DNA of 64,000 bases from Chiloscyllium plagiosum (GCF_004010195.1 NC_057718.1:9136700-9200699), one strand, 5' to 3'. Positions 1-64,000 are shown, counted from the first letter of the stretch. Translations and numbers: made by a program. Notes: generated from the sequence alone by a model not told the origin.

Positions 1-13
1 TGGAAAGCAGATT

Positions 14-403
14 CTGGATCAGTGGTGCTGGAATAGCACAGCAATTCAGGCAGCATCCGGGGACAGGCAAAATCGACGTTTCGGGCAAAAGCCCTTCATC
101 AGGAATAAAGGCAGAGAGCCTGAAGCGTGGAGAGATAAGCTAGAGGAGGGTGGGGGTGGGGAGAGAGTGGCATAGAGTACAATAGGTCAGTGGGGGAGGA
201 GATGAAGGTGATAGGTCAGGGAGGAGAGGGTGGATGCTACTCTCTCCCCACCCCCACCCTCCTCTAGCTTATCTCTCCACGCTTAAGGCTCTCTGCCTTT
301 ATTCCTGATGAAGGGCTTTTGCCCGAAACGTCGATTTTGCCTGTCCTCGGATTTTGCCTGTCCTCGGATGTTGCCTGAATTGCTGTGCTCTTCCAGCACC
401 ACT
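14..403. mobile_element. Penelope-like element (PLE) terminal repeats in inverted orientation, each with a minimal hammerhead ribozyme motif
   Basis: The left arm (14-~170) is the reverse complement of the right arm (~240-403). CTGATGAAGGGCTTTTGCCCGAAACGTC is at 305-332 (+) and its reverse complement at 75-102. Confidence 0.8.
305..332 (+). ncRNA. Minimal hammerhead ribozyme motif (PLE-associated)
   Basis: CTGATGA core, stem II GGGC-TTTT-GCCC, GAAAC, then GTC cleavage triplet. Confidence 0.65.
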
Positions 404-1178
404 AAGAGCCGAAGTAGGCCGTTCAGCCCATCAAGTCTGCTCTGACATTCAATGAGATGACGGATGAGTAATTAATGCAGCCAGTGTTCAGAAACCTCAA
501 TCGCAATTCTTTACAAATGGCTCTGATCACCTCAGTGGTGTCCACAATGAGTAGTCTTGAGCTGCCCCTTATTCCCAAATAGCCAGTGAATAAAATGAAG
601 AAAATTGAAGACTCCAGCTGCCTGTGTGACAGAGCTCCAGGATAGGAGGCCAGTGCCTTTCGGAAGTGAAGAAACAAAGTTAGTGTGAGAAATTCAACTG
701 CAGACAGTGAGGGGTGCAAGAGACTGACATCTCAAGGGATACTTTTGACTTTGCTGCTACAGAAGCTGTCAAGCCCTGACAGTTTAAGGAAGATAGATGA
801 TCATGTGCACTTCGAATCACAAAGAACCCTGTCATTAGACTCCTAACTGTAGCTCTACTGCTCTTCCTTCAGTTTCTTCACATCCTTTGGTCCAATCACT
901 CTTCATCAAGTCCTTTCTGAATCTGATCAGGGCTCACCATCGAAATAAGAATCAGAGATATATTCAAAATCAATTGAAATCTTTGGGAATAGTTCTTCTC
1001 ATTGGTGCAATAATTTCATTCATATTCTGAGTGTAGAATGAACTGACTTCCAGAAGCTTTGTGTTATTAAAAACAAGTACCAACACTTAAGGTCACAATT
1101 TTATTCCCATAATGTTTGCCAGGTAAAATGAGATGGCTCATACAGAATCAACACACCTCCCTCACTCCCTATATCCCT

Positions 1179-1295
1179 AACACACACACATAGGCCCGCG
1201 CGCGTGCGCACACACACACATGTACAAAAACACACGCACAGAAATAAACACACACACAGAGATAAACACACACTAACACTTTGTACACACAAATG
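1179..1295. repeat. Imperfect (CA)n microsatellite
   Basis: Interrupted CACACA runs. Confidence 0.9.
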
Positions 1296-1299
1296 CATG

Positions 1300-3160
1300 A
1301 TGTGGAGGTGCTGGTGTTAGACTGGGGTGGACAAAGTTAAAAATCATACAACTCCAGGTTATAGACCAACAGGTTTATTCTACTAAACAAGTATCTTGCA
1401 TCAGTGTTTACTGTGGAGAAGGACATGGAAGATATAGAATGAAGGGAAATAGATCGTGACATCTTGAAAAATGTCCATATTAAAGAAGAGGAGGTGCTGC
1501 ATGTCTTAAAAGGCAAAAAGGTGGATAAATCCCCAGGATCTGATCAGGTGTACCCTAGAACTCTGTGGAAAGCTAGGGAAGTGATGGCTGGGCCCCTTGC
1601 TGAGATATTTGTATCAACTTTACTCACAGGTGAGGTGCTGAAAGACTGGAGGTTGCCTAACGCCGTGCCACTGTTTAAGAAAGGTGGTAAAGACAAGCCA
1701 GGGAACTATAGACCAGTGAGCCTGATGTTGGTGGTGGGCAAGTTGTTGGAGGGAATCGTGAGGGTCAGGATTTACATATATTTGGAAAGGCAAGGACTGA
1801 TTAGGGATAGTCAACATGGCTTTGTGCTTGGGAAATCATGTCTCACCAATTTGAGTTTTTTGAAGTGACAAAGAGGATTGATGAGGGCAGAGCAGTAGAT
1901 GTGATCTATATGGACTTCAGTAAGGTGTTCAACAAAGTTCCTCATGGGAGACTGGTTAGCAAGGTTAGATCTGATGGAATGCGGGGAGAACTAGCCATTT
2001 TGATACAGAACTGGCTCAAAGGTAGAAGACAGAGGGTGGTGGTGGAGGGTTGTTTTTCAGACTGGAGGCCTGTGACCAGTGGTGAGCACTGGGTCCACTG
2101 TTTTTTGTCATTTATATAAATGATTTGGATGTGAACAGAGGAAGTTTAGTTCGTAAGTTTGCACATGACACCAAAATTGGAGATGTAGTGGATAGTGAAG
2201 AATTGCAACCTCAGATTGCAACAGGATCTGGACCAGATGGGCCAATGTGCTGAGGAGTGGAAGATGGAGTTTAATTCAGATAAATGTGAGGTGCTGCATT
2301 TTGGAAAAGCAAATCTTAGCAGGACTTATACACTTAATGGTAAGGTCCTGACGAGTGTTGCTGAACAGAGACCTTGGAGTGCAGGTTCATAGCTCCTTGA
2401 AAGTGGAGTCGCAGGTAGATAGGGTAGTGAAGAAGATGTTTAGTATACTTTCCTTTGTTGGTCAGAGTATTGAGTACAGGAGTTGGGAGGTCATGTTGCG
2501 GGTGTACATGACTTTGGTTAGGCCACTTTTAGAATATTGTGTGCAATTCTGGTCTCCCTACTATCAGAATGATGTTGTGAAACTTGAAAGGGTTCAGAAA
2601 AGATTAACAAGGATGTTGCCAGGATTGGAGGGTTTGAGCTATAGAGAGAAGCTGAATAGGCTGGGGCTGTTTTCTCTGGAGCTCTATAAGGTCACCCCGT
2701 AGGCTGAGGGTTGACCTTATAGAGGTTAATAAAATCTTGAGGGGTATGGATAAGGTAAACAGACAAGATCTTTTCCCTGGGGTGGGGGAGTCCAGAGCTA
2801 GAGGGCACAGGTTTCAGGTGAGAGAGGAGAGATTTAAAAGAGATCTAAGGGGCAAATCTTTCATGCAGAGGGTGGTGTGTGTATGGAATGAGCTGCCAGA
2901 GGAAGTGGTGGAGGCTGGTACAGTTACATTTAAAAGGCATCTGGATGGGAATATGAATCGGAAGGGTTTAGAGCAATATGGGCCAAGTGCTGGCAAATAG
3001 GACTAGATAAGGTTTGGATATTTGGTCGGCATGGACAAGTTGGACCGAAGGGTCTGTTTCCGTGCTGTATGTCTCTATGACTCTAATTGGAAGTACTAGC
3101 TTTTGGAGTGCTGCTCTTTCATCAGGTAACTGTGGGTTGTGTGATTTTTAACTTTGTCCA
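1300..3160 (-). mobile_element. PLE family-B terminal repeat, split by a CR1 insertion (halves ~1300-1380 and ~3086-3160)
   Basis: The motif ...ccaacaggtttat|ttggaagcactagc... is intact at 43662-43690 but is split here by the CR1. Confidence 0.65.
1381..3085 (+). mobile_element. 5'-truncated CR1 LINE (HER1-like), ORF2 RT remnant with frameshifts
   Basis: KSPGSD, VPLFKKG..PGNYRPVSL, SQHGF, VDVIYMDFSKVF, NSDKCEVLHFG, RPLLEYCVQFW and LERVQKR motifs; 3' tail ctctatgactcta. Confidence 0.95.
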
Positions 3161-3480
3161 CACAAATATAAACACACCCACACATACATATAAACAAACT
3201 ACAAACACACACAATAGAATAGAATAGAATATCCTTTGATTGTCATGTGTACTCCATTGTAGGAATAGAGTGAAAAGCTTTTTCAATGTCTGCCTTCTTA
3301 TGGCAATATCTTTGGTACAAGTACCTCCGTACAGTTCTTGGATACAACAGAGGAACAGTTGTATTACTTGTAGAGTTGAAAACTAAGTTTAAATTAGGAC
3401 ATCATTCATGGGCTGACATAACAGTAAGGTAGGAAATTTCACATAGACATTGCAGTGTAGCAGCTCAGCACAGAAACAGG

Positions 3481-4340
3481 GATGTTTGTCAATGATTGGA
3501 CAATGTTCAGCACCATTCACGACTCCTCAGATTCTGAAGCAATCAATCTTCAAATACAACAAGATTTGAACAATATCCAGGCTTGAGCTAACAACTGACA
3601 AGTAATATACATGCCACATAAATGCCAAGCTATGACCACCTCCAATAAGAGACAATCTAATCAACCTCCCTTGACATTCAATGGTGTTACCATCACTGAA
3701 TCCACCACTATCAACATCCTATGGGTTAATTGACCAGAAAGTCAACTTGACTCATCACATAAACAGTGTGGCTACGAGAGCAGGTCAGAGGCTAGGAATA
3801 CTGCGGTGAGTAATTCACCCAAAACCTGTCCACCATCTACAAGGCACAAGTCAGGAGTGTGATGGAATACTCCCCACTTACCTGGATGGGGGCAGCTCCA
3901 AAAATACTCAAGAAGCTTGACACCATCGAGGACAAAACAGCAAGCTTGATTGGCACCACGTCCACAAACATCCACTCTCTCCACCAGCAACACTCAGTAG
4001 CAGCAGTGTGTTCCAAGGTGCACAGCAGAAATTCTCCAAAGATCCTCAGTCAGCACTTTCCAAACCCACTTCCCTCTGGAAGGACAAGGTTAGATACATG
4101 GGGTCACCACCATCTGCAAGTTCCCCTCCAAGCCACTTGCTATCCTGATTTGGAAATATATCGCCGTTCCTTCACTGTCACTGGGTCAAAATCCTTGAAT
4201 TCCCTCTCTGTGGGCATTCTGGACAACCCACAGCAGGTGGACTGTCGCTGGGTCAAGAAGGCAGCTCACCAACACCTTCTCAAGGGCAACTAGGGACGGG
4301 CAATAAATAGCGATACCCATAGCCCCCAAATGAATTAATT
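3481..4340 (+). mobile_element. CR1-group LINE family B, 3' fragment
   Basis: MEYSPLTWMGAAP..LKKLDTIEDK ORF2 C-terminal motif; tail agggacgggcaataaat is shared with SINE-B copies. Confidence 0.8.
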
Positions 4341-4420
4341 TCAAAACACTTACGTAAGTATGTAAATACATACATATACATAAATACAACACATACATAA
4401 ACACACACACTTCAGTTACT

Positions 4421-5035
4421 CATCATCATCATCATCGACGGTCCCTCACCCTCACAGATGAGGATGACTCTCTCCCTCTCTCAGGGTGAGTCTGTAGATG
4501 GCTGTACAGATTGATGGGGCTACCACAGGCTCTGTTACACTTGGGGCAGCAGGTGGTGATGGGAAGGGGTGGCTGGGGCATTGGTGGGGCGGCACGCTCC
4601 CTACGCTGTTTTCTCCTGGCTTCTGCTGTCCAAGTGCTCAGCACCTTCTGGAAGCTCCTCCTCCACTTTAGACGGTCTTGGGCTGGTGATTCCCAGGTGT
4701 CTGTGAGAATGTTGCACTTCCCCAGTGAGGCCTTGAGGGTATCCCTGAAGCATTTCCTCCGTCCGTCTGGGGCTGGCCTGCCATTTCGGAGCTGGGTGTA
4801 GATCTCCTGCTTGATGAGTCTCATGTCGGTCATGGGGACGACAGGCCCAGTCCATTGCAGGCGATCAAAGTGTGGTGGGGGGGGAATCAGTGCCTCGATG
4901 CTGGGGATGTTGGCCTGGTTGAGTACGCTGGGCTTGGTGCGTCTGTCTTCCCAGTGGATTCACAGCATCTTCCAGAGGCAGCATTGGTGGAACTGCTCCA
5001 GCACCTTGAGGTGCCATTTCAGTTACTGGTGAGCA
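4421..5035 (-). mobile_element. RTE-clade LINE 3' fragment
   Basis: ORF 4432-4833 has R.KQ..Y..L..G.....G....FRDTLK and WE..AQDRLKWR, a C-terminal CPKC...HLQTH zinc-finger-like motif, and a (GAT)n tail at 4421-4436. Confidence 0.85.
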
Positions 5036-5356
5036 TTTGGCACCCAAAGATAACATCGCGAATCTAACCTGGAGAATTTCGATTTCATCCAGATTGCTAG
5101 GATAAGGGATAACTCCCCAACCCTCTCCCAAAATATAAGGAGGCAGCATTCTTAGTGAATTAAAGCAAGTTTCAATCCATTCTTAGGGCAGGAGTCTCCT
5201 GATATCACAGCTTCAGGTTGACAGTTCCAGTAAGAGAGACAACGAGGGCAATTGAGGGGCTGAACAGTCACAGTGTTGAAGCCTCATGTTCAAAGACTCT
5301 GCTTCCATCTCCATTTCAGAACAAGAGTCCCAAAGACGCATGAACCTCTCTGAGAA

Positions 5357-5509
5357 ATAATATCTCATCTCTGTTTTAAATGGCGAAGCCTTCTTTTTAA
5401 ACGCTGATTTCTAGTTGTAGGTTCTCCCATAAGAGGAAGCATTCTGTCCATATTTACCCTCTCAGGACTTCTCAGGATTTCATATGTTTTAATCAAGTCA
5501 CCACTTACT
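5357..5509 (-). repeat. Inverted duplicate A' of 7425-7577 (CR1 fragment), at the left inversion breakpoint
   Basis: 153-bp reverse-complement match; I see only one mismatch. Confidence 0.9.
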
Positions 5510-5515
5510 TGATTA

Positions 5516-5864
5516 CATTTTCTTCGGTTGAGTAGAAGAGGTCATTATCCTCCTGCCCATAAGCTCGAGGCACTTTGCCAGGGAACCTTGGGCCAGGCTG
5601 GCATGGTCTGGTGGCATGGTGTCCACTGCTGGTCCCTGGGGGAAGAGGACACTGACCTGTGACCCACCCCAGCCATCAGGAGCCCTGGATCCCTGCCCAC
5701 AAGGCTGGGTGCCCAACTCCTCATGTTAGGGGCAAATATCAGGAACTGGGTTGAGCATCACGAGATTGACGCTGCTTGTCTGGGTGCCCAACAGCCTCTT
5801 AAACATGACGGTGGTGCCAGGGATGCCAATCAATTCTGGGAAATCCCAGCAATGGGGCGACATT
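5516..5864 (-). repeat. Inverted duplicate B' of 7578-7921, at the left inversion breakpoint
   Basis: ~345-bp reverse-complement match with about 11 substitutions and one 5-bp indel by eye. ORFs 5513..5716(-) and 7721..7969(+) are near-identical. Confidence 0.9.
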
Positions 5865-5965
5865 TTGGGAATGGTGTGCAGTAAGATAGCTAGTTAATGA
5901 GGTGCATTTGGTGAGATACATTGAGGCCTTGTGATGAAAAACCACCCAAATATCTTGATGCAACA

Positions 5966-6257
5966 GGGTGGCTTCGTGGTGAGGACTGCTGCCTCACAGC
6001 ATCGAGGACACAGGTTCAATTCTGGTCTCGGGCAACTGTGTTTGTGGAGTTTGCCCATTCTCCCCGTGTCTGTGTGGGTTTCCTCCAGGTACTCCCACAG
6101 ATATGAAGATAAGGTGGATTGGCCATGGCAAATTGTCCATAGTGTTCAGGGATGTGCAGGTTAGGTGGGTTTGTCATGGGACATACAAGGGTAGGGTGGA
6201 ATGCTCTTTGAGGATGCAGACCCAATGGGCTGAATGGCCTGTACTATAGGGATTCTA
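5966..6257 (+). mobile_element. V-SINE (HE1-like), diverged
   Basis: tRNA-like head, V-domain gtggagtttgcccattctccccgtgtctg, CR1-like tail. Confidence 0.8.
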
Positions 6258-6565
6258 ATTCACGTTGAGGCATAAAACATGGTATTCAATCCTGTCTGTC
6301 TTTAACAGCAAAGGAGGTACCATTTGAAAGAGTGTGAAATGATCCGTTTTGACAGGAAGAATTACAATGAAGCATATTATCTAAATGGTGAGAGATTACA
6401 GAGCTCTGAGACGCAGAGGGATCTGAGTGTCCGACTGCATGAATCCCAGAAGGTTAGCCTGCAGGTGGAACAAGTAATCAGGAAAATGAATAGAGTGCGG
6501 TCGTATTTTTCAAGTGAAATGAATACAAATCCGGGCAGGTTATGCTTTTATTATTTATGTCATTG

Positions 6566-7259
6566 TTGTGGTTCTGTTCGCCGAGCTGGAAATTTGTGTT
6601 GCAGACGTTTCGTCCCCTGTCTAGATGACATCCTCAGTGCTTGGGAGCCTCCTGTGAAGTGCTTCTGTGATCTTTCCTCCGGCATTTGTAGTGGTTTGAA
6701 TCTGCCGCTTCCGGTTGTCAGTTCCAGCTGTCCGTTGCAGTGGTCGGTATATTGGGTCCAGATCGATGTGCTTATTGATTGAATCTGTGGATGAATGCCA
6801 TGCCTCTAGGAATTCCCTGGCTGTTCTCTGTTTGGCATGTCGTTGGTGTAGCCAACTAGCCACAAAACGACACGACCAGCTATCCTTAGTAGCCACACAC
6901 GCAGATGACAAGCAACATGAGTTCGACTGGGACAACACTCCTATTAAAGGACAAGCCAAACAGAGAACAGCCAGGGAATTCCTAGAGGCATGGCACTCAT
7001 CCACAGATTCAATCAATAAGCACATCAACCTGGACCCAATATACCGACCACTGCAGCGGACAGCTGGAACTGACAACCGAAAACGGCAGAGACAAACCAC
7101 ATAAATGCTGGAGGAAAGATCACAAAAGCGCTTCACAGGAGGCTCCCAAGCACTGAGGATGTCACCTAGACAAGGGACGAAACGTCTGCAACACAAATTC
7201 CCAGCTTGGCGAACAGAACCACAACAAGGAGCTCCAGAGCTACAAATCTTCTCCCAAAC
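6566..7259 (+). mobile_element. PLE 3' fragment (GIY-YIG endonuclease C-terminus) with inverted 5' repeat and 15-bp TSD
   Basis: HADDKQHEFDWDNT..KQRTAREFLEAWHS..SINKH matches the PLE endonuclease end. 6566-~6835 is the reverse complement of ~6953-7227. TSD ttatttatgtcattg at 6551-6565 and 7260-7274. Confidence 0.9.
7150..7189 (+). ncRNA. Minimal hammerhead ribozyme motif
   Basis: Stem I GCA/TGC, CTGAGGA, stem II GTC...GAC, GAAAC-GTC. A second copy lies on the - strand at 6601-6640. Confidence 0.7.
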
Positions 7260-7577
7260 TTATTTATGTCATTGCTGAGATCAAATCCTGATTACAAGGA
7301 AGAAAGGAAGGATGAAGGTATTGGAAACAGTTCAGAGAAGGACTCCCAAATTAATAGTTGGAAGGGGCACGTTATCTGGAAAGAAAAGACTGGACAGGCT
7401 AGGCTTGTATCCACTGGAGTTTAGAGTAAGTGCTGACTTGATTAAAACATATGAAATCCTGAGAAGTCCTGAGAGGGTAAATATGGACAGAATGCTTCCT
7501 CTTATGGGAGAACCTACAACTAGAAATCAGCGTTTAAAAAGAAGGCTTCGCCATTTAAAACAGAGATGAGATATTAT

Positions 7578-8300
7578 AATGTCGCCCCATTGCTGGGATT
7601 TCCCAGAATTGATTGGCATCCCTGGCACCAACGTTTAAGAGGCTGTTGGGCACCCAGGCAAGCAGCGTCCATCTCGTGATGCTCAATCCAGTTCCTGATA
7701 TTTGCCCCTAACATGAGGAGTTGGGCATCCAGCCTTGTGGGCAGGGATCCAGGGCTCCTGATGGCTGCGGTGGGTCACAGGTCAGTGTCCTCTTCCCCCA
7801 GGGACCAGTAGTGGATGCCATGCCACCAGACCATGCCAGCCTGGCCCAAGGTTCCCTGGCAGAGTGCCTAGAGCTTATGGGCAGGAGGATAATGACCTCT
7901 TCTACTCAACCGAAGAAAATGCCGGTACCTTCTCTCCTCACACTCACTCTATCTCTGCTCCACCTCTGAACATAACTCATTCCCTACACTTCTACTACTA
8001 TCTGCAACATTTTCCCTTGCTCGCTGTCAGCCACGCCGATCCCTCACCCCACCATGCCCTCTGTGCTGCCTACTCGCTCACTTGGGACATCTCCCCACTG
8101 CACCAACATTAACAGCTGTGCCACCCACTTCCATCTCCCTGAATACAAATCTATCTCTCTCCTTCCAGGAGGAAAGCAGCCCACAGTAGGACAGGAAGAA
8201 TAAGGACAGGCAGTGGGGTGCCAGACAGTTGGCTCCTCACCTTTGGTGAGGAGACCATCCTGACCCTGTGCGTACCCTAGCTGCTGAACTGACTGTCTCC
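7578..8300 (+). mobile_element. Decayed Harbinger-type transposon Myb/SANT-like (NAIF1-like) gene remnant, with a probable intron
   Basis: Frameshifted VLFP..QTMPAWPKV..NDL fragments. After the acceptor ctctctccttccag (ends 8168) the reading KAAHS...RTGSGVPD..LLTFGEETIL resembles the TGGG..LT..EE motif of this family. Recognised by eye only. Confidence 0.45.
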
Positions 8301-8689
8301 CGGCTGCTGGGCGGGTGCAAGAAGCAGACTGTGCGTGGAACCTCGGACTGAAGGCTATCTCCCCTGACTTCACTGAGGACTGCTGGCTACCGTGATGAGC
8401 TTCCTGACTTGGTGCCTCCTCTAATTGGCGTAGCAATATGGTGTACCTGGTATCTCTGGCTAAGGCAACAAGGCAAGGCAAGATAGTGAAGCTGTGAGCA
8501 TCCAGATTGACTCAGAGTGAGTGAGCGCTGTGTGAGTGAGCAAAGAGCCTGGAGATATCACCAGTCGGAGAGCTGGGGGTCGGTGGGGTGGTGGGGGGGA
8601 AGGGTTTGGGTACGGGAGGAGTGTATTCTGAGGTGCAGAAGCATCCTCTAAGTCAGTGCGAGATGGGCCATATGGATTCTTAGAGACAG

Positions 8690-9230
8690 GACATTTTACA
8701 TTTGGAATATTGTGAGCAGTTTTGGGCCCCGTATCTAAGGAAGGATGTACTGACATTGGAGGGGGTCCAGAGGAGATTCAGAAGAATGACCCTGGGGTTG
8801 GAGGGCCTGTCATATGAGGAATGATTGAGGACTCTGGGTCTGTATGTGATGGAATTTAGAAGGATGAGGGAGATCTGATTGAAAATTACAGGACACTGAG
8901 AGATCTGGATATAACGGACGTGGAGAAGATATTTCCACTAGCTGGAGAGACTCAGACCCAAGGGCACAGCCTCAGAGTGAAGGGACTACCCTTTAGAACT
9001 GAGATGAGGAGGAATTACTTCAGCCAGAGTGTGGGGAATCTGTGGAACTCATTGCCACAGAGGGCTGTGGAGACCAGGTCATTGCGTGTATTTAAGACAG
9101 AGATAGATAGCTTCTTGATGAGTAAGGAGAAATGACAGGAGAAAGGGGTTGAGAAACATTTCAGCCATGTTTGAATGGAAGGGCAATCTCAATGGGCTGA
9201 AATCCTCATTCTACTCCCACATTGTATGGT
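8690..9230 (+). mobile_element. CR1 LINE 3' fragment
   Basis: IFPLAGETQTQGHSLRV..FRTEMRRNYFSQ..NLWNSLP motif. Confidence 0.9.
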
Positions 9231-9572
9231 GTATGGATGCCAATATCTGTAGATGTGGCGGTTGTGTGGCTGGTGCTCATGGAGAGTGCCATGTGATATT
9301 GGTGCCCAGTGTCCAACATGGAAGGTCTTTTAGAGCAAGTAGTGAGCTGAAATCACCAGGTACCTGCTCGGACCTCCATACCCAGAACTCTCAGCGTTTC
9401 CTTTGTTGGTGTACTTGCTAAGAGGTGGGAAGATGCATGTTAATGAGGAGGGTTGTGTGGTTAATAAGGTGTTAATAACCCCCCTTCATTGGCAACTTGC
9501 TGCTGCCTTGCAAGAAAATCACCTTGCCACTCATCAAATACATAAAAGATGTAACTATTTGTTCTTGACGTT

Positions 9573-9908
9573 GAGATAGACTTCAACAGAGTAATCGCTT
9601 GATTAGGGAAAAGTGAGGACTGCAGATGCTGGAGATCAGAGCTGAAAATGTGTTGCTGGAAAGGCGCAGCAGGTCAGGCAGCATCCTTGGAACAGGAGAA
9701 TCGACGTTTTGGGCATAAGCCCTTCTTCAGGAATGAAGATTCTTTCTTTCTTGAAGAAGGGCTTATGCCCAAAACGTCGATTCTCCTGTTCCTTGGATGC
9801 TGCCTGACCTGCTGCGCTTTTCCAGCAACACATTTTCAGCTCTGATCTCCAGCATCTGCAGTCCTCACTTTTCCCTAATCAAGCGATTACTCTGTTGAAG
9901 TCTATCTC
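9573..9908. mobile_element. Near-perfect palindrome of two PLE ends plus 34 bp of inverted host flank
   Basis: 9573-~9728 is the reverse complement of ~9752-9908. Direct repeat tcgcttgattag at 9595-9606 and 9907-9918. Confidence 0.9.
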
Positions 9909-10096
9909 GCTTGATTAGTCTATAAATCACAACATAGTCCACATTGCATCGGCCACTGTAAGAGACAGATTATAATGTTTCAGGTCATTAAGGGTGAGGC
10001 AATGGCCCAGTGGTATTTTCACTGGACTATTAACCCAGAGACCCATGGCAGATGGTGAAATTTGAATTGAATGAAAGTTCGGAATTAAGCGTTTAA

Positions 10097-10676
10097 ACAC
10101 CTAAAAATGGATAAAACCCCAGGACCTGATCAGGTGTTCCCTAGAACTCTGTGGGAAGCTAGAGAAGTGATTGCTGGGCCTCTTGTTGAGATATTTGTAT
10201 CATCGATAGTCACAGGTGAGGTGCCGGAAGACTGAAGGTTGGCAAATGTGGTGCCACTGTTTAAGAAGGGTGGTAAGGACAAGCCAGGGAACTATAGACT
10301 GGTGAGCCTGACATCGATGGTGAGCAAGTTGTTGGAGGGAATCCTGAGCGACAGGATGTACATATATTTGGAAAGGCAAGGACTGATTAGGGATAGTCAA
10401 CATGGACATAGGTTTAGGGTGACAGTGGAAAAATATAAAAGAAACCTAAGGGACAACTTTTTCATGTGGATGGAATGAGCTGCCAGAGGACGTGGTGGAG
10501 GCTGGTACAATTGCAACATTTAAAAGGCACCTGGATGGGTATATGAATAGGAAGGGTTTGGAGGGATATGGGCCAGGTGCTGGTAGGTGAGACTAGATTG
10601 GGTTGGGATATCTAGTTGGCATGGACGGGTTGGATCGAAGTGTCTGTTTCCATGGTGTACATTTCTATGATTCTAT
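10097..10676 (+). mobile_element. Internally deleted CR1, inserted in a SINE-B (halves ~9991-10090 and ~10680-10830)
   Basis: RT N-terminal motifs end at SQHG (~10405) and join directly to the GHRFRV 3' region; CR1 tail at ~10665. Confidence 0.85.
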
Positions 10677-12035
10677 GTTCAGTGATAACCATTGCCAATT
10701 GTCAGAAAAAGTCATCTGATTTGCCAATGTCCTTTAGGGAAGGTATCTGCCATCATTACCCAGTCCTGCATACATGTGACTCCAGACCCACAGTAATGCG
10801 GCAGACTCTTAACTGCTCTCTGGAATGATTGAGTAAGCAGTTTCCCAGAGAGCGGGCCAAAGCGGAGGAGACTGAGCCCTTGCAGGAAGTGCACTTGAGA
10901 AAGACTGTTAAACGTTTAACTTTATTCCTTTACTTTTCCACTTAATACTCGGCAGGAATGTAATGTTAACTTTTAACTTTATTGTCCTACTTAAAACAAG
11001 AACAATGGTAATGCTTTACTTTTAATTTTGTTTCTCTGCATTACTACTTGCACCGAAGTTTTGTCCCTTTGTACCTAACGTGTTGCTGTGTGTGACAACC
11101 TTGTACACTTTTCACTGTACCTCTGTACTTGAGTGCACATGATAATAGAGCTTAAACCAAATTAGCAATGGGCAATACAGTCTGGCCTTACCAATGACAC
11201 TGACATCCTGTTAAGAAGTTTTTGTTTATTCAAAGGATGTGGGCCTTGCTGGCTGGGCCAATATTTCTTGCTGATCCCTAAGTGATCTAGAAAAGAGTTA
11301 CTGAAGCCTGTTGCAGGTAGATAGCCCCACAGTGCTGTTAGAAAGCGAGAGAGGGAATTCTAGGATTCTGACCCAGGAACAGTGAAGGAACGGCGATGAA
11401 TTCAGGATGATGAGTGGTTTACAGGAGAACTCACAGGTGTTGATGTTTCTCTGTCCTAGTGTCTAGGTCAATGCCAGATGGTCTAATTCCCTTTTTTTAC
11501 CACTTTGTTGCTGCTGAAAATGGACTTAGCTGCCCATTTCAGAGTGCACATAAGAGATGGCAACATTGCTGTCTCTATGTTCCACAGCAGCCATCTGCCA
11601 GTCACCCCGCAGTGAGACAGTCAGCTGATACTTCATCCCCTAAGGCTCTGAGTACCCAGGAGCTGCTCAGAGGGAGCTCAGCGACCAGCGTCGATAGCAG
11701 ACCTCTCCTGGTCTGACTGAGCACCAGCTTCCGGGACAGAGTGCATTCACCCAGATCGGAGAGCAATCCACCAGGCAGGAAGGTGACAGCTGGGACAGTG
11801 TTACCCAGGCAGGGGAACATTTACACAAATAGAAGCAAAATATGTGCACCCAGGAAATCTGAAATAAAGGCAGAAAGTGCCGGAGAAACTCAGCAGGCCT
11901 GGCACGCTCCGTGCAGAGGAAATCAGAGTTAACCCTGAGTCGAGTGGGACTGCTCTTCAGAACGGACTGTAAAATGTTAACTCTGGTTCTCTCCTCACCG
12001 ACGCTGGCAGACCTGTACTCTCTGTGCTTCTTCAT

Positions 12036-13430
12036 GTACTTACCCGGACAGGAGGGTAATTACCATGACAGGAGGGTAATTAAATAGGCAGGATGGTAAT
12101 TACCCTGACAGGAGGGTAATTAAACAGACAGGAGGGTAATTAAACAGGCAGAGGGTAATTACCCTGACAAGGGGGTAATTAGACTGGTAGGAAGGTAATT
12201 ACATTGACAGGGCAATTAAACAGACAGGAAGGTAATTACCCTGATGGGGGTAATCAAACAGACAGGAGTGTAATTACCCTGACAGGGGAGTAGTTACCAG
12301 TCAGAAGGGTAAATAAACAGACAGGAGGGTGATTACCTGCGAATCATAATTGCTGAGGCAGGACTATTTACCCTCATGTGAGGCTTACTGGCCAAAAAGG
12401 AGGGTAGTTACCCAGACAGGAGGATAATTATCCAGTCAGGAGGGTAGTTACCCAGACAGGAGGGTAATTACCCAGTCAGGAGGATAATTACCCAGTCAGG
12501 AGGGTAGTTACCCAGACAGGAGGGTAATTACCCAGTCAGGAGGGTAGTTACCTAGACAGGAGGGTAATTACCCAGTCATGAGGGTAGTTACCCAGACAGG
12601 AGGGTAATTACTCAGTCAGGAGGGTAGTTACCTAGACAGGAGGGTAGTTACCCAGACAGGAGGGTAGTTACCCAGACAGGAGGATAATTACCCAGTCAGG
12701 AGGGTAGTTACCCAGACAGGAGGGTAGTTACCCAGACAGGAGTGTGGTTACCCAGTCAGGAGGGTAGTTACACAGTCAGGAAGGTAGTTACCCAGTCAGG
12801 AGGGTAATTACCCAGTCAGGAGGGTAGTTACCCAGACAGGAGGGTAATTACTCAGTCAGGAGGGTAGTTACCTAGACAGGAGGGTAGTTACCCAGACAGG
12901 AGGGTAGTTACCCAGACAGGAGGATAATTACCCAGTCAGGAGGGTAGTTACCCAGACAGGAGGGTAATTACCCAGTCAGGAGGGTAGTTACCTAGACAGG
13001 AGGGTAATTACCCAGTCAGGAGGGTAGTTACCTAGACAGGAGGGTAGTTACCCAGACAGGAGTGTGGTTACCCAGACAGGAGGGTAGTTACACAGTCAGG
13101 AAGGTGGTTACCCATACAGGAGGGTAGTTACCCAGTCAGGAGGGTAGTTACCTAGACAGGAGGGTAATTACCCAGTCAGGAGGGTAGTTACCCAGACAGG
13201 AGGGTAGTTACCCAGACAGGAGGGTAGTTACCCTGTCAAGAATGTAGTTACCCAGACAGGAGGGTGGTTACCCAGACAGGAGGGTAATTACCCAGACAGG
13301 AGGGTAATTACCCAGACAGGAGGGTAATTACCCAGACAGGAAGGTAGTTAAGGGTAGTTACCCAGTCTGGAAGACACTTACTCAGATAGGAGGATAATTA
13401 GCCATGTAAGAGGGTAGTTGCCCAGAACAC
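12036..13430. repeat. 20-bp minisatellite, unit ~GGAGGGTARTTACCCAG(A/T)CA
   Basis: Homogeneous core ~12398-13350 (roughly 48 units) with degenerate flanks on both sides. Confidence 0.97.
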
Positions 13431-13728
13431 AACTGTGAGGGCATTTATTCATACAGGAAGCTCATTACCCAGTCTGATGGGTAGCTACCCAAACAAGAGG
13501 CTTGTCTACAAACAGAGAGACATTGCAAAGAGCACAAATAGAAGGATTCATCTCTCCCTTCCTCCTCCCACCTGGCCTACTGGTTCCTTATTGTGGTACA
13601 GTCTGAATTTCCTCAGTATCAGTCATTGTCTGTGCTCTGCACCTACCAGGAGAGCAGGAGAGCGGCATTTACCCAGACTCCCTCCTTTATCTCTCAGATA
13701 GAAAATGAGCCACGCTGTTTGACATCAT

Positions 13729-14362
13729 TGGGGAGGTGATGGCCTAGTGGCATTTTGATTGGACTATTGACCCAGATAATTATCTGGGGACCCAGGTTCA
13801 AATCCTGTCACGGCAGATGGTGGAATTTGAGTTTGATAAATATCTGGAATTAGGAGTCGAATGATGACTGTGAATCCATTGTCATTAAACCCCATCTGAT
13901 TCATTAATATCCTTTAGGGAAGGAAACTGCCATCCTTACCTGGTCTGGCCTATGGGTGGCTCAGTGGTTAGCACTGGGGCCTGGAACCTGGGTTCGATTC
14001 CCGCCTCAGGTGACTGTCTGTGGAGATTGCACATTCTCCCCGTGTCTGCGTGGGTTCCCTCCCACAATCCAAAAGATGTGCAGGTTAGGTGAATTGGCCA
14101 TGCTAAATTGCCTGTAATGCTAGGTGCATTAGTCAGGAATAAATATCGGGCAGGGAATGGGTCTGGGTAGGTTACTCTTCAGAAGGGTGGTATGGACATG
14201 TTGGGCTGAAGGGTCTGTTTCCATACTGTAGGGAATCTAATCTTTTCTTAAAAACATGTGACTCCAGACCCACAGCAATGTGGTTGATTCTTAACTGCAC
14301 TTTGGGATGGGTAGTAAATTCTGGCCTAACCAGCAATGCCCTCATCCCATGAATGAATAAAG
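13729..14362 (+). mobile_element. tRNA-derived SINE family B, interrupted by a V-SINE (~13953-14245)
   Basis: Head tggcctagtgg...ggttcaaatcc; body cctttagggaaggaaactgcc...ggcct|acatgtgactccag is split by the V-SINE; tail gaatgaataaa. Confidence 0.85.
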
Positions 14363-14611
14363 GAAAAATGGTAAGGAACACTCCTGGGGGCTCCAGGTGG
14401 GATCTGCGCTGAGTTGTCGGAGCTCTCTGAGCTGAACAGGAAATGAATCATAAACTCTTACTCGACAGGCAGGAGGCTATTCAGCCCACTCTTCTGATAC
14501 TGGCTGTATGTGCAAGTTTTCCAATGTGCTCTTTCCTGCTAGTTCCCCACAGGCCTGCCAATTGCAATAATAGTCAGACTCTGTGTTCCTGAAGTGGATA
14601 ACTATTGTACT

Positions 14612-14846
14612 TGTAATAACTTCATAGAGGCCAATACCCCGTCATCAAGTCACGCTTTACTTAAACGTGGAGAATCCTTGACACTGACCCAGCTCCCTCA
14701 GAGCCAGCCCCTGAGGGAACAGAACCTCTGACACTCCTGTTTATGTCTGTCAGTCAAGGCTTCCTGATTGGACCAGATTAACAGCCCCAATCAGGGAACT
14801 CAGATTCTCTGAACTCCACCTGGCTGACCTCATTCTGAGCACGACA
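14612..14846 (-). mobile_element. Solo LTR (probably Gypsy-type), diverged
   Basis: TG...CA ends; homologous to 24921-25124; degenerate flanking repeat gtact/atacc. Confidence 0.6.
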
Positions 14847-15871
14847 ATACCCACTCCTTCACTGGCACTCCCACCACTCTGTCCCTCCCTGTGAGGTACC
14901 TGCGCGTGCTGATTACACATTTAGAGGATAACTAGTGCAGTGATGGTTAATTGGTCACACTGCTTTCACATGCTCCTAAGCATTCCAAAAAGATCAAGGG
15001 GAGTGATATTAACATTTAAAAACTTCCAAGCAAACCTGTAAATTAAAACCAATCATGCAAAGCAACTGAAGGGTAAAAATGACATAAAATTAAATGGTTA
15101 TATAAACGCTCACCTCGAACGTGACTGGCAAGTGACTGATCCTGTGTTTACTGATGTCTGTCTCACATCGCACACCCCCTGTGCTTTCCGAAGGGACCAC
15201 AGCCTGGTGCGGGAATAAGGTTACCTTTGGAATGTTTAACAGAGGTCCCCATTTGCCCTCTCAAGTGGGCGTAAAAGATCGCGCCGCATCATTTCAAAGA
15301 CTAATCGGGTTCTCTCTGGAGACCTCGCCCACATTCATGCCCCAGCCAACATCAGCTTGCGCCCACTGTTGGCCTGATAATTACTGCTGCCAAGCAATTG
15401 GAGACCCTACAATGTGTAGGTTGCAATGGAAAAACGGGAAGGTAACTACACAAAAAGAGGCCATTCAGCCCATCAAAGGCTAATTTAATGAGTAAATGCA
15501 CACATGGTAGGAAGGAGAAGAATGTAGGAACAGGAGTTGGCCATTCTTCCCATCATGCTTGCCCAGCCACTCAGTTGTATCTTCGTTGATCGTCTACCTC
15601 AATGAATGAGTTAGTTTCATTGTCACATGTATTCCAATGATTACAGTGAAGTGTTTGTAAGTTACCACTTATAGCGCCATCTTGGGTACTAAGGTATCCA
15701 GGTACAGCCTCTTCAGGTACAGATACGTTACAGTGTAAAAATGTCACCAACACAGGACACCATCTTGGTACAGAGTACCGAGGTACAATCCTGAGTTACT
15801 GAGTAGAGAAATGAAGGAAAAGAATTACATTCCAGCTATACACGGTATAACCATAGGTCAGAAAGACAAGA

Positions 15872-16195
15872 AGGGAGAGGCAATGGCCCAGTGGTTTTAT
15901 CACTGGACTGTTAATCCAGAAACCCCGGCAATGTTCCAGGGAGATGGATACAAATCCCTCCCCGAATCCAAATGGCAGATGATATAATTTGAATTCAACA
16001 AAAAATAACTCATCTGGTTCACTGATGTCCTTTAGGGAAGGAAACTGCCATCCTGACCTGGTCTGGCCTACATGTGACTCCAGATACACAGCAAAGTGGT
16101 TGACTCTTAACTGCCCTCTGGGCAATTAGGGATGGGCAATAAATTCTGGCCTAGTCAGCAATGTCCTCATCCTATGAATAAATAAAGAAAAAAAC
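15872..16195 (+). mobile_element. SINE family B
   Basis: A-box-like tggcccagtgg, conserved body and agggatgggcaataaat tail. Confidence 0.85.
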
Positions 16196-18289
16196 TATCA
16201 ATATCACAGCCTCTCTCTAAGGGTTCTCTGCAGCAGACCAGCACAGGGTGGAGGGGGTCGCCATGTGGTCTGACCATTGGCTGCTCTCACACTGGGCCGA
16301 TTTATTTCTGCAGTTTCTCTATATCCCTGGATGTCATAGTCTCCAGAAAGCAACTGATTTGTTTCTCGAATATCGAGGGCACACCATTAAGTATATTCAA
16401 GGCTAACATAGACTGATGTTTAATCAGGAAGGGGATCAAGGGTTATGGGGAGAAAGGCAGGAAAGTGTAGTTGAAGATAATCAGATCAACCATGATCTCA
16501 TTGAATAGTGGAACAGACTTGATGGGCTGAATGGCCTACATCCATGACTGCTCTTCCACCCCGTTCTGGATCAAGAATTCCCTTCACACCTCCCTCTCCC
16601 CAAACCTGGCGACGAATACTGGGCCAGTGGGAAGGCCCCTCCATTAACTACAATTCAAACCCTTAATAAACCAAAGGGAGATGTTTCTAATTGTTCACAG
16701 GCCAAGGGCTTCTGGTTGGATCAGCATTTATTGCCCATCCCTACTTATTCTGGGGAAATATAGAAACATAGAAAATAGAAGCTGGGGTAGGCCAGAATTT
16801 TGAGCCTGCTCCACCATTCAATATAGTCTTCCAACTCAGTCCCCTATTCGCATTTTCTCCTCATTCAATATTTTGGTCTCAACTGCTTTCTGTGGCAGAG
16901 AATTCTGCAGGCTCCCTGCTCTCTGGGTGAAGACATTTCTCCCCATCCCATTCTGTACCCTTAAACCATGGCCCCTGGTCTGAACTTCCCAGCCATATCG
17001 CTATGGTAAGCAGGTGGTGGTGTCTTGAATCACTGCAGTCCATGTCCTGCAGGTACCCCTACAGTGCCCTTAGGGAGGGAATTCCTGGATTTTGACCCAG
17101 CGACACTGAAGGAATGGTGATCTATTTCCAAGTTAGGATGGTGAGTGGATTGGAGGGGAACTCACAATTGGTGCTGTTCCCATGTACCTGCTGTCCTTGT
17201 CCTTCAAGTTAGATTGTGGGTATGGGAGAGGGGGTGGGGGTGGTTACGGGGCCAACTTTTCCAGCAGCTGGGGTCTGGGAAACCCTTTCTTTCATGCATG
17301 AGGAGCAGGTTGGTGAGAGGCTGGAGTGTGTGCAGCCACAGGATTTGGCAATGCCGTCACGGGCCTGAAGATTGAGTGGGAGCCAGACCACAGGCCACAA
17401 GCCTCCCGGAATCCAAAATGAAAACGTTCAGCTTCTGGTTGTGACTGGCAACTGAGCCCTTCCCCATCCCCCACCCTCGCATGAGCAAAGATTGCGCTGA
17501 CACTCTTGGCCCACATCCCCAAACTTCCTCCTCTGATTTCTGGGGAGGTAGTTGACGATACAGATTCAATGTGTCTCCCTTCTTCCTTGGCTGATTGTTC
17601 CAGGGATCTACAGATGCCTGGTTTCATTTGCTGTCAGCTATCAGTGTGTATATGTGCCCTCCTCACATTGTTTATACTGCAAACCACAGGCTCAAACTAG
17701 CCCTGACATAATGACTCACAGATTCCAGCTAATTACCCACACTCGCGCTCTCCCTCTCCCTGAGAAGATGTCAGTGCTTCTTTGTCTGTCAGAAGCGATT
17801 ACTGTCAACAAAGGGATTTCTGAAACACCGGGGTTTTCGTTTATTTTAATTCATTTTCTTTTCGCAGTGGTAAGGCCTGATGACATGTTGAACTGCAAGG
17901 TGGGCTCATTCCTTCAGGTCCTCCCTTGTTTGATGCTATCTCACTCTCCCCTCTCCCCCTCCACTTCTTCTGTGTGGAAGCTACCAAGGCATTATTCTGA
18001 AGCCAAGCCAGGGTACGCTATTCCCGGAGTCCTGACCAATACTTAACTGCCAGACAACACTACCGGAACAGATTGTCTGGGTGGTAAGCACATTGCCGCT
18101 TGCTGTGCATTGAGCTTCCTGTGTGCAAATTGGCTGCTACAATTCCTATGTTACTGCATGATGAGGATCAGAGTCAAAATGTGTAGTGCTGGAAAAGCAC
18201 AGCTGGTCAGGCAGCATTCGAGGGGCAGGAGAGTCGACGTTTCAAGTATCACCTCCGCATCTGGCATAAGAGGATCAGTCAATGCAGGC

Positions 18290-18900
18290 AGGCAATCCAT
18301 GTGACATTTTATAAATTCCTACTTTGGAAATAGAACCAGTCTGGATGTGCAGGTCAAGTGAATTGGCTAAGCTAAATTGCCCATAATGTTAGGTGCATTA
18401 GTTGGGATAAATGTAGGGGACTGGGCTTGAGTGGGTTACTCTTCAGAGAGTCGGTGTGGACTTGTTGGGTCAAAGGGCCTGTTTCCATACTGTAGGGAAT
18501 TTAATCTAACCTAAAAAAAAAGGTTGGGGTACAGGCAGACTCTAGCCTCACACCTTTAATGCATTTTCTGAGCTCATCTGTTACCTTTCTTCATAAAACC
18601 TTAAGTTACCTCGAGAATGTGACTTGAAAGAAGTTCTGGGATTTATTAGAATGGCAACTGCAACCCATTCTAAAAGATGAAAGACTTAACGACAATGTAG
18701 GTTTGTTCAATATATCGTTTCAGTTCCATGACACTATGTTCTTATGCTATAAATTCTGTGTCTTATGATCCTGCCCCACTAGCTACCTGACGAAGGAGCA
18801 GCGCTCTGAAAGCTAGTGCTTCCAAATAAACCCGTTGGACTATAACCTGGTGTTGTGTGATTTTTAACTTTGCCATCCCAGTCCAACACTGTCTCCTCCA
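18290..18900 (+). mobile_element. PLE family-B 3' repeat with hammerhead motif, interrupted by a V-SINE 3' half (~18345-18510)
   Basis: cctgacgaaggagcagcgctctgaaagctagtg at ~18787-18819, followed by the aataaacc..ggactataacctggtg motif. Confidence 0.7.
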
Positions 18901-20358
18901 AATCTTGACTGATAAAGGTAAGTATGTCTTCTCAACCACTTTATCTAACTCTGCTGCTGCCTTCAATGATCTATGAATATGAACACCAAGGTCTCTGTGA
19001 TACTCTGTACTTCCTGGAGTCCTACCATTCAACATGTACTCCCTTAGTTGAAGGGTCAATAACAAAGGACATAACATTAAGATGAAAGTTAAAAATCACA
19101 CAACACCAGGTTATAGTCCAACAGGTTTATCTGGAAGTATACTAGCTTTCAAATAAACCTGCTGGACTGTAACCTGGTGTTGGGTGATTTTTAACTTTGT
19201 TCAACACCGGCACCTCCACATCATGGCTATCATTAAGATGAAAGGCAGAAGATATAGAGGGGATTTGAGGCAGGGAACCTCACAGCCATTAAAGAGTACT
19301 TGATGAAGCACTTCAAGTGTCATAACATTCAATTTTATAGGTCTAGTGCAGGAAAGTGGGATCAGTGCGGGTAATTATATCCTGTATGATTCTGTGATTC
19401 TATTGTACATCATTCTAATGCCTACCTCCTCACTATTTACCGTATGACTAATTTTCAAGTCTTTCTTCAACTCGCCCCATTATGTCCTGCTATACCACCC
19501 CCACATGTTTATCTTCTGGCATTCCTTCATTCTCTCTATTCCTCTCCTCTGTTCTTTCTTAGCTCTCATTTCCATTCACTCTCATCATGCCCAGTACTCC
19601 CCAGTCCCTCATTCTCTCACTCCCTGGCTTCTCCCATATTTTGTACCACACCACATTGTCCTTTCCTGACTCTCTTGCGCTTTCTCTTGTCTTTTCCCTC
19701 TCAACCTTCCTCTCTTGCCTTCGTTCACTCTGATCCCAAAGCTACAGCTGACCCTAATGCTGTCTATTGTTAATATCCACTGCAGTGATTGGGAATAACC
19801 AAAAGCAACAATACAAACTAGTTTGCCCCTATCTTATCCGATATGCACATAAAGTTGTTGTTGTAATCTTATTGCCAAAGCCGCAAAGATAAAGACAGCA
19901 TGGGATATACACAAAAACAGGCCATTCGGCCCACTAGCCCATGCTGATGCTCCACTCAAGATTCTTCCCATGTTTCATCATCTAAATCCATCAATATAAC
20001 CCGCTCTATATTACTCCCTGGTTCCAATTGTCCAGCTACACCTTCAATGCATCAACACTATTCACCTCAGCCATTCCCTGTCACTGCAGGTTCCTCACTC
20101 TTACCGCTCTCTGGGAGATGTTTCTTCTGAATTCCCTGGATTTCTTTGTGACTATTGTATACTGCCAGCCTTGTGATCTACTCTTCCCCACAAGCATCCT
20201 CTCTGCGACGCAAAACTTCACAGATTCCTCAAAAACAAAATCCCCTCTGCTTCATCAGCCATCAGGTTTTCAGTCCAAAGAGAAAGGAGATCCCAGTTGG
20301 TCAACTCTTTGCTGAGGGGTCAAACCCTCAGTGACAGGGAATGGCTGAGGTGAATAGT

Positions 20359-22333
20359 ATGACTGTTCAAACTGTCCGCAGGTACCTTGGATGAGTATGG
20401 CACCACCATCACAGACTTTATCAGCAAGTGTGTGGAGGACTGCATACCGAGGGAGTCAATCTGGGTGTTCCCCAACAGGAATGGATGAATCAGGACATAC
20501 AGAACCTGCTAAAAACCAGGCATGAGGCCTTCAGATCAGGACACCCAATCAAATATAAGGAACCCAGGTATGACCTTTGCAGAGCCATTAAGACAGTCAA
20601 GGACCAATACCGATCCAAACTAGAGACCCAGACAGACACCCGGCAACTATGGCAAGGACTGAATGGCATCACAGGTTCTAAAAAGAGACAGTGTAAGATA
20701 GCAGATGATGACACATCCCTCCCAGATCATCTCAACAGCTCCTGTGCTCGCTTTGAGCAGAGTTTCGGTGGAGAGGTAACACCTATTCTGACAAGTCCTG
20801 ACGAGCCTATCCCAACTGTCACTGCATCAGAGGTTAGGTCAGTTTTCCTTCATGAGAATCTAAGGAAAGCAATGGGACCAGACAAGAGTACCAGGCCGTG
20901 CACTCAGGGCATGCACAGATCAACTGGCAGAGGTCTTCTCAGACATCTTCAACCTCTCCCTGCAGCAGGCCACTGTCCCTGCCTGTTTCAAGAGGGCCAA
21001 CATCATCCCTGTGCCTAAGAAGGCTCATGCAGCATGTCTCAATGACTACCGCCCAGTGGGCCTAACTTCAGTGGTCATGAAGTGCTTTGAAAGGCTGGTC
21101 ATGGCATTAATCAGTCTCCCCACTACTCTTGACCCACTCCAATTTGCCTATCAGGCCAACTAATCCATGTCAGATGCCATATCACTTGCCCTTCACTCCA
21201 CCCTAGAACATCTTAAAACCAAGAACAGCTATGTAAGAATCCTACTCATTGACTACAGTTCAGCCTTCAATACTATTATCCCCTCGAGACTGATTACTAA
21301 ACTTCGTGATCTCAGACTAAGCCCCACTCTCTGCAACTGGAACCTCAGTTTCCTGACCCACAGATCACAATCAGTAAAGATTAGGGTCAATATTTCATCC
21401 TCACTGACACTCAATACTGGAGCCTACCAGGGGTGCATACTCAGCCCCCTACTGTACTCACTGTATACCCATGACTGCTTCACGAAATACCAGACTAATG
21501 CCATTTACAAGTTCACTGATGACACCACCATAGTCAATCAAATCTCAGATGGCGATGAAGCGGATTACAGACAGGAAGTGGAAGACCTGGAAAAATGGTG
21601 CACTGAGAACAACCTAGCTCTCAATGCCAGCAAACCAAGGAACTCATTATTGACTTTCAGCAGGATGTTACTCATGCCCCCCTACACATCAACAGCACAG
21701 ATGTGGAACGAGTGGAGATTGTCAAGCTCCTGGGAGGGGTCATCCACAACAAGCTTTCTTGGACTCTTCATGTGGACACATTGGTTACAAAGGCCCAACA
21801 ACAGCTCTTCATCCTTCTTCTGAGGAAATTTGGTATGATGGCGAATACCCTTGCCATCGAGAGCATTCTGTCTGGATGTATCACTGCCTGGCATGGCAAC
21901 TGTACCATTCAAGATCGGAGACAGTTACAGAGAGTGGTGAACTCGGCCCGGACAATCACAAAGGCCAACCTCCCATCTGTAGAATCCATCTACCAGGCCC
22001 GCTGTCAAGGAAAGGCCATCAGCAATCTGAAAGATCCATCCCACCCTGGCAATGTTTTTCTACAGCCTCTACCGTCGGGGAGAAGGTACAGAAGCCTAAA
22101 CACACGCACCAGCCGGTTTCAAAACAGTTTCTACCCTACTGTTGTTAGAATACTGGATGGACTCACAAACTCTTAACATTCGCCTGTACCTGTGGTTTTG
22201 TTTTTGCCGCTGTTTACCTATTATTTACTGTCTATGCTACTTAGCTCTGTGATCTGCCTGTATTGCTCGCAAGACAAAGCTTTTCACTGTGCCTCAGTAC
22301 ACATGATAATAAATTCAATTCAATTCAATTCAA
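20359..22333 (+). mobile_element. 5'-truncated Rex1/Babar LINE, ORF remnant with frameshifts
   Basis: DAISLALHSTLEHL...YVRILLIDYSSAFNTI, QGCILSPLLYSLYTHDC, KFTDDTT, IESILSGCITAW and LPSGRRYRS motifs; (TCAAT)n tail. Confidence 0.92.
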
Positions 22334-22956
22334 CTTTATGATCAGCTGTTTGTGGGTTTGAAGGTGGGAAGGTAGAGGCAGATACAATAGCAGCCTTTAA
22401 GAGGAATCTTGACAGATACCTAAGTAGGCAAGGAATACACAGATATGAACTGAGCAGAGGCAAAAGGTCTACAACAAGGCGTAATGTGTCTGCGCAGGCT
22501 TGGTGGGCCGAAGGGCCTGTTCCTGTCCTGTACTGTTCTTTGTACTTTGTTCTAAGCTGGGGAGATGGAGGGCATGTAAGGTCCGTCGAGATGACTTGTC
22601 TCCTCCTACCCACTTGTCCCAGGCTGTCTGAAACTTTATTACAGTCAGAAAGTGTGGCGCTGAAAAAGCACACCAGGTCAAGCAGCATCTGAGGAACAGG
22701 AGAGTCGGCATTTCAGGCATAAGTTCTTCATCAGCCTCATGGCTGATGAAGAGCTTATGCTCAAAACATTGATTCTCCTGCTCCTCAGATGCTGCCTGAC
22801 CTTCTGTACTTTTCCAGCACCAACCTTTTAGACTGACTCTCCAGCAACTTAAGTCCTCACTTTCTCCTGAAACTTCATTGCAGATAGGGGAGGTATCAGA
22901 GCTGACTAATGAATAACCACTTCAGGGCCTTGTTGGTATTTTACCTCTGGCCCAGA

Positions 22957-23783
22957 GAGTCATAGAGACATAGAGATGTACAGCGTGGAAACAGACCATT
23001 TGGTCCAACCCGTAAGGTCACGCCTCAGCCTCCGACACTCCAGGGAAAACAGCCCCAGCCTGTTCAGCCTCTCCCTATAGCTCAAATCCTCCAATGCTGG
23101 GAACATCCTAGTAAATCTTTTCTGAACCCTTTCAAGTTTCACAACATCTTTCCAACAGGAAGGAGACCACAATTGCATGAAATATTCCAACAGTGGCCTA
23201 ACCATGTCCTGTACAGCCGCAACATGACCTCCCAACTCCTGTACTCAATATTCTGACCAATAAAGGAAAGCATACCAAATGCCTTCTTCACTATCCTATC
23301 TACCTGCGACTCCACTTTCAAGGAGCTATGAACCTGCACTCCAAGGTCTCTTTGTTCAGTAACACTCCCCGGGATCTTACCATTAAGTCTATAAGTCCTG
23401 CTAAGATTTGTTTTCCCAAAATGCAGCACCTCGCATTTATCTGAATTAAACTCCATCTGCCACTTCTCAGCCCACTGGCCCATCTGATCAAGATCCTGTT
23501 GTAATCTGAGGTAACTTTCTTTGCAGTCCACTACACCTCCAATTTTGGTGTCATCTGCAAACTTACTAACTCTACCTCTTTTGCTCGCATCCAAATCATT
23601 TATATAAATGACAAAAAAATAGTGGATCCTTGTGGCACTCCACTGATCACAAGCCTCCAGTCTGAAAAACAATCCTGCACCACCACCCTCTGTCTTCTAC
23701 CTTTGAGCCAGTTCTGTATCCAAATGGCTAGTTCTCCCTGTATTCCGTGAGATCTAACCTTGCTAATCAGTCTCCCATGAGGA
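22957..23783 (-). mobile_element. CR1 LINE fragment with an internal deletion
   Basis: YINDLD, SKFADDTK, LQQDLD and KCEVLHFG on the - strand; tail gagtcatagag at ~22957. Confidence 0.92.
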
Positions 23784-24920
23784 ATAGAGAGAGAGAGTTG
23801 GGGGGAGGTCCACGCAGTGCGAGGGGTCCTACAGGCAAGAGGGGTGTCCTGCCCTTTACAGTTTCCCCTGCCACCCCCCCACCTCACTCTCACGTACACC
23901 CCCTCTGTCCCTACTGAGCCTGCTCTGCAAACCAGACTGCCCTTTCCTCCACTGCAGCACACTATAAGGAACATGTGATTAACTTTCCTTTAAATGTCAC
24001 TGGAGGGTAAACAATGCAGTGCATGTTTCAGAACAATCAACAAACTCTCCAGGTTCGTAATGCTGTCACCAACTTCTCAATTCCTTAATAAACGATCCTG
24101 TATTGATATTTGTGTGTCAACCAGTATGCTGTGCGTGGTTGGCACCCTAATGTTAACTCATTGGCCAGCACAAGGTGAAGAAAGAGACTCCTGCCTTGCT
24201 AACTTAACCTGAATAGCATCCAGATGTACATCCAACTCTGAGCTCCTTTTTTGGAGAGGCTGCCTGTAGTTCCAGCAGTGGCCACTGCTCCCACTTGGCA
24301 CTGTGAGACCATTGAGCACTGACCATCTGATTGGATAGCAGCTCTCAAAGGCAGGATTTCCTCCTGAGAGAGGGGCGGAGTCTCACCTTCAGGACCATGG
24401 ATTCTTCAGTCAAAGGGCTAGGGACCATGGGACCCGTTGAATCCAGCCCAAAATGGATTCACAAGCATTTCCAGTTCCATGCTCATTCATACACTCTTGC
24501 ACACTTTCCCAGTACATTTGATATCCATTGTATAACACGATGCTCAGAACACTAATCCAACACAAAGCAGGTATCAAGCCCAGGGGTAAATACCGAAACA
24601 CAGCTGAATTGTCATAACACCATAAGCCATAGGAGCAGGAGTAGGCCATTCATTTCATCAAGTCTGCTCTGCCATTTAATGGGATTGTGCAGGAGGCTGG
24701 AAGAACACTGTAAGACAGGCAGCATCAAAAGGTGGAGAGGTCAAGGTTTCGGGGTATAACTCTTCTTGAGTTACACCTGAAGCGTTGACTTCTCCCACCT
24801 CCTGATGCAGCCTGGCTCGCTGTGTCCTTCCAGCCTCCTGCCTGCCTACTCTGGATTCCAGTATCTGCAGGTTTTTTGTCTCTGTTTAATGGGATCATGG
24901 CAGATCTGTGACAGGGTTAG

Positions 24921-25124
24921 TGAAATAACTCCACAGAGGTGGGTATCCCATCAGCGAGTCACACGTGGAAAGTCATTGACTCTGGCACAGCCTCGTGAGA
25001 CTCAGCGGTCAGAATGTCTGACGTTCCACTTTTCACCTGTCAGCCAGGGCTCCCTGACTGAGCCCCAGTTGGGGAACTCATGTTCTGTGACGTCCAACTG
25101 GCTGACTTCATTACAATCTCCACA
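24921..25124 (-). mobile_element. Solo LTR (same family as 14612-14846)
   Basis: TG...CA ends with a near-perfect 5-bp TSD gttag/attag. Confidence 0.65.
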
Positions 25125-25695
25125 ATTAGGGTTACCCTGACTCTCTGAGAGAAGAAATTTGTCTCCATTTCCATCTTAGATTCGTGACTCCTTATTCTGA
25201 GATGATGCCCTCTAGTCCTAGACTCTCCCACAGGGGGAAACAACTTCTCTAAATCTCCCCTGTCAAGTCCTCCAAGGAATCTCGAATGTTTCAAAAAGGT
25301 AACCCCTCATTATTTAGAGACATCTAGGAATGACACAATGCTGAACACCTTCTAGACAGTTCTTGAGATCCAACGGCATCTTTCAGAGCGTTTTTCTGAT
25401 TGTACTGGCTAACATTCTTCCCTCAATCCGCACACATGCAAACTAGGTTACAGTATTCTGCTAATCCCCAGTCATTCACTGGATGAGGTTAAGAGGGAGC
25501 AAATCTTGCCATTGGACATCAGATTGACTGCATACTCAGCTCATTGCTGAGGGACCTAACTGCCTACAAAATAGCTCCTTGTCTTCACCCACATGTCAGC
25601 AATCATTGAATTCCACAGTAATTTCCAAAACATTTGAAGTATTGGTGAGAGAAATGAAAAGAATATTATAATAAATACATTGCATCCTTCATTGG

Positions 25696-25968
25696 CTGGC
25701 ACGGTGGCTCAGTGGTTAGCACTACTGCCTCACAGTGCCAGGGACCCGGGTTCGATTCCCAGCTCAGGTGACTGTCTGTGTGGAGTTTGCACACTCTCCC
25801 AGTGTCTGCCTGGGTTTCTTCCAGGGGCTCCAGTTTCCCTTCACAGTCCAATAATGTGCAGGTTAGGTGGATTACAGGGTCCCAGGGATTGGGAGGGATG
25901 CTCTTCAGATGCAGACGTGAGGGGCTAAATGGCCTGTTTCCAAGGTGTAGGAATTCTATGATTCCTCG
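25696..25968 (+). mobile_element. V-SINE (HE1-like)
   Basis: A box tggctcagtgg, B box ggttcgattcc, V-domain. A PLE inserted in its tail with TSD attctatgattcct. Confidence 0.9.
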
Positions 25969-26884
25969 AGGAGAAAGTGAGGACTGCAGATGCTGGAGAT
26001 CAGAGCTGAAAATGCCCGAAAAAGCCCGAAGAAGGGTTTATGCCTGAAACGTTGATTCTCCTGTTCCTTGGATGCTGCCTGACCTGCTGCACTTTTCCAG
26101 CAACACATTTTCAATTCTATGATTCCTGCCCATTGCACTATGGCAGCAACATCATTGAAGAGATCTAAGAATAAGGGGGAAGCCATTCAGGACTGAGATG
26201 AGGAAGAACTCCTTCATTCAGAGAGTGGAAAACCTGTGGAATTCTCTCCCACAGGAAGCTGTTGGGGCCAGTTCATTAGATATATTCAAGAGGGAGGCGG
26301 ACCTGGCCCTTGTGGCTAAAGGGATCAAGGGGTATAGAGAGAAAACGGGAATGGGATACTGAGATTGCATGATGGGGCAGGGCCAAAGGGCCTCTTTTTG
26401 CAGCTATGTTCCATATTTGTTTTATTGCTGTCTTTGTCCTCCTAGCATTTGGCAGGCCAGATACAGATCGCCCTCTCTCCCTAGCTCCCTCTGACAGAAC
26501 AGCCCAATTCTTAAACTCATCAGAAAATAAAAGGATGGACTGACATCCAATAACTCTATATTTTCTCGAATCAAAATGGATATTCCTGCATCATCATTCA
26601 CTACAGGGATTTGTTTCCAACAAATAAAGGCAAAATACTGCAGATGCTGGAAATCTGCAACAAACACAGAAAATGCTGGAGAAACTCAACAGGTCAGGCT
26701 GTATCTGTGGAAAGAGAAAAAAGAGTTAACACTGCAATGTGATGTGTCTTCAGGAAGAAAGAATTATGCTAGGCTTGCAATGTTAACTCTGTTTCTCTCT
26801 CCACAGATGCTACCAGACCCGCTGAGTTTCTCCCAGCACTTTCCATCTTTATTTCTTGTTTCTAACATTGTTTCTTACTCCTAC

Positions 26885-27122
26885 AGGAGATCAGTTAGCT
26901 TGAGCAGCTGGTTTGTGATCCAGAGTGAGAGCAACAACGTGGGTTCAATTCTCACACCAGCTAAGGTTACCATGAAGGACTCCCCTTCTCAGTCTCTCCT
27001 CTGGCCTGAGGCACGGTGACCTTTAGGTTAAATCACCACCACTCGTCTCTCTCTCTCTCTCTCTCTCACTGATGAGCGAGCTACCCTATGCTCTGATAAG
27101 ACTATGGCGACTCTGCCTTTAC
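26885..27122 (+). mobile_element. tRNA-derived SINE family C
   Basis: B-box-like gggttcaattc, internal (CT)n, tail ctatggcgact..ccttt. Confidence 0.55.
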
Positions 27123-27303
27123 CTCATTTCTATTTTCCTTGAACGAAGATTTGCATTTACATAGCATCTTTAATTTAACTTACTGACGTGATTTTGAAGT
27201 GCAGTCATTGTTGGCTTCTGGGAGATGGGATGAATTGTGCACAACAAGCTGTCTCAGGCAGCAACATGATCATCATCAAATAATCTGTTCCAGTGATCAC
27301 AAT

Positions 27304-27338
27304 CACCTGATGAAGGAGCGTCGCTCCGAAAGCTAGTG
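27304..27338 (+). ncRNA. Minimal hammerhead ribozyme motif, PLE family B
   Basis: Stem I CAC/GTG, CTGATGA, stem II GGAGC-GTC-GCTCC, GAAAG-CTA. Confidence 0.65.
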
Positions 27339-27471
27339 TGCTTCCAATTAAACCTGTTGGACTATAACCTGGTGTTGTGTGATTTTTAACTTTGTTTCAG
27401 TGATGGTTGGCTAGTTCAGGAAGATTCTTGTATTCAATGATTTGATTGACCTGTGCTTGACTACTTGATGG

Positions 27472-28205
27472 AAATGTATTGCTGGAAAAGCGCAGCAGGT
27501 CAGGCAGCATCTAGGGAACAGGAGAATCGACGTTTCGGGCATTAGCCCTTCTTCAGGAATGAGGAAAGTTGGTCCAGCAGGCTAAGATATTCCATATTCC
27601 CTATCTTTTATCTTAGCCTGCTGGACCAACTTTCCTCATTCCTGAAGAAGGGCTAATGCCCGAAACGTCGATTCTCCTGTTCCCTNNNNNNNNNNNNNNN
27701 NNNNNNNNNNNNNNNNNNNNNNNNNNNNNNNNNNNNNNNNNNNNNNNNNNNNNNNNNNNNNNNNNNNNNNNNNNNNNNNNNNNNNNNNNNNNNNNNNNNN
27801 NNNNNNNNNNNNNNNNNNNNNNNNNNNNNNNNNNNNNNNNNNNNNNNNNNNNNNNNNNNNNNNNNNNNNNNNNNNNNNNNNNNNNNNNNNNNNNNNNNNN
27901 NNNNNNNNNNNNNNNNNNNNNNNNNNNNNNNNNNNNNNNNNNNNNNNNNNNNNNNNNNNNNNNNNNNNNNNNNNNNNNNNNNNNNNNNNNNNNNNNNNNN
28001 NNNNNNNNNNNNNNNNNNNNNNNNNNNNNNNNNNNNNNNNNNNNNNNNNNNNNNNNNNNNNNNNNNNNNNNNNNNTGCTGGTAGGGGAGGGGAGGGAAAT
28101 ATATCCTTGGTGGTGGGGTCCGTTTGGAGGTGGCGGAAATGGAGGCGGATGATGCGCTGTACATGGAGGTTAGTGGGGTGGTAGGTGAGGACCAGTGGGG
28201 TTCTG
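27472..28205. mobile_element. PLE inverted ends plus a minus-strand coding fragment across the gap
   Basis: Inverted pair at 27472-27685. 28076-28203 (-) translates to RTPLVLTYHPTNLHVQRIIRLHFRHLQTDPTTKDIFPSPP, typical of the PLE RT-endonuclease linker. Confidence 0.8.
27686..28075. other. Assembly gap (390 N)
   Basis: Run of N. Confidence 1.
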
Positions 28206-28376
28206 ACTACTTGAGTCTGATAACTAATCTACGCTCTCTGTGCTTGATTGGTTAAGTCTGAGTCTTAACTCTGAGCAAAGGTGCACAGAAAGATACCAAA
28301 ATCAAGCTGCGAACATGTGCAGAGATATTTCAAAGCTTTTATGAATAAATGTGTTACATATTCTGTGTTACATGTA

Positions 28377-28690
28377 GGGCAGCACGGTGGCACAGTGGTT
28401 AGCACTGCTGCCTCACAGCACCAGAGTCCTGGGTTCAAATCCTGCCTCAGGCGACTGACTGTGTGGAGTTTGCACATTCTCCCCGTGCCTGCGTGGGTTT
28501 CCTCCGGGTGCTCCGGTTTCCTCCCACAGTCCAAAGATGTGCAGGTCAGGTGAATTGGCCATGCTAAATTGCCCGTAGTGTTAGGTGAAGGGCTAAGTGT
28601 AGGGGTATGGGTGGGTTGCGCTTCGGCGGGTCGGTGTGGACTTGTTGGGCCGAAGGGCCTGTTTCTACACTGTAGGTAATCTAATCTAAT
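28377..28690 (+). mobile_element. Young full-length V-SINE (HE1-like)
   Basis: A/B boxes, V-domain, CR1-derived tail ending in (AATCT)n; CpGs retained. Confidence 0.95.
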
Positions 28691-31093
28691 TTGGAATATT
28701 GTGTTATCTCTGCATCACTCTACTGTGTATAAAATATGCAGCATTGCTATCAATAGAGTGCTTTGGCCCTCTGTTTTATCCTCAAAATGGCAGGATGACA
28801 GTCCCTTTGTCCAACACCACTGTGTCTCTTCTCAAATTCTGCTCGAGATGTTGCAATGAGATTTGAAACAAGAATCCTGAGGACAAAAAGCTACAGAGGT
28901 GTCCACTGAGACACTGCCTGATACTGGATGTCCTGCTTCAGAATTGCACAGGAATTCCTTACATTTAAGTAAACAACAATAATTATTCCACTTGTTTCTG
29001 TGAAAAAATAAGCATCTGTGCTTTTAGCATCATTGAGCTGGTCCCCTGTGTCCCAGTGAGCCAACCACATTGAAAATTCCAAAGAAGAATCAAACTGGAC
29101 TCGAAATGTATACTCTTTCTCTCTCACCACTGATGCTGTCAGACCTGCTGAGTTTCTCTGTGTTTTTGTTGCAGATTTCCACCATCTGCAGTACTTTTGC
29201 CTTTTACACATTTAAAGCTGGGAATTAGGTGCACCGCAGTGTCACACAATTCTTCGGGCTTTCTCAATTGAGGGTGATACTCAAGCAAACTTCCTGCTTC
29301 TGTCAAGTTAGCCTGCCGAAGGGAGTCCCTCGGAATCGAGGGCAGTAAGTCTACACTGGGCCCTCTGCGTTCTGAGATGGGTTGAGAAGTCCGTATGGGA
29401 TAGGCCCTGATGGGAGGGTCAGGGAGGTGAATTGTTCACCTGGGTAGCTTCCAGCCCAACAGCCTCAATATTGCTCCCCAGATGCTGTCTGACCTGCTGT
29501 GTTTTTCCAGCACCACATCTATTGACTCCGGTTTCCAGCATCTGCAGTCCTTATTGTTTCCGAGGGCGATGAGTTGCTGGGTTATTGGGAGAGAGAGGAT
29601 GTTACTGCACGCTTTCAGGCAGGGTGAGAGGGAGAAGATTTAAAAGGGACCTAAGGGGCAGTTTTTTCACACAGAGAGTGGTGCGTGTATGGAATGAGCT
29701 GCCAGAGGAAGTGGTGGAGGCTGCTACAATTACAATATTTAACAGGTATCTGGATGGATATATGAATAGGAAGGGTTTAGAGGAATATGATCCAAGTGCT
29801 GGCAGATGAAACTAGATTAATTTAGGATATCTGGTTGGCATGGGTGAGTTGGACTGAAGGGACTGTTTGGAGAAAGAGAGGACTGCAGATACTAGAGATC
29901 AGAGTCGAGAATGTGGTGCTAGAAAAGCACAGCAGGTCAGGCAGCATTAGAGGAGCAGGAGAATCGACGTTTCGGGCATAAGCCTTTCCTGATGAAGGGC
30001 TTATGCCCGAAATGTCAATTCTCCTGCTCCTCGGATGCCGCCTGACCAGCTGTGCTTTTCTAGCACCACATTCTCGACTCTGCAGGGTCCGTTTCCGTGC
30101 TACACATCTCTATGACTCCATGACCTCGCCTTTGCCTCTCTGCCCATTTGCACATTTCCCAACAAAGTCTCCCAATATGTCCGGTGTCTTCCTAAATCTA
30201 CCACTTTGGTCAGACACGAGACAGTGTCTCCCATGGGTCTGACGCCTGTCTGTGTTGAAGCCAGTCCTCACTGCATTTGTGAGTGAATCACTGTGAAAGC
30301 CAACAGCTGGTGCACTGCAGGAAGGACGATGCGAGCTAGTCGGCTACTGTCCTATAAAAACACAATGTTAGTTTGTTGTCCCTCATCCCACAAGCCAAGA
30401 CTTCCCCTTCTGTCCCTGCCCCCACCACAACAACCGAAACCACATCCCAGGCAGAGGCCAGGCCAACGCAGGAAGGGAACATAAGCCAACTGCGCAGGAC
30501 GTTGCCTGAAACTAAGCCTTGTTCTTCCTGCCTCCTGCTTGTCTACCTTGAAACTTAGCAAGGGCATTATTGGCAGCAGGCATTGGTTGGGAAGAATGCA
30601 GGACCACCCACCTTTTCCTCTCTAACCCGCCCCCTCCCCTTCCTCCTTTCTCTTGCCTGTCTCACACAAGGACTTAGAAAAACACCACACCACTAATGTG
30701 TCTGTTTCCTAATCATAGCTGCCCCTAAATTGTACACTCCCCTCCCTCCTGCCTGTCCATCTCATTTCACATCAAATCTAACGTAGCAGTTCCACACCCA
30801 ATCCTATCAGGGAGAGGGGGTGAGGATGAGCAGCTGGAGATGTTGCAACCGCTGAATCGCTGCGGGACAGAGGTTTAGCATCCCCCCAGATCCGGGCGGA
30901 AAGGGATTGAAAGGAATGTGAACTGTCCCCACCAACCAGCTGAGCAGTAATGAGATGATTGTTTTCAGGGAGACTCCCCCACAGCTGTTAATGTCATCCT
31001 TCTGTTGCACAGCCTATGTGGTGTGGGGAGCGAGGGGGGATGGTGCAGGAGCCCATATTAGAAATAAGGGTTTGAAAACTCTGCCAATGACTG

Positions 31094-31303
31094 CAGGTTG
31101 TTCTGCTATAACATGCATTTCGTTAATGTGAATTCACTGTAAAGCGATTGACAAACACTGTTTCTAAAACGCAAACTTTTAAAACGTGCGGTGGCTTTAA
31201 CATGATTACATCGCCAACATTTTAAGCACTGTTCCTAAATCATGATTTTTCTATAACACAGGGGGTGCACAAGAACGCAACCATCGTGTTACAGAACTAT
31301 CGG
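31094..31303. mobile_element. Non-autonomous Tc1/mariner (Tigger/pogo-like) MITE
   Basis: Left TIR caggttgttctgctataac; degenerate right TIR gtta---cagaactatcgg followed by TA. Confidence 0.5.
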
Positions 31304-31337
31304 TAGACATTTCTCCACATGGCATTACCAGTCTCTA

Positions 31338-31547
31338 GCTGAAAATGTGTTGCTGGAAAAGCGCAGCAGGTCAGGCAGCATCCAAGGAGCAGGAGAATCG
31401 ACGTTTCGGGCATGAGCCCTGAAGAAAGGCTCATGCCCGAAACGTCGATTCTCCTGCTCCTTGGATGCTGCCTGACCTGCTGCGCTTTTCCAGCAACACA
31501 TTTTCAGCTCTGATTCTCCAGCATCTGCAGTCCTCACTTTCTCCATC
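31338..31547. mobile_element. PLE inverted ends with 11-bp TSD
   Basis: TSD accagtctcta at 31327-31337 and 31548-31558; hammerhead-like core cctgaagaaaggctcatgcccgaaacgtc. Confidence 0.85.
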
Positions 31548-32809
31548 ACCAGTCTCTAATCACATTCTGGGCTGAGTACATATAGGTACACACCAGCTAT
31601 AGGTTTTCAATTTGGGCTGAGTGGAAATTTATTTTTCTTACATTTGCTCAGGTTTGAGATGCCAAAACCCTTCACATTTTGCCAATGGGTTTCTCTATGA
31701 GTGAGAGACCTTGATGCAAATGTGTTGCATTCCTGCAAGCCATGGTTAGCTATGTAAGGTCATCGTGATTTACCCTGGGGAGTGAGCTTGCTGCTAATCA
31801 CTGAATTAACACCTTCATTTGAAATTCCTTGCCTGCCATTGTTTTACATAATGAACATGTTTGACCCTTTTTAGTGTAAACAGAGAAACAGCACAGTGGC
31901 TCAGTGGTTAACACTTCTGCCTGTGTGGAGTTTGCACATTCTCCCCGTGTCTGCGTGGGTTTCCTCCAGGTGCTCCGATTACCTCCCACAGTCTAAAGAT
32001 GTGCAGGTCAGGTAGATTGGCTGTGGGAAATACAACGTCATAGAGACAGGGTGGGATGCAGTTCAGAGGGTTAGTGTGGACTCGATGGGCCGAGTGGCCT
32101 GCCACCACACCATAGGGATTCTATATGTTGCTGCTGGAGGAAGGAATTTGAGATGCTGCTGGTAAACACACTCTATCTCAACCTCATACATGGCACTAAG
32201 ACACAAATCCATTCAGACTCCATAAATAAAAACTCATCGATAGACACCTCCACCTTGTACCCCTCTCAGGAATTCACGCATTTCTCTGGTTTAACAGACT
32301 TTATCCTCTCTGCATAAAGATATGCAAATATCCCCCCTTGTTTCAGAAGGCAACATTTTCACCTCTGGACTTAAAGGTTGGGCCTTTGACCCCCTTTCCC
32401 TCTAATTAAAGGCAGTCTTTATACTTGAATGCATTACTCAGAGTGTTTAAGGATTGAAATACAATTATACATCATAACAACTGTAGCCTTTTATTTTTCT
32501 GTGCTTTTGATTGTGGACTGAAGTGGGGATAAAAGACAGAAATTAAGCCATTTGAATGTGCTTAGCCTTTCTATATGATCATTATTCAATCTCCATTATA
32601 CAACGTTCTCATTTTCTCCTCACGCCTTCAAAATCTAAACAAAAATCAATCTCTTTCTTGACTCTATTGAGTTGGCTTCACAGTCATCCACCTTACACCA
32701 TTTCTCAAAGTCAGGGACTTCATTGGCTGCGAAGGGCTTACGGACATGCTGAGGTCTTGAAAGGTGCTATGCAAATGCAGATGCCTCCTTTTCCTTTCTT
32801 TGAATGAGG

Positions 32810-34775
32810 AAAAAGGGCAGAACTGGGGATGTTCGCCAATGATTGCACAATGTTCAGCACCAGTTGCGACTCCTCAGACACTGAAGCAGTCCATGTTTAA
32901 ATGCAACGAGATCTGGGCAATTTGCAGGCTTGGGCTGACAGGTGGCAAGTAACATTCATGCAACATGAATGCCAAGCAATGACCATCTCCAAAAAGATTT
33001 GATGTGATTTGATTATTATTGTCACATGTATCTGGATAGAGTGAAAAGTTTTGTTTTTCATGCAGTACAGGCAGACCATACCATAACAAGTCCATTCGGG
33101 TAATAGAACAGAGCGAGGAATACAATGTTACAGCTGCAGAGAAAGAGCAAGATCAACATTAAACTTAAAATTTGAAAGGTCCATTCAGAAGTCTAATAAC
33201 AGTGAGGAAGAAGCTGTTCTTGAACTTGTTGGTGCGTGTGCTTAAGCTTTTGTATCTTCTACCTGACAGAGGAGATTGGAGGAGATTGCAACCGGGGTGG
33301 GAGGGGTCTTTGCTGATGTTGGCTGCCTTCCTGAGGCAGCATGAAGTGTGGATGGAGTCAACGGATGGAAGGTTGGTTTGCGTGATGGACTGGGCTATGT
33401 TCCCAACTCTCTGTAATTTCTTATGGTTCTGAGTAGACCTGTACCAAGCTATGATCCATTTGGATAGAATGCTTTCTGTGGTGCATCTATAAAAATTGGT
33501 GAGGGTCCTTATAGACACGCTGAAGTTCCTTAGCCTCCTAAGGAAAAAGAGCATTGTTGTGCTTTCTTGACCGTTGCATCAAAGTGGTTGGACCAGGTCA
33601 GATTGTTGGTGATTGTCACTCCGAGGAACTTGGTGCTCTCGACCATATCTACCTCAGCTTCATGTATGTAGACAGGGACCTGTCCTCCTCCTTGCTTCCT
33701 GAAGTGAGTGATCTTTTTGCTGACAAAAAGCGACAATTCATCCATTATCCCTTGACATTCAATGGTGTTACCATCACTGAAACCCCCATTATTAAGATCC
33801 TGGGGGTTGCAATTGACCAGAAACTCTACTGGACTTGCCGTACGAACACAGTGGTTACAAGAGCAGGTCAGAGGCTAGGAATACAGCAGCGAGTAACCAA
33901 CCTCCAAAATCTCTCCAAAACCTGTTCACCATCCACAAAGCACAAGCCAGGCGTGTGATGGAATACTCTCCATTTGCCTGGATGGGGGCAGCTCCAACAA
34001 CACTCAAGAAGCTTGATACCGTCCAGGACAAAGCAGCCCGTTTGACTGGCACCACATCCACTTCATCCTCCACCAACACCCAGTAGTAGCAGTATGTACT
34101 ATAGAACATTACAGTGCAGTACAGACCCTTTGGCCCTCGACGATGCACCAACCTGTGGATCCAATCTATTCTACGTATTCCATTTTCATCCATATGTTTA
34201 TCCAATGATCATTTAAATGCCCTAAAATTTGGCAAGTCTACTACTATTGCAGGCAGTGCGTTCCATGTCCCTACTACTCTCTAAGTAAAGAAACTATCTC
34301 TGATATCTGTCCTTTATATCACCCCTCAATTTAAAGCTATGTCCCCTCATGCTAGCCATCACCATTCGAGGAGAAAGACTCTCACTATCCATCCTATCTA
34401 ACCCTCTGATTATCTTATGTGTCTCTGATTATCTGCAAGATGCACCAGAAATTCACCAAAGATTCACCTTCCAAATCCACAACCACATCCATCCAGAAGG
34501 GCAAGGGCAGCAGATACATGGGAACACCATCAGCTGCAAGTTCCCCTCGAAGCCACTCACCATCCTGACTTGGAAATATATCGCCGTTCCTTCACCGTCG
34601 TTGGGTCAAAATCTTGGAATTCCCACTCTCAGGGCTTTGTGGGAAATACCTACAGTACATGGGCTGCAACGGTTCAAGAAGGCAGCTCACCACCCATCTT
34701 CTCAAGGGCAACTAGGGATGCACAATAAATGCTGGCATGGCCAGCAAAGACCATTTCTGCCGACTAATTGAAGGA
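32810..34775 (+). mobile_element. CR1 family-B LINE fragment, interrupted by Rex1 (-) and CR1 (-) insertions
   Basis: LINE-B sequence at 32810-32995, 33722-34090 and 34430-34775 is collinear with 3481-4340. Confidence 0.8.
33000..33720 (-). mobile_element. Rex1/Babar LINE 3' fragment
   Basis: FFLRRLRNF..LTNFYRCTTESIL, DPSHPG and SGRRYKS motifs. Confidence 0.9.
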
Positions 34776-35336
34776 AAAGGAATTGCTCAACAAGATCGAG
34801 GCTGATCAATGGATAAGACCATGGTCAATGACAGCCACAAGGCAACTTGTTTTGCATGAACAGGCAGATAGGAGCTTCGATTAATGCCTAATCTGATAGA
34901 GGGCACTGCGAACTGTGCAGTACTCCCTTGGAACCATGCCACTAAATAGGTGAGATGGTTACACCTGAGTCCACCCCATGTTCTACAGACCTGGTCTCCT
35001 GGGCACTAAGTAAATGGTCAGCCCACTGAACATTCTGAACAAAGAACAGAACTTCGTGTGAGTGTGTGGAGCGACTACCAGAGATACCTGCTCCCATGGT
35101 GCACACCGCTCCATGGTTATTTGTCACGTGTTTTGTAGAATTTAAAACTGATATTCCCTGTGGCACCCTTCTGTGTTTCCCTGATGCATTTCCAGAAGAA
35201 GTTCTTTTGAAGTATAAGCTCAGAAAATTAGAGTTTCTGAAGCATTTTTTGTGTCAAGTGAAGTGGCAGCTCTTACACAAACAGCAATCAGTGCAAGATC
35301 CATAGTTAACCCTGAACTTAAATAAATAAATCAAAG

Positions 35337-36436
35337 ATATAAAATCATGAGGGGCATGGATATGATAAATAGACAAAGTCTTTTCCCTGGGGTGGGGAGT
35401 CCAGAACTAGAGGGCATAGAGTCATAGAGTCATAGAGATGTACAGCATGGAAACAGACCCTTCAGTCAAACCCGTCCATGCCAACCAGATATCCCAACCC
35501 AATCTAGTCCCACCTGCCAGCACCCGGCCCATATCCCTCCAAACCCTTCCTATTCATATACCCATCCAAATGCCTCTCAAATCTTGCAATTGTACCAGCC
35601 TCCACCACATCCTCTGGCAGCTCATTCCATACACGTTCCACCCTCTGCGTGAAAAAGTCGCCCCTTAGGTCTCTTTTATATCTTTCCCCTCTCACCCTAA
35701 ACCTATGCCCTCTAGTTCTGGACTCCCTGACCCCAGGGAAAAGTCTTTGTCTATTTATCCTATCCATGCCCCTCATAATTTTGTAAACCTCTATAAGGTC
35801 ACCCCTCAGCCTCCGACGCTCCAGGGAAAACAGCCCCAGCGTGTTCAGCCTCTCCCTGTAGCTTAGATCCTCCATCAATCTTCTTTGTTACTTCTTCAAA
35901 AAACTCAATCAAGTTTGTGAAACATGATTTCCCACGCACAAAGCCATATTGACTATCCTAAATCAATCCTTGCCTTTCCAAATACATGTACATCCTTTCC
36001 CTCAGGATTCCCTCCAACAACTTGCCCACCACCGAGGTAAGGCTCACTGGTCTATAGTTCCCTGGCTTGTCTTTACCGCCCTTCTTAAACAGTGGCACCA
36101 CGTTTGCCAACCTCCAGTCTTCCGGCACCTCACCTGTGACTATTGATGACACAACACTATGGTGTAGGGTGAGAGGGAAAAGATATAAAAGAGACCTAAG
36201 GGGCAACTTTTTCACACAGATGTGGTGCATGTATGGAATGAGCTGCCAGAGGAAATGGTGGAGGCTGGTACAATTGCAACATTTAAAAGACATTTGGATG
36301 GGTACATGAATAGGAAGGGTTTGGAGGGATATGGGCTGACTGTTGGCAGATGGGACTAGATTGGGTCGGGATACCTGGTCAGAATGGACAAGTTGGACCA
36401 AAGGGTCTGTTTCCATGCTGTACATCTCTATGACTC
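35337..36436. mobile_element. Nested CR1 copies: minus-strand CR1 pieces (35420-36150) inside a plus-strand CR1 3' end
   Basis: The plus CR1 breaks at gggcatag (~35419) and resumes at agggtgagag (~36166). ORF 35504-35878(-) is the CR1 C-terminus. Confidence 0.85.
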
Positions 36437-38099
36437 TGGAGATCTGAAACAAACTGGAAAAACTCAGCAGGTGTAGTAGCATCTGGGCAGAGAAAGCAGA
36501 ATTAATCTTTCGAGTCCTGTGACCCTCTTGAACAACAAGAAGCAGCTGGGAATAGGCGATCTTTATGCTGATGACAAGGTGCTGCGGAAGGGCGGGTGGT
36601 AGGAGTGAGCAGATAGGTGGAGAAGGAGCCCAGGAACAGAGAAAGAGGTGCGCTGACAAAGCAATTGTCGATAGTAAGCCAGAGAAGAGGACAAACTGAA
36701 TAGATGATAACGGGGACTATGAGTTGCTGAAAATGTTGAAACTCAGCACCACCCTCTTGACCAGTCCATCTTCCCTCCCACCTATCCGCCCCACCCTCCT
36801 CTCCAACCTATCACCTTCTCCCCCACCTTTATCCACCTATCGCATTTGCAGCTACCTTCCCCCCAGCCCCACCCCCCCTCCCATTTATCTCTCAGCCCCC
36901 TTGGCCCACAAGCCTCAATCCTGATGAAGGGCTTATGCCCGAAATGTAAACTCTCCTGTTCCTTGGATGCTCCCTGACCTGCTGTGCTTTACCAACACCA
37001 CCCATTTTGACTCTGATCTTTGGTATCTGCAGTCCTCAATTTCTCCCAGTACTCAAAGCAACCTATGGTGACAAGACTTGTGGGGGTGCAGGCACGTGTT
37101 CTATGCGTGCGTTGCAGGGAGGTTTTCATTTTCCAAAGTTATTAAACTCGACATTGAGTCCTGAATGCAGGAGATGAGGTGTTGTTCCTCTGTCTTTTAT
37201 CAATTTAGTCGTGGGATGAGGGCATCTCCAGTTAGGCCAGCATTTATTGCCCAACCTTAATTACCCAGAGGGCAGTTCAGAGTCAACCACATTGCTATGA
37301 TTCTGGAGTCACATTCAGGCTAGACCAGGTAAACATCATCCGAGGAGCAGGAGAGATTTTACCCAAAATGTTGATTTTCCTGCTCCTCGGATGCTGCCTG
37401 ACCGGCTGTGTTTTTCCAGCACCACTCTAATCTAGACTCTGATTTCCAGCATTTGCAGTCCTCACTTTTGCCCGGGTATGCATCATGTAGATTTCCTTCC
37501 CTAAAGGGCATTAGTACATCAGGGAGGGGGAGGTTCCCTCCAAACAGTGGTTAAATGGTCAGCATTAGACCCTTAAATCCAGACTTCTTGCTTTGATTGA
37601 ATTCAAATTCGACCAGCTCCTGTGATGGAATTTGAACCCAGGTCCCCAGAGCACTTTTTGGATGAACAGTCAAATGATACTACCATTGCCTACCCAGCTC
37701 ACATTGAGCCTCATGAAGGAGGCTTGATAGAATAACATGTATATATATCACCTTGAGCTGATGGAACAGACTTGAGGGACTGAATAGCCTCCTCCTGCTG
37801 TGATGTTCCTTCATCTCTGTAGAGATTGAGTGTTGATATCGGCACATTCATGAATCAGAACCAACTTCCAAACAAGAAGGAATAAAGGAAAGGAGATTTC
37901 TCCATCTCATAGGGTATTCCCCAGACATTAGAGAATCCAGAGGGGAGAGGCCCGGTAATCAGTCAATCTCACCTTTCCTGTATGTGTAGACTTATCAGTA
38001 CATTACACTAGCAGGAATGATGAAGGGCCCATGCTCTAAACATTGACTCTCCTGCTCCTCAGATATTGCCTGACCTGCTGTGCTTTTCCAGCACCACAC

Positions 38100-38503
38100 T
38101 TTTCGATATATATTCAACACTACATTCTCTACAGGTACCCAATACCATCTTTCAGAAGTTTATTTTATTCCTTCATTGGATGAGGGCATCACTGGTGAGG
38201 TAGTATTTATTGGCTATCCCTAATTGCCCAGAGAGCAGTTAAGAGTCAATGCTGTGGTTCTGGAGTCACATGTAGGCCAGACCAGGTGAGGATGGCAGAT
38301 TTCCTTCCCAAAAGGACTTTAGTGAAACAGATGGGGTTTTCCCCGACAATAGCTTCATGGTCATCAGATTCTTCCCTCCAGATTATTATTGAATTCAAAT
38401 TCTACCATCTGCCATGATAGGATTGAACCGAGATCCCCAGAATGTTATCGGAGTCTCTGGATTAACAGTCCAGTGATAAATATCACTAAGACATAGACTC
38501 CCC
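38100..38503 (-). mobile_element. SINE family B
   Basis: Reverse complement of the 15872-16195 family. Confidence 0.8.
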
Positions 38504-38771
38504 TTTAAGGTAGACCCTGCAGTTTTTCACCTTACATAGAGGTTTCAGGGTTTGTTTGAATATTTACCAGAATCCTTGGGCAATTGTGTTAATTGTTTTA
38601 TTCGCGTTAGGGGTTTGGGCATGGCTGGCACAGCTGACAGTTGTTGGCACTTCCTCGTTGCTTTCTTTAACTAGTGCGGCCACTGTGGTGCTGGTTGTTC
38701 AGGAAGGAATTCCAAGATTTAACCCAATTCCAGATAGTTTGTTGCCTTGGAAAAGGATTTACCAGAGGTTT

Positions 38772-39083
38772 TTAGATTAGATTACATTACAGTGTGGAAA
38801 CAGGCCCTTCGGCCCAACAAGTCCACACCAACCCGCTGAAGCGCAACCCACCCATACCCCTACATTTACCCCTTACCTAACACTACGGGCAATTTAGCAT
38901 GGCCAATTCACCTGACCTGCACATCTTTGGACTGTGGGAGGAAACCGGAGCACCCAGAGGAAACCCACGCAGACACGGGGAGAACGTGCAAACTCCACAC
39001 AGTCAGTCGCCTGAGGCAGGAATTGAACCCGGATCTCTGGTGCTGTGAGGCAGCAGTGCTAACCACTGTGCCACCGTGCCGCC
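38772..39083 (-). mobile_element. Young full-length V-SINE
   Basis: Near-identical reverse complement of 28377-28690. Confidence 0.95.
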
Positions 39084-40119
39084 AAGGTGTACACACATGT
39101 CCTTCGAGGTGATGGGGGTCACGGGTTTAGGAGATGCGGTACAGAGAACCTTAGTGAGTTGCTATTGCTGATGGAACATACCTCAGTGATGGGGGTAGGT
39201 GTTTAATGAATAACTTATAAACATTTATAAAATCACGAGGGGTTAAGGTGAATGCCAGGTGTCTTTTACCTAGCTTGGGGGATTTCAAGACTAGGGGCAT
39301 ATATTTAAGGTGAGAGTTAGTGAATTGGCAGTGCTAGGTTGCCTATAGCCTTCAGGGATGTGTAGGTTAGGTGCATTAGTCATGGGGAATGCAGGGTTAC
39401 AGAGATGGGATATGGGGAGTGGTCCAGATGGGATGCTCTTTGGAAGAGGTTGGTTGGACTTGTTGGGCTGAATCCAGCTGTAGGAATTCTAACAGAGGAG
39501 AAAGATTTTAAAAAGACATGAGGGGCAACATTTGTACATAGAGAGTGGCTCATGTGTGGAATGAACTTCCAGAGGAAGTGGTGGATGAGGGTACAGTTGC
39601 AAAGTTTAAAAGACACTTGGGTAATCACATGAATAAGATACGTTTGGAGGGATATGGGCCAAGAGCAGGCAGGTGGGACTAGTTTAGTTTGGGATTGGGG
39701 TCAGCATGGACTGGTCAGATTCAAGGGTCTGTTTCCTTGTTGTGTGACTCTATGAAATGGCTGACAGTCACGCGGATTGGTTTATCATACATCAGTGGTT
39801 GCAGTTATCGGTTATTGTTGGAACTGCATCCATCCAAGCACATGGAAAGCATTCCACATAGTCCTGATTTCCAGCTTTCCCCTCGGTCTCTGGGAATGGC
39901 TCAATATTTGCCCAAGGTATCAGCTTCACATTCACACTTTCACATGGGGGAGACACACTAAGACACTGGCTGAGCACTCACAAGGAGATACATGTGACTC
40001 TCTCCCACATGAAGGAGATCTGCTTGAAACGACAGACAGACACATCATCTGGGTGAGGTATGAGCAATTCCTAGTGTTTTGGCATGTATATTGAACTGAC
40101 CAAAGATTTTACTATGTCA

Positions 40120-40605
40120 AGGATTCAGAAGAGATATACAAAGATGTTGCCAGGGTTGGAGGATTTGAGCTATAGGGAGAGGTTGAATAGGCTAGGGCTG
40201 TTTTCCCTGGAGCATCGGAGGCTGAGGGGTGACCTTACAGAGGTGTACACGAATATGAGGGGCATAGATAGAGTAAATAGACAAAGTCTTTTCCCTGGAG
40301 TGGGTTTCCCTGGACATAGGTTTAGGGTGAGAGAGGTAAGATATAAAAGAGACCTAAGGGGCAACTTTTTCACACAGGGGGTAGTACGTGTATGGAATGA
40401 GCTGCCAGAGGAAGTGGTGGAGGCTGGTTCAATTGCAACATTTAAAAGGCATTTGGATGGGTATATGAATAGGAAGGGCTAGGAGGGATATGGGCCGGGT
40501 GCTGGCAGGTGGGACCAGATTGGATTGGGATATGTGGTCAGCATGAACGGGTTGGACCGAAGGGTCTTTTTCCGTGCTGTACATCTCTATGACTCTATGA
40601 CTCTA
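40120..40605 (+). mobile_element. CR1 LINE 3' fragment
   Basis: LSYRERLNRLGLFSLE.RRLRGDL..WNELPEEVV; (ctctatga)n tail. Confidence 0.92.
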
Positions 40606-42457
40606 AGTAGTGCTGTAAAAGGCACGTCTTGTCAAAGCCTTTCGTCTTGGATTCATCAGGACACTGTACAAGAAGGGCTTATGCCCGAAGAAGGGCTTAT
40701 GCCCGAAACGTCGATTCTCCTGTTCCCTGGATGCTGCCTGACCTGCTGCACTTTTCCAGCAACACATTTCCAGCACTGTACAAGAATACCAGTTCATGGG
40801 AAACATTTATACTGCATGACAGTTGGCAAGTGAACTCTAGTTGTTCTGATTAAATGGGTATGTTTACTATGGCAATGATTCTACCTATCAGATAGTCCGC
40901 ATTGTTTTGGTTACGGACTGGGAGGAGTGACAGAGGGTTATAGCCCATTCTTGTGGGCATGAATATGGAGGCTGATCCTATGGCTTGTTCGTGCTTCCAC
41001 CAAAGTCAAGTTTCCAGCTCCATTCCATTGTGGGAGGACTTGAGTTTGAGCAATGTTGGCTTTTGGCTGCCTCAGAGGCTGTTCAAAATTCCTACAATTC
41101 CTCTATAATTGACGCTTGGCAATTTCCAGTGAATTCCAAGGACGGGACAGATGTGGGTCTGAAATCTTCATGTTTAGCCCAAGGGAAATGGGAGAAAAAT
41201 TGCAATGTTACCTTATTCCAGTCTGGTCTGTTCAGTTATGACTGGTGGAAGAGTGTTTTAATTGTTAGATAATATGTCAAGGCTATGTTTAAATCACTGA
41301 GTAAAAACACAAGTTTGTAGTAATTAGGACCAAAGGAGAGGTTTCACTGAAAATAACCTTACTATTCTAAGTCTTGACTGAATGGTAAGAGTCCACATTG
41401 TTGACTGAAGATTTTACTAATTGAAGTAGTAGTGAAAAAGACTCACTCCTGTGAGAGATTTTCATCCTGGACTCATCAGGACACTTCACAAGAATACCAG
41501 TTCAAAGAGAACATTGACACTGCATGAGAGCAAGGTGCAGATTCATTGGCAAGTGAATATATTGCCATGGTGAATATATGAAGAGGTGCCAGTGTTGGAC
41601 TGGGATGGACAAAATCAGAAGTCACACAGCACCAGGTTATAGTCCAACAGGTTTATTTTGAAAGCAAGCTATTGGAGCACTGTTCCTTTGTCAAGTGAAC
41701 ACACTATCTCAGAAGTGTGACTTCTGATCGAGAATATACCCATTGATGCTGCTTAATAGTTTTACAGCCACCCCGATGCATCTACCAATTAGAGTCCACT
41801 TACCAACCAATCATGTGAATGGTTATTTCTGTTTGACTTTACTTATTTTCTTGGGCATTTCCTGAACAAAGAATATGTCACAGGTCTTCAGAATGATAGG
41901 ATTAACAAACTGCTGAAAATGTGTTGCTGGAACAGTGCAGCAGGTCAGGCAGCATCCAGGGAACAGGAGAATCGACGTTTCGGGCATAAGCCCTTCTTCA
42001 GAAATACTGTTAAGTTAGACTCCAGGATAGAATTTAACAGTTAGGAGTGAAATCTCCGATTCAAACTCTTTCTCCTCACCCTACTGGGCAGAAGATTTGT
42101 ACTTTGAGTTGCTGCCATGAGTTGTTGATGTTGAGGTGAAGGTGGGATAAAGGAAACCTACAAACGGTGTCTTTTTGGACTTGCAAAAGGCATTTGAAAA
42201 AGTGCCACACTAAGACACACGCGATAACAGCACTTGCTGGAAGGTGGAAGGTGTTAGAATGGGTCGAACATTGGCTTGCTGGGAGGAAATAGGATAAATC
42301 ATTTCCTGATTGGCCTTTGGTCAACTAATAGAGTAGGTCTAGGATCAATGCTGTAGTCTCAATTATTTTCAAGCTACACTGAAAACAAAAAGTGCTTGAG
42401 ATCACAGCAGGTCAGGCAGAATCCATAGAGGGAAAACATGGTAACGTTTCAAAAACA

Positions 42458-42763
42458 TTAGATTAAACTAGATTCTCTACTGTGTGGAAACAGGCTCTTC
42501 GGCCCAACTTGACCACACTGACTCTCCGAAGAGTAACCCACCTAGACCGATGCACCCAACACTATGGGCAATTTAGCACAGCTAATTTACCTGACCTGCA
42601 TCTCTTTGGACTGTGGAAGGAAACTGGAGCACCCAGAAAAAAACCCACGCAGACACGGGGAGAATGTGCAAACTCCACACAGACGGTCACCCAAGGCTGG
42701 AATTGAACCCGGGTCCCTGGTGCAATGAGGCAGCAGGGCTAACCACTGAGCCACCGTGCCACC
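42458..42763 (-). mobile_element. V-SINE inserted in a PLE end
   Basis: V-domain reverse complement ccacgcagacacggggagaatgtgcaaactccacac. Confidence 0.9.
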
Positions 42764-43402
42764 CTTTGCTTGCTCAATCTCCATGGATGCTGCCTGCGAT
42801 CTCCAGCATTTGTTGCTTTCAGTACAGATTCCAGCATCTGCAGTAAATTTGCTTCCATAAAGTATTTTCAATCATTGACTTGGATTTGATGTACGGTAGC
42901 TCAAGTTGCTAGTGACGCAAAACAAAGGAACTAAGTTGCTGAGTCACTGAAAACCAGCCTGGTTTTCCCATTGATATGAGGAGACTGCCACAAGTTATTG
43001 TGGGAATACAGGGCTGAAATGGGTCCCTTGAGGCCTAGCAGTCAAATATGAGGAACAATCCCTTCAAATACGGGACAATTGATCCCCCTGAAAGTAAATG
43101 TTTAAAATCCTGCTGCTCTTTATGGGAAAGTGTGGATTTCCCCCTTCCCCATGCAGGAGCACACCAACTCTTCGCTACCTCCCACATTTGTATTTCCTCC
43201 TCCAGACTTTGTTGTTTCTTTTCTCTCTCAATGCACGTGTGAAACTGCTGGGCATTCCTCCAGATCAGGTTACAGGCCCCTGTAATTACTTGTTTTCACG
43301 TGTCCCAGGCCTTTAGTCAGTGCTTCACAGGAGGTGTCAGCTTAGAGATTCTCTCTCAGCTCTCCAGAGTTGATGACCAAGCTGTTAGTCAATCCTGTTT
43401 TC

Positions 43403-44030
43403 AGTTAAAAATCACACAGCACCAGGTTATAGTCCAATAGGTTTATATGGAAGCACTAGCTTTCAGAGCGCTGCTCCTTCATCAGGTGGTTGCACTCCGG
43501 AAGCTAGTGCTTCCAAATAAACCTGTTTGACTATAACCTGGTGCTGTGTGATTTTCAACTTTGTACATCCCAGTCCAACACCAGCTCCTCCAAATCATAT
43601 TTTCAGTCAGCTTTATGTGTGCCCCACAATGTCTAAAATCACACAACACTAGGTTATAGTCCAACAGGTTTATTTGGAAGCACTAGCTTTCAGAGCACTG
43701 CTCCTTCATCAGTTGATTGTGGAGAATAAGATTGTAAGACACAGAATTTATAGCAAAGGTTTACAGTGTGATGTAACTGAAATTACAAATTGAGAAAGAC
43801 CTGGATTGTTTGTTAAGTCTCATCTTTTAGAATAACCATTTTGGTTTCAGTTCTTTCATATGTAGATCGCAAAACTTTTTTTAAAAGTTACATTCTAGAG
43901 TAAATTTATGCTATAAATTCTGTCTCTTACAATCTTATACTCCACAACCACCTAATGAAGGAGCAGTGCTCCGAAAGCTAGTGCTGTGATTTTTAACTTT
44001 GTACATACCAGTCCAACATGCTCCAAATCA
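43403..44030. mobile_element. Two PLE family-B inverted pairs with hammerhead-like cores
   Basis: Head-to-head repeats of the aaaatcacac...ggttatagtcc...cactagctttc...cttcatcag motif. Confidence 0.8.
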
Positions 44031-44808
44031 CGCTCACAATGTTTCCGAACGATGGAGCCAAGTTTGTATCCACACTGCGGCTAACACGACCTCTCACTAT
44101 CACAAGGAGAAAGTCAGGACTGCAGATGCTGGAGATCAGAGAGAGAGCTTCTTCTAGGAAGGCATCCTTGGAAGAGGATTCGCAGTAGGTTAAAATCTTC
44201 TAGGAGAAAGTGAGGACTGCAGATGCTGGAGATCAGAGAAGAAGGGCTCATACCCGAAACGTCGATTCTCCTGCTCCTTGGATGCTGCCTGACCTGCTGC
44301 GCTTTTCCAGCAACACATTTTCAGCTCTATCACAGTCCACTTCATTACTAGGCCCTGAACAAACGTGGATCAGATTAGTTTAGCTTGATTCAAGAACAAC
44401 TATTTTAAACACAGCAATGAGCCGCACAAGATACATAAGCGGGTCTTTTGTTTGAGGACTTTGGGCAAGTTTCCCTGATTCGCATCGTGGGAGAGACTCT
44501 CCATAATCTGGGAGTAAGGGGTCGCACAGTTAAGACAGAAATGAGGAGGAATTTCTTTTCTCAGAGGGGAGTGAACCTGTGGAATTCTTTATCACAGAGG
44601 GCTGCCGAGGCTGGGTCAGTAAGTATATTCACAGCCGATTTTTAGTCAGGTTTGGAATTAAGGGTGATAGGGAAAAGGCAGGAAAGTGGAATTGAGGACT
44701 ATCAGATGAGTTATGATCTCATTGAAAAGCGGAGCAGACTCGATGGGCTGAATGACCTATTTCTGTTCCTGTACCTATCAACTTCTTTTAAACGAGAGGG
44801 CTAATAAA

Positions 44809-45120
44809 GGACGGCACGGTGGCTCAGTGCTTAACACTGCTGCCTCACAGCACCAAGGTCCCAGGTTCGATTCCAGCCTCGGGTGACTGTCTGTGTGGAG
44901 TTTGCACATTCTCCCCGTGGCTGCGTAGGTTTCCTCCGGGTGCTCTGGTTTCCTCCCACAATCCAAAGATGTGCAGGCCAGGTGAATTGGCCATGCTAAA
45001 TTGCCTGCACTATTAGTGTTAGGAGGGAAATGGGTCTGGGTGGGTTACTCTTCGGAGGCTCGGTCTGGACTGGTTGGGCCGAAGGGCCTGTTTCCACACT
45101 GTAGGGAATCTAATCTAAAT
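44809..45120 (+). mobile_element. V-SINE
   Basis: A/B boxes, V-domain, (AATCT)n tail. Confidence 0.9.
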
Positions 45121-46657
45121 GATCGATGGAGTGTCATGTGGGAAAATGTGTGGTTTACACTTTGGCAGGAAGAATGGAAAAGCCGAATGTGATTTAAATG
45201 GATAGAGGCTGCAAAATGTTGCATTAGAGAGGGACCTGGGAGCCTTTGTACATGCATCATCAAAGGTTAGCATGCAGATTATACACACGTGTCACGAATG
45301 ACATCTGGAATGTGGCCTTTATTACAATAGGCATGGATTGTTCAAGTCCTGCTGCAGCAATACTGAGGGGAGACCACCTCGGAATGACAATGTACATTTC
45401 CGGTCTCTTTAAGGACGGATACACTGGCATTGGAGTCAGTTCAGAGGAGATTCACTGGTTGGGTTCCTGGGACAAATGGATTGCCTTTTAAGGAAAGGGC
45501 TTGAATTTGGAAGAATAATCATATTGAAATTTATCCTCTGAGGAGGCATGGAAGGGGAGATGCTGAGAAGATGTTCCTTCTCGTGAGGCAGTCCAGAACT
45601 CAGAGATATCGTTTCAAAATAAAAAAGCTTCCCCCACCCCCAAGCCCCCCGCATTTTCAGTGGATTTATGGAGAAATTTCTTCTCTCTGAGAGTCACCAG
45701 CAACTGCTCCCAATGATCTTCTGTTTCCGGTGGGTAGGACAGCGGAGGTCTATGCGCAGCAGTGACCTTTGAACCTGGAGGTCATGACCATTGACACATG
45801 CAGAACCTCAGAGAGGACGCTCAGTTCAAAGGGAGTGCTGGTTATCAGGTTCAGCAGACAACAATGGAGGTTGTGTCAAGGAATATATTCAAGCCTGAGT
45901 TAGACAGGATTATGGATGGACAAGGGAGTCATCCGTTATGAGGAACAGGCAAAAAAACTGAAGTTAAGTCCACAAGCAGATCAGCCATGACCTTATTGGC
46001 TGGCAGGGTGGAATCAAGGAGCTGAGTGGCCTATTTCACCACTATTCTTTGTGATATTTCAATACTCACTTTGAGTCACTGATGAAGACTGAATAGTAGA
46101 ATGTTGCACAATTGTAATGATTGGAACTAACAGCATTGATATTGGCACTAAAACCCTTTCATCTCAAGATTCTTGAACTTGTAATTTAATCGAAATTGTT
46201 TTTCTCTGGCTCCTTTAGACCGTAACTGGCTAGCAATACTCAGAGTGAAAGAATGTTGTCCCCTCCCTTACCTGCAGTGCTGAGGTGCATAATGGCCCCC
46301 CTCAAATAGTAACCTTATTAGTACAGCAGTCCACACTGTAGGTCAGGCCACTAATGTACACAGACTGCAATCTGTTTTTAATGATTTATATCCCTGGGAT
46401 GATTAAAAAACATTAATGTCTCCAGGACATGGCTTCCTGCTGAGAGGGCTGGAGGACAATCAGACTCTCACTCTCTGTTATTTTTAGTCACTCCGTTCAC
46501 TGTTTCCCTGACTCCATACGGGTCCATCATTCTGTCAGGAATCTACCAGGCTCACCCACAGACATTCACACACACATACCCATACAGACACTCACCCACA
46601 GACGCTCACACACACAAAGACACTCACACACGCATACACACTTACTCAAACACACAC

Positions 46658-47055
46658 CAAGGACATGCAAGTCTTGGACCTCCTCCTCCACCAAATCAGA
46701 GCCACCTGACGCCTGGAGGAAGAACGCCTCATCTTCTGCCTTGGGACCCTCCAACCACACGGCATCGACATTGACTTCAGTAGTTTCCTTATCTCCCCTC
46801 CCCCCACCTCATCTCAGATCCAACCCTCCAACTCAGCACTGCTCCCTTGACTGGTCCTACCTGTCCATCTTCCACCTCCATCACATTCCCAGCTACCTTC
46901 CCCCAGCCCCACCCCTACCTCCCATTTATCTCTCAGCCCCCAGGACCCACAAGCCTCATTTCTGATGAAGGGCTTTTGCCCGAAACGTCGATTCTCCTGC
47001 TCCTCGGATGCTGCCTGACCCGCTGTGCTTTCCCAGCACCACACTCTCAACTCTA
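46658..47055 (+). mobile_element. PLE 3' fragment: GIY-YIG C-terminus, 3' UTR and hammerhead motif
   Basis: KDMQVL..RLEEERLIFCLGTLQPHGIDIDF; CTGATGAAGGGCTTTTGCCCGAAACGTC at 46962-46989. Confidence 0.85.
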
Positions 47056-47401
47056 AACGGTCCAACCTGTCCATCTTCCTTCCCAGTGATTTATCTTCAT
47101 ATATCTTAGTAATTCATTTCTATAGTTTCACTCTGTCATTCTAAATTTTCTTTTGATTTCTTTCCTAATCTTTTCAGGTCCAGTTAAGAAGCCAAATGCA
47201 ACATTAGCATTCATTTCAAGGGGGCTAGAATACAAGAGCAGAGAAGTACTGCTGAGGGTGCAACAGATCTGGTCAGACAGCTTGTGAGCAGTTTTGGGCC
47301 CCATTCCTCAGGAAGAATGTATTGGCTCTGGAGTGGGTCCAGAGGAGGCTCACGAGAATGAAGTGTAAGGCTTAACATGTGAGGAACGTTTGAAGACTCT
47401 C

Positions 47402-47739
47402 ATAGATTGATAGAATCCTGACAGTGTGGAAACAGGTCCTTTGGCCCAACAAGTCCACACCAACCCTCTGAAGAGTATCCCACCCAAACCCATTCCCCAT
47501 TACTCAACATTTACCCTGGCTAATGCACCTAACCTACACATTCCTGAACACCATGGGCAATTTAGCGTGGCCAATCCACCTAGCCTGCACATCTTTGGAT
47601 TGTGGGAGCGCCCAATGGAATTACACACAGACACAGGGAGAATGTGCAAACTCCATACAGTCGGCCAAGGCTGGTATCGAACCCAGGTCCCTGGCACTGT
47701 GGGGCAGCAGTGCTAACCACTGAGTCACCACGCTACCCC
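47402..47739 (-). mobile_element. V-SINE inserted in a CR1 fragment
   Basis: Reverse-complement head and V-domain; CR1 resumes at ~47740. Confidence 0.85.
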
Positions 47740-47781
47740 AACTCTGTGTCAATGGCATTTAGAAGGATGAGGGGTGATCTG

Positions 47782-48020
47782 CACACACTCGCATACATAC
47801 ACACACACTCAGATGCACACACATACACACACACACACACTCAGACACAGATACAGACAGGCGCACACACACACTCACTCGCACACTCATACACAAATAC
47901 ACACACACACATGCATACACTCTCTCACTCACACACACGCATACACACACGCTCACACAGACACACACACGCTCACTCACACATGCATGCACACACGTAT
48001 ACGCACACACACACACACAC
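47782..48020. repeat. Imperfect (CA)n microsatellite
   Basis: ~240 bp of interrupted CA repeats; source of the spurious HT/CV-rich ORFs. Confidence 0.95.
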
Positions 48021-48511
48021 TTTTTGATGAAGCCCGGCTATTTGTACGACACTGTGAAGATTTGCTAAGCAGCTGATGACCTCGGGGGAACCAAAAAATA
48101 GTAGCGCTGTCAGCAGTGCGAGTGCCAGGCAGAGCGTGGTGTGATTTAGTGTCTGAGTCAGCAGTGCAGGTACTGGCTGAGGAGTGTGCAATCTGATATG
48201 AATAGACACATGTGGTCTCTCTGAAAACTGATCTTCATGCTAACACTGGCATTGGTGCTGAGACTGGAAAGGAGCTCTGGTAAAAGAGCAGCATTGCACA
48301 GCAGAGATGTGCAATTTTTTTCGCCTTGTACACTGTCTGTGCCACATCCCGTCACCCGTGCAATGCAGATAAACGCCCAATCCAAAGATTCCCAAAACAA
48401 GACCACCACTCCAAACGTTGTCACAACGAAGACCAGACAGAAGCTGAGGGCAATCTGCAGAAGGACAGTGCGATAACCCAAGCATCCTGTGTAGTTCAAA
48501 CCCTGCCTGGG

Positions 48512-48855
48512 GCTGGAGAGGTTATAGCTTAGTGGTATTATTGCTAGACTATTAATCCCAGAGACCCAGCTAATGTTCTGAAGATATGGGTTCACATCCT
48601 CCCATGGCAGGTGGTAGAATTTGGTAAACATATTAAAAGAAATTTGGTCTTAAGAACCTAATGGTGATGATGGAACTGTTGCCAATTGTTATGAAAACAT
48701 ATCTGGCCCTTCATGGAAGGAAACTGCTATCCTTACCTGGTCTGGCTTACATGTGACTCCAGACAGCAATGGGGTTGACATGTAAATGCCCTGTGGGCAA
48801 ATGCGGATGTGCAGTAATCCTGGCCAAGCCCTTGATGCCCACATCCTGTGAGAAC
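48512..48855 (+). mobile_element. SINE family B
   Basis: Conserved head, body and tail motifs. Confidence 0.75.
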
Positions 48856-49636
48856 AGAAAGGGGTAAAATGTCAGGTTGTTCAATCACCTGAGAACCCAC
48901 AATCCACGAATGGACGTCAGCTGTCCCACCCCCACCCTCGTTCCGAAGTAGAGGAAGGTAGATGGATCAGGAATGTGATACCTGAAAGGCTGGTGGAGAC
49001 CGATCTAAAAGGGAACTGGGTTGAATCCAAGAGAGTTTGCAGAGTCGGGGGAAGTGGGTCAGGTGGGGGAGGGTGGGGGGAGGGTGGGGGGAGGGCCAAA
49101 GTGGGTGCTGTAAGGCTGCACAAGCATCTTAAGCAAAAGAAAAGGATTTACATTCATATAGCACCTTTCGTATCATCTCTACATCCCAAAGGCCTTCATA
49201 TGCTGTAATGAAGGAAATACAGCAGCTGATTTTCACACAGCACGATCCCACAACCAGTGATAGGAAGATGGCCTGTCATTTTTAGTGATGCTCATTGAGA
49301 GAGAAACATCAGCCAGCATAACCTTTCCTGCTTGCCTCAGGGTGGGGAGTGTTGCCGTTAGAGCTCAGCTGACTTCCTTCCCCTACAACACCCCCCAACA
49401 TTCCCCAGGACCCGGACAGCGGTGATGGCCCCCTCTCCTTGGGAGCTGACTGCTACCTTCGCACCCACCCCCCTCCTCACTTTGTTACCTGGTATAGTGA
49501 CAAAAGGTCTGGAAATGAACCTTCCAGCTCAGCGAGCAAACCGACATCCATTCACAGAAGATTTCCTTTGAGACAAACCCCCCCAAGGGGGTTCCTGACA
49601 GGGAAGGGGCATTTCGAACAAATGAGCTGCACTGTG

Positions 49637-50110
49637 GATGGCACGGTGGCTCAGTGGTTAGCACTGCTGCCTCACAGCGGCAGGGATCCGGGTTCAATTC
49701 CAACCTCCGGTGACTTACTGTGTGGCGTTTGCAAATTCTCCCTGTGTCTGCGTAGATTTCCTCTGGTTACCTCCTACAATCCAAAGATGCGCAGGTTAGG
49801 TGAACTGGCCATGCTAAATTGCCCATAGTGTTCAGGGATGTGTAGGTTAGGTGCATTAGTCAGGGGTAAATGTAGAATAATAGGGGAAATGGGTCTGTGT
49901 GGGTTACTCTTTGGAGGGTTGGCGTGAACTTGTTGGGCCAAATGGCCTATTTCCACTCTGATTCTCTGTCCAGGGATGTGCAGGCTATGTGAGCTAGCCA
50001 TGGGGAATGCAAGGATAGAGTAGGTAGGTCTGGCTGGGATACTCTTTGGAGAGTCAAACGGAACAGAGGGGCTGAATGGTCTGTTTCCACACTGTAGGGA
50101 TCCTATGAGT
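49637..50110 (+). mobile_element. V-SINE(s), with a duplicated or nested 3' half
   Basis: One head and two CR1-like tails (~49955 and ~50100). Confidence 0.8.
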
Positions 50111-51499
50111 TATAAATGCTGGCCCAGCCAGCAACACCCAAGTTGAACAAATAGTCTTGCTTCAATCTGTAAAAAGATCTGGCAACTTTTAGATTCATAA
50201 GGATGTGCGTGTTGCTGGTTTGTTTAGAATTCATTTCCCGTCCTTAGTTACCCAGAGATCAGTTAATAACCAACCCTATTGTTGCGAGTCTGGAATCAAG
50301 TGTACATAAGAGCGTAAGAACTAGGAGCAAGAGAAGGCCATTTGGCCCCTCGAGCCTGCTTCGCCATTCAATAAGATCATGGCTGATCTTTTCAGCTCCA
50401 CTTACCCACCCGCTCACCATAACCCTTAATTCCTTTATTGTTCAAAAAAGTATCTATCTCAGCTTTAGAAACGTTTACTGAAGTAGCGGCAACTGTATGT
50501 GTAGGCCAGACTGGGTGAAAATGGCACATTTCCTTCCCTGAAGGACATTGGTGCACCAGATGGGTTTTTCCAACAATCGATGATGGTCAGATGTTCACCA
50601 TTAACCCAGCTTTCAAGCCTGAAGTTTTTACGGAATTCAAACTTCGCTATCAACCTGAAACAGAATATTGCCAAGAATGGGGAGGTTTGCGTTATAAAGA
50701 AAGGCTGGATGGGCTGGGACTTTTCTCATTAGAGGGTCGGAGGTTGAGAGGTGGCCTGATAGAAGTTTATAAAATAATGAGGGGTATAGATAGAGTTAAT
50801 GGTAGGTGTCTTTTCCCTAGGATGGGGGGAATTCAAGAGTAGGAGGCACATATTTAAGGTGAGAGTTTTTAAAAAGACGTGAGGGGCAAATCTTTTACAG
50901 AAGGAGTGGTTTGCGTGTGCAATGAACTTCCTGAGGAAGTGGTGGATGTTGGTACAGTAACAACATTTGGATTGATACATGAACAGGAAAGGGTTGGAGG
51001 GTTATGGGCAAAAGTGAGGACTGCAGATGCTGGAGATCAGAGTCTAGATTAGAGTGGTGCTGGAAAAGTACAGCAGGTCAGGCAGCATCCGAGGAGCAGG
51101 AAAATCGACGTTTCGGGCCAGAGTCCTTCATCAGGAATGAGGGCTCCTGCCCGATGAAGGGCATTCCTGATGGAGGGCGTTTTGCCCGAAACGTCAATTT
51201 TCCTGCTCCTCGGATGCTGCCTGATCTGCTGTGCTTTTCCAGCACCACTCTAATTTGGAGGGATGTGGGCCAGGAGCAAGCAGGTGGGACTAATTTAGTT
51301 TGGGATTATGATCAGCATGGACTGGTTAGACCGAAGGGTCTGTTTCCATGCATATAAGAAGGGACACTCAATGTGAAACGTTAACTCTGCTTTCTCTCCA
51401 CAGATGCTGCCAGAGCTTTTCCTGCAATTTCTGTTTTCGTTTCAGGTTTCCAGTTCCTTCATGCCTTTTGTTTTTTCTATCTCCTGAGGTGGAATTTGA

Positions 51500-51890
51500 T
51501 CCCACGCCATTTGAAGACCCAGCTGACGAGTCCAGCGGGATTACCCCTGCTCGTCAGATCTCGCTGTGTGGAAATTGCCTGCTGCGTTTCCTGCCTGAGA
51601 AACGGTCAGCGCGATTCGCAAAACGCGCCCTTGGCTGTAAACCGACAGAGGTGTCTTTCTTTCTCCGGCCGGTCGGATTGTAGCCGTGTTGCACAGTGAA
51701 CAGCCAACCGAACCCCGAGACCCGAGCCGAGCATCCCCCAGAGATTCCCGGCCAACAGTCTGCAAGTTTCTCCTCCCTTCCCCCCCTCCCCAGCTCGCTC
51801 CGTACTATCAGAAAAAGCTACATGACGCAGCTCTGCTAGAGTACTGTGCTGGAACAGTACGTACTGAACCATCGATCAGTGATGCCCATT
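51500..51890. promoter_or_regulatory. CpG-rich non-repetitive island, candidate promoter or enhancer
   Basis: Dense CpG (cagcgcgattcgcaaaacgcgc, ccggccggtcgg, ccgagacccgagccgag) in otherwise CpG-depleted DNA; no TE similarity recognised. Confidence 0.4.
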
Positions 51891-53149
51891 TGACATCAGC
51901 AAGTCAGTTCTCTTGTTGATTCCCTCCTACATATTCCCACTTTTCCTGTGCTCTTTTACAGCTTTAGAATTTAATCCCAGTTAAAAAAGTACAGGATCAC
52001 CGTATTCATCCCCTCCCCCGACGCCATCCCCTCAAATGAACTTTTCTTAAAATTAAATCTTCTGCTTGAAGAATGTTCATGTAATAGAGTAACCAGAACC
52101 CGTTGTTGTTTTTCTTCATACCCTGCAATCTTTGGCACAATTTATTCACCACAAGATCTAGTGACCTTGTAACAATCTGACAAAAGGATGTGTTTTTCAT
52201 TTGAGCTGGGGAGGAGTGCAGGGTGGGTGGGGATGTTTGTTTCAAAGGAAAAGGGAGAGAGATGTGGCATTTAGACTTCAAAAGTACTCGTGTAACATCC
52301 TGATGGGGTGACTGTCCGTCCCAAAGTAGGGGAAGGACAGCAACAAGCTGCATTTACGTAGCACCTTAGGCTAACCTCCAGTGTTATAAAGCAGAATAAA
52401 AGGATACGCCGGGGCAGATGACCAAAGGTTGAGTGAAAGAGGTAGGTTTCATGGAGTTTCGTATAGGAGCAGGGAGACAGAGGAGCTTGTTTGACGGGAA
52501 TTAAAATACCCAGACACAAAACGGTAAGGCAGCCAAATGATTAAAATCAGGGCTGTGCAAAAGGGCATTCTCATGCTCACCGCCAGCATGTATCAACACT
52601 CTTCAAATATTTACCAGATTTCGACTTAAATTATTGCCAATTTGACTCAAGCAGGGCTTCCCAAAGAGTGCGGGATTGGGGTGTCCAGGGGGATATGAGG
52701 TGGAATTCTGGGATTGCAATATCCAAGGTAGCCATGAAGTTCTGACTGAGTTATGAACGCTGTGTTCACTTTCTTATCAAGGGGTTACTATTTTCCCAAA
52801 CTTGCCCAGAAACCCCCATTCTCAGTCATTCGTTTGACCCTGAAATGGGTCCCATTTGTTTGGTATCTTCGCACACACTTTTCAAGTCTTTCAGAACTGG
52901 AGGTCTTGGAGGGGTTTGTTATATTCTTTCATGGGGTGTAGACATCGTTGGCCAGACCCTACACCAATTGCCCTTGAACGGAGTGAGTCTCTAAGCCTTT
53001 CCGATAGGCAGTTGAGGGTCAGCCACATTGTTGTGAGTCTAGAGTCACATGTAGGCCAGACCAGGTAAGAATGGTCTCCTTCCCTAAAGAGGAATCAATG
53101 ATAGTTTCCAGCCACCGTCATTAAGCTAAATTTCCAATTTAGTTTAAAT

Positions 53150-53498
53150 GGAGTGGCTCAGTGGTTAGCGCTGTAGTCTCACAGCGCCAGGGACCAAGGG
53201 TTCGATCCCATCCTTGGGTGATTGTCAGTTTGGAGTTTGCACATTCTCCCCGTGACTGCGTGGGTTTCCTCTGGGTGCTCTGGTTTCCTCCCACAGTCCA
53301 AAGATGTGCAGGCTAGGTGGTTTGGTCATGCTAAATTGCCTTGCAGTGTGCAAGGATGTGCAGGCTAGGTGGATTGGCCATCGTTAAGCAAGTTTACAGG
53401 AATAGGGTGGGGGGGGTTGCTGGGTGGGATGCTCTTCAGAGGGTTGGTGTGGACTTGGCGGGCTGAATCGGCTGTTTCCACACCGTGGGGATTCTATG
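53150..53498 (+). mobile_element. V-SINE inserted in a minus-strand SINE-B (~52920-53610)
   Basis: A/B boxes and V-domain. Confidence 0.85.
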
Positions 53499-54231
53499 AA
53501 AAATTCTACAAGCTGCCAGGTTGGATTTGAACCCATATCCTCAGAACATTAGCTTGGCCTTCTGGATCACTGATACCAATATCAACTACCATGGCACCAC
53601 TATCTGCCCCTTGCCTTTTAAACCAAATCATGAAGATCCTTCCATGACCAGTAACCTCTGGAATGGGATTTGAATCCCATGTTTCGGGCTCAGACTCAGA
53701 GACACAGGATCCTGAGCCTCAACTCCTTCCAAGCAGGGATTCCGTGTCTTTCTCTTGCAGAACTTTCTAGAAGTCACAGTGGTCCAGCTCTCACACCACA
53801 TAATTCACCAACAACTGTCATTTTCCATTGACACCACCCTTCAAATGGAGCTTCAGCTTTTTAATTCTGATAAACTGCACTGAATAAGATTCTGAAGGAG
53901 TTAATGTTTGTCACACAAAACCGTTGGCTGGAGACAAGGAGTTCTCCATTATCAGTTGGGGGGAGCAGATGTATCTGGACTAGTTCTCTCAAGTTCTTGT
54001 AAAATTCCTGTCATTTTACAAATTACTAAGATGCAATAAACCTTGTTGTTATCTAAGAGCTGTGCTTCTTCTGTAGATATTCCATGGCGCTGTATCCGGG
54101 ACCAGTAGATAGGCCAAGAACAAAGCAAAGACACAGGAGGGTTTGTGGTGGTGAACAACCTCATTTGACCCCTAACCCAGAACCCAAAACATTGGTAGAG
54201 GTGGTGGCAAGTTCCATAAGATGCCAGCAAT

Positions 54232-54906
54232 CTGTCTGGATGTATCACTACCTGGTATGGCAACTGGATCATTCAAGATCAGAGAAGGTTACAGAGAGTG
54301 GGGAACTCGGCCCGGACAATCACAAAGGCCAGCCTCCCATCTATAGAATCCATCTACCAGGCCCGCTGTCAAGGAAAGGCCGCCAGCATTCTCAAAGATC
54401 CATCCCACCCTGGCAATGTTTTTCTACAACCTCCTTAACATTCCCCTGTACCTGTGGTTTTGTTTTTGCCGCTGTTTACCTATTATTTACTGTCTATGCT
54501 ACTTAACTCTGTGATCTGCCTGTATTGCTCGCAAGACAAAGCTTTTCACTGTGCCTTGGTACACATGACAATAGATTAGATTACTTACAGGCCCTTCGGT
54601 CCAACAAGTCCACATCAACCCGCCGAAGCGCAACCCACCCAGACCCATTCCCCTACATTTACCCCTTCACCTAACACTACGGGCAATTTAACTTGGCCAA
54701 TTCACCTAACCTGCACATTTTTTGGACTGTGGGAGGAAACCGGAGCACCCAGAGGAAACCCACGCAGACACGGGGAGAACGTGCAAACTCCACACAGAGA
54801 GTCCCTGATGCGGGAATTGAACCCGGGTCTCTGGCGCTGTGAGGCAGCAGTGCCAACCACTGTGCCACCGTGCCGCCCCAATAAATAAATTCAATTCAAT
54901 TCAATT
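54232..54906 (+). mobile_element. Rex1/Babar 3' end, with a V-SINE (54574-54878, -) inserted just before its tail
   Basis: Near-identical to 21870-22333 with an internal deletion; the (TCAAT)n tail resumes after the SINE. Confidence 0.9.
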
Positions 54907-54999
54907 GTCATCTGGTAAAATGCCACAAACATTGCCATGGGACACTCAGTTCATGACCTCATTCCTGCCCTGATCCAATCATTATCAAAAGAACCGAAC

Positions 55000-55600
55000 T
55001 CGAGAGGTGATGTGAGAGTGACTGTCCTCAACATCATGGCAATACCTGACTGAGGGTGGTACCAAGGAATCCAAGCGAAACTCGAGTCAATGCGAACCAG
55101 GGGAAAAGATCTCCACTGGCTGGAGTCATAGCTGGCACAAAGGAAGACGCCTGTGGTTGTTGAAGGTCAGTCATCTCAGCTCCAGGCCACCTCTGCAGGA
55201 GTTCCTCAGGGTAGTGTCCTAGGCCCAACCATCTTCAGCTGCTTCATCAATGACCTTTCCTCCATCATAAGGTCAGACGTGCAAATATTTACTGATGACT
55301 GCACAATGTTCAGCACTATTCGTGACTCCTCAGGTACTGAAGCAGTGTCTGTTCAAATGCAACAAGATCTGGACAATATCCAGTAACAAGTAACATTCAT
55401 ATCCAACAAGTGCGAGGCAATGATCATCTCCAAAAAGATAGAGTCTAGGCATCACCTCATGTCATTCAATGGTGTTACCATCACTGAATCCCCACTATCA
55501 ATATCCTGAGTGGTACCATTGATCAGAAACTGACCAACCGTATAAAAACTGTGGCTACAAGAGCTGGTCAGAGCTGAGCAATCCTCAGTGAGTAACCGAC
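55000..55600 (+). mobile_element. CR1 family-B LINE RT fragment
   Basis: GVPQGSVLGPTIFSCFINDL..IFTDDC..QQDLDNI. Confidence 0.9.
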
Positions 55601-56472
55601 CTCCAGAGTTGTTCAATTCTCTCCATTAGCTTCCCAGTGCAGGGGCGTCCCTGGGTCTTGCTGTAACTTCAGATCCCAGCTCTGGAGGGGTTTTTACCCA
55701 TCATTATCTCCATGATTTATCTAAGCTTTAAGCCAACACTGTTATCTGCACGTTGAGATAGTCTCTGGATTTCTGCACATACACCAACTCTGAGATTGAC
55801 ACTCACTAATTAAGACTCTTCAATTCATGATGTAACATGACACTGCTTTATTTACATCTGTGCACAGCAGATCAACAAATGCAGCTCTTCAGTGCAATGT
55901 TTAAATCCTCTCTCTTCAAATACCCATCTGGAGTCTTCTCACTATCAGAATCATGCGATCAGATTTCTTTATCAGTAAAAGAAACAAGTGTTATGGAGAA
56001 AGGCAGCAAAGTGCAGTTGAGGGTGATCAGTTCAGCCAATGAATAGCAGAGCAGACTCAATGGGCTGAATGGCCTATTTCTTCTATAATGTCTTACAGTC
56101 TTAGGGGATGAAAAGAAAATATGTCCAAAGCAGAGACCAAGACAGCTGATGGCTCGGTAACAAGTGTTTACAATTGTTTTTGTTGCTTTTGGGGTTTGTA
56201 ACTTAGAGAGTACAATGCTGGGTTTAACTAACAATAACTAGATAAAGTATAGCCACAATAACAACGTGTTGTCAGTTTTCCATCTCTGCAGTATCCCCCA
56301 AGTCCTTCAATCTTCAGTTTCCCTGTAAGCAGGTACCACTCCTTGTTGGTGTTACTCCTGCACTCAGAATGACAATGCTGCCTGGGTGGAGAGCCAGCTC
56401 ACTTCCATCCTCGTATGTTCATTCTAAGCTCACCTGTGGGTGTCCTGAACCATACCAAACCATACCGAACCA

Positions 56473-56972
56473 NNNNNNNNNNNNNNNNNNNNNNNNNNNN
56501 NNNNNNNNNNNNNNNNNNNNNNNNNNNNNNNNNNNNNNNNNNNNNNNNNNNNNNNNNNNNNNNNNNNNNNNNNNNNNNNNNNNNNNNNNNNNNNNNNNNN
56601 NNNNNNNNNNNNNNNNNNNNNNNNNNNNNNNNNNNNNNNNNNNNNNNNNNNNNNNNNNNNNNNNNNNNNNNNNNNNNNNNNNNNNNNNNNNNNNNNNNNN
56701 NNNNNNNNNNNNNNNNNNNNNNNNNNNNNNNNNNNNNNNNNNNNNNNNNNNNNNNNNNNNNNNNNNNNNNNNNNNNNNNNNNNNNNNNNNNNNNNNNNNN
56801 NNNNNNNNNNNNNNNNNNNNNNNNNNNNNNNNNNNNNNNNNNNNNNNNNNNNNNNNNNNNNNNNNNNNNNNNNNNNNNNNNNNNNNNNNNNNNNNNNNNN
56901 NNNNNNNNNNNNNNNNNNNNNNNNNNNNNNNNNNNNNNNNNNNNNNNNNNNNNNNNNNNNNNNNNNNNNNNN
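56473..56972. other. Assembly gap (500 N)
   Basis: Run of N, preceded by short aaccatacc tandem units. Confidence 1.
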
Positions 56973-59574
56973 TCACACATCTGTTCAGAGGCTCTTAAAC
57001 CCTCTCTGTGGCAATATCCTCTTACATCACTCCCTGCTAAAACGTGTTTGATCACACTCCGATGTAGAGCCTGAAAACATTTCAGGTGCTATATCAATGC
57101 AAGTTGATATTGTTGTCATGAGGAGCAGGGAAATGAGGTAATAAGATAACTTGTTCTAATTTCAGGTGAAATCTCAAAAGATGGTGTAACCAGAGACATT
57201 TGTCTTCAAAAAGGTATTTTTGTCAGTGTCTGTTTTCAGTCGATCAGATAGTTTTGTTTACACATTGAACATTAATGACATCATGGAAAAGACTTTGAGG
57301 ACCAACTGAGTTTGACAGTGAGAGGAAGCTTAATTAGTATCAGTGCACACAGCCATTCACCCCAGGGATCCTTTTGATTGACTCTCTTCATCCTAGTGCC
57401 ACTCGCTTCGACTTAGACCTACTCCTGACCCTCGTGTGATCACTTTTTAAAATTATCTCCAAATGTTTTAACTCAGACACCTCTCTGCTGTCTTCAGATC
57501 TGCAATAATATGCACCATTTATCAACTTTCAGCAATTCACAGCACTTCAAGACAGGTCATTTATTCAGTCATGGGATGTGGGCATCACTGGCTGGGCCAG
57601 TATTTGTTGCCCATCCCTAGTTGCCCCTCGAGAAGGTGGTGGAGAGCTGCCCTCTGGAACTGCTGCAGCCCACAATGCCGTAAGGGAGGAAGTTCCAGGA
57701 TTTTGACCCAGTGACACTGAAGGAACGGTGATATATTTCCCAAGGCAGGATAGTGAGTGACTTGAAGAGGAACTTGCAGATATGACAGTACAGCGTTGGA
57801 GCAGAATTAGACACCTTTCTTCTTCCTTCTCCCTGTAACCCTTGACCCCCCCCCCCCCCCTTACTTTTAAGAACATTTCTATCTCTGTCTTAAAGTCTCT
57901 CAATGACTTGGCCTCCACAATCTTCTGCAGCAATGCGTTCCACACATTCACCATCTTCTGGATGAAGAAATTCCTCCTTATCTCAGTTCTAAAGGGTTGT
58001 CCCTTCACTCTGAGGCTGTGCCCTTGGGTCCTAGTCTCTCCTCCTAGTTGAAACATCTTCTCCATGTCCACTCTCTCCAGGCCTCTCAGTGTTCTGTAAG
58101 TTTCAGTGAGATCCCCCCTCATCCTCCTGAACTCCATTGAGTACAGGCCCAGAGTCCTCAACCATTCCGCACATGACAAGCCCTTCATCCCTGGAATCGT
58201 TCTTATAAACCTCCTCTGAACCCTCTCCAATGTCAGCACATCCTTCTTTAGATACAGGTGCCAAAACTGCTCATAATACTCCCAATCCGGTCTGACCAGA
58301 GGGTTATACAGCCTCAGGAGTACATCCCTGTTCTTGTATTCTTGCCCTCAATCCAACATTGCATTTGCCTTCCTACATGCAACTGAACCTGAATGTTAAC
58401 CTGAAGAGAATTCTAAACAAGGCCTCCAAAATCTTTTTGAGCTTGAAATTTTCAAAGCCTTTCCACATTTAGAAAAATTGTCTATGCCTCTATTCTTCCT
58501 ACCAAAGTGCGCGACCGTAAATTTTCCCACAACGTGCTCCATCTGCCACTTCATAGCCCCCTCTCCTAGAGTGCTTCTACAACCTCCCCACGTCCTCAGC
58601 ACTGCCTACCCCTCGATCTATCTCTGTGTCATCTGCAATCTTAGCAACAATGTCCTCAGCTCCGTCGTCAAGTTGTTCATGTATAACGTGAATGGTTGTG
58701 GTCCCAACTCTGATCTCTGTGGAACCTCAGTAGTCACCGGCTACCATCCTGAGAGAGATGCCTTTATCCTTACTCTCTGCCTTCTGCCAGTCAGCCAATC
58801 CTCTATCCATGCCATTACCTTGCCCCTATAACTATGGGTTATCTTATTTAGCAGTCTCCTGTGCAGCACCTTGTCAAAGGTCTTCTGGTAATCTAAATCA
58901 ATCACATCCACTGGCTCTCCCTTGTCTAACTTGCTCATTACCTTCTCAAAGAATTCTAGCAGATTCATTAGGCATGAGCTCCCCCTGACAAAGCCATGCT
59001 GACTCCGCCCTCTTTTACCATGTGTTTCCAAATACTCTGCAGTGTTATCTTTAATAGCGGCCTCAGAAATCTTATCCACAGTTCAGGTCAGGGGAACCAA
59101 CCCGTAGTTTCCTGTCTTCTGCCTCCCTTCTTAAACAGGAGTGTCACATTAGCCATTTGCCAGTCCTCTGGGACCCTCCCACTGATTCCTGAAAGATCCC
59201 CGGTGTTGCGAAGGATGGGCCTGGCCTCGCTGCCGCGGAATGCTCCAAGTAGTTGGACCGTTCCGTATCACCTGTCCTTCGTGGAGAAGTTTATGAAGAA
59301 AAACACCTTTGACCACAAGTCCATCAGGAAGTGGTCAGCACATAGTGTCCTTGAGACCCTTCGGGAAAAGGAGAGGGCGGATCACGCCGCTGGCGTTTGC
59401 CTTCGCCGCGCAGCTCGACTTTCTTCCTACGCTGCACCCTGAAATGGCGGGACCGGCCTGTTGCTCACGCGTGAAGCTTTTGATCTTTCGGGACCACTCT
59501 CAGGGGGGCGGCGTACGCAAACGGTGTTCCGGCTGCTGCAGACCAGCCGAGTGAGAGGTTGCACTTGCCGTTTT

Positions 59575-59579
59575 AAAAA
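59575..59579 (-). terminator. Pol III terminator (T5) of the tRNA-Ala
   Basis: TTTTT on the - strand, 4 nt after the tRNA 3' end. Confidence 0.75.
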
Positions 59580-59583
59580 TAAG

Positions 59584-59656
59584 TGGAGAATGTGGGCATC
59601 GATCCCGCTACCTCTCGCATGCGAAGCAAGCGCTCTACCATTTGAGCTAATCCCCC
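59584..59656 (-). tRNA. tRNA-Ala (anticodon CGC)
   Basis: Reverse complement is GGGGGATTAGCTCAAATGGTAGAGCGCTTGCTTCGCATGCGAGAGGTAGCGGGATCGATGCCCACATTCTCCA (73 nt): cloverleaf with G3:U70, anticodon loop TT-CGC-AT, one C-A mismatch in the T stem. Confidence 0.9.
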
Positions 59657-60590
59657 CATTGACCAGCCGGCCCTGCTTTCACTACTTCCGCAGTGGATCC
59701 TGAGCACTCACGCTCCGGGATGTGCAGGAAATCGTTTCATCCGTCGGACGGCTGAGACCAAACATTGCTGATGCCAGTCTCGATGAAACAACCAACCTGT
59801 CGGAGGAGCAGCAGCGGCAGCTGGTGGACTCAGGCGAGGCGGTAGGCCACATGGACGAGGAAAGACGTGCTGAGGAGATGGGAATTGCTGATTGGAGGTC
59901 GAAATGACTTCAACCTTGGCGCAGCCACCACGAGCGTGAGGTGACGTCGCAGGGCCCCGCCTGACTGATAGAAGACTTCATTTGGTTGCAGTGAGCACAA
60001 AGTGCTTTTGTGCGTTTGTGTTGAAAAAAGCAGAGGAAGTCTGGAGAGGAATGCAGTGGTGTTTGTCGAGGTTCGTCCCGAGCAGCGCCGTGACGCGGGA
60101 CTCCATGCTCTACGGTCTGTTCCCCGGGACGCACACTGAGACGAACATCAACTGTGCCTGAAGGATCATCAACTTGGTGAAGGATGCTCTCTGGGCGGTC
60201 CAAGACCTGTTGATCTTCTAGCTGAAGGAGTTGACCCCGACTGAGTGCTGCAGACTGGCACATTCCAAGGTCCAGGACTACGTGTTGAGGGATGCGCTAA
60301 GTTTGGGGCAGCTGCCGCCGAGGCGCGATGGGGAAAGACCACTGTGTAAAGTCTGCCTGCCTAACGAAGAACAGGGGACCCATGCAGTCATTTGGGCTCT
60401 GCTGACACTTCAGCAGAAGAGCTGGATAGTAAATGTACAACTTGTATATAGGAAAAATAAATTTCGATGTCTGTGTGTAAAGCAATGTAATGTGTGCACA
60501 AACCTGGCATGACCAATTGTATAGAGATCCAAATACTTTTATGAACAAAGTATATTTTTGAAATTAAAAAAAAAATTCCTGAAAGATCCT

Positions 60591-60915
60591 GGGTGGCACA
60601 GTGGTTAGCACTGCTGCCTCACAGTGCCAGGGAGCCAGGTTCAATTCCCACCTCGGGTGAATGTCTGTGTGGCGTTTGCACATTCTCCCCGTGGCTGCGT
60701 GGGTTTCCTCCGGGTGCTCCGGTTTCCTCCCACAGTCCAAAGATGTGCAGGGTCAGGTGAATTGGCCATGCTAAATTGACTGCAGTGTTTGGTGCATTAG
60801 TCAGGGGTAAGTACAGTTTAGGGGATTGGGTCTGGGTGAGTTCCTCTTCAGAGGGTTAATGTGGACTTGTTGGGTCAAAGGGCCTGTTTCCATACTGTCA
60901 GGCATCTAATCCAAT
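60591..60915 (+). mobile_element. V-SINE inserted immediately after the Tx1 TSD
   Basis: A/B boxes, V-domain, tail. Confidence 0.9.
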
Positions 60916-62308
60916 CACCAACAATCTCCTCAGCAATCTCCTTCACAACTCCAGGATGCTGTCCATCTGATCTGGGTGATATATCCAAACTTTCAGCTTT
61001 TCAAGCACCCTCTCCTTAGTGATGGCCACTGCTCTCATCTCTGCCCCCTGACTCTCTTGAAGTTCTGGTCTGCTGCTGGTGTCTTTCACCATGAAATCTG
61101 ATGCAAAATACCTACTCAGTTGCTCTGCCATTTCTTTGTACCCCAAAACCTCGAGCCTCATTTTCCAGCACTCCAACCCCACTCTCGCCTCGCTTTTACC
61201 TTTTAAATATCAAAACAATTTCTTGCAATCTTCATATTTCATATTTCTGCCCCCATTATTGCTTTTCTGGTTCTCCTCTGCTGGTTTTTAATGGCCTCCC
61301 AGTCCTCTGGCTTTAATCTTCACCACATTGCAAGCTTTTGCTTTCATGCTGTCCCTCATCAGCCAAGGTTACCCACCCCTCAGTGTCCTTCTTTCTCCTT
61401 GGGATGAATTTCTGCTCTGCCTCCCGAATTACTTTCGGAAACTCCTGCCATTGCTGCTCCACGGTCTTCCCTGCTAGACGGCTGCCCTAGTGTTTCTAGA
61501 CAGTTGGGTTTTGAGGGTTTGGAAGATGCTGATGAAGAACCTGGATGATTTGCTGTCACCCATCTGGCGGCTGCATCTCATGTCTGCTATTATGCATCAA
61601 TGGATCAGGGAGTGAAGACTTCCAGTGATCTCTGGGATGCCATTCAAGTAGTTTACTTTGTCTTAGAAACTTAGAAAACAGTCCGCATCAAACAATCTCT
61701 GCCATCCAATCGGATTCTCAACGCCATGCTCCTATTCTCTACCCCTTGACGCCATTAGTGAATAGAAATTCCTCGAGTTCTTTCTTAAGTATATTCAGCG
61801 ACTTGGCCTCCACAGCATTATTTGGGCAAGATTTTCACAAATATCTCCCCCCACCCCCCACCACCACAAACCCCAACCCCACCCCCTTCCCGCCCCCTGC
61901 TCTGAGTGAAGAAATTTCTCCTCATCTCAGTCTTAAATGGCCCACCCGTATCCTCAAACTGTGAGCCCTGGTTCTCGAATTTTGAGAGAAGGGGAAACAT
62001 TATCCCAGCAACCAGTCAGTCAAGCCCTGTCAGAACATAGTGTGCTTCAATGATATTCCCTTCTTTTTATTCAGTGAACGTAGGCCTTGCCATCTCATTG
62101 CATTCTCATAAGACAATAGAAATATATAGAGAATATATCCAAGAGACAATCTCAGATGGTGCCAAGCTTCTTTATGTTGGAGCTCCTTCAATGTCATTGA
62201 ATGCCAAGGGGTGATGGTTGAAATTCCTCTTTGCATGGAAATGGTCATTGCTAGTCACTTGAACGTTACTTGCTTTGCAACCAATGAAGCACTTCTTTAG
62301 TGGGGCTT

Positions 62309-62650
62309 GGGGTAGCGTGGTGGCTCAGTGGTTAGCACTGCTGCTTCACAGCACCAGGGACCCAGGTTCGAATCCAGCCTCTGGCAACTTTGTGAGGAGT
62401 TTGCACATTCTCCCCGTGTCTGCGTGGTGGGTTTCCTCCGGGTGATCCGGTTTCCTCCCACACTCAAAAGATATTCAGGTCAGGTGAATTGGCCAAGCTA
62501 AATTGCCCGATAGTGCTCAGGGATGGTTAGGTGCATTAGTCAGGGGTAAATGTAGGGGAATGGTTTTGGGTGGGATACCCTTCAGAGGGTCGGTGTGGAC
62601 TTATTGGGCCAAAGGCCCTGTTTCCACACTGTAGGGATTCTATGGATTCT
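62309..62650 (+). mobile_element. V-SINE
   Basis: A box tggctcagtgg, B box ggttcgaatcc, V-domain. Confidence 0.9.
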
Positions 62651-62841
62651 GAAGAATGGTCACCATTGAAATGTAGGAGAACACAGCAGTCAAAGATCTC
62701 ACTGTCAGTCGTGAGGTAGTGACCAAATAATCTGTTGGCAGGATTTGGTTGAAAGGTGGACACCGGTCAGGAGGGCTGCTGGAATGCCTTCTCATCTTAG
62801 AGATCTACAGCACAGATAAAGGCCCTTTGGCCCATTGAATC

Positions 62842-63463
62842 TGTGACAATGCTATGGCTGTTAGATATGCATTCTGTCCGTTTTTTGAAGAAAGGTTGTG
62901 CCAGAGATGATGGCAGTCTGTCCCAAAGCTAATAAAGTCAACAGCTTGTGAGGCCTTCGGTTTTTTTTAAACTCAGAACAATAGATGCTGCCTGGATGGG
63001 TGGAGTCAAGCTCCCACAGAACCAAGAATTTTAGTTTTAGCTCAGTAGCAGTTGCTGGGATCTTGAAGCTGGGTTTAGGAACTGCAGTGCATCTCTCTCT
63101 GATACTCTCTCTCTCAGAGACTTCTTTAGATGGTTTTCCTCCTGGACTGCGGAAATGTATGTGAAACAATCTATTTTACCGAATTTGCCTTTTGCCATGG
63201 GTGTGTTAATGGGATGTTACTGTACTGTAACAGTTACTGTTTATTAACTAAATCATCTACTACTCCAGTAGAGTTAAGATATTTCCAATTTCTTCTTTCT
63301 TTTGTTGTATTTTAACTATAGTATATGAATAAAGTGTGTTTTGCTTCAAATCTGGTAGTTTGACCAATCAAACTGCATCTAGAATGCCTGTAAAATCCGA
63401 AAATGTTAGGGTCTAAGTTATCGTCTTAACATATGTTGAGGGGGTTTGGTCTGGTTCACAACA
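62842..63463 (+). mobile_element. Solo LTR (622 bp) with 4-bp TSD, probably Gypsy-type
   Basis: Begins TGTGAC and ends CAACA; flanked by aatc at 62838-62841 and 63464-63467; AATAAA at ~63328. Confidence 0.8.
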
Positions 63464-64000
63464 AATCAAAACCAAGCACTTGACTACTCTAATCCCAATT
63501 TCGAGCAGTTGACCCATCACCATGTGGGTTTTGACTTGCACATCTAAAACCTGCTTCTCCGATGAACAGCATGGAGGGGGCTCCCACGTTTTCCACAGGC
63601 AGTGTGTTTATGGGAGGTTACTATATTGGAACATTTATTGTTTAGTAATTAAATAATCTATTGTTCTGTTAAGTTTTCCAATAGAGTTTAATATCAACAC
63701 CCTCCAATGACAGTCTGTCAGCCATGAGGCAAGAGCAGCAAGATTTTGGTGTTGAGTTGCTGGAGGGAGATCCGAACCAGTAACCTTCTTTCTCAGAAGT
63801 AAGTGTGGGACCCAGAGAAACATTTGATTCAGTGAAATGTCCCTGAAGCTGTCAGATTCTAGAGGACACAATGCGAAAACAACAAGCTTGAAGGTTACCT
63901 TTAGCTTCCATATCTTGGAGCGCATTGTGCCTTAACTCCACTTTGTAATAAAAAGCCTATGTCCCCTTGTAACAATAAATCTGCGTCGTGCAACTTCAAA

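Follow-up and report, generated by a model that had tools for sequence, protein, structure and literature searches.

A tRNA-Ala gene inside a Tx1-like LINE of the shark Chiloscyllium plagiosum is most likely an assembly error

LINEs of the Tx1 clade have been described in association with multicopy small-RNA genes. Dewa is an element of this clade that lies in the spacer of tRNA-Leu genes (PMC3706591), and Keno, which uses U2, and Tx1-Mar/SINEU are presented in the cited account as target-specific elements of the same clade (PMC4494074). Fusions of a LINE with a small RNA are also on record, as in the U6/L1 and tRNA/L1 chimeras of LINE-1, which, according to the preprint that describes them, hold a non-LINE RNA gene and a LINE 3' end within one pair of TSDs, and in which the tRNA is often antisense, as at the locus studied here (10.1101/2025.02.02.635956). 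A further precedent is technical: GapCloser extends iteratively to replace N runs whose size is known approximately, and may choose wrongly in repeats (PMC3626529), and multiple graph paths and misassemblies produced by gap fillers are mentioned in the Figbird preprint (10.1101/2021.11.24.469861). In a literature search with subscription journals, Repbase and bioRxiv supplements outside its scope, we found no LINE carrying genomic tRNA-array units and no shark tRNA-Tyr/Ala arrays.

In this work, we have analysed a stretch of 64,000 nucleotides of C. plagiosum DNA (GCF_004010195.1 NC_057718.1:9136700-9200699; the window), in which a first-pass annotation had reported a single insertion, bracketed by a 15-bp TSD, that reads LINE ORF2 piece, 646-bp CpG-rich cassette with an antisense tRNA-Ala, LINE 3' end and poly(A), and had taken it to point to template switching or capture from a tRNA tandem array. 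Our results show that all of these parts are present as assembly text, and the observation itself is confirmed at that level, while the presence of the structure in the animal's DNA is doubtful. Of the first-pass interpretation, the tandem-array donor and the displaced zinc knuckle hold, and neither in vivo capture here nor a vehicle dispersing Pol III genes is supported. We propose, with a probability of about 85%, that a gap-closing walk went astray through one real array/LINE junction and in this way filled scaffold gaps inside ordinary LINE copies; the tRNA gene inside the LINE is most likely an assembly error and not a new gene-carrying transposon.

The TSD is an exact 15/15 match between 59185..59199 on the left and 60575..60589 on the right (both on the plus strand, as are the parts that they enclose). 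It encloses a Tx1-like ORF2 piece at 59200..59383, which corresponds to positions 4268-4451 of L048, a near-full-length ordinary LINE copy that we used as position reference; the piece of tRNA array at 59384..60029; the decayed C-terminal end of the LINE ORF2 at 60030..60349 (reference position 4679 onward), with two in-frame stops and a 1-bp deletion; and the LINE 3' UTR with poly(A) at 60350..60574. When aligned, the flanking LINE pieces 59197-59383 and 60030-60573 match 4265-4451 and 4679-5215 of L048. The replaced segment, which the annotation had placed at the C-terminal zinc knuckle, thus measures 227 bp, and it overlaps the Pfam domain zf-RVT of ORF2 (E 8e-9), as had been expected; six ordinary LINE copies have 209-233 bp where the window has the array piece. 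The host sequence at 57900..59184 (minus strand, by translation) is a decayed LINE ORF2, which we take to be CR1-like from its RT motifs. The reported insertion into such a host stands as far as the TSD is concerned and has to be amended on the right side, where an abundant element, presumably a SINE from its motifs (60590..60917, plus strand; 30 BLAST matches among the fetched loci and the window), follows directly after the TSD and the host LINE resumes only at 60918.

Within the cassette, ARAGORN and Rfam place a tRNA-Ala gene with anticodon CGC on the minus strand at 59584..59656, with a score of 47.4 bits for RF00005 (gathering score 29) and two non-standard T-stem pairs marked. A T5 run at 59575..59579 (minus strand), 4 nt past the tRNA 3' end, resembles a Pol III terminator in sequence and may act as one. 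The gene keeps 373 bp of upstream and 200 bp of downstream flank in the 646-bp piece, in agreement with the genomic flanks reported for it, and the CpG observed/expected ratio is 0.92 in the cassette versus 0.30 in the window. Elsewhere in the window, a second ARAGORN call with a TTA (stop) anticodon at 13937-14014, below the Rfam gathering threshold, is probably the head of a SINE; a 20-bp minisatellite occupies 12036-13350 with 66 copies, and N gaps lie at 27686-28075 (390 bp) and 56473-56972 (500 bp).

The LINE is one that we take, by its architecture, to belong to the Tx1 clade. Pfam identifies zf-CCHC, RBD_ZCCHC3, Exo_endo_phos, RVT_1 and zf-RVT on the sister copies L036 and L048, so that ORF1 carries ZCCHC3-type RNA-binding domains and a CCHC knuckle and ORF2 an APE endonuclease, an RT and zf-RVT; two ORFs with the domains expected of the clade are thus present, together with a poly(A) tail and a TSD. 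A homologue search with the RT gave 1018 proteins, the best named ones being from a ray (77%) and a newt (50%), with no homologue named Tx1 among the 120 listed; the Atlas domain result for the RT was RVT_1 only, and a search with the ORF2 C-terminus found no homologue among longer proteins at 1e-20. The element is dispersed, with 5232 first-look candidates in the genome. A Dewa-like specificity for tRNA arrays was not seen, as the copies examined are flanked by unrelated repeats or by the same LINE, and no LINE sequence was present in the pure array stretch of L044, the only such stretch examined. Many long copies show non-colinear LINE-LINE joins, and breaks in the LINE, or insertions of it, recur at position 509-528 of its own ORF1 (L036:3184-3580 and 8447, L038:6828-7010, L045:7509, L035:4567); both features could reflect self-targeting or further fill errors. 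At L031:7981-8839 a second ordinary 5'-truncated copy stands right behind the poly(A) of the first, and a 13-bp repeat brackets the second.

The proposal that the donor is a tandem tRNA array was borne out, although the cassette forms no natural unit but has been cut at arbitrary points from a larger one, a tandem unit of 1.25-1.27 kb. The remaining 624 bp of the latter carry a tRNA-Tyr(GTA) that has an intron and shares its strand with the tRNA-Ala. A diverged pure array, 88-89% like that of the window and with at least four units, was found on contig C98128 (L044) and ends in N, while units of the 93-100% type were seen only within LINE copies among the matches listed. In L044 the array occupies oriented positions 2443-6953, is 88-93% like the window unit and runs into a 3-kb N gap, and its tRNA-Ala has a 9-bp deletion in three units. 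The anticodon CGC is present in four junction-adjacent tRNA-Ala units (window, L032, L033 and L038) and TGC in the other ARAGORN calls; CGC could be a genuine variant within the array or belong to a mosaic. Older traces of the unit also exist. L046:4389-5014 and L047:4941-5119 hold old single relics, 72-77% identical, and diverged array pieces (86-96%) of about 190-200 bp occur at L055:1172-1378, L056 (minus, oriented 1180-1367) and L057:1029-1212, starting 27-35 bp before the A6 tract and reaching the tRNA-Tyr terminator region; the L055 piece has a 16-bp direct repeat and those of L056 and L057 lie directly 5' of a SINE, and all three have the look of genuine old captures in which a short transcript or fragment of the array was taken up. 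At L045:5483-7509 an 88%-identical array piece ends 36 bp before the A6 tract and is joined to LINE position 3847, a second, different array/LINE junction that is possibly a real older chimera.

Is the window insertion a member of a mobile family? The first-pass annotation had named shared junctions as the mark of one, and this held for one side only. The array/LINE 3' junction has 14 full-length matches on 9 contigs (best 40 of 550 candidates scored), and the 5' junction of the window has one among 40 scored, with a clear score drop after 14 and after 1, respectively; other search counts given here are lower bounds from 40 scored per search. For comparison, 13 sister loci and four further array-related loci were fetched. 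The array pieces of the 14 loci range from 82 bp to 3.1 kb, and in all 12 gap-free loci the piece adjoins LINE, at a LINE position that differs from locus to locus (between 509 and 4451; in L038 the LINE is inverted). None of these 12 is truncated inside the array with a TSD of its own, a result that speaks against the suggested non-autonomous vehicle dispersing Pol III genes. Four LINE 3' UTR types follow the one junction, with a single type in 10 of the 14 loci and, in the window, a type unlike that of the other 13; types A and B are about equally common by a rough measure (969 and 1002 first-look candidates). Between copies, overlapping 5' LINE parts are 89-97% alike and the adjoining array 98-100%. 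No single master sequence therefore runs along the copies, as seen from their UTR types, mosaics and differing 5' parts.

Three observations favour mis-assembly over in vivo capture at the window locus, namely the matching of lengths, the adjacency of N gaps and an unequal mutation load. If gaps were filled, the length of the fill should track that of the missing LINE, and it does: replacing length (array plus N) and missing LINE are correlated with Spearman 0.94 and Pearson 0.93 (n=13, permutation p 1e-5), 12 of 13 loci lie within 450 bp of the missing length (p 5e-6), and the rank order is perfect in the 10 loci that exclude the window and two N loci. The missing and replacing lengths, in bp, are 227/646 for the window and 2089/2397, 2004/2258, 1734/1866, 1383/1072, 4343/3103, 882/817, 2319/2600, 689/456, 591/340, 332/211, 3183/3511 (L040, N plus array) and 527/278 for the others, where the missing lengths count a 174-bp segment absent from L048. 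The test covers 13 of the 14 loci, L038 being left out for its inverted 5' part; treated by hand as a twin-priming inversion, it fits too (about 720 missing, 496 present). N runs beside partly filled cases, also expected of gap filling, are found in L040 and L043 (2 of 14), where a run of 3142 or 196 stands directly 5' of the array piece. Gaps left unfilled in a plain LINE copy, N288 for 455 (-167) and N366 for 552 (-186), have size errors that resemble many of the filled ones.

The mutation load changes at the junction. Over the 14 loci, private substitutions number 2 in 3893 in the last 300 bp of array versus 73 in 4124 in the first 300 bp of LINE (Fisher p 6e-19; 19 CpGs in the array versus 22 in the LINE), so the even load of a retroposon family is not seen, although many of the 73, of which only 14 are CpG-type, may be subfamily differences instead of age and may inflate the LINE count. 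In the window there are 0 private changes in 300 array positions versus 9 in 299 of LINE, 5 of them CpG-type. When the window's LINE pieces were compared with six copies, five of them picked by likeness to the window, the 5' piece had no private change in its 184 bp and the 3' piece 11 in 321; 6 of the 11 are CpG-type, and about 75 bases precede the first. About 900 bases of the window look ageless next to the decayed LINE end. We suspect that the array piece at 59384..60029 is a wrong gap fill, and the LINE piece at 59200..59383 is possibly itself in part a consensus-like fill. The terminal array units are mosaics of haplotypes: there are two within 200 bp of the junction and up to six farther out, 43 of 50 minor alleles are found again in units farther inside the array, and, with cassette columns 195-250 excluded, all four gametes occur at 381 of 666 site pairs, in violation of the four-gamete rule.

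We hypothesize that the window locus would be an ordinary old 5'-truncated Tx1-like LINE insertion; its TSD and its 3' end would be real, and a scaffold gap would have taken up its interior. The gap closer would have extended leftward from the 3' side, branched at LINE position 4679 into the tRNA-Tyr/tRNA-Ala array, and passed from one array variant to another until the walk had covered about the estimated size of the gap, and it would then have been joined bluntly to the left-hand extension; we infer this behaviour of the assembler from its products, and the true donor junction and its place likewise. The branch would stem from a LINE 3' fragment of about 545 bp that truly abuts the A6 tract of an array spacer somewhere in the genome, and the fills would share their branch point because this one array/LINE junction really exists. 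As the simplest donor, we propose a 5'-truncated LINE, about 545 bp long, that went into that A6 tract. The true junction may be, by analogy with known Tx1-clade elements, an ordinary LINE insertion into an array spacer. The right junction expected at such a donor, from LINE poly(A) to array, was not found among 40 scored of 46 candidates, and the extra matches from this search (L055-L057) are uninterrupted array pieces. The true donor array is probably collapsed or missing from the assembly, which comprises 3.56 Gb in 101,977 contigs with N gaps.

Several findings count against a gap-fill artefact. Of all the ratios, that of the window copy (646 for 227) is the poorest; L035 misses by -1240, about one array unit; and the 12 blunt joins have no leftover N. 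Three loci depart from the shared junction, L043 at LINE base 5 and both L033 and L039 at base 16, so that a gap-closing walk would have to put up with mismatches. The presence of one UTR type in 10 of 14 loci, despite the apparent parity of types A and B, fits a biological master, and the identical array base at which L033 and L035 start is what the 5' end of an RNA would give. The small CpG-type share (14 of 73) and the older diverged array captures (L055-L057, L045) also weigh on this side, and why one junction should win over thousands of ordinary LINE paths is unexplained by gap filling.

Of the biological alternatives, the one that survives best, although we consider it improbable, is a real and recurrent double template switch, from LINE RNA to a co-packaged antisense array/LINE transcript and back to LINE RNA. 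The crossing would occur by homology and the jump back, after up to about 3 kb of tRNA array had been copied, without it; every event would bring complete Pol III gene units to a site that lacked them. A shark LINE would in this improbable case swap its interior for a length-matched antisense tRNA-Tyr/tRNA-Ala array and spread intact Pol III units to at least 14 sites, the dispersed units keeping their flanks and terminators and some showing a TGC-to-CGC anticodon change. Such switching predicts different UTR types behind a fixed homologous junction, and it would agree with the many non-colinear joins of the LINE family, with the common array start of two loci, with the existence of old array captures and with the mammalian LINE-1/tRNA chimeras, though these are described as 5' tRNA halves (10.1101/2025.02.02.635956). 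In its favour, too, a search anchored at the LINE 5' ends found, in 6 of 13 loci, TSDs of 8-17 bp that enclose LINE, array and LINE together, but such TSDs would be no less expected if the interior of an ordinary copy had been filled; a TSD search directly around the array pieces gave nothing beyond chance. Moreover, switching gives no reason for the length match, for the return to LINE in 12 of 12 cases or for N gaps sized like the missing LINE, and it leaves unaccounted for a mutation-free array next to a LINE end that is decayed and holds CpG changes and stops. If it were true, it would amount to a new way in which entire tRNA genes are dispersed, and the LINE would show a length-conserving recombination for which there is no explanation.

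Still less probable is a recent replacement at the DNA level, in which double-strand breaks in old LINEs would be repaired by one-sided invasion of a donor with an array/LINE 3' end, from which array DNA would be copied, and by non-homologous rejoining. This would explain why a young array stands in old LINEs with a 3' junction that is always the same, and why private UTRs and TSDs are retained. It needs, however, 14 independent events from one donor without microhomology, deletions of up to 4.3 kb length-matched by new synthesis and a different mosaic of donor haplotypes every time, and it leaves the two N-adjacent cases unexplained. At the 5' joins we found microhomology of 0-2 bp, with a mean of about 0.6 versus about 0.7 by chance (three rows of the table completed by eye), and no extra bases; splicing or microhomology at these chance-level joins was rejected. 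A non-autonomous master, made of array piece and LINE 3' end and mobilised in trans as a family, is the least credible of all, since the 14 dispersed loci with a common 3' junction, the 5' lengths that at first look vary like 5' truncation and the one UTR type in 10 of 14 loci are set against the lack of any gap-free copy stopping in the array at a TSD, LINE 5' parts less alike than the adjoining array, four UTR types and mosaic terminal units.

What would follow from a gap-fill artefact, the reading we favour? The biology would be ordinary, and the assembly would contain false LINE/tRNA chimeras that mimic a 5'-truncated retroposon family; among the dispersed tRNA-Ala/Tyr genes annotated in it there would be phantoms, copies of an array that is itself unassembled. 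The tests of length match and mutation asymmetry offer a cheap screen for such chimeras.

How does this locus compare with the described systems? As with Dewa, Keno and Tx1-Mar (PMC3706591, PMC4494074), a Tx1-like LINE stands beside a multicopy small-RNA gene array; unlike those elements as they are presented there, the window LINE is dispersed and not array-specific, and the array lies inside the LINE and not the LINE inside the array. In the LINE-1 chimeras the partner is, in that preprint's description, a processed RNA or a tRNA half at the 5' end, whereas in the window it is a genomic array with spacers, internal to the LINE and with one junction at 14 loci (10.1101/2025.02.02.635956). The signature of the window, with its fixed branch point, length-matched foreign fill and blunt join, is not described in the gap-closer accounts cited here. 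These accounts nevertheless come close to it in their other features, as short-read gap closers (PMC3626529; Figbird, 10.1101/2021.11.24.469861; DENTIST, 10.1101/2021.02.26.432990) deal, like the process proposed here, with gaps in repeats, gap sizes that are approximate, iterative extension and wrong paths.
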